NCBI GenBank assembly: GCA_964470965.1
Contig: CAYYIS010000001.1
Location: forward strand, 11,990-75,989
Direction: 5' to 3'
Length of the DNA stretch: 64,000 nt
Source of the DNA: an uncultured Gemmatimonadota bacterium
Lineage (GTDB): Bacteria; JAAXHH01; JABIQT01
The notes beneath the pieces were generated by a model that was given only the letters and a program-made list of their open reading frames with translations, was not told the DNA's origin and ran no database searches. A program made the position numbers and the translations under genes. The stretch's first letter is position 1; each line of letters opens with the position of its first letter. This document shows, piece after piece, positions 1 to 64,000 of this stretch.

Positions 1-2
1 AC

Positions 3-821
3 ACCGGTGAAGTACTGGCCAATTTCGGTGGTGGCATCATGGTAACTCCTCACGGGATTCATGTGGACGCTGAAGGCAACGTGTGGGTAACGGACTTCGC
101 AGGGAACGCTGACGGAACCAAAGGGCATCAGGTCCACAAGTTCGGTCCCGAAGGTGAGCTGCTGATGAGCCTCGGCACCGCAGGGCAAAAGGGCAGCGGA
201 CCGAATCAGTTTAACCAGCCCAACGACGTGATAACCGCACCGGACGGGAGCATCTTCGTTGCCGATGGTCACAACGGTCAGAGTATGACGACCTACCAGG
301 CGATGGAGGAAGGACGGGAGGCCGGGTACACCGCGCGCATCCTGAAGTTTTCGCCCGACGGAACTTTCATAAAAGAGTGGGGCCGGATTGGTTTGCAGCA
401 CGGTGAGTTCAGGACACCGCACGCGCTGGCTTTCGATTCCCAGGGACGTCTCTGGATAGCGGATCGGGGTAATCATCGTCTCGAGATCTTCGACCAGGAG
501 GGTAACTATCTCGAATCACGTTACATGTACGGACGTATCAGTGGGATTTTTATCAAAGATGACATGGTATACGCGATAGACTCCGAATCGGCCCCGACTA
601 ACCATCCGAACTGGCGGAACGGGGTCCGTATCGGACCGGTGGACGGGGACTACATCGTCGGGTTCATTCCGCCATTCGAACGTGAGAGCAGGCTCTATCA
701 GGGTACAGCGGGTGAGGGAGTGGCGGTCGATGCGGACGGTAACGTGTACGCTGCGGAAGGGCCGAATTCACTGGCCCAAGCCGGAGGCGCGTTTACCAGG
801 TATTCGGTAGCAAAGCAGTAG
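3..821 (+). CDS. NHL-repeat beta-propeller protein (peptidyl-alpha-hydroxyglycine alpha-amidating lyase-like), 5'-truncated by the window edge
   Basis: Frame is open from nt 3. Repeated NHL motifs PHGIHVDAEGNVWVTD, FNQPNDVITAPDGSIFVADG and FRTPHALAFDSQGRLWIADRGNHR. Confidence 0.85.
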   Translation, partial: TGEVLANFGGGIMVTPHGIHVDAEGNVWVTDFAGNADGTKGHQVHKFGPEGELLMSLGTAGQKGSGPNQFNQPNDVITAPDGSIFVADGHNGQSMTTYQAMEEGREAGYTARILKFSPDGTFIKEWGRIGLQHGEFRTPHALAFDSQGRLWIADRGNHRLEIFDQEGNYLESRYMYGRISGIFIKDDMVYAIDSESAPTNHPNWRNGVRIGPVDGDYIVGFIPPFERESRLYQGTAGEGVAVDADGNVYAAEGPNSLAQAGGAFTRYSVAKQ

Positions 822-867
822 CGAAAACAGGTGCACATTCAAACAATTTGAAGAAAGGTACTCGTCA

Positions 868-1911
868 ATGACGGCCTTTACGTCAACGTATTTAGAACAG
901 TTAACCACACAAATTTTCCAAGCAGCCTCCGTTCCTTCCGACGAGGCTGCACTTATCGCCCGGGAGTTGGTCTATGCCAATCTGCTGGGTATGGATTCCC
1001 ATGGCGTTATCCGTATCCCCCAATATATGGAATACATTGACAACGCCGAGATCGTCCCGGGTGCCCCGACGACCGTAAAAAAGGAAACGCCGACCACGGC
1101 GATCGTAGACGGCGGCGATAATTTCGGCCAGGTGGTGGCGTTTCGTGCGTTGGACCTGGCGGTGAAAAAGGCGCGCGAACAGAACATCAGTTGCGTGCTT
1201 GCACAGCGCTGTAACCACGTGGGCAGGCTGGGCTCCTACCCGCAGAGAGCAGCCGACCAGGAGATGATCGCACTGGCACTGGCTACCTGGCCATCGTACG
1301 GTCACCATGTGGCGCCCTTCGGCGCCAGGGAAGGACGCCTGTCCACGAATCCTATCGCCTATGGAGCACCCACCGGTGGTGATCCCCTCCTCTCCGATTT
1401 TGCTACCAGTGTCCTCTCCGAGGGTAGAATCCGGGTGGCGCTGCATTCGGACCAACCGCTTCCGGAGAATACCATCGTCGATGCGCAGGGCAAGGCCACA
1501 TGCGATCCCGCCGGCTTCTACGGTCCGCCAGGCGGTGCTATCCTGCCGTTCGGCGGTCCTGTCGGGTACAAAGGGTATGCGCTCAGCCTGCTCGTTGAAA
1601 TCCTGGGCGGTACGCTGGCGGGCAGCGTCGTCGATGATCCCGGTCGTCTCGGGAACGGTCTCTGCCTGATCGTGATTAACCCGGCAGCGTTTACGCCTCT
1701 AGGGGATTTCAAGCAATTGATGGAGGGGGTAGGCGCCTACATGAAATCAGCGGCCCCGGCCGAGGGCTTCGAAGAGGTCATGCTGCCGGGTGAGAAGGAA
1801 TTTCAGACGGTGGCCCGGAGAAAGGCGGAAGGCATTCCTTTAGCGAATACGACCTGGGAACAGATTTCGGAGGTTGCAGAGAGACTGGGCGTACCGACAA
1901 AAAAGGAGTAG
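868..1911 (+). CDS. Ldh_2 family (malate/L-lactate/ureidoglycolate/sulfolactate) dehydrogenase
   Basis: Motifs GMDSHGVIR, NHVGRLGSY, LSTNPIA, GYKGYAL and LPGE; upstream AAGG. Confidence 0.9.
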   Translation: MTAFTSTYLEQLTTQIFQAASVPSDEAALIARELVYANLLGMDSHGVIRIPQYMEYIDNAEIVPGAPTTVKKETPTTAIVDGGDNFGQVVAFRALDLAVKKAREQNISCVLAQRCNHVGRLGSYPQRAADQEMIALALATWPSYGHHVAPFGAREGRLSTNPIAYGAPTGGDPLLSDFATSVLSEGRIRVALHSDQPLPENTIVDAQGKATCDPAGFYGPPGGAILPFGGPVGYKGYALSLLVEILGGTLAGSVVDDPGRLGNGLCLIVINPAAFTPLGDFKQLMEGVGAYMKSAAPAEGFEEVMLPGEKEFQTVARRKAEGIPLANTTWEQISEVAERLGVPTKKE

Positions 1912-2029
1912 ACGGGACCAACCGCCTTGTCAAAAACGGTGGTGGGAGCGATGCCGACCCGAACGAAACGGTAGACAAAATTGAGATAGCCTACCCTGTA
2001 CACGATACGCCGATGAACGATCCGTTTAT

Positions 2030-3724
2030 TTAATCCAGTCCCACGATCCGCCCCTTGTCATCCAGATCGATTCGCATGGCGGCTGGGCTGGAAGGCAGGC
2101 CGGGCATCGTCATGATTTCACCGCAGAGCGGATACAGGAAACCGGCACCGGCGGACAGGCGAATGTCGAGGACCGGCAGCTCATAGCCGGTAGGGCTACC
2201 CTTGAGGGCAGGATTATGAGATAGCGAGTACTGTGTTTTTGCCATACAGACCGGTAGGTGTTCAAATCCGAGCTTCCGGTAGCGTCTGATTTTCCGTCGG
2301 GCCGCGGATTCGTAAATGACCGACTCTGCCCCGTACACTTTTTTGGCGATCGTTTCGATCTTTTCTTCTATCGAGATGTCCAGGGGATACAGGAACCGGA
2401 ATGCTCCTGGCTGCTCCGCTGCGCGTACCACTGCCTCCGCCAGCGCCCTGCCGCCTTCACCACCTTGCGCCCACACCTCACTGATGGCGATGTCCGCGGC
2501 GCCTGCCTCGCGGGCGATACGGGTTACTTCCTCGATTTCACGGTCCGTATCCGTCCCGAAACGGTTGATAGCCACAACGACCGGTATACCGAACAGGCGT
2601 GCGTTTTCGAGCTGTTTGATCAGGTTTCGGCTGCCCGTCTGCAAAGCTTCTATGTTTTCTTCGAAGAGGGCCGGATCAAGCGGTTTTCCGGGGATAATTT
2701 TGAATTTACCGCTATGCGCTTTCAACGACCGGACGGTACATACCATGACCGCCGCATCCGGTATAAGTCCGCTTGCTCGGCATTTGATGTCACAGAATTT
2801 CTCCAGCCCCAGGTCTGCGCCGAACCCTGCCTCGGTTACCACATATTCGTTGGTGGTGAGTGCCAGTCGGTCCGCCAGGATGGAGCTGCACCCATGGGCG
2901 ATGTTGCCGAACGGTCCTGCATGCACGAGCGCCGGTCCTGCTTCTAGCGTCTGGATCAGATTGGGTTTGATCGCGTCCTTGAGCAGCACAGCCATTGCGC
3001 CGCCGGCATGCAGGTCATTTGCTGTGATCGTTTTATTGTTGAAGGTATAACCGACGATCACACGCGCCAGGCGTTCTCTCAGGTCTTTCAGGTCTGTGGT
3101 CAAGGCAAGGACCGCCATCACTTCCGAAGCGGCGGTGATGTCGAACGAAGCCTCCCTCGCGGGCCCGGTCGTTTTGCCGCCCAGGCCGATGACCGTATGC
3201 CGAAGAGGGCGGTCCAGTACGTCCAGGACCCGGTTCCAGGTTATGCTGGACGGGTCCAGGTCCAGCTTATTGCCGTGCATCATATGGCCGTCGGTCATGG
3301 CCGCTAGAAGGTTGTGCGCCAGAGACACTGCATGAAAGTCGCCCGTAAAGTGCAGGTTAAGATCTTCCATGGGCACAACCTGGGCGTACCCGCCACCCGC
3401 GGCTCCGCCCTTGATGCCGAAAACCGGTCCCAGTGAAGGCTGCCGAATCGTAGGCATCGCCCTTTTTCCGATAGTCTGTAATCCCTGAGCCAGCCCGACA
3501 GTGGTGACCGTCTTCCCTTCTCCCAAAGGCGTCGGTGTCATGGCCGTTACGACGATATATTTGCCTTTGGGCCGATCTTCAAGGCGTGTAATGGCCTCCA
3601 GAGACACCTTTGCCTTGTATTGTCCGTACAGTTCCAGTTCGTCCTGTAACAGTCCCAGATCGTCCGCGATGTCCGCGATCGGCCGTAGGTGCGCTTGCTG
3701 TGCAATATCAAGATCTGATGGCAT
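2030..3724 (-). CDS. fhs: Formate--tetrahydrofolate ligase
   Basis: Motifs TPTPLGEGKT, GIKGGAAGGGYAQV, HAGPFGNIAHG, VTEAGFGADLG and MTMPGLP; 564 aa. Confidence 0.97.
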   Translation of the reverse strand: MPSDLDIAQQAHLRPIADIADDLGLLQDELELYGQYKAKVSLEAITRLEDRPKGKYIVVTAMTPTPLGEGKTVTTVGLAQGLQTIGKRAMPTIRQPSLGPVFGIKGGAAGGGYAQVVPMEDLNLHFTGDFHAVSLAHNLLAAMTDGHMMHGNKLDLDPSSITWNRVLDVLDRPLRHTVIGLGGKTTGPAREASFDITAASEVMAVLALTTDLKDLRERLARVIVGYTFNNKTITANDLHAGGAMAVLLKDAIKPNLIQTLEAGPALVHAGPFGNIAHGCSSILADRLALTTNEYVVTEAGFGADLGLEKFCDIKCRASGLIPDAAVMVCTVRSLKAHSGKFKIIPGKPLDPALFEENIEALQTGSRNLIKQLENARLFGIPVVVAINRFGTDTDREIEEVTRIAREAGAADIAISEVWAQGGEGGRALAEAVVRAAEQPGAFRFLYPLDISIEEKIETIAKKVYGAESVIYESAARRKIRRYRKLGFEHLPVCMAKTQYSLSHNPALKGSPTGYELPVLDIRLSAGAGFLYPLCGEIMTMPGLPSSPAAMRIDLDDKGRIVGLD

Positions 3725-3773
3725 AAATGTTATATGGTCCCTTAAGCGTTATAAAAGTTTCATTATGTACCAT

Positions 3774-3802
3774 ATAATAAACAGGCAGGAAGGTTGTGAC
3801 AA
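3774..3802 (-). promoter_or_regulatory. Putative sigma70 promoter of fhs
   Basis: Minus strand TTGTCA-17 nt-TATTAT, about 50 nt upstream of the fhs ATG. Confidence 0.5.
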
Positions 3803-4675
3803 TTAATTTCTCGAACTGAACCGGATACCGACTGTTTTCCATGCCTTTACCGTACGTCCCTGGAAAGTAGCGGGGTTGAACGAGGAGTCATACAAGGCTT
3901 TGAGAGCGATAGCGTCAAGTTCAGTATAGCCCGTAGATTCGGTGATATTGGCATCGACTACCTCGCCGAATTCGTTGATCAGTACGCGGAACCGGACCCA
4001 GTCGGATTCCACTTTTTTATACTTCTTCGGCTTGTTCGGCATTCGAATACGCCGGAAGCTGGGAGGCGTGTCGTAACGCCATGCGCCGGGCAACCCGTCC
4101 CCACCGCCCCCGCCGCCGGCGCCGATGCCGCCGCCAATGCCACCGTCGCCCTGGGCGTCGCCCCCGGCGTCGGTGAGGCCCGATTGATCCAGGGAATCCG
4201 CTTCAGCAGCTTCCGCCAGCGCCAGATCCTTCTCCATCTCTTCCTGATTCGCGATTGTCATTTCTTCCTCGATCATGATATCGTCCACAGGCACAGGAAT
4301 ACCCACTTTTACGGGTATTGGTGTACCTCTGCTAAGAATATCCTCCCCCGGGTCCGGCGGAGGATCCCCGCCTGTTTTCTGAGCTCCACCCGCGCCCCCG
4401 CTCTGGTCAGATGTAATGAGCTCCGAGATATCGATCAGATCCATGGCTTTAGGATAAGGCCGCAGCGTCATCCGCACCTCATCGCCCCATGCGATCATCC
4501 CGAAGACAATGTAGCCGCCGATTATGGAGAAATGGATCAATGCTGCGAGCCAGGCGCCGGTACACAGTACCCTACGTGAATACCGTTTTAAGGGATGGGG
4601 CACCAGGTCGAAGAGATCCAGCTGTTCAAACAGCTTGATGAGAGGCTGGACGGTTTTTTGGAAGAAGACATGCAT
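3803..4675 (-). CDS. tonB: TonB-family energy transducer protein
   Basis: N-terminal TM helix with His (ALIHF), acidic and Gly-rich linker, C-terminal TonB_C domain (VLINEFGEV, STGYTELD, FNPATFQG). Confidence 0.8.
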   Translation of the reverse strand: MHVFFQKTVQPLIKLFEQLDLFDLVPHPLKRYSRRVLCTGAWLAALIHFSIIGGYIVFGMIAWGDEVRMTLRPYPKAMDLIDISELITSDQSGGAGGAQKTGGDPPPDPGEDILSRGTPIPVKVGIPVPVDDIMIEEEMTIANQEEMEKDLALAEAAEADSLDQSGLTDAGGDAQGDGGIGGGIGAGGGGGGDGLPGAWRYDTPPSFRRIRMPNKPKKYKKVESDWVRFRVLINEFGEVVDANITESTGYTELDAIALKALYDSSFNPATFQGRTVKAWKTVGIRFSSRN

Positions 4676-4691
4676 ATTTTAAGTAGCTGGA

Positions 4692-5417
4692 TTAATTGGC
4701 ATCTAACTGAAACAGAACCGGAACGCTGAACCACATGGCCAGCGGTCTGCCATCCCGTTGTGCCGGGATAAAACGCCATTGCTTCGCCGCGGTGATGGCG
4801 GCTTCGTCACACCCGGTGTTGCCCAGGGATTTGACGACTTTCGTGTCTGTGACATAACCAGATTCATCGATGAAAACAGATAAAATGACCACGCCTTCAA
4901 CACCGGTTATTTTTGCGATACGGGGATATTCAGGCTCTACGCGTTTGAGCCATCGCGGTTTTGCATCTACCCGGTCGCCGCCATCCTCCTTCTCCGCTGG
5001 CATGCCGGATTCCCCTTTGCCGCCTGTGGCGCTGCCCCTTTTACCAGGCCCTCCCATAGCGGTTGTCGCCGCTATTATCTGGATCTCATGTTCCGGGGCC
5101 GGATCCGTATCGGCCATCAGGCTGTCGACAGCCATCCAGTCCGGTACAGGAAATATCTCGCTCAACGGCCGCGGCGGTTCTTCCGTCGTCGGTTTTTGCT
5201 CCGGCGGAAGCAGAAACGGCGCACTCTCAGGTACGTTATCGGGCATGTCCAGGTTCATGATGTCCGTGTAAGGTAACAGACGCACCGGCAGTTGGTTCCC
5301 TACAGTTTGGAACGTGGCCCAACGTAAAACAGCGGAGGCCAGTGCGATGTGAAACACGAACGCAGAGGCAATGGCGATCGAAAAATAACGCTGGTAAATC
5401 TGGCTTAATTCATGCAT
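4692..5417 (-). CDS. tonB: TonB-family energy transducer protein
   Basis: TM helix with SxxxH (SAFVFH), Pro-rich linker, TonB_C domain (PEYP, GVEGVV, DEAAITAAKQWRFIPA). Confidence 0.9.
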   Translation of the reverse strand: MHELSQIYQRYFSIAIASAFVFHIALASAVLRWATFQTVGNQLPVRLLPYTDIMNLDMPDNVPESAPFLLPPEQKPTTEEPPRPLSEIFPVPDWMAVDSLMADTDPAPEHEIQIIAATTAMGGPGKRGSATGGKGESGMPAEKEDGGDRVDAKPRWLKRVEPEYPRIAKITGVEGVVILSVFIDESGYVTDTKVVKSLGNTGCDEAAITAAKQWRFIPAQRDGRPLAMWFSVPVLFQLDAN

Positions 5418-5622
5418 AATAGGACTATGTACGTGACCTGTGCCGAAATCATACCTTGCACTCTGTCAGAATTAAACAACCTGCGCCTGGACATGGTGTC
5501 AAGGTGTTTATATCTTTGAAGATACACTCCTATATTATGGGAGAACGCTTGACAACGCGAATAGGTTCTCGGTATTCATCAGTACAGACCCGATGAGTCG
5601 TGATCATGTGTGGGCGTAAATC

Positions 5623-6597
5623 ATGTTGAAGTTATTTTCCGGCATCCGAAGTGCGGCACAACGTATTCACCCGTATGTGCTCGAGACACCGGTTATTCCG
5701 GCGCTGCATCTGAGCCGGGAAACCGGCGCGCAGGTATACCTGAAGATGGAGAGCGAGCAGTATACCAATTCTTTCAAAATCCGGGGCGCGGTCAACAAAC
5801 TGCTGTCACTTAATACCCAGGCGCATTCATCCCATGAAGATACCGGCCTCAGCGTAGTGACGGCATCCACCGGCAACCACGCTCAGGGCGTAGCCCGGGC
5901 ACTGGGGATGACCGGTATCAAGGGCACCATTTTTCTCCCGGAAAACCCAGAGCCATCCAAGGTGGCGGCATTAAAACATTATGATGTGGATCTGGAGCGG
6001 TACGGAAAAGATTCACTGGAGACCGAACTCCATGCCAAACAGGTCGCGGAAGAACGCGGCGCAGTCTGGATATCGCCCTATAACGATCCCGATATTATCG
6101 CCGGCCAGGGAACAATCGGTCTCGAACTCAAAGAGCAGCTTAACACGATAGACGACGTGCTGGTTACGGTGGGCGGCGGTGGACTCATTTCTGGAATCGC
6201 CACATGTCTATCCTGTATTTCGCCTCAGACCAGGATAATCGGCTGCCAGCCGGAAAATGCCCCGGATATGTTTCGGTGCGTTGAGGCTGGAGAGATCATA
6301 TCGATAAAACAGCGGGATACTTTGTCCGACGGTTCCGCCGGTGGCGTGGAACCCGGCGCGATCACCTTTCCCATTTGCAGCGCTTTGGTCAATGAATACG
6401 TTTTGGTCTCCGAAGATGAGATAAGATGCGCCATGCGGCTTATCATAGACCACCATCACAAAATTATCGAAGGCGCCGCCGCCGTAGCCGTAGCGGCCTT
6501 CCTGAAACGACAGGAACAATTCCGCGGCAGAACGGTCGTCATCATCATCTGCGGTGGAAACATCTCATCTGAGAAACTGAAAGCAGTGTTAGCCTGA
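5623..6597 (+). CDS. Threonine/serine dehydratase (PLP fold type II, no ACT domain)
   Basis: SFKIRGA (PLP Lys), ASTGNHA, VGGGGL and ICGGN. Confidence 0.9.
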   Translation: MLKLFSGIRSAAQRIHPYVLETPVIPALHLSRETGAQVYLKMESEQYTNSFKIRGAVNKLLSLNTQAHSSHEDTGLSVVTASTGNHAQGVARALGMTGIKGTIFLPENPEPSKVAALKHYDVDLERYGKDSLETELHAKQVAEERGAVWISPYNDPDIIAGQGTIGLELKEQLNTIDDVLVTVGGGGLISGIATCLSCISPQTRIIGCQPENAPDMFRCVEAGEIISIKQRDTLSDGSAGGVEPGAITFPICSALVNEYVLVSEDEIRCAMRLIIDHHHKIIEGAAAVAVAAFLKRQEQFRGRTVVIIICGGNISSEKLKAVLA

Positions 6598-6678
6598 CCT
6601 CCGGTCCCATCCCTTAAGAATTTGGATGGTACACATTGCCATCGCGAGAGACTAGGAAAGAGCAGGTAGAATTCCAAA

Positions 6679-8295
6679 ATGCCTGAGACTGGCGCGCACC
6701 TCGTGATCGACGCCCTGATGGCTGCAGGTGTCAGACAGCTGTTCTCCCTGTCCGGCAATCAAGTTCTGGCGTTGTACGACGCGACCATCGGGCGGAATAT
6801 CGAGATCATTCATGTCCGACAAGAAGCAGCTGCCGTGTACATGGCGGACGGATGGGCCCGGCTTACCGGGCAGCCTGGCGTGGCTTTGCTGACCGCCGGA
6901 CCGGGACATTGCAACGCCCAGGCAGCGGTATACGTGGCGCAGATGTCGGAGTCGCCTGTGGTTCTGTTGAGTGGGCACTGCCCTGCGTCTCAGATCGGCA
7001 CGGGCGCGTTTCAGGAGATGGACCAGGTGGCGGTAACAACACCAGTGGCCAAGGCGGCCTGGCTGGTGGATCACCCCGATCGGATCGCCGCCGATGTAGG
7101 CAGAGCCCTGGAAATTGCCTGTGAAGGTCGCCCCGGCCCGGTTCACCTCAGCCTTCCGGCGGATGTGTTGGAGGGGGGGGCTGTAGCACAGACAAGAGAA
7201 TCTGAATCCATTAAGCAAGCAGCACCTCTGTCCGATGATGCAGTGAAATCCGTCCTGGAGAGACTCGGCGCGGCCGCACACCCTCTGATTCTTGCAGGCC
7301 CTTCCATGGGGCGGTCGCAACGATGGGAGAATGTGGTCCGCCTGTCCGAGGTTACAGGTATTCCGGCATTGCCTATGGAAAGCCCGCGCGGGTTGAACGA
7401 TCCCTGGCTACACGACGCGGTCAATTGCCTGCCGGAAGCGGACCTGGTTCTCCTGGTGGGTAAGAAGCTTGATTTCACATTGAAATTCGGCCAGGAGCCG
7501 TTTTTTAGAGAAACCTGCCGGTTTATTCAGATCGATGCGGATGAGCAGGTCTCCGGGACCGACTCTCGTGTGGAACACCGATATTGCGCCGACCCGTCGC
7601 ATGCCGTAAAGCGGCTTGCAGATTCGGCACAGGCGAAAGCATGGGTGTTTTCCGAATGGATTGAGACTGTCGCCACCGCCCGTCAGCGTGTTCCGGCAGG
7701 ATGGAATACTTTACGACGGCAGGGCGGGCGCGTGCATCCACTGGCTGTATGTGCGGCGTTACAGCCCTGGCTGGATGAGGGTGGAATTCTCATCAGTGAC
7801 GGTGGTGAATTTGGTCAATGGGTGCAGGCGGGGCTGGAGGCCGACATCCGCTTGATTAACGGTCCGAGCGGCGCCATCGGTAATGCCCTCCCCATGGGGA
7901 TCGCTGCGAAGCGGGCGCATCCGGATCGCCCGGTGTTCGTCCTGACCGGCGATGGAGCCTTCGGCTTTCACGCCTTGGAACTGGACACCGCGCTCCGCTA
8001 CCACCTGCCGGTCGTCGTAATCATCGGCAACGATGCCACCTGGAACGCCGAACATCAGCTTCAGATACAGCAATACGGTCCCGATCGTACCATAGGGTGT
8101 GATCTGCTGCCCACACGCTACGATACCCTGGCTGTGGCTCTTGGCGGTCATGGCGAACAGGTCCATCATCCGGACGATCTGCCAGCGGCTATCCAGCGCT
8201 CCATTGATTCCGGTCTTCCAGCCTGTATAAATGTGACCATCGAAGGTGCCGCAGCACCGACGTTTTTCAAGAGTAGACCTATGATTATAGAGTGA
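6679..8295 (+). CDS. Thiamine pyrophosphate-binding enzyme (acetolactate synthase/oxalyl-CoA decarboxylase-like)
   Basis: HVRQEAAAVYMADG, TAGPG, GRPGPV and the GDG...ND TPP-binding motif. Confidence 0.9.
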   Translation: MPETGAHLVIDALMAAGVRQLFSLSGNQVLALYDATIGRNIEIIHVRQEAAAVYMADGWARLTGQPGVALLTAGPGHCNAQAAVYVAQMSESPVVLLSGHCPASQIGTGAFQEMDQVAVTTPVAKAAWLVDHPDRIAADVGRALEIACEGRPGPVHLSLPADVLEGGAVAQTRESESIKQAAPLSDDAVKSVLERLGAAAHPLILAGPSMGRSQRWENVVRLSEVTGIPALPMESPRGLNDPWLHDAVNCLPEADLVLLVGKKLDFTLKFGQEPFFRETCRFIQIDADEQVSGTDSRVEHRYCADPSHAVKRLADSAQAKAWVFSEWIETVATARQRVPAGWNTLRRQGGRVHPLAVCAALQPWLDEGGILISDGGEFGQWVQAGLEADIRLINGPSGAIGNALPMGIAAKRAHPDRPVFVLTGDGAFGFHALELDTALRYHLPVVVIIGNDATWNAEHQLQIQQYGPDRTIGCDLLPTRYDTLAVALGGHGEQVHHPDDLPAAIQRSIDSGLPACINVTIEGAAAPTFFKSRPMIIE

Positions 8296-8483
8296 GACAT
8301 AGGCATTTTAATCAGCTGTCGTCCCTATTCGATCGGGCGTCTCAATGTATCCGATACACGGTACTTTGGTGACCTGATGGCGATCCCCGAATAAAGACTA
8401 TGGGCACGACGGTGGTTTAGGCCTTTATATCATCCTAAAACTTGAAGCCCAATTTCAATCTTCCATATCCAAAGAGGGAAATC

Positions 8484-9905
8484 TTGCCCACCAAAGGTCC
8501 CAACATCCTGTTTGTCATGTCTGATGACCATGCCTCGCATGCTATCAGCACGTATGGTAGTCGAATTAACACTACCCCGCATATCGATCGAATCGCCGAG
8601 GGAGGGATGCGGTTCAACAACTGTTTCTGTACCAACTCTATCTGCACTCCCAGTCGAGCCACCATTCTGACCGGTACATACAACCACATCAACGGTGTGA
8701 CCACGTTGGCGACTCATATGGATGGGCGACTGCTTACGTTTCCCAAATTGTTGCAGGGCCAAGGGTATCAGACCGCGGTCGTAGGCAAATGGCATCTCGG
8801 TCATGGAGGCGTCCATGATCCAACCGGCTTTGACTACTGGAACGTGCTGCCGGGACAGGGTCTGTACCACAATCCCGAGTTGATAGATGCCGGGGGTACG
8901 AAAATCTACGAAGGCTATGTGACTGATCTGATCACTGATATGTCTCTCGACTGGCTGCGCGATCGCGATCCAGACCGCCCGTTCTGCCTGTTGACGCACC
9001 ATAAGGCACCGCATCGCCACTGGGAGCCGGATGCGCAGCACGCTCGGATGTACGAGGATGAAGACATTCCCATTCCTCCCACGTTTGACGACGATTACGC
9101 CAACCGCGCTAGGGCCGCCACCGAAGCAAAGATGCGGATCGAGCGGGATCTCAACGATCAGGATTTGAAAGAGCCGGTGCCGGAGGGGCTTACGCCTGAA
9201 GAAGAAAAACGATGGAAATACCAGCGATACATCAAAGACTATCTCCGCTGTATCGCCTCAATAGACGATAACGTCGGTCGCCTGCTGGATTATCTGGATG
9301 AAGAGGGTATCGCGGACGACACGATTGTAATTTATACCTCCGACCAGGGATTCTTCCTGGGCGACCACGGCTGGTACGACAAACGTTTCATGTACGAGGA
9401 GTCGCTCCGCATGCCGTTCCTGATACGCTATCCCCGTGAAATCGAACCCGGTACGGTCAATGACGATATGATCCTAAACGTCGACTTTCCGTGTACCTTT
9501 TTAGATTTCGCCGGCATACCGATTCCGGACGAAATGCAGGGCTCGAGCTTCCGGCCGCTCCTGAACGGGGACCGGCCCGACGGCTGGCAGTCCAGCATGT
9601 ACTACCGCTACTGGATGCACGGTGCTCACCATAACGTGTATGCCCACTATGGCATTCGAACGCATCAGTACAAACTGATTTTTTACTACGGTGACGGCCT
9701 CGAGCAGCAGGGAACCACGGAAGATGTCCAGGATCCGGAATGGGAGCTTTTCGACCTCGAAAACGATCCTTGTGAATTGAATAATGTATTCCACGAACCC
9801 CGTTATTCGCAGGTGGTAAAGGGTCTCAGGGCCGAACTGCGCCAGCTCCAGAAAAAATTTGGCGATGAACCGTATTCGGGGGAAATAGAACTACCGATTC
9901 TGTGA
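8484..9905 (+). CDS. Formylglycine-dependent sulfatase (Cys type)
   Basis: PNILFVMSDDH, CTPSRATILTG and GKWHLG. TTG at 8484 follows GAGGG; the ORF track starts at 8442. Confidence 0.93.
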   Translation: MPTKGPNILFVMSDDHASHAISTYGSRINTTPHIDRIAEGGMRFNNCFCTNSICTPSRATILTGTYNHINGVTTLATHMDGRLLTFPKLLQGQGYQTAVVGKWHLGHGGVHDPTGFDYWNVLPGQGLYHNPELIDAGGTKIYEGYVTDLITDMSLDWLRDRDPDRPFCLLTHHKAPHRHWEPDAQHARMYEDEDIPIPPTFDDDYANRARAATEAKMRIERDLNDQDLKEPVPEGLTPEEEKRWKYQRYIKDYLRCIASIDDNVGRLLDYLDEEGIADDTIVIYTSDQGFFLGDHGWYDKRFMYEESLRMPFLIRYPREIEPGTVNDDMILNVDFPCTFLDFAGIPIPDEMQGSSFRPLLNGDRPDGWQSSMYYRYWMHGAHHNVYAHYGIRTHQYKLIFYYGDGLEQQGTTEDVQDPEWELFDLENDPCELNNVFHEPRYSQVVKGLRAELRQLQKKFGDEPYSGEIELPIL

Positions 9906-10220
9906 GCATGCGCGAGAGTGCGTGTAAGCGATATTGAGATCTTAACAACTGCGCGGCAGCCTTCCCGTTGGCTGACAACAAGAACGGCAAGCTGAAGAAG
10001 AGCACGCGGGTCAAGGAATTCGAAGAAGAAAGCAACCGGCCCAGTATGACGAATGAGAAGGAAGGCTGGGTGTTCCAAAGGTGTGTCAATCCTGTAGAAG
10101 TGCTTGTGCTGTTTGAACAAAAGGGCTATTATCACCATAGGATTCTGCGGTCTCACAGGTCTAATTTATTAACAACCACTACAATTCTATTCACCGAGCT
10201 CAAACGAAAGGAGCGATCCA

Positions 10221-11168
10221 ATGAACCGTAAGCCAACGTTTTCACGTCGGGAAATGTTGAAGATGGGTATGGCTGTCGGTGCGGGGCTAACACTCAAAGA
10301 TCTGCCCGCCTTCGCGCAGATGTCGCAGCCCGCCTCATTGATTCAACGCCCTATCCCATCCTCCAGTGAACGGCTTCCCATCGTGGGTATCGGCACGGCG
10401 CGCCGGTTCAACGTGGGGGCGTCCATGGATGAACGGTCTCCGTTAAAAGAGGTGCTGCAACGGCTTCCCGAACTGGGTGGTAAACTAGTGGATACAGCAC
10501 CGTCGTATGGCTCCGCCGAGCCGGTGGTAGGCGATCTGGTGGGTGAACTAGGCAATCGTGATCGGCTGTTCATGGCCACCAAGGTGCGAAAGCAGGAAAG
10601 AGATGCCGGGCTTGCGGAATTGAACCAGTCTTTCGTAAATCTGAAGACGGAAACGATCGATCTCCTCCAGGTGCACAACCTGGTCGGCATCGAACATATG
10701 CTGCCTATCCTCAGGGAATGGAAACAGGAAGGACGTATCAGGTACCTCGGCGTCAGCACATCCAGCGACCGCCAGTACCCCGCGTTCATAGAAATGATGA
10801 AAAAAGAAACGCTAGATTTCATCCAGGTGGATTATTCGATGGTCAACAGATCGGCAGCGGACCAGATCCTGCCGCTCGCTAAAGATCGTGGGATGGGTGT
10901 ACTCATCAACCTGCCCTACGCCCGGGGGCGGGTGTTCGAACGGGTCGGCGACCGGGCCCTGCCGGATTGGACGTCGGAGTTCGATGTGAACAGCTGGGGA
11001 CAGTTCTACCTGAAATACATCCTGTCCCATCCTTCCGTAACCTGTGTGATACCTGGCACCGCCAAGATCAAGTATCTGGCGGACAACCTGGGCGCCGCCC
11101 GCGGCCGTATGCCTGATGCCGCCATGCGGAAACGGATGGAACAGTTTTTTGACGGATTGCCATCGTGA
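10221..11168 (+). CDS. Aldo/keto reductase with twin-arginine (Tat) signal peptide
   Basis: N-terminal SRREMLK, hydrophobic stretch and AFA cleavage site; DTAPSYG, ATK, IDLLQVHN; RBS AAGGAG. Confidence 0.88.
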   Translation: MNRKPTFSRREMLKMGMAVGAGLTLKDLPAFAQMSQPASLIQRPIPSSSERLPIVGIGTARRFNVGASMDERSPLKEVLQRLPELGGKLVDTAPSYGSAEPVVGDLVGELGNRDRLFMATKVRKQERDAGLAELNQSFVNLKTETIDLLQVHNLVGIEHMLPILREWKQEGRIRYLGVSTSSDRQYPAFIEMMKKETLDFIQVDYSMVNRSAADQILPLAKDRGMGVLINLPYARGRVFERVGDRALPDWTSEFDVNSWGQFYLKYILSHPSVTCVIPGTAKIKYLADNLGAARGRMPDAAMRKRMEQFFDGLPS

Positions 11169-11214
11169 AAATGAAGATTCAAAATTGAGCATCACGCGAA
11201 CATAAATTCATGTC

Positions 11215-12558
11215 ATGACAGAAAACAATGTAAGGAGACCTGAGATACCGAAGCCGGAACCGTCGCAGGCCCATACCTTGGTTAAACGGCTGGTGAACGT
11301 GGAGCCGCTGGAGCTGCGGGCGCTGTTCTGGTCCTTCAGCTATTTCCTGTCTCTCCTGTGCGGTTACTATATCGTGCGTCCCATGCGGGATGAAATGGGG
11401 ATCGCCGCCGGCGTCGAAAACCTCCAGTGGCTGTTTACCGGTACCTTCGTGGTGATGCTGGCGGCGGTGCCTCTATTCGGCTGGGTGTCGTCGCGTTATG
11501 CACGCCAGAAGTTCATTCCCTATATTTATGGCTTCTTCATCAGCAATTTGCTGCTGTTCTTTGCGCTATTTACCTCCGACATCACCCACGCTTATGTGGC
11601 CCGCGCCTTTTTTATCTGGGCCAGTGTATTTAATCTGTTCATCATCTCCGTTTTCTGGAGTTTCATGGCAGATGTCTTCTCTAACGAGCAGGCCAAACGC
11701 CTGTTCGGCTTCATCGCCGCCGGGGGTACTGCCGGCGCCCTGATAGGCCCCGCCCTGACGACTGAGCTGGCCATCCCGCTTGGTCCCACTAATCTGCTGC
11801 TGCTATCGGCGTTCTTCCTTGGATGGGCCGTAGTGAGCGTCAAGCGTTTAATAGTTTGGCGGGGGGACGTGGGGATTAATCCGGATAAAAGGTCAGAAGC
11901 GCCGAGGCCCTCGGACACCTCTGGCATGGGTGGTGGTATCTTAGCAGGCATTTACCTGGTTCTGCGATCACCCTACCTGCTTGGCATCTGTCTCCTGATC
12001 CTCCTCCTGTCGACTCTGGCTACATTCCTGTATTTCCACCAGGCCCAGATCATTCGGGATAGCTTCTCCGATTCCGCAGAGCGCATCAGGGTGTTCGCAG
12101 CCCTAGATTTTGCTGTCAACGCTCTGACCCTCATTCTTCAGGTTTTTCTCACCGGACGTATCGTGAACAAGCTCGGAATTGGTTGGACTCTGGCCGTGGT
12201 GCCCCTGGGACTAGGTGTCGGCTTCCTGATTCTCGGCTTCGTGCCGGTAATGCCCGTGCTGATCGCTATCCAGATCCTACGGCGTGCCGGCAACTATTCC
12301 ATAATGCGTCCGGCCCGTGAGATGCTATACGTCGTCGTCGGAAAAGAGGAAAAATACAAGGCCAAGAATTTTATCGACACGGTCGTTTATCGCGGTGGTG
12401 ACGCCTTCAGCGCCTGGGTTTATGCCGGCCTTCAGGGCCTCGGTTTCTCGCTGGCCGGAATCGCCTTCATCGCCGTACCTCTGGCCGGTCTGTGGGCATG
12501 GACTTCACTCAGATTGGGACGCAAGCAGGAGTCCATGTCAGTGCCTATGAGCCGGTGA
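11215..12558 (+). CDS. NTT/AAA-family (ATP:ADP antiporter-like) MFS transporter
   Basis: YYIVRPMRDEMG, FWSFMADVF, KRLFG and KYKAKNFIDTVVYRGGD; many TM helices. Confidence 0.85.
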   Translation: MTENNVRRPEIPKPEPSQAHTLVKRLVNVEPLELRALFWSFSYFLSLLCGYYIVRPMRDEMGIAAGVENLQWLFTGTFVVMLAAVPLFGWVSSRYARQKFIPYIYGFFISNLLLFFALFTSDITHAYVARAFFIWASVFNLFIISVFWSFMADVFSNEQAKRLFGFIAAGGTAGALIGPALTTELAIPLGPTNLLLLSAFFLGWAVVSVKRLIVWRGDVGINPDKRSEAPRPSDTSGMGGGILAGIYLVLRSPYLLGICLLILLLSTLATFLYFHQAQIIRDSFSDSAERIRVFAALDFAVNALTLILQVFLTGRIVNKLGIGWTLAVVPLGLGVGFLILGFVPVMPVLIAIQILRRAGNYSIMRPAREMLYVVVGKEEKYKAKNFIDTVVYRGGDAFSAWVYAGLQGLGFSLAGIAFIAVPLAGLWAWTSLRLGRKQESMSVPMSR

Positions 12559-12888
12559 TGCGGTAGGGTCACGGCTACTTTAATCCGGATGTTAAGGGTG
12601 TGCTGGTCACTGGGTAGGCCGCCGCAGTCGAATACCCGCTGTCCCCTTGCCACCCTAGGCCAGCCGATTCAGGTGGCACCATCGTGCAGGTGATTCCATG
12701 AACGCCTGGGCAGTATCGTTCCATCTACCCGTGGCCCATTGCCGGTTAGGCCAAAGGGTCTAAAAAGGCCGCGGATTCTCTCGGCACCGATGAAGCGGAA
12801 TTCATCGTGTAACCTCGTAATTTGCGTGTCTCGCAACGGGGCACCCTATTTACAGAACAGAGAGATCTTATATCCGACGGACACTTCT

Positions 12889-15330
12889 ATGAATGCAGTT
12901 CTTCCTTCCGAAGCCCGTGTTGTCATCGTGGGCGGCGGTATCGTTGGATGCAGCGTTGCGTACCACCTGGCCCGGCTGGGTTGGCATGATGTGGTCCTGC
13001 TCGAACAGGGTGAACTCAGCGGCGGTACCACCTGGCACGCCGCTGGACTGATAGGGCGCCTGCGCACGTCCAACAGCCTGACCCGCATCAATAAATACAG
13101 TGCCGAGTTGTATGCGTCTCTGGAAGCGGAGACTGGCCTGTCCACGGGATGGAACCAGGTAGGCAGCCTGATCGTGGCACGGTCGGGAGAGCGTTTGACC
13201 CAGCTTCACCGCACGGCCGCAATGGCGGAACTGTTCGGTGTCCAGGCTCGAATTATCTCCGTGGACGAAGCAGTGGAGAAATGCCCCCTGATGGATCCCA
13301 GCGGCCTACGCGGCGGCGTCTGGCTGCCGCACGACGGCAAGGTGGTACCGAAGGACACCACGCTGGCCCTTGCGGCCGGCGCCCGACAGCGGGGTGCGAA
13401 AATCATCGAACGGATTCGCGTGGACTCCATAGAGACGGCCCGAGGCCGTGCGACCGGCGTCAGAACGCTGAACGGATCAATTCGGGCGGACTGTGTGGTC
13501 CTTTGCTGCGGTATGTGGACGCGGGAGTTGGGCCTGCGGTGCGGCGTGACCATCCCGCTGTATCCGGTAGAGCATCACTACATTGTAAGCGAGCCCATCG
13601 AAGGCGCCCATGATAACCTACCGGTGGGACGGGATCCTGACAACCAGATCTATTTCCGCTCGGAGGGTGATGCTATCATGCTCGGAGCGTTCCAGTTGTA
13701 CAGCAAACCCTGGATGGTAGATCGTATCCCGGATGATTTCTCGTTTCATCTGTTGGAGCCGGACTGGGACAGATATCAGCAGCCGCTGGAAGCGGGACAG
13801 CGCCTTCTTCCCGCGCTCAAGGATACCACCTTCCCAAAATTTGTCAATGGCCCGGAGAGCTTTACACCCGACAACAACTTCATCATGGGCGAAGCACCCG
13901 GTGTCAGCCGGCTGTTTGTGGCTGCCGGTTTTAATTCCGTCGGTATCGCGAGCGGCGGCGGGGCCGGGAAATACCTGGCGGAGTGGATCGATGGAGGCGA
14001 GGCGCCCATGGATCTCTGGTCCGTCGATATTCGCAGGTTCATGGATTGGCAGAACAACCCGAACTATCTGCGTAATCGGGTGACGGAAGTGCTGGGACTT
14101 CATTACCAGATGGCCTGGCCCAACAGAGAATTCGAAACCGCCCGCGGTATCCGACAGTCTCCACTTCACGAACGTCTGGCTGCACGGGGCGCTTGCTTCG
14201 GGAGCAAGTTGGGTTGGGAGCGCCCTAACTGGTTTGCCCCGAAGGGTGTCACACCTGAAATAGTCTACTCATTCGGTAAACAGAACTGGTTCGACCATGT
14301 GGGCGCCGAGGTGCGGGCGACAAGGGATAACGTGGCACTGTTCGATCAGTCCTCGTTCGCCAAATATCTGCTTCGCGGGGAGGATGCGCTTCAGGTATTG
14401 CAGCGGGTGTGCGGCAATAATATTGACGTGTCGGAGGGCCAGGTCGTATACACCGGGATGTTCAATGAACGAGGCACGTTCGAGAGTGATCTTACCGTGG
14501 TACGTCTTGCTGAGCAGAATTTCTACCTGATCACCAGCACCGCTCAGGCCATTAGGGATTTCGTCTGGATTTCCCAACATATAAACGATGGTGAACAGGC
14601 GGATCTGACAGACGTGACTACCACATACAGCGTGCTGGGTGTGATGGGCCCCCAGGCCCCCGCGCTTCTTGGTGCTGTATGCGACGTGGATTTTTCGCAA
14701 ATTGCCTTCCCGTTCGGTACCTCACAGGAAGTCGCAATTGGTCCGATTACTGTCGGCGCTGTCCGTATCACTTATGTGGGAGAATGCGGATGGGAGCTGC
14801 ACATTCCCGCAGAACAGGCAGGATTCGTTTACGATACTCTTATGGAGGCAGGCAGGGCGTTTGGTCTGGCCAATGCGGGCCACTACGCTATCAACTGTAT
14901 GCGTTTGGAAAAAGCATATCGGGCCTGGGGAGCCGACATCTCGCCTGACGATACACCGCTTGAAGCCGGCCTGAGCTTTGCGATCGACTGGAGCAAGAAC
15001 TTCATCGGGCGCGATGCGCTTGTCGAACTTAGGCAGGCCTTTCTGACCAAACGACTGGCCAATTTCGTACTACAGGACCCTGATGCTGTTCTGTGGGGCA
15101 ACGAGCCCATTTTGCGCGACGGGGACCCGGTCGGGTACACCACCTCCGGCGCTTACGGATACACCCTTGGCGCCGCCGTGGGTATGGGATTCATAAAACA
15201 TGTGGACGGAGTAGACTCCGCCTTTATCCGAAACGGTCGATACGAGATCGAATCCAACGGCCGACTTATCCCGGCTACTATATCCCTTCGGTCTCCCTAC
15301 GATCCTGATCGAAAGCGGATTTTAACTTGA
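12889..15330 (+). CDS. GcvT-family FAD-dependent oxidoreductase (dimethylglycine/sarcosine dehydrogenase-like)
   Basis: GGGIVG FAD motif, GTTWHAAG, NGPESFTPD, GWERPNWF and a C-terminal GcvT folate-binding domain. ATG at 12889 is preferred over 12739. Confidence 0.92.
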   Translation: MNAVLPSEARVVIVGGGIVGCSVAYHLARLGWHDVVLLEQGELSGGTTWHAAGLIGRLRTSNSLTRINKYSAELYASLEAETGLSTGWNQVGSLIVARSGERLTQLHRTAAMAELFGVQARIISVDEAVEKCPLMDPSGLRGGVWLPHDGKVVPKDTTLALAAGARQRGAKIIERIRVDSIETARGRATGVRTLNGSIRADCVVLCCGMWTRELGLRCGVTIPLYPVEHHYIVSEPIEGAHDNLPVGRDPDNQIYFRSEGDAIMLGAFQLYSKPWMVDRIPDDFSFHLLEPDWDRYQQPLEAGQRLLPALKDTTFPKFVNGPESFTPDNNFIMGEAPGVSRLFVAAGFNSVGIASGGGAGKYLAEWIDGGEAPMDLWSVDIRRFMDWQNNPNYLRNRVTEVLGLHYQMAWPNREFETARGIRQSPLHERLAARGACFGSKLGWERPNWFAPKGVTPEIVYSFGKQNWFDHVGAEVRATRDNVALFDQSSFAKYLLRGEDALQVLQRVCGNNIDVSEGQVVYTGMFNERGTFESDLTVVRLAEQNFYLITSTAQAIRDFVWISQHINDGEQADLTDVTTTYSVLGVMGPQAPALLGAVCDVDFSQIAFPFGTSQEVAIGPITVGAVRITYVGECGWELHIPAEQAGFVYDTLMEAGRAFGLANAGHYAINCMRLEKAYRAWGADISPDDTPLEAGLSFAIDWSKNFIGRDALVELRQAFLTKRLANFVLQDPDAVLWGNEPILRDGDPVGYTTSGAYGYTLGAAVGMGFIKHVDGVDSAFIRNGRYEIESNGRLIPATISLRSPYDPDRKRILT

Positions 15331-15406
15331 TGGCTGTGGTCGCCGGATTTATTTTAACGGTTGATAACACCCTCGGACCACCTCACTGAAGGCAAGAACC
15401 CAAATA

Positions 15407-16444
15407 ATGCCACCACCATCAGAGACCGCTATGCCTGTGCCCGTACACCAGGCCGAAAATATCCTTGATGCTATCGAATATGCCTATCAGCAAGGCTGGA
15501 CGGACGGCCTGCCGATCATTCCTCCGACCGAATCCCGTGTGTCCGGGATGCTTGCTATGTGGGACCGTGCGCCTGACGAAACCGTGGGGCGAGTGGTCGA
15601 GCGCCACCGGGTGATCACAGTACAGCAGATAGCTGCCAATACGGTGATGGCAGGGTGTGAGGATGAAATGTTCCCGGTGGTTCTGGCAGCGGTAAAGGCC
15701 ATCCTGGACGATCGTTTCAACATCGTCGGCCCCTCCGCCAGTACGGGAGGGGCCGCCCCCCTGGTACTGGTCCATGGACCGGTCATAGAGCGGCTCGGAT
15801 TCAATCCGGATACCGCTGTTCTTGGCGCCGGGAATCGGGCGAATCTTACCGTGGGGCGGGCACTGAATTTAGTCATACGAAATGCGGTCGGCAGTATTCC
15901 CGGCGACCTGGACCAGGCGACCACAGGGCATCCCGGACGGATTGCCTTCTGCTTGCCGGAAGGTGAAACCGGCGGATGGCCGGCGCTAGGCACGGAACTG
16001 GGCGTCGCAGATGGCGTCAGCGCCGTGACCGTATTCGCGGCTGAAGCGCCTCATTCCATCGCGGAACATGCCAGCGAGGATCCGGAGCGTCTCCTCAGTG
16101 CCTTCGCCCGTGTTGCCCGGGCGACCAACTATTCCGGGGCAGTCGTTGTGGTAGTCATCTGCCCCGAACATAGGGCGGTGTTTCAGAGGGCAGGGTGGTC
16201 CGTAGGTGATATTCGAAGCGCATTGTTTGAAGCCACAAAAACAATTGGTGACGAATTAAAGCACACCGGTCGTCATATCGGTACGAAGACGACGGATGAA
16301 GTCACCCTCGTTCCATCCGTCGAAAATATTTGGGTCGTCTGCGCCGGCGGGCGCGCCGGTGGTCATTCCGCCATCATTCCTCCCTGGCTCGGATCGGGAC
16401 GAGGAAAGGGTTCTAGGCCGGTCACCGTAAATATAAAGGATTAA
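15407..16444 (+). CDS. Conserved hypothetical protein, partner of UGSC-family (seleno)proteins
   Basis: GWTDGLPIIPPT, ANTVMAGC, GNRANLTVGRAL and CPEH motifs; 2 nt upstream of the UGSC gene. Confidence 0.75.
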   Translation: MPPPSETAMPVPVHQAENILDAIEYAYQQGWTDGLPIIPPTESRVSGMLAMWDRAPDETVGRVVERHRVITVQQIAANTVMAGCEDEMFPVVLAAVKAILDDRFNIVGPSASTGGAAPLVLVHGPVIERLGFNPDTAVLGAGNRANLTVGRALNLVIRNAVGSIPGDLDQATTGHPGRIAFCLPEGETGGWPALGTELGVADGVSAVTVFAAEAPHSIAEHASEDPERLLSAFARVARATNYSGAVVVVVICPEHRAVFQRAGWSVGDIRSALFEATKTIGDELKHTGRHIGTKTTDEVTLVPSVENIWVVCAGGRAGGHSAIIPPWLGSGRGKGSRPVTVNIKD

Positions 16445-16446
16445 AT

Positions 16447-16986
16447 ATGCCCGTAACGCTCGTCGATCCTGCTACATCGCCCGTGCCCTATCGGCATTCC
16501 ATAGCACATCGTCAACCGATAACCTCTGCACCGGTGATCGGAATTGTAGGTAACGGCAAAACCAATGCGGAAGTGTTGCTCTGTGGTGTGGCGGACCGGC
16601 TTGAGAAGCGGTTCGGCATTACAGCGGAGCGCGAGATCGTCAAGAAACCCCACGCCAGCAGAGTGATGCCGACCGAACTGGTCGATCTCATAGTCCGACG
16701 CTGCCATTTTGCCCTGGTGGGCGTCGGTGACTGAGGCTCGTGCAGCGCGTGCAGTATGCACGATGCCTTAACGCTGGAAGACCGGGACATCCCCTGCGCT
16801 CTCATCTGTACCGACACATTCGTTCATACTGCCGATATCATGGCCGAAAACCTGGGCGCAAGGGGTTATCCCTACGCCGTGGTAGAACACCCAATCGGCC
16901 GTCTGGAAGCGGATCGTCTTACCGATCGCATCGAGCAGGCTGTGTCCGATTGTTTGAAGTTGTTGAAGGAAGATATCAGGATATAA
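16447..16986 (+). CDS. UGSC-family selenoprotein (Sec at TGA 16732-16734), 179 aa
   Basis: ORFs 16447-16734 and 16756-16986 share a frame. Readthrough gives VGVGD-U-GSCSACSMHDALTLEDRDIP, the UGSC motif; NGKTNA and HPI motifs also present. Confidence 0.88.
16735..16767 (+). promoter_or_regulatory. Putative bacterial SECIS hairpin
   Basis: CGTGCA(16748-53)-GTA-TGCACG(16757-62) stem after a 13-nt spacer 3' of the UGA. An alternative register pairs TCGTGCA/TGCACGA and GGC/GCC. Confidence 0.6.
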
Positions 16987-17680
16987 ATCCATGTACCACC
17001 TGGCTGCACCGGTCCGGCTACATCTCATCGTTTGTCTTCGGAAGGTGGTCGAAGGTTCCGGCGGCTTCTATTCTATCGGTATCCAGAACTACGGTTTGAA
17101 CGGCCCGCCGCAAAGCGGGCCCCCTATGGGAGAAGGCTGACCACTCGCTTGGTTCCCGCGTCCCATGGCTGTACGGGTTGTCCAATACCATCAGGAGCCG
17201 GGGAGGAGATGAATATCCGTGACTCCGCCAATCGTTGGAGCTATACCCGATTTATTGACGCCGTGAGAGCCATGTTTTAATCCCGTTTTCCAGTTCTTTC
17301 ACGTCCTCTTTCCGGACTGTACTACCAACGGTGCCTTTCAGGCTCGTCCGGGCATCCGGCACTCCCATCATGATGTGTTAGGAACCTCTCACTGAACAGC
17401 CTCAGAAATTGGGGCGCAAACACACCCCCCAACGCCTTAAATTTCTTATTGGGCCATCCGATCACACATCCCTGTGTAGTGCCCTGCGGTCCCCGCTGTA
17501 TGTCTTGGTGCTTCAGACGTTAGATGCGGACTGCCAGAGACATCCGGTGCTTACGATCACGGCGGAACCGTCACACGCAAAAGAGGAAAATGCAACTTGA
17601 CTCCTGCCCAATCAGAAGAAGATTGGCAGCGAAAACATGAACCGATGGCTAAAGCGTGATTCGCGGACTCTAAAATGTAA

Positions 17681-19234
17681 TTACAGAGAACGTTTCCATC
17701 GTTTGCTTACTATGGCCACCAGCACAATACCGATAACGCCCAGACTGGCGATGAGTGCCCTTGCTGCCCACAGGAACGGTACGTCCGCGGGGTTGGCTGT
17801 GCGTAGTAGGATCAGATCCATACCCGCCTGGTAAACCCAGATGCTCAGCAGAACTATCAGCAGGCTTGGGGTTATGTATTTTATGATGTAGTAGAAAATG
17901 CGTGGGATATAGATGGCAGCACCTTCCGTAATCTCCTTCCACGCATTGTCCATCCCAAAGATCCAAGCGTAGATAAGCACTTCCAGAAGGGAGAACACCA
18001 CCAATCCCACCGTGCCGACCCAGAAGTCGAATTCGGCTACCACACCGTGGACGTAGTAAAACAGAACGAAGTTGCCTCCAAGGAACAGAACCGTACCCAC
18101 TGTGAGGGCTGACTTAATGCGTGTCCATCCCATTTCGTCCTGAAAGAAGGCCATGGTAGTCTGTGTGAGGGCCACGGTGGAGGTTATGCCCGCGAAGAAC
18201 AGTAGTCCGAACCAGAGCATCCCGAATAATTGGCCGAGGGGTAGGCTCTGGAAGATCAGGGGCATGGATGCGAAGCCAAGGTCATAGGGTCCACCGCCTG
18301 CTATGGCCTGGGTGGTTGTGATACCGAAAAACGCTACGGCCACCGGAATAGCGATCGAGCTACCCAGTACCACCTCGGCGAAGCCGTTGCTCATGGAGGT
18401 GGTCAGTCCGGTGAGTGCCACATCTTCTTTGGCTCTCAGGTAGCTGGCATAAGTCTGCATGCTGCCGATACCAATCCCCAGTGAAAAGAAGATCTGGCCT
18501 GCCGCCGCAAGCCAGACGCTGCCGTTCGTCAGTTGTGTGAGATCCGGGTTCCATATAAATGCGAATCCGGACATTACGCTGCGGTCCGGCATGGAAGGAT
18601 CCGGAGTACCCAGGGTGAACACGCGTACGACCAGTACCAGTGCAAAGATGAACAGCAACGGCATAGCGTATTTGGCAAGCGTTTCGATGCCACGTACCAC
18701 GCCGCGAGCCAGAACCCAGGTCACGATAAACAGATTGATTAGGAAAAAGACATATGCAGTGCCGATACCGCTGAAAAACTGACTTGTGGTGGTCCCCTGA
18801 AAGCTACTGAGAAACAGCACCATGTCATCTTGAGATGAGATGCCGAAGTAACTGCCGGTCAAGGAAAAGTAACTGTAGGCCAGGGTCCAGGACTGAATAT
18901 AAGAATAATACACCGCAAAGGCCGCTGGAATGGCGATGCCGAGCACCCCGATGTATTTCGCGACCGGATGATTCCACAGGTGGAAGAATATGCCCGGCGT
19001 GGTGCCATGGCCTTTCTTGCCTCCGAACCTTCCCACGCTCCACTCCACCCACATCATGGGAATACCCAGGAGCAGGAAGGCGATGAAATAGGGGATCATA
19101 AAAGCGCCCCCCCCGTTTGTAGCCGCCTGTACCGGAAACCTCAGGAAATTACCGAGCCCGACGGCATTACCGGCCATCGCGAATATCAATCCGATCCGGG
19201 ATTTCCAAACCTCACGTTCGAGCTCTTCGGACAT
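17681..19234 (-). CDS. Sodium-dependent transporter, NSS/SNF family
   Basis: AGNAVGLGNFLRFP, GGGAFMIPY and AAGQIFFSL. GGAGG precedes ATG 19234. Confidence 0.93.
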   Translation of the reverse strand: MSEELEREVWKSRIGLIFAMAGNAVGLGNFLRFPVQAATNGGGAFMIPYFIAFLLLGIPMMWVEWSVGRFGGKKGHGTTPGIFFHLWNHPVAKYIGVLGIAIPAAFAVYYSYIQSWTLAYSYFSLTGSYFGISSQDDMVLFLSSFQGTTTSQFFSGIGTAYVFFLINLFIVTWVLARGVVRGIETLAKYAMPLLFIFALVLVVRVFTLGTPDPSMPDRSVMSGFAFIWNPDLTQLTNGSVWLAAAGQIFFSLGIGIGSMQTYASYLRAKEDVALTGLTTSMSNGFAEVVLGSSIAIPVAVAFFGITTTQAIAGGGPYDLGFASMPLIFQSLPLGQLFGMLWFGLLFFAGITSTVALTQTTMAFFQDEMGWTRIKSALTVGTVLFLGGNFVLFYYVHGVVAEFDFWVGTVGLVVFSLLEVLIYAWIFGMDNAWKEITEGAAIYIPRIFYYIIKYITPSLLIVLLSIWVYQAGMDLILLRTANPADVPFLWAARALIASLGVIGIVLVAIVSKRWKRSL

Positions 19235-19254
19235 AGATCCTCCAGTATAGCTTA

Positions 19255-20205
19255 CTAATGGTCTTGTTTTTGATGCGAGTAATCCGGCTGTAAGGTGCAG
19301 TACAGGTCTCCGGGCAGGCACTTCGGACACTCGGATTGGAGCGTCGTATGCCGAATGCCGTATTTGCCTTTCAACAGCTGGTTCAAGTCGTCCAGAACCC
19401 GGGCGCCTTCGAGCAGTCTTTGGTTCTCCAGTACCACATGGGCTGTGAGCATAGGGATTCCGGACGCGATGGTCCAGACATGCAGGTCGTGTACCCCGTG
19501 GACGCCCGGCACCGAATGCATATCGGAGATCAGGGTATCCATATCAATTTGAATCGGTGTGCCCTCCATCAGGATGTTGATTGTTTCCTTGAGAATACCC
19601 CATGAACTCCATATGATAAATACACCGATGAGGAGGCTGACCAGCGGGTCTGCCTCCGTCCAGCCAGCCAGAAAGACGACTACTCCGGCGATGACAACTC
19701 CGACCGAAAAAAGCGCGTCGCCAATCATGTGGATCACTGCGCTGCGAACATTCACGTCTTTGGAACCACCGTGTCCGAGCCAGAATGCGATGATCAAGTT
19801 GACGACAGCGGCCACTCCCGCCACAACGATCATGGCATCACCACGTGCCGGTTCGGGATTGGCTAGTCGGTGAATTCCCTCATAAAAAATGGCCAGAGCA
19901 ATGAGAATCAGCGTCGTTGCGTTAACCAATGCTGCCAAGATGCTGGCCCTATGAAATCCGAACGTATGGCCATGGCTCGATGCGCGCTGACTCATCCGCA
20001 GTGCATACCACGAGATACCGAGTGCGGCGCCGTCCGCCAGATTATGCCCCGCGTCCGATAACAGTGCCAGGCTGTTGAACCAGAAACCTGCCAGCGCTTC
20101 GCCGGCCACAAAAATAATCGTCAGAATGATACACCACTGAAACCGGACGATTATTTTTTCTGTATCTACCGGGTTATGGTCCTGAAGGTGGTTGTGCGTA
20201 TGCAT
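19255..20205 (-). CDS. Cation diffusion facilitator (CzcD/ZitB-like Zn/Co efflux)
   Basis: SLALLSDAGHNLAD, HMIGD, VHDLHVW and HTTLQ; His-rich N-terminus. Confidence 0.93.
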   Translation of the reverse strand: MHTHNHLQDHNPVDTEKIIVRFQWCIILTIIFVAGEALAGFWFNSLALLSDAGHNLADGAALGISWYALRMSQRASSHGHTFGFHRASILAALVNATTLILIALAIFYEGIHRLANPEPARGDAMIVVAGVAAVVNLIIAFWLGHGGSKDVNVRSAVIHMIGDALFSVGVVIAGVVVFLAGWTEADPLVSLLIGVFIIWSSWGILKETINILMEGTPIQIDMDTLISDMHSVPGVHGVHDLHVWTIASGIPMLTAHVVLENQRLLEGARVLDDLNQLLKGKYGIRHTTLQSECPKCLPGDLYCTLQPDYSHQKQDH

Positions 20206-20226
20206 CAGTTACGTCGCCATATTACT

Positions 20227-21270
20227 CTATTTTACTTTTCCACGTCCGGCAACCGGCCAGATCGCCTCGACATTCCCTTTTCTCACAGCCACTAGTTCAT
20301 CGTGCAGGTTAAGGCACATTTCCTGGTGCAGTGGGATCACCATCAACCGGTCCCCGACCTTGAATTCATGGTCACATGCACTGATATCCACATGGCCGTG
20401 CTCCACCGACATACCGTATATTTTTGCATGCGGATGATCTACAATATGTCCGTACGGTGTAGGTGGATAGCTTGTGAATGTTTTCATGCCACCATCGACG
20501 ATCATCCGGTCGGCTGTTGGAACGCTTACGACGGTTACTATCATTCGACACGCGCACCTTTCCGGATTCAGGTGATCCGAATGGCCGATCCGGGTCATGC
20601 CCTCCCAAAGGTAGGATCCACTCCGGGTTTCCGTACAGCCAATATCTCTGGAAATCTCTTCCGATCCGGTGCCGCCGCCGCTTACCATTTCAACCGGGAT
20701 GCCGGCCTTGTCGAGCAACTCACGGGTTTTATCCAGGGATGGTTTGGCCTCCGGTCGACTCGGATAGGTCATGAAACCTTTGAAATCAAGGCCCGGCATG
20801 TCCATGATCTTTCGCGCCAGTGCCAGCGTCTCCTCCGGCGATTGGGTCCCGCACCGATTGGAACCGGTATCCATCTCAATGATGACTCTGACCTTACATC
20901 CGTCTTTTTGTGCGCGTATATCAATCCCGCGCGCCGTAACTTCGGAGTCCAGCGCGACCGTCACGGTCGCCCGCCGTGATATGCGTGTCAGGCGCTCCAC
21001 TTTGTGAGGGCCTACTATGTTATAGGGAATAAGGATGTCTTTGACGCCACCGGCTACCATCGCCTCTGCCTCGCCCACCTTCTGGCAGGCAATACCGATT
21101 GCCCCGGCCGCCAACTGCTTATGGGCGATCTCCGGTATCTTATGGCTCTTGGTGTGAACACGTAACGGTATGTCTATTTTACGGCACCGCGCCGCCATTC
21201 CCGCGATGTTGCGTTCCATCACGTCCAGATCGGTGATATAAGCGGGAGTGTCCAGATCAGAAATATTCAT
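20227..21270 (-). CDS. PLP fold-III enzyme, D-serine dehydratase/D-threonine aldolase (DSD1) family
   Basis: LDTPA, RVHTKSHK, SGGGT, SVEHG and PLHQE. GGAG precedes ATG 21270. Confidence 0.85.
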   Translation of the reverse strand: MNISDLDTPAYITDLDVMERNIAGMAARCRKIDIPLRVHTKSHKIPEIAHKQLAAGAIGIACQKVGEAEAMVAGGVKDILIPYNIVGPHKVERLTRISRRATVTVALDSEVTARGIDIRAQKDGCKVRVIIEMDTGSNRCGTQSPEETLALARKIMDMPGLDFKGFMTYPSRPEAKPSLDKTRELLDKAGIPVEMVSGGGTGSEEISRDIGCTETRSGSYLWEGMTRIGHSDHLNPERCACRMIVTVVSVPTADRMIVDGGMKTFTSYPPTPYGHIVDHPHAKIYGMSVEHGHVDISACDHEFKVGDRLMVIPLHQEMCLNLHDELVAVRKGNVEAIWPVAGRGKVK

Positions 21271-21831
21271 GGTTCTCCATGGTAAGTTGGCAGCGCCGAC
21301 GTCGGAGTTACAGTATTCCTCGGGAGAAAGGTACGTCTGAATTTCCGAGGGGCTAAAACTGATACGAGGGAATGCGCCCCTGCAGAGGCTTTGAACATAG
21401 CCTCCGCGTAAAGGTATCCCGCACACGAAATAGAGAGGTTTAAATCCACTTTATTGTCAAAGCGTGGACCGTATGGTCGAACAGAAAAGCATCCGGTTTC
21501 TCCGACCAATAGGCCGGTAACGCCCTAATTAAGGTTCAGCGCGATGCGAGGCTGGCCCGTTTCAAGTCAAACAGGCGCACTACGTACCGGATTAATCCTT
21601 TACCGGGATCGTTGCTGAAACGTTACAGTATTCGGTATACCGTCCGAACGCTTGCACCCAGAAGCCGGGTAGTCTCGTCGGGATTCCGTCGGTCGTTTCA
21701 TGAGCTTACTGCACCAAGTTGTCTCGAGCGGTTTTAATCGTTTAAGAACGCTTATTCTGCTCTGCGAAGACGCACCTGAAATCAGGCGACATCTCTAACT
21801 ATCCATACGAAATACCGAATATTCATGACAA

Positions 21832-21859
21832 AGTATACACGAGATAGGAAAGTTTGCAA
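21832..21859 (-). promoter_or_regulatory. Putative sigma70 promoter
   Basis: Minus strand TTGCAA-16 nt-TATACT next to an AT-rich tract. Confidence 0.4.
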
Positions 21860-22199
21860 GTTTTCATTGTCTGTGCACCCGAACTACCAAGTTATTAATG
21901 ATATAAATTAAATTAATTAAGAAACTTATGGTTTACGATATGCAAGAAAAAAGTTCTGAAGAACGAAACGTATGAGTAAATGGAGAGCACTTCAAACATA
22001 GTCCGGTGATCGTTCACAGGAAAACGCCGGATCCGTAAAACACGCCATGCCCATAGTTACGCAAAATTAAACCGGGTAACAGATGTGATTTCTGTATCCA
22101 ATTTTACTGCGTCAGCCGTCAGTATGCGCCGGGGAGTGTTCAGAACGTGACGGGCAGCCGGTCGTATGTGCGATGCGTGGGGGTTACGTTCAATTCGTC

Positions 22200-23063
22200 T
22201 TACTCGATGAACAAAGGATTGCTCCACGCTTTTTTACCATCATGTCTTCGTAGCTCTACACGAATAAAAGTGTCGTGGCGGTTAGACAGGTTCCACTCTA
22301 GTTCCTGAACTGTGTCGTTGCCCCCGTGTTCCACACGTACCGGTCCCTGCTCCGACATAACCGCGATGCCCATAACCGGTTCGGTTCTGACGTAGAGCCG
22401 GGAGCCGTCGCATTCGATTTGTTCAAATCGCGGTCCGGTGCTGGCATAGAACCGCCCCTCACGAAGCGCCTGAAGGACCGCTTCTTCGTCACGTTCGCAG
22501 AACAGTTCGACCCAGCCTAATCCCCGATCCCAGTCCGAATGGCTGTCATCGGTGGCCAGTCCCCAGACCCTTCGGCCGCGTCGCAACAGCTCATCCCAGT
22601 GAGAAAGCGAATATTCCGACCCATGGCCGGTAGATCCCCCATTATATATTTCGATGGAATGATACCTTTCCAGCTCCAGTAGGCGGGCGACCGACATGCC
22701 CGTCCAGGCCGGATGATTCAATGTCGAAAACCCATCCTTGTCGTTAATCCAGTCGATAACCTCTTGCGTTCTTGAACTGGACCGATCGCCTTTGTCGACC
22801 GGTGAGGGCGCGTGTACGCCCGTGGCCAGGAGATGTTCGCGTTCCATCAGGGACGGCTCATTGCTGCTCAGCACGAGCAATCTGTCGGAGGATGCGCCTT
22901 CGTGGTCCTGCCATCGGTTGTGATCGGTGATCGCCAGAACATCGTAATCGAGCGTTTCGTAAGCGGCCACCACCTCGGCCCTGCTGTGCTTGCCGTCCGA
23001 ATAGGTGGTATGGGTGTGAAGGTTGGTTTTTAGCGACGGGCCATTAAGGGAGATTTTTTGCAC
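22200..23063 (-). CDS. PHP-domain metallohydrolase (CehA/McbA-like)
   Basis: NLHTHTTYSDG, AITDHN, NHP, TDDSH and WSNP. GTG 23063 follows AGGA. Confidence 0.85.
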   Translation of the reverse strand: MQKISLNGPSLKTNLHTHTTYSDGKHSRAEVVAAYETLDYDVLAITDHNRWQDHEGASSDRLLVLSSNEPSLMEREHLLATGVHAPSPVDKGDRSSSRTQEVIDWINDKDGFSTLNHPAWTGMSVARLLELERYHSIEIYNGGSTGHGSEYSLSHWDELLRRGRRVWGLATDDSHSDWDRGLGWVELFCERDEEAVLQALREGRFYASTGPRFEQIECDGSRLYVRTEPVMGIAVMSEQGPVRVEHGGNDTVQELEWNLSNRHDTFIRVELRRHDGKKAWSNPLFIE

Positions 23064-23137
23064 ATCGAATCCTGTGAAAACCAATTGTGGAGTAGGAAAC
23101 TCGTCGGTATCTATAACGTTGAAATTTGTTTAACCTG

Positions 23138-24400
23138 CTACCGTCCCTCCATCTGTTGCTTTATATGGGTGTACTTCTTAATTTCATCGTCTCGTTTCAG
23201 ATATTTCACGATCTGTAGGAGAGCATCTACTGTGGCGTCGTCGTCTGGCTTCAGTTCCCGTGCCTTTTCGAACGCGGGAATGGCAGCCAGAAAGCGCGCT
23301 GCTATGCGGCTCTCAGTCTCTCTGCGTTGCGGGGTAGCAGGCATGTCCTTGATTTTCCGATACAGGTCCGCGCCTTCATTGTAGTACATGACGGCGAGGT
23401 TGAAATAGGCGGAAGATCGGTCCGGGGCGATCGCGATGGCGTTTTCGTAAATTGGGACCGCGGCATTCGTGTCCCTGGCTTCGACCAGGGCAGCGTAGGC
23501 CATCAGTAGTGTGTAATCGTTTGGATTTTCCGTAAGGGCTTGTTTGAAATGTGCAATCGCTTCGTCATACTTATCCGGTTCCTGGAGCAGGACTTCCAGC
23601 TCGAATCGATCCAGATCGTTCTGCGCCTGCGTAAATCTTTGATCGAGAGATTTGGTCCGGCGTTCTTCACTTGTCTTGAGGCGCTCAGCCTCCAGGGCAA
23701 TCTTGCCCTGCCGAATGGCTTCCAGCGCCTGATCGACATCCCGAGTGCTGAACCGGTGGATCAGAGCTGCTCGATAATACACGTAAGCAATGAGTGGATC
23801 CGGGACAGGGCCGGCCACTCTCTGATAGACTTCGCCGGCCTTTTGAAGATCCTCGAGTGCTTTCACGGTATCCTGCAGGGCCAACCGGGCCTGGCCCCTC
23901 ATGTCATAGGCAGGCCAGTAGTCATCACCCATGGCGGACGAGCGGATATTCACGACGCAGTCCATATACAGGAAGGCCTGCTCGTATCGATTGCCATTGA
24001 GGGACCGGGTGCCTTCCGCGAGCAGGGGACGGAACAGCTCTTTCTGCAACTGCTTGATGTCATCGGCCCAGCGCCCGTTGTCGGTTCTAAGGGCGGCCAT
24101 AAGGTCCTCGCAGGTCTTCAGGTACGGCTCGGAGACAGGCGAAGTCCTTCTCAATCGTAATGCCTCCTGATGGGCGCTGATGATGGCCATGCCTCTATAA
24201 AAATGTGCTTGAGTCGCGTCTTCTTTTTTGAGACGTGCCGGTGTTTCAAGTGCTTTACTCAGTGATTGGATCGCTTCCTCGTAGGCACCGGTTTTCAATG
24301 CGTTTATCCCGGCTGTCACCTGCGAATCCGTCTGTGCCTGCACAGCCATCACCCAGAGCATCAGCATCATGAGCGCCATCGATGCTGTTCTAATCATCAC
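23138..24400 (-). CDS. Secreted tetratricopeptide-repeat protein
   Basis: Signal peptide ending AQA and multiple TPR-like helix pairs (e.g. YENAIAIAPDRSSAYFNLA). Confidence 0.8.
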   Translation of the reverse strand: MMIRTASMALMMLMLWVMAVQAQTDSQVTAGINALKTGAYEEAIQSLSKALETPARLKKEDATQAHFYRGMAIISAHQEALRLRRTSPVSEPYLKTCEDLMAALRTDNGRWADDIKQLQKELFRPLLAEGTRSLNGNRYEQAFLYMDCVVNIRSSAMGDDYWPAYDMRGQARLALQDTVKALEDLQKAGEVYQRVAGPVPDPLIAYVYYRAALIHRFSTRDVDQALEAIRQGKIALEAERLKTSEERRTKSLDQRFTQAQNDLDRFELEVLLQEPDKYDEAIAHFKQALTENPNDYTLLMAYAALVEARDTNAAVPIYENAIAIAPDRSSAYFNLAVMYYNEGADLYRKIKDMPATPQRRETESRIAARFLAAIPAFEKARELKPDDDATVDALLQIVKYLKRDDEIKKYTHIKQQMEGR

Positions 24401-24708
24401 TTCTCCTTCGGCCCTTCCTCAATCGCAGTCCATGGGCGATTTACGAACTTTAATCAATACCTAACAAGGTGCCGTGACCGCATACCAGCATTGCGGACAG
24501 ACAACCTTATTCATCCCTGCAGTATCCGATGAGTACCTTTTTACGCAAGGTGTTTTCTGATCTGTATGCAGATTATCGTCCTATCAAATTAAGCGATCGG
24601 TTTACAAAATCCAAGGATAAATGACAGGAACTAATGTTTGACGGGAGGGTTTGGAGAAGGTAGATTGAATCACTCTTCACTGGTCACTTGTCCATCCTGA
24701 GAACGCCC

Positions 24709-27105
24709 ATGCGAAAACGATATATCATTGCCATACTCGGATTGTTGGCGCTCGGCGCCGGTGGCGTATTTGCCTGGCAGAAATACGGTGGCCTGGATGG
24801 GAACCGACTCAAGGATGAAATCAGTCCCTACTTGCTGCTGCACGCGCACAATCCGGTGGACTGGTATCCCTGGGGCGAGGAAGCACTTGAGCGGGCACGG
24901 CGGGAACAGAAACCCATTTTTCTGTCGGTAGGCTACTCCACGTGCTACTGGTGTCATGTGATGGAACGCCGGGTTTTTTCCAACCCGCACATTGCCGCCA
25001 TCATGAACGAGCACTTCATAAACATCAAGGTAGACCGCGAAGAAAGGCCGGACTTGGATGAGGTGTACATGACTGCCACACAGTTAATGACAGGCAGCGG
25101 CGGCTGGCCCAATTCGGTGTTTCTGACGCCCGATCTGAAACCGTTCTATGGCGGCACATATTTTCCACCCGAGGATCTACCCGGACGTCCCGCTTTTCCG
25201 AAAGTGGCGTTCGGTATGAGCCAGACGTTTCAGAACGAACGGGCGAAAGCGGAGGAATATGCCGATCAGGTGACAAAAGCCATCCGCGCCATTCAGGCTG
25301 ATGCATTCGTTCCGGACGATTCCACGAGGATCGACAGGGCCCTGGTCAACCGCGCTGTGGATCGTCTGAAGTCCCGCTACGACGTTCAAAACGGCGGATT
25401 CGGAGGGGCGCCTAAATTTCCTCAGCCCATGCAGCTCGAATTGTTGCTGTCGGACTACGAGAACACCGGCGACGTACGAATTCTTCCAATTGTGACACAT
25501 ACCCTGAACGCGATGGCCCGGGGGGGAATGTACGACCATGTGGGGGGAGGATTCCATCGTTATGCGACCGACGTGCGTTGGCGGATTCCACACTTCGAGA
25601 AGATGCTGTACAGTCAGTCGGATCTGTCACGAATTTACCTCATGGCCTATCGAATAACGGGTAACGCATTCTATCTCTACGTGGCGGAAGATATCCTGGC
25701 TTTTGTTACCAGAGACATGCTGGGAGAAGACGGCGCGTTTTACTCGGCGATGGACTCCGAAACTGATACGGTCGAAGGACAGTACTATCTTTGGTCGGAT
25801 GCGGAAATAAAAGAGGTCTTGGGGGATGACGCGGCGTTGTTTTTCTGGGTTTACGGTCTTACGCCTATGCCGGACGGTATAGGCGGGGTGCTGTACAAGG
25901 CCAGCGCAGTGGATTCGGCTGCGTTTGAGATCGGTATGGCACCGGACGAACTGAGAGGCCGTGTTAAGGGCATGAGCGCGCGCTTGCTGGAACACCGCGC
26001 TTCCCGGAAAAGTCCGCTTGTGGACACCAAAGTCCTGACCGCGTGGAACGGCCTTATGATCGATTCCTACGCTTATGCCTACGAGGTTACTGGCAGTGAC
26101 CGGTACCGCAGGATAGCGGCACGCGCCGCCGACTTCCTGCTGACTAACCTGCGCACCGAAACGGGCGATCTAATGCGGACCTATCGGAACGGTGTCGTCA
26201 AGTATCGCGCCTATCAGGAAGACTACGCGTTTTTGATTCAGAGCCTGATAAGACTCAATGCGGTTACCGGTGAGGCGCGGTGGCAGGAGGAAGCAAGGGC
26301 GCTTACGGATCGGATGATCGAAACATTCTGGGACGATCTGAACGGCGGATTTTTCTTTACGGATGGTGAGGATTCCCTGATCGTCCGCACCAAGAATCCG
26401 TTTGACGCCGCCCAGCCGTCCGGCAACTCCGTCGGCGCTCACGTGCTGGTCGCTCTGGCACGTGCCACCGGCAGCAGGGCCTATTACGACCGGGCATTCC
26501 AGACATTCCGGGCGTTTGCGAAGGGAATCCAGGAAGAACCCGGTCGGTTCACCCATCAGATCACTGCGCTGAATACCTTCCTGAATACGAATTGGGATGA
26601 TGTGTTGAACGATCCTGCTCACGGCAGTGCTCCGGTGGGTCAGGACGCGAGGTCCCCTCTATTTCGGGACTCCCTGATGGACCTTATGTCAAATGACAAT
26701 GTTGTGGTCCATCCCACGCTTTCTCTGGCGGCTGAAAAACCAAAAAAGGGGGAGTTGTTTGATGCTGTGGTTCATATTCGGATTGACCCTGGCTGGCATA
26801 TCAACGCGATGCCGGCAACAACCAAGGACCTGATCCCGACATCTGTGGTGTTCAATGCCGATGTGCCAATTGAGGTCGTCGCTATCGAATATCCAAAGGG
26901 TCGGAACAAAAGGTTAGCCTTTTCGGAACAGCCTCTTTCCATATATCAGGATGAAATCGAAATCCGGGCTACCCTCAGGATTCCGTTCGGTACCCGACTA
27001 CGCTCCGGTACCGAACTGCGAGCAATCCTTACCTATCAAACCTGTAACGACGCAGTATGCATGGCTCCAGGCGAATTGCAGCGATCGGTCCTGTTGCGCG
27101 AGTAA
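24709..27105 (+). CDS. YyaL/SSP411 (DUF255) thioredoxin-domain protein with N-terminal signal and C-terminal DsbD-N-like domain
   Basis: [34 protein letters not shown] and PHFEKMLY; C-terminal PGWHINA...YQTCNDAVC. Confidence 0.88.
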
Positions 27106-27201
27106 ACCCTTGGAACCGGCGTGTTAATTCTGTGCCTTTCCCATACTCCTAAGCTACAAACGTATTGGGCGGTGTGTGAATCAGGAATCGCGGCTGACTC
27201 T

Positions 27202-28140
27202 TCATGCTTTGAACAACTCCATGAAATAGTGAACGGTTTGCTTCAAACCCTCCACAAGTCCATACTTCGGGTCAAACGAAAGGGCGTTTTGTGTCTCTTC
27301 GATAGAGGCTAGGCTGTGCCTGATATCACCTGGCCGCTCTTCCGCATATATCAGTTCACTGGCGCTTTCGGTTTGCAGAATGATCAGTTCAGCTAATTCT
27401 TTAATAGTAATGGCTTCTCCCCGGGCCACGTTGTACACACCGGTCGCTAGAGGCGTCTTGGCTGCCAGAACATTGGCGAGCGCCACGTCTTTCACGAACA
27501 CGAAATCCCTGGTTTGCATACCATCACCGAATACGGTCAGCGGCTCGTTCTTAAGTGCTTTGCTCACAAAAATCGGGATGGCTGCTGCGTATTGGCTGTT
27601 CGGATCCTGCCCCGGTCCGAACACATTAAAATACCGCAGAGACGCGGTACCAAGACCGTATTCCTGGTTGTACATCCGCAGATAATATTCCCCGTCTAAC
27701 TTGGTGATTCCATAAGGCGATTTGGGTACCGGGCGCATCCGCTCGTTCTTGGGTGATACCGGATTATCGCCATATACGGCTGCGGAACTACTGTACACTA
27801 CTTTTTCGGCGCAGTGTTTCCGGGCGGCGTCCAGTACGTTCAATAAACCGGTCACATTAATGTCCACGCATTCATTTGGTTTTTCAATGGATTCCGGCAC
27901 GGAGACCATGGCTGCCAGATGGAATACGTACCGCGCGCCTTCGATGGCAGCAAAAACAGCGTCCCGGTTGGTTATACAGCATTTGTGGAATTCCACAGAA
28001 GGAAACCGGTCCGCATTGACCTGATGCCCGGACCGCAGATTATCGACAATATGTACCGTGGCACCCTCCTCCAGCCAGTGCTGCACGATATGACCACCGA
28101 TAAACCCGGCCCCGCCTGTTACGACTATTTTGTCGCTCAT
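27202..28140 (-). CDS. NAD-dependent nucleotide-sugar epimerase/dehydratase (extended SDR)
   Basis: VTGGAGFIG, SSAAVYG, YGITK, LRYFNVFGP and GDGMQTRDF. Confidence 0.92.
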   Translation of the reverse strand: MSDKIVVTGGAGFIGGHIVQHWLEEGATVHIVDNLRSGHQVNADRFPSVEFHKCCITNRDAVFAAIEGARYVFHLAAMVSVPESIEKPNECVDINVTGLLNVLDAARKHCAEKVVYSSSAAVYGDNPVSPKNERMRPVPKSPYGITKLDGEYYLRMYNQEYGLGTASLRYFNVFGPGQDPNSQYAAAIPIFVSKALKNEPLTVFGDGMQTRDFVFVKDVALANVLAAKTPLATGVYNVARGEAITIKELAELIILQTESASELIYAEERPGDIRHSLASIEETQNALSFDPKYGLVEGLKQTVHYFMELFKA

Positions 28141-29261
28141 GTCTCGTGTCACTCGTTATTACTGAAATTAAGTCCTGCATTTAATAAACCGCGAGAACAG
28201 CAAGCTGCATGGCACCTTTTTTATCTCTACAAGTTTGGTGCACATGACTTCGTCAAAACGCCAATAACTTAACTCCCTGTCCACCAGAGGTCAAGGGGGA
28301 TTGCACCTAGGTGATAATCAGGATTTGCACGATAAAAAACAAGCCAAGAATCGATTCATAGGAGCACCATGCGCGGTGTTCAGAACCGGAATTAACCGGC
28401 GGTCAGCCGATTTCCGGGTAATCTTTATTTTCTTCCGTGGCTATAGTGACACTTTGTGATGCAATACACTAATTTGATAGAATCATCCTGTTTCCATTGC
28501 TTCTGCGTTCTATGCATTACGAAATAAGTACCGGAAAAGGTGCGGGAAACAATTTTCAATTAATGGATTGAGAAGTCGTGACTTATTCGACCGGTTCGGT
28601 GTCAAATCTGAAGACTGCCGTGTCTGTTAAAAGGGTAGAACACCGACCTGTGGTACAATTGAGGATAGTCAGAAACAAGATTAAGACATGGGGTTGAATA
28701 ATATCATTGAAATCATGGGTTTTGTGAAATCGATACATCATAACCGAACACAAAAAAACAGGTTTCAGTATACCATACCTAATTTGAAAAGAGATGGATT
28801 ATGCCGGTATGTTGGCTTTGAGCGGGCGATATTACATCGGGAAATTGTTATGAAAATCACCAGGGAGCGAGTCTATTTTGCGAAGGCCTTGATTTGGAAT
28901 TATAGGCGCAACAGCCGGTAATAATCAAGGTAGCTCAGAGCGACAACCTGACGCCTGTGCAGCGAAAGCGGGATAGGCGATCGAAGCCGCTCTTTCCTAA
29001 ATCCCCTCAACTGGCCCGTTCCCTATGCCCGCAAACTGGTGGTGGTCATTCTCCTCGAACGTGGCGCAGGATTCATTTCTGCAGGCGCTGAATGGGCAAA
29101 ACACCTGGTCTGGGTTGGACATAAGGCGTTTGATGAATTCACGGATTTGCTACGATTACGGATGTGCCATGGTGTACCACGTGAGTCGCTTCCGGACCTG
29201 GGTAGCGCCCCCGTATCCAGTTCCCAGACACGAAGTCTCACGCGTGTTTTTTTCCTTTACA

Positions 29262-29290
29262 TTGCCTTTTACCACTCATATGAATAGAAT
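29262..29290 (+). promoter_or_regulatory. Putative sigma70 promoter about 400 nt upstream of phnW
   Basis: TTGCCT-17 nt-TAGAAT. Confidence 0.4.
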
Positions 29291-29694
29291 TTAAGACTGC
29301 TTTGATTCCGGTGTTTTACTGTAGCAAAATGAAACAATGGACCCATGAGCTGCTCCGTCTTCCCGATATTACTGAAATTTTGAGCCGGCGGACTCCAGCC
29401 GCATCAGGCGCGCACTTGGTGTAAGGCGGGGACAGAGCACTTAAACGGCAAAGTTCTGACGGGCGTTACGTATGACACTGGACACAATAAACATAGGGTG
29501 ATAGTGGCCCACCTGACGCACGATCAGAACCGGGTTGGTATCATGTGGCGATAACTGCATACTGCTGGTGTCCTGGGTGATTATCGTCTTCGTAAAGTTG
29601 TCTATTCAGAAGCCTCCAAACTCAGCCCATTGGTCCTCGGACAGTTGAAGGCATTGGAGCGGAGCCTCTGCGGTTTGAAAGGATTCATTGACGC

Positions 29695-30801
29695 ATGCAT
29701 GATGAAAATCCATATCTTCTTCTGACTCCAGGACCTCTGTCCACCACGCCGACGGTCAAATCTGCGATGATGCGGGACTGGTGTACCTGGGACGACGAAT
29801 ACAACAGCCTCGTAGAGAGTCTCCGAAGGCGTCTGACGAAGCTGGCTACGAACCGCGATAACTATACTTCGGTGCTGATGCAGGGAAGTGGTACCTTCTG
29901 TGTGGAGTCGGTCATCGGTACCGTCGTGCCGGATTCGGGCAAATTACTGGTCCTGGTCAATGGGGCGTACGGAAGCCGTATTGCGGAGATTGCAGGACGG
30001 CTTCACATCGACTGTGTGACACAGGACAGCGGCGAACTGGCGCCACCCGACCTGGATACACTGTATAAGACACTATCGAGCGATCCGGGAATAACCCATG
30101 TGGCGGTGGTTCACTGTGAGACTACCACCGGGATGTTGAATCCTATCCAGGAGATCGGCCGCGCAGTGAAGGACGCCGGGCGGTGTTATATCGTTGACGC
30201 TATGAGCAGCTTTGGCGGAATACCGATGGATGCCGGGGAATTAGGCGCGGATTTTCTTATCAGCAGCGCCAACAAATGTATTCAGGGCGTACCGGGATTC
30301 GGATTTGTTATCGCCCCATGGGAAGCGATGGATACTTGCAAGGGACAGGCTCGTTCTCTTAGCCTCGACCTGTACGATCAGTGGCACGAAATGGAGACGA
30401 AGAAAGGAAAATGGCGGTTTACTTCGCCGACGCATACCGTCCGGGCTTTCGATCAGGCCATGAGGGAACTGGAAAAAGAGGGGGGCGTGCCGGCCCGATT
30501 TGCCCGGTATTTCGAAAACCATCGGTTGCTTGTGGACGGCATGCGGGGACTAGGCTTCCAATGCTTTTTGCCTGATGAATACCAGGCCCCGATCATTACC
30601 TCGTTCCTGAATCCGGGGCATTCCGGTTACAACTTCAGGCCATTTTACGAGTCCCTGAAAACTAGGGGATTCGTCATATATCCCGGCAAGGTAACTGTGG
30701 CCGATACCTTCCGGATCGGAAATATTGGAAATATTGAACCTGATGACATTCGACATTTAATCCAGGCGGTTTCTGAATCGATGACCTGGAAGACGGATTG
30801 A
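29695..30801 (+). CDS. phnW: 2-aminoethylphosphonate--pyruvate transaminase
   Basis: [41 protein letters not shown] and IYPGK. Confidence 0.95.
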
Positions 30802-30956
30802 TCCGGTTTAATGGTGTCGGCTCCATTGAATTGAACTATAAATTACGTATCGTAAGGGGCGGTGAATCTGTCTTAAAGAGCTCTTTTATGAACCTTGACA
30901 TCCAGTAGATTGCTTAATATATCAAGTGCAACATTTCACCTCACAGGAATAACATC

Positions 30957-32204
30957 ATGTCTCTGGAAACAAAGCGCGCCAGTTACGGGGCAGAAGCGTA
31001 CGACGTTCCGGGAAGTGGGTTGCCTTCCCCATTCCCACGTACAATGGGGCCGAACTGCATGGCCTACCTCAAGGACGTGGTAGACGCCGGGTTGTCGGGA
31101 AACATGATCGGCCGGTTCGAGGTGGCGTTCGCAGAGGCTATGGGGGTCAGGCACTGTATAGCGACGCCGGGATGCACACCGGCATTGGCTATCCTGGCCG
31201 CCGCATTCGATTTTGAACCAGGTGATGAAATCATTGTCAGCTCCATCACCGACTACGGAACCATGCAGGGACTTTTAAGCGAGCACTACATTCCGGTGTT
31301 TGCAGATACACAGTCCGGTACTGTCAACATAAACGCGGAAACGATTGCCCCCTGCATTACGGACCGCACCAGGGCGATTCTTGTGGTTCATCTGACCGGC
31401 CTGATGTGTGACATGGACCCGATCATGGAGCTTGCGGCCAGGCACGATCTGATCGTATATGAAGATGCCTGTCAGGCGCTGTACAGCGATTACAAAGGGC
31501 GGTATGCAGGTACACTGGGGAAAGCCGCCGGTTTCTCGTTCGATTCTGAGAAGACGATGGGGTCGGATGTGGGGGGATGCGTGATCACCGACGACGATGT
31601 TCTGGCCGATCGTCTACGGTTCGTCGGCCAGAGCCGGGGTGGAGAGATGCGACCCCATTTTGGCCGGATTCACTCCACGCTCGGTTATGCGCAGCGTATG
31701 ACGCAATCCACCGCCGCCATTTCGTTGTCGCAGCTTGAGATCTTGCCGCCCCAGGTAGAAAAAAGGGATGCGATGATTCGCCTGATAACCGATAAACTAT
31801 CACAGATACCGGGTATAACTCCGCTGCCCATTCCCGACTATCAATCCGTATATTCCTGTTGGATGGCCGGTTTCAATATCGATCGGGATGAGTTCTCCTG
31901 CGATGCGGAAACGTTTGCCGAACAGCTTGAGGAGGCCGGTATTCCCGGTATCGGCATGGGCAAATACTACCTTATGCCTGATGCCTTGACGTTCCTTCAG
32001 GCTCAGGCCCGGGATCAGGCCTTCCCATTTTCGATGCCGCCGGCTTCCCGAAGTTACCGTTATGATGCAAACACCTGCCCCACCGCTCACACTTTCCTTG
32101 AAACCTTCATTCGCTGGTCCACTTTTTGCGAAAAATACGAACCGGAGCACTGCGAACTGGTAGCGAAGATTGTTCAGGATGTTGCAGGCAGAAACAGAAA
32201 GTGA
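30957..32204 (+). CDS. DegT/DnrJ/EryC1/StrS-family PLP aminotransferase
   Basis: EDACQA and FSFDSEKTMGSDVGG (Lys present). TTGACA at 30895 upstream. Confidence 0.85.
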   Translation: MSLETKRASYGAEAYDVPGSGLPSPFPRTMGPNCMAYLKDVVDAGLSGNMIGRFEVAFAEAMGVRHCIATPGCTPALAILAAAFDFEPGDEIIVSSITDYGTMQGLLSEHYIPVFADTQSGTVNINAETIAPCITDRTRAILVVHLTGLMCDMDPIMELAARHDLIVYEDACQALYSDYKGRYAGTLGKAAGFSFDSEKTMGSDVGGCVITDDDVLADRLRFVGQSRGGEMRPHFGRIHSTLGYAQRMTQSTAAISLSQLEILPPQVEKRDAMIRLITDKLSQIPGITPLPIPDYQSVYSCWMAGFNIDRDEFSCDAETFAEQLEEAGIPGIGMGKYYLMPDALTFLQAQARDQAFPFSMPPASRSYRYDANTCPTAHTFLETFIRWSTFCEKYEPEHCELVAKIVQDVAGRNRK

Positions 32205-32206
32205 CG

Positions 32207-32977
32207 ATGCCCCGATCCAAAATCCTCCTTCCAGCCAGATACTACCGAGCCCTGCCCATCGACAGATCGGGATATGAGGCCGTCAAGCTCGAGCTTAACG
32301 GTGCACGGACGGCGTTCATCGGGATGCATTGCTGGAACATCGGTTGTCCGGATGGACCGCCCGAAGATATGGATTTTTGTGTGGGTATGGGATGGCCGCA
32401 GTCAACCAGGGAGGCCGCCCGGATAATGGCGGATTCTATCCGACCGGCAATGGACGCGGCCCGGCAGGCTGGTATACCGGTGTGCCACGTGGAATCGGAC
32501 TGGATGGACAAGCAGTATCCTCATATTGCCTCCCGCCGCGACGCATCTGCCCCGGTAGGAACGTTGCAGCCGGGACACCAGGAGATGCTCGACCGTGCCC
32601 ACGGAGCCGGGTATCTTACCCGTTCTCCTCTGGCAAGAATGAAACGGGCGGCTATCGTGTCGCCGATCGGGAACGAACCGCTATTTTTCTATACTGATAC
32701 GTTCGATACCTATCTCAAAGAGCACGACATCGACACGTTGATTTATGCCGGATTCGCAACCGATATGTGCATCCTGGGAGCGGAAGGCGGTGCACGCGCT
32801 ATGCTGGCTCAGGGATACCGCTGCATCCTAATGCGTGACGCCACCGTTGGCGTAGAAACTCCGGAATCCTTCCCGGAACGTCTGGCGACCCGGTACGGGA
32901 TTCATCTGTTTGAATGGAGCCTTGGCCACAGTACTACGTTTGCGGAGTTTATGAAGGCACTTGACATCGGTAATTAA
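32207..32977 (+). CDS. Isochorismatase/cysteine hydrolase-family protein
   Basis: IDTLIYAGFATDMC and GYRCILMRDAT; ATG lies 2 nt after the upstream stop. Confidence 0.75.
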   Translation: MPRSKILLPARYYRALPIDRSGYEAVKLELNGARTAFIGMHCWNIGCPDGPPEDMDFCVGMGWPQSTREAARIMADSIRPAMDAARQAGIPVCHVESDWMDKQYPHIASRRDASAPVGTLQPGHQEMLDRAHGAGYLTRSPLARMKRAAIVSPIGNEPLFFYTDTFDTYLKEHDIDTLIYAGFATDMCILGAEGGARAMLAQGYRCILMRDATVGVETPESFPERLATRYGIHLFEWSLGHSTTFAEFMKALDIGN

Positions 32978-33063
32978 GCCAGTTTTACCAACATCGCGTC
33001 ATCCCGGGTTTTACCCCGCGGTGACGGCCATGAAGGATTGTTCACCCAACCGAAGGGATCCCC

Positions 33064-33888
33064 TTGTCCGACCAACTCTGGCCTGAAGATCAGATCGAAC
33101 AGTACACGGCATATCATGTCGCTACGTCGATCAACATCGACGGGCATCTCAACGAATCTGCCTGGCAGTCGGCACCCCGTTCGCCAAGGTTCCGGGATTT
33201 GATCTACGGAGAACCGGGGATCCATGATACCAGGGCGGCGGTACTCTGGGACGACACCTATCTGTATGTAGGCTACTGGATAGAAGAGCCCAATGTGCAG
33301 GCCACGCTGACTGAGCGGGATGATCTGATTTATTTGGACAATGATGTGGAGCTGTTTATCGACGGGAAAGATTGTTACTACGAGTTTGAAATCAACGCCC
33401 TCGGGACGATATATGAGGTGTTCTTCATCTGGGAAGAGGCATATGAGAAGGGCGGATTCAGTGGAATACCGGAGTTTAAGAGGGCCGTGAAAGGTGTAAA
33501 ACCGTTTCATGGTGTCGGCTACCAGCCCCATCCGAACGGGCCGCGTATCGGATACTGGAACTGGGATTTTCCAGGTCTTAAGAGTGCTGTGTATGTGGAT
33601 GGCACCCTCAATAACTGTGAGGATCGAGACCGAGGATGGACGGTCGAACTGGCCCTGCCCTGGCAGGGCATGAAATGGCTCGCCCATGCCGAAGGACGCT
33701 CCCTGCCGCCAAAGGACGGTGACACCTGGCGCATGGACTTCTCCCGGTTCAACACGTACAAACAAGCACCGCCTTCCACGGATCCGGGCGGCTGGGCCTG
33801 GAGTCCTCACGGCGTCTGGGATTCCCATGTGCCGGAGCGGTTCACCTACGTGCATTTTTCCTCGAAGCATGTGAACGAGATCGGATAA
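33064..33888 (+). CDS. Carbohydrate-binding family 9-like protein
   Basis: IDGHLNESAW, LWDDTYLY, DNDVELFID, YYEFEINA and WTVELALPW. Confidence 0.8.
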   Translation: MSDQLWPEDQIEQYTAYHVATSINIDGHLNESAWQSAPRSPRFRDLIYGEPGIHDTRAAVLWDDTYLYVGYWIEEPNVQATLTERDDLIYLDNDVELFIDGKDCYYEFEINALGTIYEVFFIWEEAYEKGGFSGIPEFKRAVKGVKPFHGVGYQPHPNGPRIGYWNWDFPGLKSAVYVDGTLNNCEDRDRGWTVELALPWQGMKWLAHAEGRSLPPKDGDTWRMDFSRFNTYKQAPPSTDPGGWAWSPHGVWDSHVPERFTYVHFSSKHVNEIG

Positions 33889-34110
33889 CGCCTTTCATAT
33901 CATCAGAAAAATCTGTGTCTTATCAGGATCTGTTCATCCTGTTCGAACAGGGTCAGTTGACTATTCGGTTAATTAAACAGAGAGACCAGGTCTCATTTAA
34001 TTCAGACGCCATTTTGTTCCAAGACAGGTTAACCGGATTCAATCGCGCCGCCGGAGGCTGGTTTACAGGAATACCGGCGGCAAAGCGATAAAAGAGTTCT
34101 AGGTGGACGG

Positions 34111-35160
34111 ATGATTGACTTATCAAAAATGTCGGGCGCTTCTCCGGAGATACAGACCGTACAGGCGGATCCCGGAAGATCATGGGCAAGACCTGCGGTT
34201 TTAGCCATCGATGCGCCGCCGGATGATGAAACGGATCCCCAGCCGGATGCCCGTTGGCCGGCGGATGCCGTGCGCACCGGCGTATGTGGATCGGTTACGC
34301 CGAGGGTCGTCACGCTGCGGGACGGCGGCTATCGAATGTATTACACACAGATTCTTCCGCGCGTAGGTTTCCCCGCGGGTGCCAACGACTACGATAACGC
34401 CTCGACCCGGATTCTCAGTGCCGTTTCGTCGGACGGAGAGACTTGGACACCGGAGCCGGGGGTGCGCCTTTCGCCCCGGGACGGCGGCGCAGGGGAGTTT
34501 CGGGTGGTGTGCGGTGATGTGGTTCCCAGGGAGGATCTTTCAGGCGGCCTCCGGATGTATTACGAGTGTTGCACCGGTTCACAGGCGGTTTCCAATACAA
34601 TCCGCAGTGCTATTTCCGAGGATGGGCTCGTCTGGTCGATGGAAACGGGCGACCGATACAGCGGGGGTGCTTTCTCGTCACCCCGGATCGTGTTTTTGGA
34701 AAACGGGCAGTGCCGACTGTATTTCTATAAACGGGGCCTCGGGATCATCAGCGCCCTCTCAATTGACGGCGGTTTGACATTTTCCGAGGACCAAGGTGTC
34801 CGAATTCTTCCCGGCAAGGTATATGCCGCGTTTGCCCCCGAGATCATACGTCTATCAGGTGGTGGCTATGTCATGTATTACGCAGGCTATAAAGGGCCCC
34901 GTGAGGCCTATATTCTCAGGGCCACATCTGAGGACGGTCTGGTATGGCACAAGGAGAATACGCCAACTATTTCGCCCGATCCCGGAACATGGGACGGCAC
35001 GAAATGTTCGGAGATGTGTGTTTTTCCGCTGTCTCCCCAAATTGACAGGCAGGATCAGCGCTATCGTATGGTTTACGAAGCGTGCGACGGGACGGCCATA
35101 GACAGACGGGGTGTCTGGCGGATCGTCAGTGTTACGAGTATCTCAGGTATGTCGACGTAG
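34111..35160 (+). CDS. Beta-propeller protein with Asp-box-like repeats (glycoside hydrolase-like)
   Basis: Repeated YRMYY...SAxSxDGxxW blades. The true start may be further downstream. Confidence 0.6.
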   Translation: MIDLSKMSGASPEIQTVQADPGRSWARPAVLAIDAPPDDETDPQPDARWPADAVRTGVCGSVTPRVVTLRDGGYRMYYTQILPRVGFPAGANDYDNASTRILSAVSSDGETWTPEPGVRLSPRDGGAGEFRVVCGDVVPREDLSGGLRMYYECCTGSQAVSNTIRSAISEDGLVWSMETGDRYSGGAFSSPRIVFLENGQCRLYFYKRGLGIISALSIDGGLTFSEDQGVRILPGKVYAAFAPEIIRLSGGGYVMYYAGYKGPREAYILRATSEDGLVWHKENTPTISPDPGTWDGTKCSEMCVFPLSPQIDRQDQRYRMVYEACDGTAIDRRGVWRIVSVTSISGMST

Positions 35161-35657
35161 CCGCCGTGCCCATTATTCGGTAGGTTTTCCGCGAATCTGA
35201 TGCCGGGCGGCACGTATTACATGTCCGTAGACTGCACCGTCCCGTCAACCGTCATGGTATGTGCGATAAGCAGAATGTGTGGACCTGTGAACCATCGGGT
35301 GGATCGGCCGACTGCAATTTTGTTATGAGGGCCGGCGTCCGATCCTCATTCAATCAGACGGAATACGGGAGTTTGTCGATCTTTGCAGGTGAAGGCTTCG
35401 CTTACACTATATTTATTTGAAATGAATGACGAAATGGCCGGATATTTCATGATTGGAAAGCGGGGTCGCCAGCGGGGGGGGAGGGACGTGATGCTGCCCT
35501 TTCTGACGTCGATAAATAACAGGGCGGTAGGATGCCTATGCCGCAGAAAGCGACGTACCGACTTTCTGGCCGTCGGTGATTGGTTAACACACCTGGGAAT
35601 ATAAATCGGAACCAACAAACAGGCACAGAAATCCTCTTCGTTGGGACAAAAGCTGTT

Positions 35658-36275
35658 ATGTCCGATAAAGAAACCTACATGATTCCTGCGCAGACACTCC
35701 GCATCGAACAGGAAATCAAACGCAGTCGATTTATAGCAACACTTGGGCATGCAGAAGATGCGGAGCAGGCGCAAGCGTTTATAGAAAGGGTTCGGGAGTC
35801 ATACCGGGATGCCAGTCACAACACCTGGGCGTATATGGCGGGACCGCCGGGCAACACGCTGGCTATCGGTATGAGCGACGATGGAGAGCCGCGCGGAACC
35901 GCGGGCAGACCCATGTTGAATGTGCTGCAACAGAACGAAATCGGTGAGATAGTGGCGGTGGTAACAAGGTTTTTCGGTGGGACCAAGCTGGGCGCCAGAG
36001 GCTTGACAAGAGCTTATTCTGGTTCCGTCAGCATGGCGCTGGATAGGCTACCGCTTACAGTGCGTATGGTGCTGGTTGCCGTAAGCATCCTGATACCGTA
36101 TCAGCAGGAAAACCCGGTGCGCCACCTTCTGTCCGGTATGGGCCTGGAAATTGAGAAGGCAGCTTATCGGGATAAGGTGGCGCTTCATGTGAGTGTTCCT
36201 TCGCAACAGATGGAAGAGCTCAAAAAGTGCGTTCGGGATGTGACATCGGGAACCGGTGCAGTAACCACAGGTTAG
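35658..36275 (+). CDS. yigZ: YigZ/IMPACT family protein
   Basis: IKRSRFIA, ASHNTWAY, SDDGEPRGTAG and VTRFFGGTKLG. Confidence 0.9.
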   Translation: MSDKETYMIPAQTLRIEQEIKRSRFIATLGHAEDAEQAQAFIERVRESYRDASHNTWAYMAGPPGNTLAIGMSDDGEPRGTAGRPMLNVLQQNEIGEIVAVVTRFFGGTKLGARGLTRAYSGSVSMALDRLPLTVRMVLVAVSILIPYQQENPVRHLLSGMGLEIEKAAYRDKVALHVSVPSQQMEELKKCVRDVTSGTGAVTTG

Positions 36276-36287
36276 CAGGATTAATCT

Positions 36288-37784
36288 ATGCGACTCACAA
36301 AAACGAATGTTCAGTGGCTAGGCCTGATCCTCGGTCCGCTATGTGCGTTTATGGCATATCTCCTGCTCCCGGAGACCTACCAGGATAGCGAAGGGGTGTC
36401 GGTCATGTTCTCCCACGCCGGACGGGCCACGGCGGTGCTGGCAGTTTGGATCGCCATCTGGTGGATGACCGAGGCGATCTCCATCTACGCTACCGCGCTG
36501 CTGCCCCTGGCGGTACTGCCCATGACCGGCGCTATGCCCATCCGTCAGGCCGCATCGCCGTACGCCAGTGAGTTGGTTTACCTGTTCATGGGCGGTTTTA
36601 TCCTGGCGCTGGCCATGCAGCGATGGGGGTTGCACCGAAGGTTCGCCCTGTCGGCCTTGCGGTTGGTGGGTACGCAACCACAGCGGCTGATAGGAGGGTT
36701 CATGGGGGTTACCGCTATCCTCAGCATGTGGGTCTCCAACACCGCAACGACGATTATGATGCTGCCCATTGCCCTGAGTGTGATCGAGCTGGCAAAAAAT
36801 AAGGAAGCAGGACAGCCGGATTCTAACGACAATTTTACGCCCTGTCTGCTGCTCGCAATCGCCTACGCCGCCTCGATCGGCGGTGTCGGTACGCTGATCG
36901 GCACGCCTCCGAACCTGTTCCTGGCTTCCTACATTAAAGACAATCTGGATCAGGAGATCAGTTTTGTTAGATGGATGGGCGTTGGCGTCCCGCTAGTAGC
37001 TGTATTCCTGCCGCTGGTGTGGCTGTTCATGACTCGTGTCATATTTCCGATTAGCAGCCCTGGTATCGAGGTTAAAGATACTATAACTGCCGAGGCATAC
37101 CAGGACCTCGGTCCCATGTCCCGCGGTGAATGGGCGGTCCTCTTCGTGTTTCTGGCAACCGTGTTCGCCTGGATATTCCGACCGCTGCTTCTGCAGATAG
37201 AAATAGCCGGCGTGCGACCGCTCGGTGGTATGACAGATTCTGGCATCGCCATTATGGCCGCACTGGCGTTGTTTGTAATCCCGGTCGACATAAAGGATCG
37301 GGTGTTTGTGATAGACTGGGGCACGGCGAAACAGCTGCCATGGGAAGTTCTAGTGTTGTTCGGGGGGGGCTTGAGTCTTGCCGCTGCCATAAGGGTGAAC
37401 GGTGTGGGTGAATATCTCGGTAATCAGGTTGGAAGCCTAGCCGGTATCCCGGACATGCTGTTGGTCGTCATTGTCATTACTATGGTAATTTGCCTGACCG
37501 AATTGACCAGCAATACCGCCACCACCGCTACAATGGTACCGATCTTGGCTGGCCTGGCGTCTGGGCTGGGTTTCCATCCGTTCACGCTGATCGTACCCGC
37601 CGCCATCGCCGCCAGCTGCGCCTTTATGCTGCCGGTAGCCACCCCCCCCAACGCCATCGTGTTTGGCTCCGGCTATGTTACCATGCAACAGATGATTCGG
37701 GCCGGGCTCTGGCTCAATATAATCGGGATAACAATTATCACAGTATTGCTGTATACGGTGATGGCCTGGGTGCTGGCGATTTAA
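36288..37784 (+). CDS. DASS/SLC13 sodium:dicarboxylate/sulfate symporter
   Basis: SMWVSNTAT, GTLIGTPPN, TELTSNTAT and LPVATPPNA. Confidence 0.93.
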   Translation: MRLTKTNVQWLGLILGPLCAFMAYLLLPETYQDSEGVSVMFSHAGRATAVLAVWIAIWWMTEAISIYATALLPLAVLPMTGAMPIRQAASPYASELVYLFMGGFILALAMQRWGLHRRFALSALRLVGTQPQRLIGGFMGVTAILSMWVSNTATTIMMLPIALSVIELAKNKEAGQPDSNDNFTPCLLLAIAYAASIGGVGTLIGTPPNLFLASYIKDNLDQEISFVRWMGVGVPLVAVFLPLVWLFMTRVIFPISSPGIEVKDTITAEAYQDLGPMSRGEWAVLFVFLATVFAWIFRPLLLQIEIAGVRPLGGMTDSGIAIMAALALFVIPVDIKDRVFVIDWGTAKQLPWEVLVLFGGGLSLAAAIRVNGVGEYLGNQVGSLAGIPDMLLVVIVITMVICLTELTSNTATTATMVPILAGLASGLGFHPFTLIVPAAIAASCAFMLPVATPPNAIVFGSGYVTMQQMIRAGLWLNIIGITIITVLLYTVMAWVLAI

Positions 37785-38229
37785 ACCACCTTGCAAAACT
37801 TCTTTGTGTTCGCCGATTCCTTGCCCCATAGACAGGTCTCTTTTCTGCAGAATTGTTCGTATCGAGGATCGATCGTACCGCGCCGTTTGGCCATATTGGA
37901 CAACCGGTTTCCAAAACCCATGGTGTCACATCGTAATGTTGCGTTGCTCTTTCTGGTTACCTGTCCCTGCCAAGGCGTTTAAAATTTCCAGAATAGCCAC
38001 CCCGTTTATATGCTTCAATTCTTTCATCGGCCATCCACCTGTTGCACATCAATAAGTCGTCTTATATATTCCTTCAATGCACTAAGGAGGATTTTCGATG
38101 CCTCAGAAAATATCCGAATTCGGAAGCAAGAAACCGGGTCCTGCTCGAGAGCGACAATGGGTTCGTTACCTGTCGGGATCGGGATTCCCTACTAGATGAA
38201 GGCACGACTGCTTTCGGCGGTGCGGTGTC

Positions 38230-38422
38230 GTTAGACCCGGAAGATACCATGCTGCTAGTTCGTTCTTATGTGGACCAGCATAACACCAAATATGGTTGGT
38301 CACAGGCATCCTGCAACGCGCCTGCCAGGCTCTGGTGACGCCGCCAAAGGCCCAGAAATGTGCGGGAGTTGGAGAACGCGATCGAGCCGGCGGTTATCGT
38401 CAGCCGCGCCGCCGGGGCTTGA
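38230..38422 (+). pseudogene. Relic of a sigma54-dependent enhancer-binding protein (C-terminal part of the AAA+ domain)
   Basis: One frame reads DPEDTMLLVRSYVDQHNTKYG...*RRQRPRNVRELENAIEPAVIVS, resembling RxEDIPLL and WPGNVRELENxIERA. Internal stop at 38336-38338. Confidence 0.7.
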
Positions 38423-38524
38423 ATCGGGTGGCGGGTGCGCCGAGGACCTGCCGGGCATAAAGCGCACCTCCCTCCAAACCGGTATGAAAAACCTGAGAAC
38501 CCCGAGACAGGAGTGACCTCCGAC

Positions 38525-40507
38525 ATGGCCGACCATGCCTCCCCTTCCGGCTTCGTCACATTACGCTCCGGCCTGATCGGCCTCATGTTTTCTGTGGTTG
38601 TGGGCGTGGGCGGGCAGCATGTCGCCAACATCTTTAATGCGCCAAACTTTGCGTATACCCACCTGCCGATGTGTTTGCTCATCCCATTTATGGCGTTTAT
38701 TCTGGCGCCTAACGTCTGGCTAAAATCGATTTCACCTCATTATGCCCTGACGCCCTCCGAGTTGCTGGTAATTTTCTCCATGGGGCTCATCGCCTCAATC
38801 GTTCCGGACTGGGCCATGAACTGGTACCTGATGTCGGTAATCACGGCACCCCGGTATTATGCCGGTCCCGAGAATCAGTGGGAGAGTAAATTTTTCGAAT
38901 TTCTGCCAGACTGGCTCGTTCTGGAGCAAAACACGGCGCTGGGCTTTTTCGAAGGGATCGCCCCCGGTGGCGGGATCCCCTGGACGGAATGGGCCACGCC
39001 CATGATCTGGTGGTTTTCCCTGATCTGCGCCATGCTGTTCGTGGGCGCCTGCCTGGTAGTCGTACTCCGCAAACAGTGGGTCGAGTACGAACGCCTGCGG
39101 TTCCCCCTCTGCGAAATCTCGACGCACCTAATTGGAGCCGAAGGTGATGATGCAAACGCTTCGGGATGGCCCCCATTCTACCGGACCCGGATTTTTCAAG
39201 TCGGGCTTATCCTCTCTCTGGTCTCCGCAGTTTACAACTGTGTCACCTTCTGGACTGGCTGGCCTCATATCCCGATCATGGGGTCTGATGTGTTCACGAT
39301 TACGTTCGCTCCCTCCTATCCGCCTCTGCCGGTGCGACTGAATGTCTTCAACTTGTGTTTCGCGTTCTTCATCAACGTGGAGATTCTGTTCAGTCTCTGG
39401 TTCTTTCAACTGTTCGGGATAATGCAGGCCGGAATGTTGAACAGAATCGGGATGGCCTCCACCACTCTGGTTCCGGGAGGATTGGTCTCTATACAGTTTG
39501 TCGGTGGCATGATATTCTTCGTTTTATGGGGATTATGGATGGCGCGGAGACATGTCCGTGAAGTAATTGCTCATGCTTTTGGGCAGAGAACTACGCTGGA
39601 TGACCGGGAAGAGATGTTTTCGTACAGGACGGCTGTATTCGGTCTGATCGTTGGCTTCCTGTATATCATTAACTGGTTGCACCAGGCTGGCGTCTCCATC
39701 CCTACAGTGTTGCTGTTTCTCTTCTTTCTGTTTATTTTTTACCTGGCCATGGCCCGAGTTCTGGCAGAGGCAGGACTCGTCATGGTCGATCTTCCCATCA
39801 ACGCGCACCAGTTCACGGTCAGCATGATCGGCTCCGGAAATCTTTCAGTACCCACTTTGACAGGCATGACACTGACCAACGCATTCGCACGCAACTGGCG
39901 GACGTTTACCATGATCGCCACCGCGCACGTCGCATGGTTCAAAGGGCATCTGAACAAGGTGTCAAGGGGGGCGGACCAAATCGGTAGAAGATGTGCAGGC
40001 GGGTTTTTCCTGTGGATCTGTCTTGCGTTCGGTGTCAGTGCCGCCTCGTCAATGATCTATCTGATCTATGCGGGTTATACCTACGGCGAGCAGAGCCTGC
40101 GCGGCGGAGCCATAGGCAGCCTTGGGAACGGTTTCTATAACATGGCCGTCGCCTGGATCGATAACGCCACGAGGATAACAGAACTGGAGGTTGTTTTTCT
40201 GGGGTCCGGTGGTCTCATGACTTTCCTGATGATCATCTGCCGGTACCTGTTTTACTGGTGGCCCCTGCATCCTATCGGTTTTGTGGTGGCGGCCTCTGCG
40301 CCGATCCGGGTGGCTTTTTTTCCGTTCCTGCTCGCCTGGCTTATACAGGTAATCCTGCTACGAATAGGCGGCGTGCGTCTATATCGTCGTGTGCAACCCC
40401 TGTTTCTTGGCCTGCTCGTCGGATACATCGGCGGTGCGGCTATCACATACCTGGTAGACTGGTTCTGGTTCATCGACACGCCGCATCTGTATGAGAACTT
40501 CTTCTAA
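38525..40507 (+). CDS. Polytopic membrane protein, DUF6785/DUF6784-like (putative transporter)
   Basis: Many TM helices; RKQWVEYERLRFPL, RVLAEAG and WWPLHPIG. ATG 38525 has GGAG upstream. Confidence 0.7.
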   Translation: MADHASPSGFVTLRSGLIGLMFSVVVGVGGQHVANIFNAPNFAYTHLPMCLLIPFMAFILAPNVWLKSISPHYALTPSELLVIFSMGLIASIVPDWAMNWYLMSVITAPRYYAGPENQWESKFFEFLPDWLVLEQNTALGFFEGIAPGGGIPWTEWATPMIWWFSLICAMLFVGACLVVVLRKQWVEYERLRFPLCEISTHLIGAEGDDANASGWPPFYRTRIFQVGLILSLVSAVYNCVTFWTGWPHIPIMGSDVFTITFAPSYPPLPVRLNVFNLCFAFFINVEILFSLWFFQLFGIMQAGMLNRIGMASTTLVPGGLVSIQFVGGMIFFVLWGLWMARRHVREVIAHAFGQRTTLDDREEMFSYRTAVFGLIVGFLYIINWLHQAGVSIPTVLLFLFFLFIFYLAMARVLAEAGLVMVDLPINAHQFTVSMIGSGNLSVPTLTGMTLTNAFARNWRTFTMIATAHVAWFKGHLNKVSRGADQIGRRCAGGFFLWICLAFGVSAASSMIYLIYAGYTYGEQSLRGGAIGSLGNGFYNMAVAWIDNATRITELEVVFLGSGGLMTFLMIICRYLFYWWPLHPIGFVVAASAPIRVAFFPFLLAWLIQVILLRIGGVRLYRRVQPLFLGLLVGYIGGAAITYLVDWFWFIDTPHLYENFF

Positions 40508-40789
40508 ATTGATGATTCCATGTTGTATATTGAAAATTGGAACTGGCATGCACATTTCGGTACCGGTACAACGGGATTGGAAAGGTAGTACAGGTTTGGA
40601 AATTCCTTGACACATGGACCGTACGGGATACTTTATTTCCATCTTCAACCGCTTCACGAAGCCGATGATAATAACTTAATAGGCATGGTCTATTTCTCTC
40701 TCGTGGTCGATGATCCACCTGCTTGAACTTTTACGCCAATCGGTTCAAATTTTGGTGGATGAACCCGAATAATTTACGCCCCAGTCCTT

Positions 40790-42664
40790 ATGTTAAAAAA
40801 TCCAGTAATCGGTGTCGGCACGTTCCAGGCTTCACCAAGGGCAAAAGAACTCGTAATGCAGGTTTTGAATACCAATCGCCTGTCTTACGGACCGATGACA
40901 CAGCAGTTTGAAGAACAATTTGCCAAACTGCATGGATGCCGGTTCGGTGTGATGAGCAACAGCGGCACCAGTGCTCTACATGTGGCCCTGGCAACCCTGA
41001 AGGAAATACACGGGTGGGATGATGGGGACGAAGTTCTGGTGCCTGCCGTCACCTTTGTCGCGACCTCAAATATCGTAATTCACAACAAGATGCAGCCTGT
41101 GTTTGTGGATGTCGAGCCTCAGTATTATGCTATAGACTCGGAAGCCATTGAGGAGAAGATAACTCCTAGAACTCGCGCCATAATTCCGGTACATCTTTTC
41201 GGACATCCTGCCGATATGGATCCGATACTGGACATCGCTTCCCGATATGGATTAAAGGTTATCGAGGATACGTGCGAGACAATGTTCGCCGGATATAAAG
41301 GGCGCAGTGTGGGCAGCATGGGCGACATCGGCTGTTTTTCCACGTATGTGGCTCATCTCATCGTAACAGGGGTCGGCGGCCTTAATACGACAAATGATGT
41401 GGAATATGCCATAAAACTGCGGTCCCTTGTCAACCATGGACGGGATTCAATCTATCTGAGCATAGACGATGACGACGGCAGAACGCCGGAAGAACTGCGC
41501 GTGCTGGTGCCGCGTCGGTTTTCCTTTGTAAGCGTTGGGCACAGCTTTCGAGTAACTGAAATGGAATCCGCTCTGGGTCTTGCGCAACTCGAAGAGTGGG
41601 AGCCCATGATCGCAACGCGCCGATCCAACGCCCGGCGTTTGATGGGCGAGTTGTCCCCCTTTGAAGACAGAATACAGTTGCCGTCTATACGTCCAGACTG
41701 TGAGCATTCCTTTATGATGTTTCCCATTGTCCTTCGGGATCAACCCAAAGCGGATCTGGTCAATTATCTGGAAGAGCGTGGTGTGGAAACGCGCGATATG
41801 CTGCCCCTGGTCAACCAACCTGTGTACCGTGATTTGTTAAATTTGCGTGCTGCGGATTACCCGGTAGCCGACTGGATCACGCGGAACGGTTTTTATGTTG
41901 GGTGCCACCAGGATCTGATGGAATCGGATCTCGAGTATATGTCTGAACTCTTTGCCAGATTCTGGAAACCGCGTGCTTCAGGCGTTCAGAATCAGAAAGC
42001 ACTGCTCGTGCTGATAGTTAATGACAAAACCCATGGGCTGGGTGAGGCGCTGGAATTGCTTCCGTTGGAATTGTTCGATGAAGTGGTTGCACTGACGGAC
42101 CGGGTTTCCGGCGATGATAAAACGCAATTGGCACAGCAGGGAATTCCAGAAATACCGTATCGCACAAATGCTTCCTCGACCTTCTCAGAAATGGACGAGA
42201 TGTTGTGTGAAAATATAATTTTCTATCCCATGGATGGAAGCCATGACGCCAGAGGCATCACGAAAATCCTGTTTAAGCTCGAAAACAGTTGCGACATGGT
42301 CATTGCCTCGCGTTTTCTCCCGGGTAGCGGCCGGCACGACAGGTATCAGCGGCTCCGGTACCGGAGCCTGGGAAACCGGTTGTTTACAACGCTCGCCAAT
42401 ATTCTGTTTTTCGGCAATCTCACGGATACACTCTGCCAGTTCCGGGGTATCAAGCACAACCGCCTTGAAAAGGAGGTTTTCACAGATTATGACGTGGAGC
42501 GCCTCTACCGGCTGTCCATCCGAGCTATGAAACAACGCTGGCACGTCGCCGAAATCCCCATAAATGAAGAAGTGGATCCGTCGCACACAAAGCAGCGACA
42601 TGCCTGGGGCAATGTATTCCCCCTGTTGGGCATCATATGGCGGGAATGGTTCCATAAGGATTAA
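40790..42664 (+). CDS. DegT-fold sugar 3-dehydratase-like domain (His replaces the PLP Lys) fused to a C-terminal GT2/DPM1-like domain
   Basis: NSGTSAL, IEDTCE and FSTYVAHLIVTGVGG; C-terminal DGSHD...DMVIASRF...LGNRLFT...LTDTLCQFRGI. Confidence 0.8.
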   Translation: MLKNPVIGVGTFQASPRAKELVMQVLNTNRLSYGPMTQQFEEQFAKLHGCRFGVMSNSGTSALHVALATLKEIHGWDDGDEVLVPAVTFVATSNIVIHNKMQPVFVDVEPQYYAIDSEAIEEKITPRTRAIIPVHLFGHPADMDPILDIASRYGLKVIEDTCETMFAGYKGRSVGSMGDIGCFSTYVAHLIVTGVGGLNTTNDVEYAIKLRSLVNHGRDSIYLSIDDDDGRTPEELRVLVPRRFSFVSVGHSFRVTEMESALGLAQLEEWEPMIATRRSNARRLMGELSPFEDRIQLPSIRPDCEHSFMMFPIVLRDQPKADLVNYLEERGVETRDMLPLVNQPVYRDLLNLRAADYPVADWITRNGFYVGCHQDLMESDLEYMSELFARFWKPRASGVQNQKALLVLIVNDKTHGLGEALELLPLELFDEVVALTDRVSGDDKTQLAQQGIPEIPYRTNASSTFSEMDEMLCENIIFYPMDGSHDARGITKILFKLENSCDMVIASRFLPGSGRHDRYQRLRYRSLGNRLFTTLANILFFGNLTDTLCQFRGIKHNRLEKEVFTDYDVERLYRLSIRAMKQRWHVAEIPINEEVDPSHTKQRHAWGNVFPLLGIIWREWFHKD

Positions 42665-42667
42665 TGG

Positions 42668-44557
42668 ATGCGTTTTTTGATCGACAAATCCACCCGATCA
42701 TTCGAACCGAGTGCCGGGGTGTTTATAATTGTCTGCGTGACCCTGATGGGGCTGGCATTGTACAACCTGGATAATGCCGCCCTGTGGTACGACGAAGCAC
42801 AGACCGCTTTCGTGGCCAAAGGAGTGCTGGACACAGGTTGGCCTACGGCCCATGATGGACGGCAGTTAATTCCGGAAGTGAATGTTTTTTACAATGAGAA
42901 TATGCTATGGGTGGAGCATCCCTGGTTACAGTTCTACATCGTGGCCATGGCATTCAAACTCTTCGGTGTTTCGCCCGTCACCGCCCGTCTGTTTTTTGTG
43001 CTGATCGGATTTTGCACTGTATTTTTCCTGTATAGAACCGTACACCGTGTGTACGGCACCGGTGTTGCCCGTCTCTCCTCCGTTTTGCTTCTGTTGTCGA
43101 CGCCGTATATGCTGCATCTTCGGCAGTGCCGCTATTATGCCATCCTCGGTTTTGCGACCGTCTGGATGCTGTGGGCTTATCTCAAATTCGAACGGGGAGA
43201 ACGCGGGGCATTACCCCATCTTATTGCCGCTGCCGTGCTGACTTTCTACTGCAATGTTGCTTCATTTTTTGCGCTGATGGCGGGGATCACACTGTGGATT
43301 GTCGTCAAAGGGAGATATGCGGGGCGCTGGCGGGCGCTTATCACGATGTATGGTGTTATTTTCGTGTTCACGTTCCCATGGTTCATCTTTGCCGACCTGA
43401 TGAGCAGGCGCGATACCCACGGAAGTTGGAGCGTCCTCGACATGATAAGCCAATTGGGGTACTATACGGTTGATATCAACGCGTATCTATTTCCCGTAGT
43501 GTTCCTGGTCCTTCTATCCGTATTCAATCTCCGGCAGAGGCTGAAACGCTATGAAATCGTCATTTATTTGTCGATACCCATCGTATATGTAGGACATACG
43601 ATCGTTGCCGGATTGCCGAATCCGCCGCTGTTTCTTCTCGCTTTGACCGGTGGTATTCTATTCCTGATGACAGCTGTCTGGGGTTATCGGATGGTGCACA
43701 AACTTGCTTTTTTGCAGCCGGTTGCCCCGCTGATATTCTTCCTTGTGATCGGGGGGATCATCGGACTCGCCACCGTTATTCCCATTGCGAATTTTCGGTA
43801 CCTAGTGGGCTATATTCCCTTGATATGTATTCTGGCAGCCCTGTTGCTGTACGCCGGGTGGCAACGCTCAAGAACGGTCGGTATCATCGTGGGCGCCTTA
43901 TTTATTGGTACTAACATACTGCATGCCCTGCCGTTAGCTATCGTCTCATGGCTGCCCGTGTCCTTTCAGGATCTTGAATTCATCACCAGGGCAGCTATTC
44001 CTCCTGCGATGATGGAACGCATCACGGGACGATCACAGGATCAGATCTACAGAAACCTGGGGGCCTATCTTGCCTCCGTTGATTCCGTTACGGCAACCGC
44101 CGGACGTGCAACGACGCCTTATTTCGATTACATCTATGAAGTCACGCAGCCTCGAAAAGGATCTGTGGAAGGCGTCGTGGCGTATCTACAGAAGCACGCC
44201 CGACCGGGTGAAACCATTTTTTCTGATTCAGATCGACTGGCTTTAGTATTCCATACCGATTTGAAATTAGAGTCTTACCCGATTACAACAGAAAAGATAG
44301 ATGCCGACTGGGTATCTTTACGCCCGCACAGTTTTTACGAACATTTTTCTACATGGTGGATCCGTAATTTCTATGATGAAGTCCTGACGCCTTTTTATGA
44401 TAAAATAGAACTCGATTACCCGGACGTGCCAAATATAGATTACAACCAGCCAAGCCCTCGTTTCCATGAATTTTATCCTGACAGCGAGAACTATCCCCGG
44501 ATGGTCGTATTTCGCCGTAAGAAAGGCCTCCCATCAGACGATCCCCCGTCACGGTGA
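42668..44557 (+). CDS. ArnT/PMT-like GT-C membrane glycosyltransferase
   Basis: LWYDEA after TM1, HPWLQFY, ARL and RYY; many TM helices; 3 nt after the upstream gene. Confidence 0.8.
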   Translation: MRFLIDKSTRSFEPSAGVFIIVCVTLMGLALYNLDNAALWYDEAQTAFVAKGVLDTGWPTAHDGRQLIPEVNVFYNENMLWVEHPWLQFYIVAMAFKLFGVSPVTARLFFVLIGFCTVFFLYRTVHRVYGTGVARLSSVLLLLSTPYMLHLRQCRYYAILGFATVWMLWAYLKFERGERGALPHLIAAAVLTFYCNVASFFALMAGITLWIVVKGRYAGRWRALITMYGVIFVFTFPWFIFADLMSRRDTHGSWSVLDMISQLGYYTVDINAYLFPVVFLVLLSVFNLRQRLKRYEIVIYLSIPIVYVGHTIVAGLPNPPLFLLALTGGILFLMTAVWGYRMVHKLAFLQPVAPLIFFLVIGGIIGLATVIPIANFRYLVGYIPLICILAALLLYAGWQRSRTVGIIVGALFIGTNILHALPLAIVSWLPVSFQDLEFITRAAIPPAMMERITGRSQDQIYRNLGAYLASVDSVTATAGRATTPYFDYIYEVTQPRKGSVEGVVAYLQKHARPGETIFSDSDRLALVFHTDLKLESYPITTEKIDADWVSLRPHSFYEHFSTWWIRNFYDEVLTPFYDKIELDYPDVPNIDYNQPSPRFHEFYPDSENYPRMVVFRRKKGLPSDDPPSR

Positions 44558-44679
44558 TGTTTTGAGATCTCTTGTTTGTATGTTTCAGATTGCCACAACC
44601 ACTGCCTGCATGTAAACTGACACGGGTACAAGGTTGCATTGCTTTTGTGATTCTTTAAAATCAATTATTGGGAGGTCCT

Positions 44680-46263
44680 ATGATAAGGTGGATGAACTTA
44701 CTGGTGCTCGTGTATGGAATCGCCACGGCAGCGCCGGCAATCGGACAGACGCTTGCGACGGAAGACGAGGTCCTAAAGAACATTTGGACCGAGGCGATGG
44801 AAAACTCACAGCTCGAGCAGCTGGCGCATGAGCTGTTGGATGTAATCGGTCCCCGCCTGGTGGGTACTCCTCAGGCGAACAAGGCCCATGACTGGGCAAA
44901 GGAAAAATACGAAGGCTGGGGTATAGCGGCACAGAACGAAGTATGGGGCAAATGGCGGGGATGGGAACGCGGTGTGACCCACATTGATCTGATCGAACCC
45001 CGGGTCAGGACGCTCGAAGGCACCATGCTGGCGTGGAGCCCCGGCACCGGGCCGCGAGGCGTAACGGCCGGATTGATCATCCTGGCGGACGTGGATTCCG
45101 TCGCCTTCCAGGCATGGCTGCCGCAGGTGAACGGCAAATTCGTCATGATGTCCGTGCCTCCCGTGACGGGCCGCACGGATGCCAACTGGGAGCAGTACGC
45201 GCTGCCGCCCTCTTTCGAACGGATGAAAGCAACCCGCGACAGTCTTCGAAAGAACTGGAACGACCGGATTCGGCGTTACGGCTACAACACGCGCACCCTT
45301 CCCGTAGCACTGGAAGAAGCCGGTGCAGTCGGCGTGATCACAAATCGGTGGACGGCAGGCTGGGGCGTGGACAGGATCTTCTCATCGTACACAAAGAACA
45401 TTCCGACCGTGAACATCAGCGTTGAAGACTACGGTCTACTGTACCGCCTCGTGCAGTTCGACGACAATCCGGTCCTCAAGATCGTAACCACGGCACGCGA
45501 AGCCGGTGAGGTTCCCACGTACAATACCATCGCCAGACTGGAGGGTACCGACAAGGCAGACGAATATGTGATGCTCTCCGCACATTTCGATTCCTGGGAC
45601 GGCGCATCCGGCGCCACCGACAATGGCACGGGCACACTGGTCATGATGGAAGCGATGCGAATCCTCAAGTCCGTGTATCCCAGCCCGAAACGAACGGTCC
45701 TGGTAGGACACTGGGGCAGCGAAGAACAGGGGCTGAATGGCTCCCGGGCCTTCGTCAAGGATCATCCCGAAATTGTAGAAAAGCTTCAGGCGCTGTTCAA
45801 TCAGGACAACGGCACCGGTCGGGTCGTGCGCATGTCCGGTTCCGGGTTTATACACGCAGGTGAATTTCTGGGCCGCTGGCTGTCGCAGGTCCCACAGGAA
45901 GTTGCCAGCCACATCAAACTGACGGTTCCAGGTATGCCGGCCGGCGGAGGATCGGATCATGCCTCGTTCGTGGCCGCCGGTGCACCCGGGTTCGGGATCG
46001 GCTCCCTGAGCTGGGACTATTTCCGCTACACTTGGCACACCAACCGGGACTCATACGACAAGGTTGTGTTCGATGATCTGAAGAACAACGTGATTCTGGC
46101 CGCATCCCTCATTTACCTGGCGTCCGAAGATCCAAAATTTTTCCCGCGTGAAAAACGGGTACTGCCTATCAATCAGGAAACCGGTGAACGCCGTGAATGG
46201 CCGACACCGAAAGATCCCGAACGTGCCGGTCGAATCGAGAAGGAAGGCGATCCGAACGACTGA
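44680..46263 (+). CDS. Secreted M28-family metallopeptidase (carboxypeptidase Q-like)
   Basis: Signal peptide; IGPRLVG, SAHFDSWD, GATDNGTG, SEEQGL, GSDHASF and WHT. GGAGG RBS. Confidence 0.9.
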   Translation: MIRWMNLLVLVYGIATAAPAIGQTLATEDEVLKNIWTEAMENSQLEQLAHELLDVIGPRLVGTPQANKAHDWAKEKYEGWGIAAQNEVWGKWRGWERGVTHIDLIEPRVRTLEGTMLAWSPGTGPRGVTAGLIILADVDSVAFQAWLPQVNGKFVMMSVPPVTGRTDANWEQYALPPSFERMKATRDSLRKNWNDRIRRYGYNTRTLPVALEEAGAVGVITNRWTAGWGVDRIFSSYTKNIPTVNISVEDYGLLYRLVQFDDNPVLKIVTTAREAGEVPTYNTIARLEGTDKADEYVMLSAHFDSWDGASGATDNGTGTLVMMEAMRILKSVYPSPKRTVLVGHWGSEEQGLNGSRAFVKDHPEIVEKLQALFNQDNGTGRVVRMSGSGFIHAGEFLGRWLSQVPQEVASHIKLTVPGMPAGGGSDHASFVAAGAPGFGIGSLSWDYFRYTWHTNRDSYDKVVFDDLKNNVILAASLIYLASEDPKFFPREKRVLPINQETGERREWPTPKDPERAGRIEKEGDPND

Positions 46264-46577
46264 CGGCTTGAGATGTGATGTGAGCAGGCCGTGCATCCGG
46301 CTGGCCAGTTTTATGCCTTCCCGTGTGCGCAGTCTATCCTCCCAACAACCTTGGTCAAGCTCCTTTGACCGCGGATATCGGCATCATGCCGTTTCCGGTT
46401 TTCTTCGTAAATGATGCTTTAGCGTGGCATTGTTGACATGGTCTCCGGCATAAGAACACCAGGGGCAAGCCACTTCCCCGGTTTTACCTGCTTCCGACAG
46501 CTGTCGGGTCCCCGCACTTGAATATGGTCTGTCTTAATCAGTTGCCGCATTGAGAATTTTGGCCTTTCAATGCCATA

Positions 46578-47876
46578 TTACTCTCGCTCTTTTATCCGAT
46601 GCAACAGCCCCTGTATGTGTCCGCAGAACACGTCTCCGGCATCTTTCTCGAACTCCAGATGCCGGCACAGTCTGGGGGCGGCAACCGCCGCATACCAGCC
46701 GAATCCTTCATGAGAAAAATCCTGTGGGCGGGCCAGGTATCCTACCGCTTCGTTTGCGTAGCCGACCAAGATTGTATGAGGATACGGGGAAGCAGCCTTA
46801 ATGGCGTTGCCGAATTCCAGGAAAAGCTCCAACGGGTGGGCAACCAGAACCGCGTCGTTGATCCTAAGATATGCCACCTGGAATTCGAGACGTTGTGGAT
46901 GCGGTCGCTTGAGCATTTCCAGGCGAACTTTACGCCAATCACGTTCGTAGAGCAGGTTTCTGTATTCTATCGTATCCCGGTTCCCGCCATAGTCCTTGAT
47001 GGTTTGTTCACAGTCCGTAAGTTCCTGCTCGATCGGTTCTCGCTCCGGAACCTGCGTGGGGAGCGACATCATGTATTTATCGCCGGCCAGGGTCGCGTCC
47101 GGTGAGGTTTCAATACCCTCCAGGCAGGGCAGGACGCTGTCTTTCAGTAGCGTGCCGTTTGCCTTCATGGTCTCAAGACCGTCCCCGAAGCCGCGGCAGT
47201 TCAGGTTGCCGCAACTGCCTTGAAAGAACAGGATTTTCACCGTGTCGTTCATTTGTTTTTCCATCTTTGCGACGCCGTCACCTACATAGTCACCGCATAC
47301 ATGGGCACTGGCACCCAGTGACACCGGGTGGGCGCTGAAGTTGATGGCTGCTGCGCGTATCCTGCCCTCCATGTCATCGATTCTGATGAGCACCGCTTCC
47401 TCGTCAACGGTGCCACCGTTATCTACTCGGTTAACCGACAGGTGCGGAATTGGTGCCCGGCCAAACCCTATACGGCCCGGGGCAAGGTTCCCAACAGCCT
47501 GACTGATTGCGTCCGCAAACAGGGCGGGCAGCGTCTGTGTGTAGGTTTCGTCCCATTCCCCCCAGGCGACGGTTCGCATGGTGGCTGGTCCGGAATGGGT
47601 ATGCGTGTTCGTAATGACTACTTTTGAAGGATCCAGTCCATGACGCTTCCTCACGAGCCGTAGGGTCGCATCTACCAGAGCCCGGTCCACCCAAATCAGA
47701 TCGTTAGAAAGCCATACATATGTCTCCGTACCGTCCGACAGTGCCAGGGCGGTACAGTAAAGATCCTGAACGATCTTCTCCCCCTTACGCTCCCGATAAG
47801 GCCCGTAACCGCAGAGCTCGATCCCGAGCGGCGGGGTAATGACGGTTCGGCCGGTGCCGAACTGGAGTTGTGGCAT
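46578..47876 (-). CDS. Neutral/alkaline ceramidase N-terminal-domain hydrolase
   Basis: ITPPLG, THTHSGP, NFSAHP, FFQGSCGN and GYAN. AAGGA precedes ATG 47876. Confidence 0.8.
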   Translation of the reverse strand: MPQLQFGTGRTVITPPLGIELCGYGPYRERKGEKIVQDLYCTALALSDGTETYVWLSNDLIWVDRALVDATLRLVRKRHGLDPSKVVITNTHTHSGPATMRTVAWGEWDETYTQTLPALFADAISQAVGNLAPGRIGFGRAPIPHLSVNRVDNGGTVDEEAVLIRIDDMEGRIRAAAINFSAHPVSLGASAHVCGDYVGDGVAKMEKQMNDTVKILFFQGSCGNLNCRGFGDGLETMKANGTLLKDSVLPCLEGIETSPDATLAGDKYMMSLPTQVPEREPIEQELTDCEQTIKDYGGNRDTIEYRNLLYERDWRKVRLEMLKRPHPQRLEFQVAYLRINDAVLVAHPLELFLEFGNAIKAASPYPHTILVGYANEAVGYLARPQDFSHEGFGWYAAVAAPRLCRHLEFEKDAGDVFCGHIQGLLHRIKERE

Positions 47877-48000
47877 GGCGGGTTCCTTTGATGGACTCAT
47901 TGACGGGAAACGAGGGTGGTGATGAATATCGGCTATGGTCAGGACGAAGACTGGTTTTATCCAATTCTATATTCAATATTTCCATGGTTCAACGAACCAT

Positions 48001-49023
48001 TCACCCGATCTCCACAGTCTTGCCGGTCTGTACTGATTCTGACTCTTTCAAGCATATTGAGAGGGAATCCCTGGCTGATTTACCGGAGAGGATTTCCGGC
48101 TCTAAACCCTGGTTTATGCACTCGACTGCATAGGAGATTTCAGCAGTGAAGGCTTCCGGGTAATTGATTGCGGGTGTTTCTTTACCGTCCGGGGTATAGA
48201 GAGTGACCGGATGGCCGGAGAGGGAGTTAAACCAGAGTGTGCCTTCTTCGAAATAAGCGTCGTAGCCGTGCTCGAACATCAGGCCGGCCGTACCGATAGA
48301 GCCGCTCTGAGCGGTGACGGTGAAATCCTTTCCGTCGTAGCCGTACTGGGTAGACAGGTAGAGTACATAACCATTCGGGCTGACCATGCCGGAGGAATGG
48401 ACCCGGTCGGGAATACCGAGCAGGTACTGCACAAAATCTGTGTCGTGGATATGCAAGTCGATACCGGCAGCGCCGGTTTCTTCGTATTTCGTAAACCATT
48501 CAGCACTGCCCCAGAGCGGTTTGGAGATTACACGCTTCATGTGCAGTCCAAGAAAACGGCCGTAACGTTCATCATCCACCGCATCCTTGAGAAACGCGAA
48601 TTCTGGGAAATAACGCAGCACCTGCCCGACCATGAACTGTCTTCCGGCCGCCTTGGCTGCGGCGACCATCTCGTCCGCCTCCTCAAGGTTCAGCGCGATA
48701 GGCTTCTCCAGTAGTACGTGTTTTCCGGCCGCCAGAGCTTTCATGGTGACGTCGTAATGCATTCCGGTGGGCAGGCAGATGTCGATCAGGTCGACATCTG
48801 AATCATTGAGGATATCGTCTATCTCCCGGTAGGTGCTGATGTCGGTGAGATCCTGCACGCCGCCTCCGGAGCCGAAGTTCCCCTTGATAGCCCGCCAGTC
48901 ACCGCTGAGTTTCTTTTCATTCCGCGTACAGATGGCAGCCACTTTCGCATCAGGGATGTCCTGGATGGCGATGAAATGCGTCGTCCCCATGAAACCGATG
49001 CCGACAATGCCGATGTTCACCAT
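48001..49023 (-). CDS. Gfo/Idh/MocA NAD(P)-dependent oxidoreductase
   Basis: GIGFMG, ICLPTGMH, EKPIA and DLHIHDTD. GGAGGG RBS. Confidence 0.9.
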   Translation of the reverse strand: MVNIGIVGIGFMGTTHFIAIQDIPDAKVAAICTRNEKKLSGDWRAIKGNFGSGGGVQDLTDISTYREIDDILNDSDVDLIDICLPTGMHYDVTMKALAAGKHVLLEKPIALNLEEADEMVAAAKAAGRQFMVGQVLRYFPEFAFLKDAVDDERYGRFLGLHMKRVISKPLWGSAEWFTKYEETGAAGIDLHIHDTDFVQYLLGIPDRVHSSGMVSPNGYVLYLSTQYGYDGKDFTVTAQSGSIGTAGLMFEHGYDAYFEEGTLWFNSLSGHPVTLYTPDGKETPAINYPEAFTAEISYAVECINQGLEPEILSGKSARDSLSICLKESESVQTGKTVEIG

Positions 49024-49719
49024 GTTTTCCCTCCAATTAAATAGACTATTCCGTCCCAATTCACACAAAAACACCCTATACCATTTCAGGGCATTCTGAT
49101 TTATCGCCCAGCTTGATAATATGCCGGGTTCGGTGATGTTCGTTTAGGCCCATAACCAGGTCGGGATCATGGGAGCTGCCGTCGGATTGGAGGTGGATTT
49201 GATTGGATGCCGAGGAGGTTAAGTTTCTCTGCTTGGCAACCTGGACGCATCTTCCCGCGGTATCGAAACTTTCACAAGTCACGGTTATATCCCGTGCTTT
49301 GATATTCCGGGAGGATACAGGAAATAAGGTGCTGAACTCTTAAAATCTCGGCGGCCATCGGCTTCATAGTTGTGATTCACATGCCCGGCCGCATCATGTT
49401 GATCCGAAAAGCCCGTTGCAATTAATTACCGGTCGAAATACCCCTGCAGGAACATGTGCAAATCTCCACGCGCGCCGGGCCCTCCCATGGTCTTCCGTTC
49501 ACGCTTTCGCTGCGTTGATTCATGCGGATACTGCAAGCATAATCCGAAACAGCATAACCGCGGTATGTCCTCATTTTTCTGACAGTTCGGGACAGACAAG
49601 AAACGATAGCAAACTATACGCCCGATAAGCTGGTGTCAAGGTGGATTTCCCGGTTCGAACCTCACTCTGTAAGACCTCGCAGGACACCAGGACAAAGGAT
49701 AAATCAATCCGCAACAGAC

Positions 49720-49748
49720 TTGACAGTAGATCCGGTATCTTCTATATT
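49720..49748 (+). promoter_or_regulatory. Near-consensus sigma70 promoter
   Basis: TTGACA(49720-25)-17 nt-TATATT(49743-48). Confidence 0.7.
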
Positions 49749-49804
49749 TAGAGTCTGTTTGTTCAGGTGGAAAAAGTTTGATATCATTAATGAAGGAGCA
49801 TGCC

Positions 49805-49960
49805 ATGATACCAAACGGAATGAACCAATGTATGCCATTCGGTCACCGGTTGGCTCAGAGATGTCAGAAGGATGGTTATATTCACTTATACCGTGACGTT
49901 CTGCGTGTGGGTCTTGCGTTGGTACCGTGTCGGAATTTGCGTAGGCCAAGGGAAAAATAG
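49805..49960 (+). CDS. Possible 51-aa small protein or leader peptide
   Basis: AAGGAG (49793-98) 6 nt before the ATG; lies between the promoter and the terminator; no recognisable family. Confidence 0.3.
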   Translation: MIPNGMNQCMPFGHRLAQRCQKDGYIHLYRDVLRVGLALVPCRNLRRPREK

Positions 49961-49975
49961 ATATTACCTGATGAT

Positions 49976-50009
49976 CCGCCCTGAGGCGCCTACCTCGGGG
50001 CGGTTTTTT
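49976..50009 (+). terminator. Intrinsic terminator 35 nt upstream of cysS
   Basis: CCGCCCTGAGG-cgccta-CCTCGGGGCGG followed by TTTTTT. Confidence 0.8.
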
Positions 50010-50044
50010 CAGGAGCGGCCGGCGCCGTTCCTCGGGAGATTTGC

Positions 50045-51457
50045 ATGTTACGGTTGTTCAATACTCTGACCCGGTCCAAAGAAGAATTCAAACCTATTCG
50101 CGACGATCATGTGGGGTTGTACAGTTGCGGTCCGACGGTATACAACCATGCGCACATAGGGAATCTGAGTACTTTTGTCGGGGTGGATCTCTTCAAGCGG
50201 TACCTGCAATACCGCGGGTATAAGGTGCATCACGTTATGAATCTGACGGATGTTGACGACAAGACCATTCGTGCCTCCCGCCAGGAGGGTGTCCCTCTGG
50301 GAGAATTAACGAAACGTTACACGGACGGTTTCATGTCGGATCTGGAACGATTGAATATTCGCCATGCGGACAGGTACACAGCGGCCACCGAGCATATCGA
50401 AGAGATGATCGAGTTGATCGAGACGCTTGTGGAGAAAGGGTTCGCCTACGAAAGTAATGGGTCCCTCTACTATAAGATCGCTGCGTTCGAGGATTACGGC
50501 AAGCTGGCCCGGCTCGATGTATTTGGAATGCAGGACGACGTTCGGGTGGATAATGACGAATATGCCAAGGAAACGGCAAGGGATTTCGCACTCTGGAAGG
50601 CGTGGACCGAAGAGGATGGGGATGTTTTCTGGGAGTCCCCCTGGGGCAATGGACGTCCCGGCTGGCATGTGGAATGCTCCGCAATGTCCATGAAATATCT
50701 GGGCGAAACGTTCGACGTGCACACCGGTGCGGTGGATCTGATTTTTCCGCACCACCAGAACGAAATCGCCCAGAGTGAGGCGGCGACCGGCAAGCGGTTC
50801 GTCAACTATTGGCTGCATCGGGAGTTCCTTAACGTCGGCGGTTCGAAGATGGCCAAAAGCACTGGTAATATCTCCACGCTATCCGAGATCGGGAAGACAC
50901 CGGCAGATATCAAGGCGTTCCGCTATCTTGTGGTTGCCACCCACTACCGTACCGGGTTGAATTTTACGGAGGCAGTCCTCGATGCTGCGAAAAACACCTT
51001 GAGGCACCTGGTTAATGTTCTGGATCGTCTTCAGGCAGTCGATGGAACGGAACATTCCGTATCGGTCGCCGAATCCATCGAGCGGACCCGTATACAGTTC
51101 ATCGCACACATGGATGATGATTTAAACGCCGCCCGAGCGGTTGCCGACATGTTTGAGCTGGTTCACGAGGCCGAGGACTGGTTGATGGAGGAGGCACTAA
51201 ACCAGGAGACCGCGAAGGCGTTATATGATTTCTTTCAAGAGCTCAATCAGGTGCTAGGGATTTTCTACACCCTGCCCGAAGAAGATGGCCAAGCTGCCCT
51301 GCCCGATGAAACAATGGAACTGATCAGGCAGCGTGAGGAAGCACGCCGCAACCGAGACTGGAACTCTGCAGATCAATTGCGTGACGAGCTGCTCGAGCAA
51401 GGCGTTGTTGTCAAGGACACTCCGAACGGTACGGAGTGGGAACTGGCAAACACGTGA
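50045..51457 (+). CDS. cysS: Cysteine--tRNA ligase
   Basis: YSCGPTVY, HIGN, DFALWK, GRPGWHVECSAM and KMAKS. Confidence 0.97.
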   Translation: MLRLFNTLTRSKEEFKPIRDDHVGLYSCGPTVYNHAHIGNLSTFVGVDLFKRYLQYRGYKVHHVMNLTDVDDKTIRASRQEGVPLGELTKRYTDGFMSDLERLNIRHADRYTAATEHIEEMIELIETLVEKGFAYESNGSLYYKIAAFEDYGKLARLDVFGMQDDVRVDNDEYAKETARDFALWKAWTEEDGDVFWESPWGNGRPGWHVECSAMSMKYLGETFDVHTGAVDLIFPHHQNEIAQSEAATGKRFVNYWLHREFLNVGGSKMAKSTGNISTLSEIGKTPADIKAFRYLVVATHYRTGLNFTEAVLDAAKNTLRHLVNVLDRLQAVDGTEHSVSVAESIERTRIQFIAHMDDDLNAARAVADMFELVHEAEDWLMEEALNQETAKALYDFFQELNQVLGIFYTLPEEDGQAALPDETMELIRQREEARRNRDWNSADQLRDELLEQGVVVKDTPNGTEWELANT

Positions 51458-51740
51458 CCACAGTGGAGCAGACTCTCCGTCCAAGACAGTACTTTCGAGT
51501 GCTTGCCTTGGTGGGCAAAAAAAACCGCAAGGTTTCAGGTTTGCACATGTCTAATAGGTCACTGAAACAGTTCAGTAGACTATCATGCTTTATCAACTCA
51601 TCATGAAATGTTTTATTTTGTGAATGAGCGGTTCAGGCTGTTTGTGTGTGGTATCATAGTGGAATTTCAGACATTTCGCTTATTTTTTTAGGCACGGCAG
51701 CACTGAGCTGCTAAATGAGACATCGACACAGGAGGTTGAC

Positions 51741-53120
51741 ATGTCTTTCGATGTGACCGAGACTTTGCAGAATGGAGTATCCCGCCGTGCGTTCATGAAG
51801 GGCGCGCTCCTCAGCGGTGCGGCACTTACCTTTGCGGACAAAATGGTCCTCGCGCAGGAGATGGCGACCGGACGTATTACCTCGAAAGACATACGCGGTA
51901 TCGGTGTGGAACCCGGTCTCGTACGTATGGCACTCAACGAAAACCCGATCGGCCCGTCCCGCTATGCCCTGCAGGCCATCGCGGACAATATGTTCGACAT
52001 TAACCGGTATGGATTCAATTCCTCTCCCCTGACTCAGGCGTTGGCCGAATATGACGGGATCGAACTGCCCGACAGTGGTGGCATGCCCAGCATGGCTGCC
52101 ATGATGAGAAGCGCCGCAGCCAGTGCCCGTAGTCAGGGCGCTGGCAGCCGTGGCCAGGGTGGTAGTCAGGGCGCTGGCAGCCGTGGCCAGGGTGGTAGTC
52201 AGGGTGGCGGTGGAGCAGGCGGCGGCAGAGGCGGTTTTCGTCGGCGCCCCACACCCTTTACGCTTTCTGCAGGGTCCGGCCAGCTTCTGGATGTGCTCGC
52301 GCTTGCTTATTTGAGTCAGGGCGGCGAGTCGATAGAAATGGATTTGGGATATGGCTCGATAAGTCGTGGGGCGGAAGAATACAGGCGAATGGGCATCAGC
52401 GCTAATGGCATTAAAGTGCCTGCAACAGGTGACTACAAACACGATCTCGATGCCATGAAGGCAGCTATCACACCCGCCACCACGCTTGTGGTGGTCACAA
52501 ATCCCAACAATCCGACCGGGACGCTCATGTCTTACGAAGACATTTCTGCCTTCGTCAAATCCGTACCGGAAGACGTGGTGGTGGTAGTTGATGAAGCGTA
52601 TATCCACTTCGTACGCGATCCCAACTATCAAAAGGCGATACCGCTGGCGCTCGAGCACGAAAATGTGATCGTGATCCGCACCTTCTCCAAGGTGTACGGC
52701 ATGCCGGCCATGCGTCTCGGCTATGCGGTCAGCAAACCGGGCGGCAGAATTCAGCAGAAACTGCGTTTCTACCTGACCGGCTCACCGAACCTGCTCGCGC
52801 AGGTCGCGGGCGCGGCGGCGGTGAAAGACATGGATCATGTCCGTCGGTCGCAGGAAGTGGTATGGAACTTCCGGGATCGTTGTTTTGCGGAATTCGATAA
52901 AATGGGTCTGGAATACATTCCCAGCGAAAGCAACTTCTTCATGGTCAACCTGGGTAAAGACTCCATGCCGGTCATGCGGGAATTGTTCTCGCGTGGCGTG
53001 ATGGTCACCAACCGTACCCGTGAGGCTATGCCGACCTGGATTCGGGTATCTTCGGGAACGGAGCGGGAAACGGAGGTGTTCTTGAACGAGTTGAAGGATA
53101 TCATGGCCAAGACGCTGTAA
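51741..53120 (+). CDS. HisC-like class I/II PLP aminotransferase with Tat signal and Gly-rich insertion
   Basis: SRRAFMK signal; NENPIGPS, NPNNPTG, DEAY and RTFSKVYGMPAMRLGY. GGAGG RBS. Confidence 0.88.
   Translation: MSFDVTETLQNGVSRRAFMKGALLSGAALTFADKMVLAQEMATGRITSKDIRGIGVEPGLVRMALNENPIGPSRYALQAIADNMFDINRYGFNSSPLTQALAEYDGIELPDSGGMPSMAAMMRSAAASARSQGAGSRGQGGSQGAGSRGQGGSQGGGGAGGGRGGFRRRPTPFTLSAGSGQLLDVLALAYLSQGGESIEMDLGYGSISRGAEEYRRMGISANGIKVPATGDYKHDLDAMKAAITPATTLVVVTNPNNPTGTLMSYEDISAFVKSVPEDVVVVVDEAYIHFVRDPNYQKAIPLALEHENVIVIRTFSKVYGMPAMRLGYAVSKPGGRIQQKLRFYLTGSPNLLAQVAGAAAVKDMDHVRRSQEVVWNFRDRCFAEFDKMGLEYIPSESNFFMVNLGKDSMPVMRELFSRGVMVTNRTREAMPTWIRVSSGTERETEVFLNELKDIMAKTL
52131..52204 (+). repeat. 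In-frame 33-nt tandem repeat (2 full copies plus a partial) encoding SQGAGSRGQGG
   Basis: AGTCAGGGCGCTGGCAGCCGTGGCCAGGGTGGT at 52131-52163 and 52164-52196, then AGTCAGGG. Confidence 0.95.
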
Positions 53121-53143
53121 AAGGTGTCTGTCCGCACAACACC

Positions 53144-53177
53144 AAAAGGCGTGCCTATGTCGGCACGCCTTTTTTTA
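53144..53177 (+). terminator. Intrinsic terminator, probably bidirectional
   Basis: AAAAGGCGTGCC-tatgtc-GGCACGCCTTTTTTTT. Confidence 0.85.
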
Positions 53178-53224
53178 TGATATTCAAGTCGCCAACAAGA
53201 TAGAGCCTGTTTATATTGCATTTT

Positions 53225-54526
53225 ATGAATAAGATCCGACTCATCTTTATACCCCTGGCCGTCACACTGGCCGTTCTACTCGTGCGGTTTGTGATGGAAG
53301 CCGCTGAGACCGGCGGCAGGTCTTATCTTAATATTACATATCTGATACCTGTATTTGCTGTATACCTTTCCTATGTCAGTGTGGTGAAGGATATGGGATT
53401 CGGGGGTTTTCAGGTAACATTCATACTCTATACGCTGGCGGTTCGTTTGTCAGTCATCCTGCTGTCGCTTGCCGGGGAAGCCAGTGGTATGGGTGGTAGC
53501 TACTTCGCCGCGGGGAACATCTTCTTCCTGATCGTCCCCCAGCTTCTCTTCTGGCCGGCCGCAGCGTTCATCGTAGGAACGTTTCTCTGGCCGGCCGTTG
53601 CGATGTTCACCGCGGGGCACCAAGTCGCCTACCGTGGCGTGGCGATCTGTGGCGGTGTTATTTTGGTTATTACCTTTATCGGAATCCCTTATGGGATTTC
53701 ATCGCTGTATACGGGCGGACTCGGCAGGCGGTCTTTCCAGGATACGCCGGAAATATACGATGTGGCTTTTGAAGACATCACGCTGACTGCGGCGGACGGT
53801 ATGAATCTACAGGGATGGTATATCCCGAACTCGGAGGCTGACGGTACGGTGATATTCTGCCACGGCCTGTTTAATCAACGGTCGGAAATGCTTGAGCAGG
53901 CGATCTTCATGAACGGGCAAGGGTATCGTGCGTTGTTGTTCGATTTTCGGAATCACGGTAAGAGCGATGGGTCTTACACCTCGTTCGGCTACCATGAACG
54001 CCAGGATGTAGTCGCAGCTCTGGATTATGTCAAGCAGACGCGTGCTGAAACCGGTCCTATTATTCTGTGGGGCATCTCTATGGGGGGCGCCAACTCCCTG
54101 CTGACTGCCGCGGAACAACCAGACGTAAGCGCGGTTATAGCGGAAAGCAGCTTTTATTCCGTTAGTGAAACGCTTCGCCATGATCTTACCCGGATGTTCC
54201 GCTTGCCTGTCACGCCTTTTGCCTGGCTTGTGGAATTTGTCACCGAAATGCGCCTTGGGATCAGTATTCAGGACCTCAACGTAGGCGAAGCGGCCGCACG
54301 GATCCAGGACTGTCCGGTCCTCCTAATAGGCGGTACCGCTGATGAACGGATGCCCATCCGGAATAACGAACGCCTGTTCAAAGTGATTCCGGGTGAGATG
54401 AAAGACCAGTGGGTGGTGGAAGGCGCCGGCCACGCGGATATTTGGAAGACCGCCAAAGACGAATACAAAGCCAGGGTAGTCAGTTTTCTGAATCGCTATA
54501 TCAGGAAACCTGATCCGATGGAATGA
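53225..54526 (+). CDS. Membrane-anchored alpha/beta hydrolase
   Basis: About 5 N-terminal TM helices; CHG, DFRNHGKS, WGISMGG nucleophile elbow and GAGH. Confidence 0.85.
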   Translation: MNKIRLIFIPLAVTLAVLLVRFVMEAAETGGRSYLNITYLIPVFAVYLSYVSVVKDMGFGGFQVTFILYTLAVRLSVILLSLAGEASGMGGSYFAAGNIFFLIVPQLLFWPAAAFIVGTFLWPAVAMFTAGHQVAYRGVAICGGVILVITFIGIPYGISSLYTGGLGRRSFQDTPEIYDVAFEDITLTAADGMNLQGWYIPNSEADGTVIFCHGLFNQRSEMLEQAIFMNGQGYRALLFDFRNHGKSDGSYTSFGYHERQDVVAALDYVKQTRAETGPIILWGISMGGANSLLTAAEQPDVSAVIAESSFYSVSETLRHDLTRMFRLPVTPFAWLVEFVTEMRLGISIQDLNVGEAAARIQDCPVLLIGGTADERMPIRNNERLFKVIPGEMKDQWVVEGAGHADIWKTAKDEYKARVVSFLNRYIRKPDPME

Positions 54527-54638
54527 GAAGCAACGGAAGTGAATTGACCCTGTTCCTGTTTTCCATTTACAACGCACTCCATACCATTATATATTAGCAA
54601 TCTAATGTCATCGCATATTAGACCAAAAAGGGGATTCT

Positions 54639-55520
54639 ATGTTTCGTGGATCGATCGTTCCAGTGGTTACGCCCTTTAAAAATGGTGCGTTGGATCTTGA
54701 TGGATTGGCAAATTTGATAGAATGGCAGATCGAAAGCGGTTCACACGGTATCTCAGTGCAGGGTACGACCGGCGAGCCAAGTTCTTTGAGTTTCGAAGAA
54801 CGCAAACTGGTAATAAAAACCGCTGCTGAGGTGGTCAACAAACGAGTACCGTTCGTGGCGGGCAGCGCCTCAACCAACCATGCCGAATCGCTGGCGTTGA
54901 CCAAGTATGCCGAGGAAGCAGGCTCAGATGCGCTGCTTTTCATCTCACCCTATTATTGCCGGCCCAGCCAGGAAGGCGTATACCGGCATTTCGACGCGCT
55001 TTCTAAAAGCACCGGTCTGCCGGTCATCCTGTACAATATACCGGGCCGGACCTCGGTGAACATCGAAATCGACACGGTTGCCCGACTTAAAGAGGCGAAT
55101 GCTAACATTATCGGAGTGAAGGAATCCAACAAGGATTTCGAGCACATCAATCGTCTGCTGCACCGTATGGGGCGTGATTTCCTGGTTTATTCCGGAATTG
55201 AACTTCTGTGCTATCCCATCCTGGCCATAGGCGGCGCTGGATTCGTAAGCGCCACCGGAAACCTGATGCCGGAGAGCGTGGCGAACCTGTACAATCTGGT
55301 GATGGATAATAAATGGGAAGAAGCGCGTGAATTGCACTACAGCATGATGACACTGAACGATGCTGTGTTCATGGAGATTAATCCGGTACCTGTTAAGGCT
55401 GCCCTCGGGATGATTGGTAGAATCAGCCCGGAGGTTCGACTGCCTCTTAGCCCTTTATCCGACACCAATCGGGATAAGCTCCGAAAGATTCTGATCGACT
55501 ACGGACTCATAGAAGGATAG
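54639..55520 (+). CDS. hpaI: DapA-like 2,4-dihydroxyhept-2-ene-1,7-dioate aldolase
   Basis: FRGSIVPVVTPF, GTTGE, YNIPGR and GVKESNKDFEH; linked to hpaGED. Confidence 0.75.
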   Translation: MFRGSIVPVVTPFKNGALDLDGLANLIEWQIESGSHGISVQGTTGEPSSLSFEERKLVIKTAAEVVNKRVPFVAGSASTNHAESLALTKYAEEAGSDALLFISPYYCRPSQEGVYRHFDALSKSTGLPVILYNIPGRTSVNIEIDTVARLKEANANIIGVKESNKDFEHINRLLHRMGRDFLVYSGIELLCYPILAIGGAGFVSATGNLMPESVANLYNLVMDNKWEEARELHYSMMTLNDAVFMEINPVPVKAALGMIGRISPEVRLPLSPLSDTNRDKLRKILIDYGLIEG

Positions 55521-55523
55521 GCC

Positions 55524-56597
55524 ATGAGTGGTATACCCATCAACTGGCTCTCACGCGAGGTAGTCCCGGACCATGCGCAGGTAGAGACCGTTCACATGCT
55601 CTCGACCAACGAAAACCCGCTTGGACCATCTCCCTCTGTCATCGAAACCCTCCGGAACCTGGCTCCTGAAGTGAGTCAATATCCGCCCCCAGATGATCAA
55701 AAACTGCGCCAGGCGCTGGTGGAGACCTATGATCGGGACTTGACTCCCCAGCACTTTTTTACAGCCAACAGTGGTTGCGAAGGCGTCGAGTTTATCGGCA
55801 AAGCCTTCCTGGGTCCTGATGATGAATGCATCATTTGCAGTCCCGCTTTCAGCGTATACCAATGGGCGGCTGATTTACAGAAAGCCAGAGTGGTGGATGT
55901 ACCGCTCGATCCAGAAAGCCTGACCCATCGAATCGATGCTATTCTGGAAGCGGTTACAGACCGCACCAGGCTCATCTTTCTTTGCAACCCGCACAACCCC
56001 GCCGGTACGATGACATCGGCGGCGGATATGGAGCGGCTCTATGCAGGCCTTCCGGATCATGTGGTCGTCGTTGCGGATGAGGTGTATATCCATTACGTCA
56101 ACCGTCCGGATTTCCCAGATTCCATTGCCGATATGGCGGCGGGCCGGAATGTTATAATGCTTTACAGTTTCTCCAAAGCATATGCCCTGGCAGGTATGCG
56201 TCTCGGGTTTGGGATCGCCCGCCCGGAACTGGCGACCCGCATATCCGCCTTCTGCCGTACATTTCACCTGAGTACGCTGGTCCTGGAAGCCGGTATCGCT
56301 GCGTTGCGTGATGAGGAACACAAGAAAAAATCGGTGGATCTGGTGTTGAGCGGTAAAATTTGGCTGTATCAACAGCTCGAACGGCTCGGCCTCAGAACAT
56401 GGCCAAGCCAGACCAACTTTATTCTCGTAGAACTCCCCGTTCCCGCCCATGACGCCGCCGTGCGTCTCCTGGACTACGGTGTTATCGTCATGCCCCAGGA
56501 CAAGTACGGCCTGCCGAACTGCATCCGAGTCAGTGTCGGCATTCCCGAGGGTAATGAGGTGTTTATCAGGGCGTTGGAGTTAACATTGGAGGATTGA
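55524..56597 (+). CDS. HisC-like (aromatic amino acid) aminotransferase
   Basis: NENPLGPS, CNPHNPAG, DEVY and SFSKAYALAGMRLG; 3 nt after hpaI. Confidence 0.85.
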   Translation: MSGIPINWLSREVVPDHAQVETVHMLSTNENPLGPSPSVIETLRNLAPEVSQYPPPDDQKLRQALVETYDRDLTPQHFFTANSGCEGVEFIGKAFLGPDDECIICSPAFSVYQWAADLQKARVVDVPLDPESLTHRIDAILEAVTDRTRLIFLCNPHNPAGTMTSAADMERLYAGLPDHVVVVADEVYIHYVNRPDFPDSIADMAAGRNVIMLYSFSKAYALAGMRLGFGIARPELATRISAFCRTFHLSTLVLEAGIAALRDEEHKKKSVDLVLSGKIWLYQQLERLGLRTWPSQTNFILVELPVPAHDAAVRLLDYGVIVMPQDKYGLPNCIRVSVGIPEGNEVFIRALELTLED

Positions 56598-56726
56598 TTC
56601 GCTGAATCAGTTGTTCGTTTGGAGACAAGGTAGGCCGTAAAACAAAGCCTCATTTCTGTTGGCTCTTTGCACAGATCTATCCTGCCCCTTCAGTGAACCA
56701 ATGAATCAACGAATCTTTCGAATCAT

Positions 56727-58355
56727 ATGCAATCTCTCACGGGTGGCGAAGCCGTCGTAAAATCACTTATAATGCACGGAGTGGATACCGTATTCGGGTT
56801 ACCCGGTTTGCAGAACGATGCGTTATACAATGCGTTCTATGATAGCAGGTCATCCGTTCGTGTGGTACATACGCGTCATGAGCAAGGAGCGGCTTACATG
56901 GCCCTGGGGTATGCGTTGGCTCGGGATGAACCCGGCGTTTACAATGTGGTGCCCGGCCCCGGTTTCCTGAACTCCACGGCGGCGCTTTCAACCGCCTATG
57001 CGACCAATGCCAAAGTGCTCTGTCTAACCGGCCAGATTCCCTCTGCGTACATCGGTCGCGGGATCGGTCTGCTGCACGAAATCCCGGATCAACTGGGGGT
57101 GTTGCGCTCTCTGACGAAGTGGGCGGATCGTATCGGAGCCACGCCGTCCGCGCCTGACTTGGTTGCCGAGGCGTTTCGACAGCTCAACAGCGGGCGTCCC
57201 CGGCCTGTGGGTCTCGAATGTGCCATGGATGTTCTGGCGAACTCAGCGCCGGTAGATCTGATGGCGGCACCGTTCCCGCTGCGGCATCCTCCGGTAGATA
57301 CGGATGCGCTGGAGAAAGCGGCAAAGATCCTGGGTCAGGCGAAACATCCGATGATTTTCGTCGGCCGGGGAGCGATGAACGTGTCAGAAGAAGTAAAACA
57401 GCTTGCGGAAATGCTTCAGGCGCCGGTGATCGGTTATCGGACCGGAAGAGGTGTCCTTAGCAGTCGCCATTACTTAAGCCATCCCGTTCCGGCCGCCCAT
57501 AAGCTATGGCCTCGGGTGGATGTGGCGCTGGCGATAGGCTCCCGATTCCAGTTGCCGCAAACCCACTGGGGCGTGGACAGCAACCTCAAAGTCATCCGGG
57601 TCGACGTGGACGCGGAAGCTATGAACAGAATCAATAAGCCTGACCTGGGGATAGTGGCCCGCAATGAGGATGTCCTGCCGCTCTTACTTCCATTAGTCGA
57701 AGCAAATAACATTGTTCGTGCATCACGGGAAACGGAGATGCTGGAGCTGAAGGCGTGGACAGACGAACAGTTCGCCTATCTGGCCCCTCAGAATGCTTAC
57801 CTGAACGTCATTCGCGATGAGCTCCCTGATGATGGGATTTTCGTAGATGAACTAACCCAGATAGGATACGTCAGTCGCCAGGTTATGCCGGTCTACAAGC
57901 CCTACACGTTCATCTCGACCGGATACCAGGGTACGCTGGGCTGGGGTTTCGCAACGGCCTTGGGCGTCAAGGTAGCTTATCCGGATACACCGGTTATCTC
58001 GGTCGCGGGCGACGGCGGGTTCATGTTCAACGTTCAGGAGCTGGCCACCGCTGTTCAACACCGGATCGGCTTGGTCACCCTGCTGTTCAACGACAACGCT
58101 TTCGGCAACGTAAAACGCATGCAGCAGGACCTTTATGGTAACCGGGTTATAGCGAGTGACCTACATAACCCCGATTTCATAAAAATGAGTGAATCCTTTG
58201 GCGCACAGGCAATCCGGGCGCACAACCCAGAGGAGATGCGGACAGCGATCCGGAAGGGTTTTGCGGAAGCAGGACCGACGATTATTGAAATCCCGGTTGG
58301 TCCTATGCCGGACCCGGAGCGGTTTAAGGTGCTACCTCGTGTAAGAGGAAAATAG
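56727..58355 (+). CDS. Thiamine pyrophosphate-dependent enzyme (putative 2-oxo acid decarboxylase)
   Basis: RHEQGAAYMA, VPGPG and GDGGFMF...NDNAFG. Confidence 0.88.
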   Translation: MQSLTGGEAVVKSLIMHGVDTVFGLPGLQNDALYNAFYDSRSSVRVVHTRHEQGAAYMALGYALARDEPGVYNVVPGPGFLNSTAALSTAYATNAKVLCLTGQIPSAYIGRGIGLLHEIPDQLGVLRSLTKWADRIGATPSAPDLVAEAFRQLNSGRPRPVGLECAMDVLANSAPVDLMAAPFPLRHPPVDTDALEKAAKILGQAKHPMIFVGRGAMNVSEEVKQLAEMLQAPVIGYRTGRGVLSSRHYLSHPVPAAHKLWPRVDVALAIGSRFQLPQTHWGVDSNLKVIRVDVDAEAMNRINKPDLGIVARNEDVLPLLLPLVEANNIVRASRETEMLELKAWTDEQFAYLAPQNAYLNVIRDELPDDGIFVDELTQIGYVSRQVMPVYKPYTFISTGYQGTLGWGFATALGVKVAYPDTPVISVAGDGGFMFNVQELATAVQHRIGLVTLLFNDNAFGNVKRMQQDLYGNRVIASDLHNPDFIKMSESFGAQAIRAHNPEEMRTAIRKGFAEAGPTIIEIPVGPMPDPERFKVLPRVRGK

Positions 58356-58451
58356 GAAGAATCAAGGATGAAACGCGACTTGTTCGCATGTCCGAAGTAA
58401 CATGCAGCGAGGTAGCAAAACTTTTTCCTGCTATGATTGCGGAGTGGACTT

Positions 58452-59324
58452 ATGAATTCAGTCATAATCCCTCAAGATACGGCCCTTTATCAATTTTTGG
58501 AACCTCTGGCGGAACAGAAGCGAATGCTGTTTCTGGCTGGACTCCCCGGTGTGGGTAAAAGCCTGCTGCTCAACCAGCTGGCATCTATAGCTCGAAGGCA
58601 CCGGCGACGAGTGCACCTGCTGCAATGGGACGTATGCCGCCAGCCGTTTGAGACGGACCGGGCGGTGCAGCAAGCATATCCGGAGATCGACGGGGTAACA
58701 CACGGTATGATACGTAAAGCCGTGGGGGTCTGGGCTCGCAAGGCCATCGGGAAATGGGCAATGGATTATACCGGTCCAGAGCATCTTTTGATCGGAGAAC
58801 TGTCCATGGTCGGCAATCGCCTGATAGAACTGGCGCGTAAGGAGGACGACCGGGCTGAGAACCTGCTCAGCGGCGATGGCACGTGTTTCATAACACCGGT
58901 ACCTACCCGCGAAGTGCGCCGGATGATCGAAGGTACCCGAGCAAAACGAAGCGCCGATCCGCAGCACCAACGGGAACAGGCGGATGCGGTGCCGGAGGTC
59001 ATGAGGGCGCTGTGGGAGGAGTTGTACCGGGTCGCCCACACATTTGGTGTCATCGACAGGGTGCCGCAGCAAAACACCATCGCCTACGATCCGGACGTTT
59101 ATGGTGGCGTCTTCAGCGCGTTGATGAAGCACCGGAACCACGAAGTACTCTCGATCGATGTCCACCTGTCGACCGACGGGTTTTCGGTTTACGATCTGGA
59201 CATAAATCAGCACGAACTGATCCCCACTGCACGGGATGTTGCGGACTGCATCGCCGAAATCGGATGCCGGTATCCGACTCAAGCCGGTCTGGATCAAGAG
59301 ATGGCCCGGTGGTATGTAGTTTAA
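58452..59324 (+). CDS. Hypothetical P-loop NTPase/kinase-like protein
   Basis: Walker A GLPGVGKS near the N-terminus; GGAG RBS. Confidence 0.6.
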   Translation: MNSVIIPQDTALYQFLEPLAEQKRMLFLAGLPGVGKSLLLNQLASIARRHRRRVHLLQWDVCRQPFETDRAVQQAYPEIDGVTHGMIRKAVGVWARKAIGKWAMDYTGPEHLLIGELSMVGNRLIELARKEDDRAENLLSGDGTCFITPVPTREVRRMIEGTRAKRSADPQHQREQADAVPEVMRALWEELYRVAHTFGVIDRVPQQNTIAYDPDVYGGVFSALMKHRNHEVLSIDVHLSTDGFSVYDLDINQHELIPTARDVADCIAEIGCRYPTQAGLDQEMARWYVV

Positions 59325-59391
59325 ATATACTAAGAATGGGTTGAAGCTGTCCGGTTAAGATTTTTCTCCTTTATTTTCCTGGAGGTCCACT

Positions 59392-59937
59392 ATGACGTTG
59401 CCGATGAAGGTCATGACTGACTACATTATAAGTATCGGTGCCGATAAGATCCCCCATACCAATAAAACCTATCTTGCCCACGCCATTGGTGTGTATCGGG
59501 ACATGAAGTCATGGGAAGAACATGACGAAATCTGTCGTGCGGCCATGTTCCATTCGATATACGGTACAGAAGGGTTCCAGACGTTTTGCCTGCCGCTTGA
59601 GCGACGGGATGAAATACGTCGTCTGATCGGTGACCGAGCCGAGCGGATCGCCTACGCAAACTGTGCCATGGACCGTGCCTCGTTTTATTCTCAGGTTGGC
59701 ACGCAGCAGGATATTTACCAGCTTAAAGATCGTATTACAGGCAGGACCATTGTATTATCCCACACGGATTTTGAGGATCTTATAAGGCTTCACCTGTGTG
59801 ATTATTTGGAGCAGGTTGAACGGGTTGAAGGTTGGGGTTATCAACGTGAGACCTTGAAAATAATGGGTGAACGGCTGGGCGGCGCAGCGCTGGCGGCCTA
59901 CAAGGCCACCTTCTCCCGCGAGCCTAAACCCGTGTAG
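59392..59937 (+). CDS. DUF6817-like (HD-superfamily-like) protein
   Basis: HTNKTYLAH...AAMFHSIYGTEGF...IGDRAERIAY; GGAGG RBS. Confidence 0.65.
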   Translation: MTLPMKVMTDYIISIGADKIPHTNKTYLAHAIGVYRDMKSWEEHDEICRAAMFHSIYGTEGFQTFCLPLERRDEIRRLIGDRAERIAYANCAMDRASFYSQVGTQQDIYQLKDRITGRTIVLSHTDFEDLIRLHLCDYLEQVERVEGWGYQRETLKIMGERLGGAALAAYKATFSREPKPV

Positions 59938-60107
59938 ACGGTTCTGATATGGCAGAAGAAACAGATGTCTCTGATTCTTATGCACACCGTGACGGTGCTA
60001 AGCGTATCACCGGTGTAGTCCGTTGGTGCCAGCCATCTGGCGGATGCGGCACCCTTCGGGATCACTGGCGACCTGGAACCGCAGAATCTATAGTGCCTGT
60101 TGTCGAG

Positions 60108-60136
60108 TTGCAAATTTTCAGACAGACTGTTATATT
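60108..60136 (+). promoter_or_regulatory. Putative sigma70 promoter of hpaG-hpaE-hpaD-IDO
   Basis: TTGCAA-17 nt-TATATT, flanked by an imperfect inverted repeat GAGTTGCAAAT/ATTGGTAACTC. Confidence 0.55.
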
Positions 60137-60183
60137 GGTAACTCTACAAAAAAAAGAACGCAAACGTACATACAGGAGTCCAA

Positions 60184-60927
60184 ATGAAACTGGCACGATT
60201 TGCTTGCAACGGACAGGTCCACGACGCGGTCTACAGGGACGACCAGCTGTGGGTCGGTTCCGTTGCGTATGATCCGAATGATGTGATGTGGCTCCCGCCC
60301 GTGGCGCATTCCAGCAAGGCCATCGGTGTAGCGCTGGGATATACTGATCACGCGGTCGAACTGGATCTGGAGCTCCCGGAGGAGCCGATCCTGTTTCAGA
60401 AGATGGTGAGTTCCTACATCGGCCACAAAGCGAACATCGTGTCACCTCGGAACATCGATTACATGCATTATGAGTGTGAACTGGTGGCTGTAATCGGACT
60501 GCCGGCGCGTAAGGTCAAAGCGGCAGATGCACTCGCTTATGTTAAGGGATACACTATCGGAAACGATGTAACGATCCGTGATTTCGTGACCAACTACTAC
60601 CGTCCGCCCATTAAAGCAAAAGGGTTCGACACCTTCGGCCCCGTCGGCCCATTCCTAACGAGCGCCGACGAGATCGATCCTACCAACGTGGGACTGCGCA
60701 CGTATGTCAATGATGAACTGCGCCAGGAAGGCAACACAAAACATCTCCGACATAGTGTCGCCGATCTGATTGAGTACATCTCCGACTACATGACCCTGTT
60801 TCCAGGAGATATGATCTGGTCCGGCACCCCTGAGGGTATTTCGCATATTTATCCGGGCGACAGGCTGCGCCTGGAGGTGGATGGACTGGGCACACTGGAG
60901 AATCAGGTGGTAGAAGAGGATCGATAG
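60184..60927 (+). CDS. hpaG: Fumarylacetoacetate-hydrolase family protein (HpaG C-terminal decarboxylase type)
   Basis: YMHYECELV, NDVTIRD, NYYRPPIKAKGFDTF and GTPEG. Confidence 0.8.
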   Translation: MKLARFACNGQVHDAVYRDDQLWVGSVAYDPNDVMWLPPVAHSSKAIGVALGYTDHAVELDLELPEEPILFQKMVSSYIGHKANIVSPRNIDYMHYECELVAVIGLPARKVKAADALAYVKGYTIGNDVTIRDFVTNYYRPPIKAKGFDTFGPVGPFLTSADEIDPTNVGLRTYVNDELRQEGNTKHLRHSVADLIEYISDYMTLFPGDMIWSGTPEGISHIYPGDRLRLEVDGLGTLENQVVEEDR

Positions 60928-60951
60928 ATTTACCTGTAAAGGATTTATCGC

Positions 60952-62469
60952 ATGGCCATAAAGCAGCACCCGGACCGGTTAAAGGCAGAATCCTATTGTT
61001 CCCAGTTTATTGACAACGGTATTCCACATCTTATCGCCGGAGAAGCAATACCGTCAGGTTCCGGGGCAATGTTTGACAATTTGACGCCGCTTGACAATAC
61101 GAGCATTTGCTCGGTGGCAGCAGGGGATGGTTCGGATATCGATCGGGCGGCACAGGCTGCGAAGGCTGCGTTCCCGGCCTGGCGGGATATGCCGGCGACC
61201 GACCGAAAGCACCTTCTGCATGCCGTGGCGGATCTTATCGTGGCCAATGCCGAAGAGATCGCTCTTCTGGAGGTATTGGATACAGGGCAGACAATCAAAT
61301 TCATGAGCAAAGCCGCTGAGCGGGCCGCTGAGAACTTCAGGTTCTTTGCCGACCGATCGGAGAGCGCCCGGGATGGACTGGCATTACCTGCAGAAGGTCA
61401 CCTCAATTACACCATCCGCCAGCCTATCGGACCTGTGGGCATTATCACCCCCTGGAACACGCCGTTCATGCTCAGTACCTGGAAAATGGCGCCCGCGTTG
61501 GCCGCCGGTTGCACCGTGGTGCACAAGCCTGCGGAATGGAGTCCGCTAACCGCCATGCGGCTATCCCAGCTGGTCCACGACGCCGGGATACCTCCTGGTG
61601 TGGTGAACGTAGTCAACGGTATCGGTGAGGTGGCCGGCAGAGCATTGACCGAGCATCCTGATATCAAAGCCATCGGATTTGTAGGCGATTCCAAGACCGG
61701 TCGTGCCATCATGCGTCAGGGTTCCGACACGCTAAAGCGAGTGCACTTCGAACTGGGAGGCAAGAATCCGGTTGTGGTGTTTGCAGACGCGGATCTGGAC
61801 CGCGCGCTGGACGCAGCCATCTTCATGATCTACAGCCTCAACGGAGAACGCTGCACCTCGAGCAGCCGTCTACTGGTGGAACGCAGCATCTATGAGGAAT
61901 TTACCACCCGGATGTCGGAGCGGGTTAAAAACATTAAAGTCGGCGATCCATTCGACAGAGGAACCGATCTGGGACCACTGATCCATCCGCTCCATTTGGA
62001 AAAAGTGTTACGTTACGTCTCCATAGGGCAGGAAGAAGGCGCTACACTGGCAGTGGGCGGCGATCGACCGAAAGGCTTTGAACACGGGAACTACTTCGCG
62101 GCGACGCTCTTTACCGAAGCATCAGGCGCCATGCGTATCGCACAGGAAGAAGTGTTCGGCCCGTTTCTGACTGCTCTGCCGTTCGACACGGAAGAAGACG
62201 CACTGGCACTGGCCAACAGCGTCAATTACGGCTTGGCCGCATACCTGTGGACCCGCGATGTCACCCGGGCGCATTCGTTCGCCCAGGGACTGGAAGCAGG
62301 CATGGTGTGGGTGAATTCCCAGAACGTTCGGTATCTGCCCACACCGTTCGGCGGTATGAAATCTAGCGGCATCGGTCGTGACGGCGGTGACTACAGTTTT
62401 GATTTCTACATGGAAACGAAAAACATCGATATCGCTCTGGAAAACCATCGAATCCCAAGGATGGGATAG
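60952..62469 (+). CDS. hpaE: 5-carboxymethyl-2-hydroxymuconate semialdehyde dehydrogenase
   Basis: ITPWNTPFMLSTWK, FELGGKNP, SLNGERCT and VNSQNVR. Confidence 0.92.
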   Translation: MAIKQHPDRLKAESYCSQFIDNGIPHLIAGEAIPSGSGAMFDNLTPLDNTSICSVAAGDGSDIDRAAQAAKAAFPAWRDMPATDRKHLLHAVADLIVANAEEIALLEVLDTGQTIKFMSKAAERAAENFRFFADRSESARDGLALPAEGHLNYTIRQPIGPVGIITPWNTPFMLSTWKMAPALAAGCTVVHKPAEWSPLTAMRLSQLVHDAGIPPGVVNVVNGIGEVAGRALTEHPDIKAIGFVGDSKTGRAIMRQGSDTLKRVHFELGGKNPVVVFADADLDRALDAAIFMIYSLNGERCTSSSRLLVERSIYEEFTTRMSERVKNIKVGDPFDRGTDLGPLIHPLHLEKVLRYVSIGQEEGATLAVGGDRPKGFEHGNYFAATLFTEASGAMRIAQEEVFGPFLTALPFDTEEDALALANSVNYGLAAYLWTRDVTRAHSFAQGLEAGMVWVNSQNVRYLPTPFGGMKSSGIGRDGGDYSFDFYMETKNIDIALENHRIPRMG

Positions 62470-62488
62470 TAAAATCTGAAAGGTCCCC

Positions 62489-63484
62489 ATGCCGATCCCA
62501 CAACCGAATCGCGCACCGCCGTTCAATATTGTGCGTGTCAGCCACGTGGAATTGGGCGTTACCGATCTGGTGCGATCGCGTGAATTTTATGTAGACATAC
62601 TGGGTTACCTCTGTGAAGGTGATACCGGAGACGCCTTGTACCTGCGTGGATTGGAGGAGAGGAATCACCACTCCGTCGTTCTGGTTAAGGGCGAGACGCC
62701 GATGGCGCAGCGGATAGGCTTCAAAGTGGCGAGCGAGGAGGATCTTGACAGGGCAGAGACGTTCTTTCACAGTAGAGGATGTCCCGTGGAATGGGTCGAA
62801 AAATATGCTCAGGGACGCACACTGCATGTCCGCGATCCTTTTGGTACTCCGCTTGAATTTTACTACGAGATGGAACGCCGGGAGCTGATGCTCCAAGAGT
62901 ATACAAAGTACCGTGGTGCTCGGATTCAACGGATCGATCACGTTAATGTGTTCGCCTGCAATGTGAATGCCATCACCCGTTTCTACGTGGGTGAGCTGGG
63001 ATTCCGACTTACTGAGATTACGATGACGGATATCAAAGACGAAGACTCCGATCTTTGGGCCACCTGGACGCATCGCAAAGGAAACGTGCATGACATGGCC
63101 TTCACCAACGGTATCGGTCCCCGCCTGCATCATATCGGTGTCTGGGTGCCAAGCGCGACGGACATCATAAATTTTTGTGATCTGCTGGCCAGTGCGGGGC
63201 ATGTCGGCGCATTCGAACGCGGTCCTGGCCGTCATGGTATCTCTAATGCATTCTTCTTTTACATGCGGGATCCGGACGGGCACCGCATCGAGTTGTTTTC
63301 GAGCGACTACAGCACCGTCGATCCGGATCACCCGCCACGCCTCTGGAACCTGGATGATCCCAGACGCCAGACCCTCTGGGGCCAGGCCGCGCCCCGATCC
63401 TGGTTCGAGGAAGGTGCTGTTTTCGAAGGGACTGAAACGCATCCACCTACACTGAAAGCCAAGCCGATCATCGCACCGGAATAG
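62489..63484 (+). CDS. hpaD: 3,4-dihydroxyphenylacetate 2,3-dioxygenase (VOC extradiol dioxygenase)
   Basis: LRGLEERNHHS, RIDHVN, GNVHDMA, LHH and ERGPGRHGISNAFFFYMRDPDGHRIE. Confidence 0.93.
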   Translation: MPIPQPNRAPPFNIVRVSHVELGVTDLVRSREFYVDILGYLCEGDTGDALYLRGLEERNHHSVVLVKGETPMAQRIGFKVASEEDLDRAETFFHSRGCPVEWVEKYAQGRTLHVRDPFGTPLEFYYEMERRELMLQEYTKYRGARIQRIDHVNVFACNVNAITRFYVGELGFRLTEITMTDIKDEDSDLWATWTHRKGNVHDMAFTNGIGPRLHHIGVWVPSATDIINFCDLLASAGHVGAFERGPGRHGISNAFFFYMRDPDGHRIELFSSDYSTVDPDHPPRLWNLDDPRRQTLWGQAAPRSWFEEGAVFEGTETHPPTLKAKPIIAPE

Positions 63485-63510
63485 TCTTAAGTTCAGTTGA
63501 AAGGTCTTGC

Positions 63511-64000
63511 ATGACCCAGCGCCCTGACTTCCTGAAACTCACCGATTTTGAGGTTGACCCGATCCGTGGTTTCCTCCCTGCCCAGAATCCTGTACAGGAA
63601 CTTCCAAGGGATTATGGAGCCTGGGAGCAGATAGCGGCCGATCTGTCCTCTCTCCTGACGGCGAATCAGCTGCGTCCTGCCATCGACCGACTCTCCGTAC
63701 TCGAAACGTCTAAACTGGTGACACAAGGCCAACTTCAGCGGGCAATGCTGTTGCTGTCTATGTTCGGTAATGCCTACGTGTGTGGGGGCGGCAAGCCGGC
63801 AACCGTTATTCCCCGTGGCCTGTCGGTCCCATGGTCAGAGATCGCTGAACGGGTTGGCCGCCCGATGATCACGTCTCATGCCTCCATCGTTCTGAACAAC
63901 TGGCGTCTCCTTGACGAAACCGGAGAAATCGACCTGGATAATATCGGGGCCCTGCAGCTTTTTTTGGGCGGTATGGACGAAGCGTGGTTCTATCTGGTGA
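63511..64000 (+). CDS. Indoleamine 2,3-dioxygenase-family heme protein, 3'-truncated by the window edge (not in the ORF track)
   Basis: Manual translation, open to nt 64000: MTQRPDFLKLTDFEVDPIRGFLPAQNP...YGAWEQIAADL...RAMLLLSMFGNAYV...VPWSEIAERVGRPMITSHASIVLNNW...FLGGMDEAWFYLV. Confidence 0.85.
   Translation, partial: MTQRPDFLKLTDFEVDPIRGFLPAQNPVQELPRDYGAWEQIAADLSSLLTANQLRPAIDRLSVLETSKLVTQGQLQRAMLLLSMFGNAYVCGGGKPATVIPRGLSVPWSEIAERVGRPMITSHASIVLNNWRLLDETGEIDLDNIGALQLFLGGMDEAWFYLV

Follow-up and report, generated by a model that had tools for sequence, protein, structure and literature searches.

The nine-gene run at positions 54,639 to 64,000 of the window (the whole 64,000-nucleotide stretch analyzed here) serves aromatic amino-acid breakdown in an uncultured marine bacterium, and it would form one arm of a mosaic super-operon whose blocks have been rearranged among relatives. 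Its last gene encodes the IDO-family heme dioxygenase IDO-A, which we favor, with moderate confidence, as a tryptophan 2,3-dioxygenase opening the ordinary kynurenine route. For this we determined the gene content, synteny, phylogeny and motif conservation of the locus; all enzymatic activities given for the cluster are predicted from sequence.

Gene content of the locus

The open reading frame listing together with Pfam and NCBIfam scans confirmed the nine co-oriented genes of the original prediction at their place (Table 1). They are separated by 3 to 130 nt, with the exception of 246 nt upstream of hpaG, and past the window edge the IDO gene runs to its end and is followed on the same strand by genes for an APC/LAT-type amino-acid permease, a sulfatase and an MBL hydrolase. 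We infer that the run forms a single transcript. The best sigma-70-like promoter match here is weak evidence, and overall, sites of this kind are as numerous as in shuffled sequence. A 107-aa open reading frame at 59949-60272 overlaps hpaG, has no family match and is probably not a gene.

Table 1 Features of the locus and of the sequence that continues it.
Feature	Position	Strand	Family match or remark
HisC-like aminotransferase with Tat-type signal (AT0)	51741..53120	+	Pfam/NCBIfam scans
Alpha/beta hydrolase (ABH), N-terminal membrane segments	53216..54526	+	family scan
Best sigma-70-like promoter match	54566..54595	+	10/12 positions; 44 nt upstream of hpaI; weak evidence
hpaI, DHDPS-family aldolase, HpaI (non-DapA) type	54639..55520	+	TIGR02313 371 bits, cut-off 396.7
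HisC-like class I/II aminotransferase (AT)	55524..56597	+	268.6 bits vs 276.55
ALS-like TPP enzyme	56727..58355	+	NF006122 (unnamed), 748 bits vs 571
P-loop kinase-like protein, Walker A GLPGVGKS	58437..59324	+	no Pfam family; weak AAA_16 only
DUF6817 protein	59392..59937	+	PF20680 94.5 bits
hpaG, HpaG C-terminal-type FAH-family isomerase/decarboxylase, single domain	60184..60927	+	TIGR02303 300.6 vs 276.4
hpaE, 5-carboxymethyl-2-hydroxymuconate semialdehyde dehydrogenase	60952..62469	+	TIGR02299 769 vs 638
hpaD, 3,4-dihydroxyphenylacetate 2,3-dioxygenase, VOC type	62489..63484	+	TIGR02295 395.7 vs 321.4
IDO-A, IDO-family heme dioxygenase, first 163 codons	63511..64000	+	PF01231
APC permease	L001:1732-3108	same as IDO-A	beyond window
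Sulfatase, Cys-type, signal-less	L001:3124-4533	same as IDO-A	beyond window
MBL hydrolase, PNGM-1-like	L001:4526-5635	same as IDO-A	beyond window

Upstream of hpaI, AT0 (N-terminus SRRAFMKGALLSGAALTFA) is followed by a terminator-like hairpin of 12 pairs at 53144-53173. The relative G029 keeps the block AT0-ABH-nitroreductase-hpaI-AT, with an ABH ortholog that is 49% identical. AT0, a member of this conserved upstream block, is probably a separate transcription unit.

Homoprotocatechuate meta-cleavage genes

Because the family matches of HpaD, HpaE and the HpaG-type FAH domain reach equivalog level, as in the hpa/hpc cluster of E. coli W/C, the hpaG-hpaE-hpaD block is predicted to degrade homoprotocatechuate by meta-cleavage, and this part of the original prediction holds. 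The hpaI product scores just below the cut-off of TIGR02313 (HpaI-NOT-DapA) and reaches 297 bits with the dapA model (cut-off 206); the true dapA of the genome is a 35%-identical paralog adjoining dapB on contig C119, and hpaI orthologs are 79-90% identical throughout the order. In having a DHDPS-type aldolase distinct from the genome's dapA, the locus resembles the DapA-like HpaI variant of the hpa cluster (TIGR02313) known from Thermus thermophilus and Oceanobacillus. In contrast to the E. coli cluster, HpaB and HpaC are absent, HpaG has one FAH domain instead of two, and the TPP enzyme, P-loop protein, aminotransferase, DUF6817 protein, permease and sulfatase are added.

As originally noted, none of hpaB, hpaC, hpaF and hpaH lies within the window. 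Elsewhere in the genome, three HpaB-family paralogs (two on contig C36 and one on C11) score 363, 338 and 203 bits, all short of the 480-bit cut-off, and equivalog-level HpaB is absent from the genome. The sole flavin reductase is on contig C66. A genome-wide search gave no HpaF, and the HpaH-like genes on C66 and C11 reach 91-120 bits, all under the cut-off of 351.5. The IDO had been proposed to make the catechol in place of HpaBC. Across 33 genomes of the phylum HpaD reaches its cut-off in 31 and HpaB-1 in none, IDO-A carriers and non-carriers alike, and IDO-A occurs in only three, so IDO-A is not the stand-in for HpaBC and the proposal lacks support. The same hpaG, hpaE and hpaD genes are found in 28 relatives without IDO-A or canonical HpaB; the catechol must therefore arise another way.

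The aminotransferase and the TPP enzyme

Counterparts of AT in the relatives' clusters are 49-54% identical and always immediately 3' of hpaI; in the sister genus this hpaI-AT pair is ~100 kb distant. The second-best family of the TPP enzyme is the AruI-type 5-guanidino-2-oxopentanoate decarboxylase (357 bits, below the cut-off of 500) and its nearest solved structures are acetolactate synthases, and by these matches it is ALS/AruI-like, not PDC/IPDC-like. In the AruH/AruI arginine transaminase pathway of Pseudomonas aeruginosa an aminotransferase is followed by an ALS-like TPP decarboxylase, and here too a class I/II aminotransferase adjoins such an enzyme. Unlike AruI, however, the TPP enzyme belongs to NF006122, and the genes that stay with it in relatives are the P-loop gene and hpaG/E/D, not the aminotransferase. 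The P-loop gene comes after the TPP gene in all relatives, and the two are also paired in two Chloroflexota genomes. The P-loop protein has weak APS-kinase/PSTK similarity and groups with clusters of hypothetical proteins. No DUF6817 homolog was found in any relative's cluster, and on this comparison the gene is an insertion specific to this genome.

The TPP-Ploop-hpaG-hpaE(-hpaD) core is conserved in two phyla. This would fit a function of the TPP enzyme and the P-loop protein in the lower pathway, acting on a 2-oxo-acid ring-cleavage product and replacing the HpaF/HpaH steps, with AT and hpaI as a separate block joined by chance; the distant hpaI-AT of the sister genus, the missing HpaF, the low scores of the HpaH-like genes and the single FAH domain point the same way. 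We nevertheless consider it quite improbable, as the closest family with a name consists of 2-oxo-acid decarboxylases acting behind a transaminase, and the homologous Chloroflexota cluster additionally carries HpaB and sulfatase, which point to upstream substrate preparation. To our knowledge, a lower-pathway step by such a TPP enzyme has no precedent. An Ehrlich-type upper pathway, in which the aminotransferase and the TPP enzyme would supply homoprotocatechuate, is plausible.

IDO-A groups with kynureninase-linked IDOs

The whole IDO-A gene (390 aa, G000:C1:75500-76672) starts 26 nt behind hpaD. Its product matches only the IDO family in Pfam (PF01231, 361 bits), and its nearest solved structures are IDO2 (213 bits) and IDO1 (189 bits). 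We fetched 103 IDO loci (80 from genomes and 23 from metagenomes) for neighborhood comparison. In 10 of them, all outside the IDO-A clade, kynU adjoins the IDO gene, and most of these additionally carry AMSDH, HAAO or ACMSD; six of the ten belong to the Streptomyces scabiei group, and the others to Lentzea, Amycolatopsis, one Chloroflexota MAG and one Gemmatimonadetes MAG. The trees place IDO-A in one subfamily with these kynU-linked IDOs (split supported 99 with FastTree, 102 rows; 100 with IQ-TREE, 38 rows), and it shares with them the motifs SHASxVL, DExWFYLxT, FYHRVRPF, GGSAAQSS and GTGGT as well as the histidine at position 338. Across the six active-site sequence blocks compared, no clade-specific change was seen. 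Arg231 and Thr379 of human IDO1, which bind the Trp carboxylate and amine, correspond to R228 (invariant) and T362 (nearly invariant) in a 32-sequence alignment, which argues against 4-HPA as the substrate. The proposal that the IDO makes the catechol thus loses ground.

IDO-A lies directly 3' of hpaD, and not beside kyn genes, in this genome, L011/G031, G001, L091, L092 and L094; L093 ends 477 nt upstream of IDO-A and cannot show the adjacency. The predicted linkage was therefore kept in every clade member able to show it, including all three carriers among the 33 genomes, but it is confined to one narrow clade (1/80 genome loci and 4/23 metagenome loci). This constant position would fit a heme-dependent aromatic hydroxylase with TyrH/SfmD-like chemistry on an IDO scaffold that replaces HpaBC by making DOPA from Tyr or homoprotocatechuate from 4-hydroxyphenylacetate, with the aminotransferase and TPP enzyme converting the amino acid to the arylacetate. 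Such a role would also suit a genome whose HpaB paralogs are below equivalog level and only 26-30% identical to the HpaB of the Chloroflexota cluster, and in which other candidate Trp dioxygenases make IDO-A redundant. Published work describes hydroxylation within the heme-dependent aromatic oxygenase superfamily at large, whose hydroxylating or mono-oxygenating members TyrH/LmbB2, SfmD, MarE and PrnB are, like IDO-A, histidine-ligated heme enzymes acting on aromatic amino acids (PMC11791213, PMC11904535, PMC12312684, preprint 10.64898/2026.04.24.720734). In contrast to these, IDO-A is by Pfam a plain IDO-family member in which no hydroxylase-specific feature was found, and its kinship and shared motifs with kynU-linked IDOs, the conserved Arg and Thr, the 28 relatives that run hpaG/E/D without it and the kynurenine genes downstream in relatives make a hydroxylase very improbable.

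Kynurenine genes in relatives and in this genome

In the relatives G029 and G017 the genes follow each other on one strand in the order TPP-Ploop-hpaG-hpaE-hpaD-APC-sulfatase-PhyH-ACMSD-kynU-KMO-AMSDH-HAAO. By coordinates, 24 out of 28 sister-genus genomes have hpaD and kynU on a single contig at a distance of 5-6.5 kb, the remaining four have them on different contigs, and no IDO was found within the sister-genus hpa-to-kyn run. Among the IDO-A contigs, an ACMSD-like gene comes next after the MBL gene in L091 and L092, and in L092 it is followed by a kynureninase (472 bits). Concerning the downstream sequence, the original prediction thus stood in that hpaBC is absent there, but not for the kynurenine genes, which lie just downstream in relatives. 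Relatives' clusters also hold a nitroreductase-family gene (BluB/IYD-like) and PhyH genes.

This genome carries kynU (474 bits), KMO-like, AMSDH-like and HAAO (203 bits) genes on contig C20 and an ACMSD-like gene on C16; TDO was not found in it (100% estimated completeness). TDO-based kynurenine/3-hydroxyanthranilate clusters are known in bacteria, and our comparison revealed IDO-led ones with the same IDO subfamily and motifs in genomes of the Streptomyces scabiei group, Lentzea and Amycolatopsis. As in such clusters, kynU, KMO-like, AMSDH, HAAO and ACMSD are all present, at the same locus in relatives. Here, in contrast, IDO-A sits behind hpaD, split from the kyn genes by the permease, sulfatase and MBL genes and also by a contig break, and the host carries a second IDO type (IDO-B), to which relatives add a TDO.

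Genes gained or shared downstream of IDO-A

IDO-B is present in all three IDO-A genomes and TDO in two (G001 and G031; the placement of TDO inside the kyn cluster is shown for G001 only), so that an extra Trp dioxygenase would be redundant and a different IDO-A substrate is possible. IDO-A is also less conserved among relatives (62-65% identity) than its neighbors (68-86%), which would fit changing specificity, and many bacterial IDOs reportedly have low Trp efficiency. IDO-A could then cleave the ring of another indole amino acid, such as D-Trp, 5-hydroxy-Trp or a halogenated or sulfated marine Trp, in a module with the MBL hydrolase, permease and sulfatase; the MBL hydrolase would be a formamidase or second esterase, and the product would join the kynurenine genes. 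The four genes are contiguous in this genome (gaps of 58, 15 and -8 nt), and the MBL ortholog occurs in exactly the same 3/33 genomes as IDO-A. The sulfatase has a CTPSR motif and no signal peptide and should therefore act on an imported small molecule. In the Chloroflexota locus L053 a 26%-identical MBL gene lies beside IDO, kynU and HAAO, and the BluB/IYD-like and PhyH genes of relatives would fit this reading.

Against this, the six active-site blocks show no clade-specific change relative to kynU-linked IDOs, and relatives without IDO-A already have the permease and the sulfatase, which are thus not its specific partners. Sulfatase genes are apparently numerous in this genome (several paralog matches), so that the adjacency of this one counts for little. 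The MBL hydrolase has the HxHxDH motif and matches PNGM-1 (PDB 6j4n), an enzyme obtained from deep-sea sediment metagenomic DNA, with 282 bits over 348 residues. The activities reported for PNGM-1, weak beta-lactamase and tRNase Z, suggest no role in a catabolic operon, whereas the MBL gene here was co-gained with IDO-A. Overall we regard a modified-tryptophan substrate as unlikely.

A proposed mosaic super-operon for aromatic amino acids

We propose a super-operon of three blocks: hpaI with the HisC-like aminotransferase; the ALS-like TPP enzyme, P-loop protein, hpaG, hpaE and hpaD, then the APC/LAT-type permease and the cytosolic Cys-type sulfatase; and, continuing the second block in relatives, ACMSD, kynU, KMO, (TDO), AMSDH and HAAO, which would lead from kynurenine through 3-hydroxyanthranilate to 2-aminomuconate. 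In one sub-lineage IDO-A would have been inserted behind hpaD, ahead of the permease gene, and the PNGM-1-like MBL gene would have been gained as well. Homoprotocatechuate may come from Tyr or DOPA by way of the aminotransferase, decarboxylation of the 2-oxo acid by the TPP enzyme and an aldehyde dehydrogenase; a sulfated aromatic amino acid may first be desulfated to enter this route. IDO-A, in keeping with the location of its nearest kynU-linked relatives, would oxidize permease-imported L-tryptophan to N-formylkynurenine, which would feed the kynurenine genes, relocated in this bacterium to contigs C20 and C16.

Gene content of the run

All nine co-oriented genes of the original prediction were found by ORF listing and by Pfam and NCBIfam scans, and its gene calls and homoprotocatechuate meta-cleavage reading were borne out. 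HpaD (395.7 bits, cut-off 321.4), HpaE (769.3 bits, cut-off 638.35) and HpaG (300.6 bits, cut-off 276.4) all pass NCBIfam equivalog cut-offs, HpaG having a single FAH domain, of the C-terminal type only. The gene called hpaI encodes a DHDPS-family protein that scores just below the cut-off of TIGR02313, the HpaI-not-DapA model (371.4 bits against 396.7). A catabolic aldolase role is reasonable for this protein because the true dapA of the host genome, G000, is a separate paralog, 35% identical to it and located immediately before dapB on contig C119. The aminotransferase encoded next is HisC-like (268.6 bits against an NCBIfam cut-off of 276.55). The ALS-like TPP enzyme falls in NF006122, a family without a name (748 bits against 571); its second-best family is the AruI-type 2-oxo-acid decarboxylases, below cut-off, and its nearest solved structures are acetolactate synthases. 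No PDC/IPDC model is present among the 25 of 54 NCBIfam matches listed, and among these matches the enzyme stands outside the characterised arylpyruvate/indolepyruvate decarboxylase families. The P-loop protein has no assigned family: Pfam gives only weak AAA_16 and AAA_30 matches, comparison with solved structures gives only weak kinase-like (APS-kinase-like) matches with E values of 0.014 or worse, and in the Atlas it falls in clusters of hypothetical proteins only. The DUF6817 protein (family match of 94.5 bits) has an HD-like sequence pattern and no match among solved structures. A 107-aa ORF that overlaps hpaG and has no family match was taken as spurious.

Upstream of hpaI are genes for a HisC-like aminotransferase with a Tat signal and then for an alpha/beta hydrolase that has membrane segments at its N-terminus. 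Export is unusual for an aminotransferase, and the best family match of this one includes the pyoverdine enzyme PtaA. Both genes are kept in the sister genus g4 (genome G029, locus L159) beside a nitroreductase-family gene, hpaI and the aminotransferase gene. Promoter and terminator sites in the region are as numerous as expected from shuffled sequence, and only the two sites that fit an operon boundary, a hairpin of 12 pairs with a T-run and the best promoter-like site of the region, were used, as weak evidence; they would be compatible with a transcription start ahead of hpaI.

The window spans G000:C1:11990-75989. Beyond it, the IDO gene that directly follows hpaD (IDO-A) is complete and encodes 390 amino acids. 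It is followed on the same strand by genes for an APC/LAT-type amino-acid permease, a sulfatase and an MBL-fold hydrolase (hereafter MBL), with successive gaps of 58, 15 and -8 nt. The sulfatase has no signal peptide and carries the formylglycine motif CTPSR. MBL passes the "GntH" model (390 against 333 bits) and matches the solved PNGM-1 (PDB 6j4n, from a deep-sea metagenome) at 282 bits. After a gap of 250 nt, unrelated genes begin. The original prediction had found no hpaB, hpaC, hpaF or hpaH in the window; none of them, and no kyn gene, comes after the gene run in G000 either, but kyn genes do follow it in relatives.

Coordinates of the features discussed in the text
Feature	Sequence	Coordinates	Strand
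Tat-signal aminotransferase and alpha/beta hydrolase genes	window	51741-54526	
Hairpin with T-run	window	53144-53173	
Promoter-like site	window	54566-54595	
HisC-like aminotransferase	window	55524-56597	
TPP enzyme	window	56727-58355	
P-loop protein	window	58437-59324	
DUF6817 gene and gap ahead of hpaG	window	59392-60183	
ORF taken as spurious	window	59949-60272	
IDO-A	window	63511, past the window end	
MBL	G000, C1	L001:4526-5635 (G000:C1:79525-80634)	
IDO-B	G000, C49	L010:9491-10645	minus
Protocatechuate island	G000, C36	L007:7069-19686, L008:898-10720	
HpaH/MhpD-like pair and flavin reductase	G000, C66	G000:C66:1845-4214	
Sulfatase-MBL interval	L091	L091:14148-17743	
Sulfatase-MBL interval	L094	L094:14188-19411	
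Duplicated P-loop region	G034	L156:10428-13204	

IDO-A resembles IDOs linked to kynureninase

IDO-A spans positions 2-410 of the 412 positions of the PF01231 profile (361 bits, cut-off 26), the sole Pfam family that it matches, and among solved structures it matches IDO2 at 213 bits and IDO1 at 189 bits. In an alignment of 32 sequences, H338, G253, A257, Q258 and S259 are invariant, and we take H338 and the GGSAxQSS motif to be equivalent to His346 and Ser263/Ala264 of human IDO1. In the same alignment R228 is invariant and T362 nearly so; they lie within FYHRVRPF and GTGGT, which align with IDO2 motifs, and presumably correspond to Arg231 and Thr379 of human IDO1, which hold the carboxylate and the amine of tryptophan. 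Since this arginine and this threonine are (nearly) invariant, an alpha-amino acid is favoured over 4-hydroxyphenylacetate as the substrate of IDO-A.

Of 103 loci retrieved, 10 that lie outside the IDO-A clade have kynU adjoining the IDO gene, most of them together with AMSDH, HAAO or ACMSD. These kynU-linked loci belong to six closely related Streptomyces, Lentzea, Amycolatopsis, a Chloroflexota MAG and a Gemmatimonadetes MAG. The family splits in two in both trees that we built, with a support of 99 in FastTree (102 IDOs) and 100 in IQ-TREE (38 IDOs); locus L055, excluded by the length filter, is missing from both. IDO-A is monophyletic (92 and 91, respectively) and in both trees lies in the same half as the kynU-linked actinomycete and Chloroflexota IDOs, a second IDO type, IDO-B, being placed in the other half. 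Six active-site blocks (SHASxVL, DExWFYLxT, FYHRVRPF, GGSAAQSS, histidine 338 and GTGGT) are alike in IDO-A and the kynU-linked IDOs, and IDO-B departs from IDO-A at several of them. IDO-B is the widespread IDO type in the phylum.

The linkage of IDO-A to hpaD in genomes and metagenomes

We ran the IDO alignment against GTDB genomes, one for each species, and retained the 80 best of at least 539 loci. Among these 80, hpa genes adjoin the IDO gene in one only, L011, from a MAG labelled Candidatus Latescibacterota whose IDO is identical to that of genome G031. The other contexts among the best 80 are highly varied, and clustering of four ORFs on each side gave no dominant neighbour family; the largest cluster comprised 5 of the 80 loci, a rough figure, as the ORF caller missed the IDO itself in 14 high-GC loci. 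An apparent IDO-sulfatase-permease module in three Phycisphaerae loci was rejected, with identities of 25-28% and the sulfatase on the opposite strand.

The metagenome scan matched 23 loci, four of which (L091-L094) encode IDOs 62-65% identical to IDO-A. They share the order seen in the window and beyond it, namely hpaI, aminotransferase, TPP enzyme, P-loop protein, hpaG, hpaE, hpaD, IDO, permease and sulfatase, then 3-5 kb of variable genes, then MBL; L093 ends just upstream of IDO, L092 starts inside the P-loop gene, and neither shows the genes before these points. DUF6817 is absent from all four clusters and is therefore an insertion in G000. The gene and the 246-nt gap ahead of hpaG occur in G000 only, and in all relatives hpaG directly follows the P-loop gene. 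Ahead of hpaI, a PhyH gene and a gene of the nitroreductase family (BluB/IYD-like) are present on these contigs. Past MBL, an ACMSD-like gene is found in L091 and L092, and in L092 a kynureninase gene (472 bits) comes next. The variable interval between sulfatase and MBL holds a YefM/YoeB toxin-antitoxin pair, an HTH protein and small ORFs with no known function in L091, and a PhyH gene, condensation/PCP module fragments, a thioesterase and a polysaccharide-type transporter in L094.

Distribution and gene order across the phylum

The phylum sample comprised 33 genomes, all of one order. IDO-A is present in three of them (G000, G031 and G001), and an MBL ortholog is found in exactly these three. 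Some IDO is encoded in 30 of the 33; outside the three it is IDO-B alone, including 27 of the 28 genomes of g4. KynU exceeds its cut-off in 32 genomes and HpaD in 31, TDO (PF03301) is found in two (G001 and G031), and the HpaB-1 cut-off is reached in none of the 33.

In g4 genomes G029 and G017 the genes for the TPP enzyme, P-loop protein, HpaG, HpaE, HpaD, permease, sulfatase, PhyH, ACMSD, KynU, KMO, AMSDH and HAAO follow one another on one strand, in a run that has no IDO gene. Within g4, hpaD and kynU are 5-6.5 kb apart on the same contig in 24 of the 28 genomes and on separate contigs in the other four. The hpaI-aminotransferase pair of G029 lies about 100 kb away, preceded by the nitroreductase, alpha/beta hydrolase and Tat aminotransferase genes. 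In G001 the kynurenine genes are ordered ACMSD, kynU, KMO, TDO, AMSDH, HAAO, and, to judge from contig L092, which is nearly identical, they adjoin the IDO-A cluster at its MBL end. From the order in G029 and G017, the layout in G001 and L092 and the restriction of IDO-A and MBL to three genomes, it follows that the window locus is a lineage-specific fusion of known blocks, in which IDO-A and MBL have been inserted and the kynurenine block moved away.

The original prediction had IDO-A possibly form the catechol in place of HpaBC. This idea is weakened because all 28 g4 relatives have the meta-cleavage genes without canonical HpaB or IDO-A, because both trees place IDO-A together with kynU-linked IDOs and because its motifs are identical to theirs; we now regard a catechol-forming role as very improbable. 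Judged from sequence and gene order, IDO-A would most simply be a tryptophan 2,3-dioxygenase encoded within a super-operon for aromatic amino acids, one that in relatives has its kynurenine part contiguous with the rest.

Kynurenine genes and homoprotocatechuate supply in G000

In G000 the kynurenine genes are on C20, as a cluster of kynureninase (473.8 bits, cut-off 246.4), a KMO-like FAD monooxygenase whose best match is VioC-type (243 bits against 760), an AMSDH-like aldehyde dehydrogenase (558 bits against 693 for the hydroxymuconic semialdehyde model) and HAAO (PF06052, 203.5 bits against 25). The ACMSD-like gene, on C16, has an Amidohydro_2 match only. IDO-B, about 40% identical to IDO-A, is encoded on C49 next to a GNAT acetyltransferase, a rhodanese, a 327-aa VOC protein and two aminotransferases. 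TDO (PF03301) gave no match in G000, the completeness of which is estimated at 100%.

Three HpaB-family genes occur elsewhere in G000, two on C36 and one on C11, at 363, 338 and 203 bits against the HpaB-1 cut-off of 480.2. Both C36 genes belong to a protocatechuate 4,5-cleavage cluster. The C36 island encodes, besides these two monooxygenases, a UbiD-type decarboxylase, a reductive-dehalogenase-like protein, a 4-hydroxybenzoate 3-monooxygenase, the protocatechuate 4,5-cleavage proteins LigAB, LigK and a tautomerase, an ABC transporter and a further sulfatase. The sole PF01613 flavin reductase of G000 is on C66, where two tandem HpaH/MhpD-like hydratase/decarboxylase genes adjoin it; these two may form the lower part of a 2-aminomuconate route. 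A profile search of the genome gave no HpaF (PF02962) match anywhere in G000, and HpaH is absent at the equivalog level (TIGR02312, best 119.9 bits against 351.5, on other contigs).

The pair of TPP enzyme and P-loop protein is a conserved partner of hpaG/E/D in the order and is also found in two Chloroflexota genomes, as TPP enzyme, P-loop protein and FAH protein in G037. In G034 the cluster reads TPP enzyme (63% identical), nitroreductase, P-loop protein, a 188-aa protein, a second P-loop protein, HpaB, sulfatase, HpaG (64%), LysE, HpaE (71%) and HpaD (58%). One copy of its duplicated P-loop gene encodes 426 amino acids with a C-terminal extension, the 188-aa protein between the copies belongs to no family, and transposase genes flank the cluster. 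With a genuine HpaB-family gene and, once more, a sulfatase gene, the G034 cluster suggests a system that readies a sulfated phenolic substrate before the ring is cleaved. The HpaB paralogs of G000 are only 26-30% identical to the HpaB of G034. Homoprotocatechuate may arise through a remote HpaB homolog, from a substrate whose desulfation leaves a catechol (a DOPA-type sulfate), or through some other oxygenase, for instance the PhyH or nitroreductase-family protein.

The AruH/AruI route is a named precedent for an aminotransferase followed by an ALS-like decarboxylase. By analogy with it, the original suggestion that the aminotransferase and TPP enzyme serve an Ehrlich-type route would be reasonable. 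A place for the TPP enzyme in the lower pathway is also conceivable, HpaF and HpaH being missing.

Possible functions of IDO-A and MBL

Three observations go against the simple account of IDO-A as a tryptophan dioxygenase: the three IDO-A genomes all carry IDO-B and two of them also TDO; IDO-A is constantly beside hpaD, not kynU; and it is 62-65% identical between relatives where its neighbours are 68-86% identical. Because of this redundancy, adjacency and lower conservation we keep a rival, unlikely in our judgement, in which IDO-A and the co-gained MBL handle a modified indole or aryl amino acid. More specifically, and just as doubtfully, the two might form a new two-enzyme entry step for sulfated or halogenated tryptophan or tyrosine of marine or sponge origin, with uptake by the LAT-type permease and unmasking by the cytosolic sulfatase. 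The boldest version of this idea would have IDO-A oxygenate a phenolic ring and so supply the adjacent homoprotocatechuate genes. To our knowledge, PNGM-1 is known solely for weak beta-lactamase and tRNase Z activity. If true, a two-enzyme entry would be a non-tryptophan job for an enzyme of the IDO scaffold and the first physiological role for PNGM-1-type proteins. Literature searches on bacterial IDOs, heme-dependent aromatic oxygenases, GntH in guanitoxin synthesis, homoprotocatechuate supply and IDO in Streptomyces kynurenine clusters gave no functional assignment for the IDO-A clade, the TPP/P-loop pair or MBL.

The locus is a variant of known catabolic clusters. If the ordinary reading of IDO-A as a tryptophan dioxygenase holds, ring cleavage of both the tyrosine and the tryptophan type is combined with a transporter and a cytosolic sulfatase in a single super-operon of an uncultured marine lineage. 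The locus would then also join the small number of genomic examples where a bacterial IDO, not TDO, stands in position to start the kynurenine pathway. New enzyme functions could be uncovered at three points: the TPP/P-loop pair that accompanies hpaG/E/D in two phyla, the catechol-forming step in a phylum where HpaD is common and canonical HpaB absent from the sample, and the redundant IDO-A co-gained with a PNGM-1-like hydrolase.
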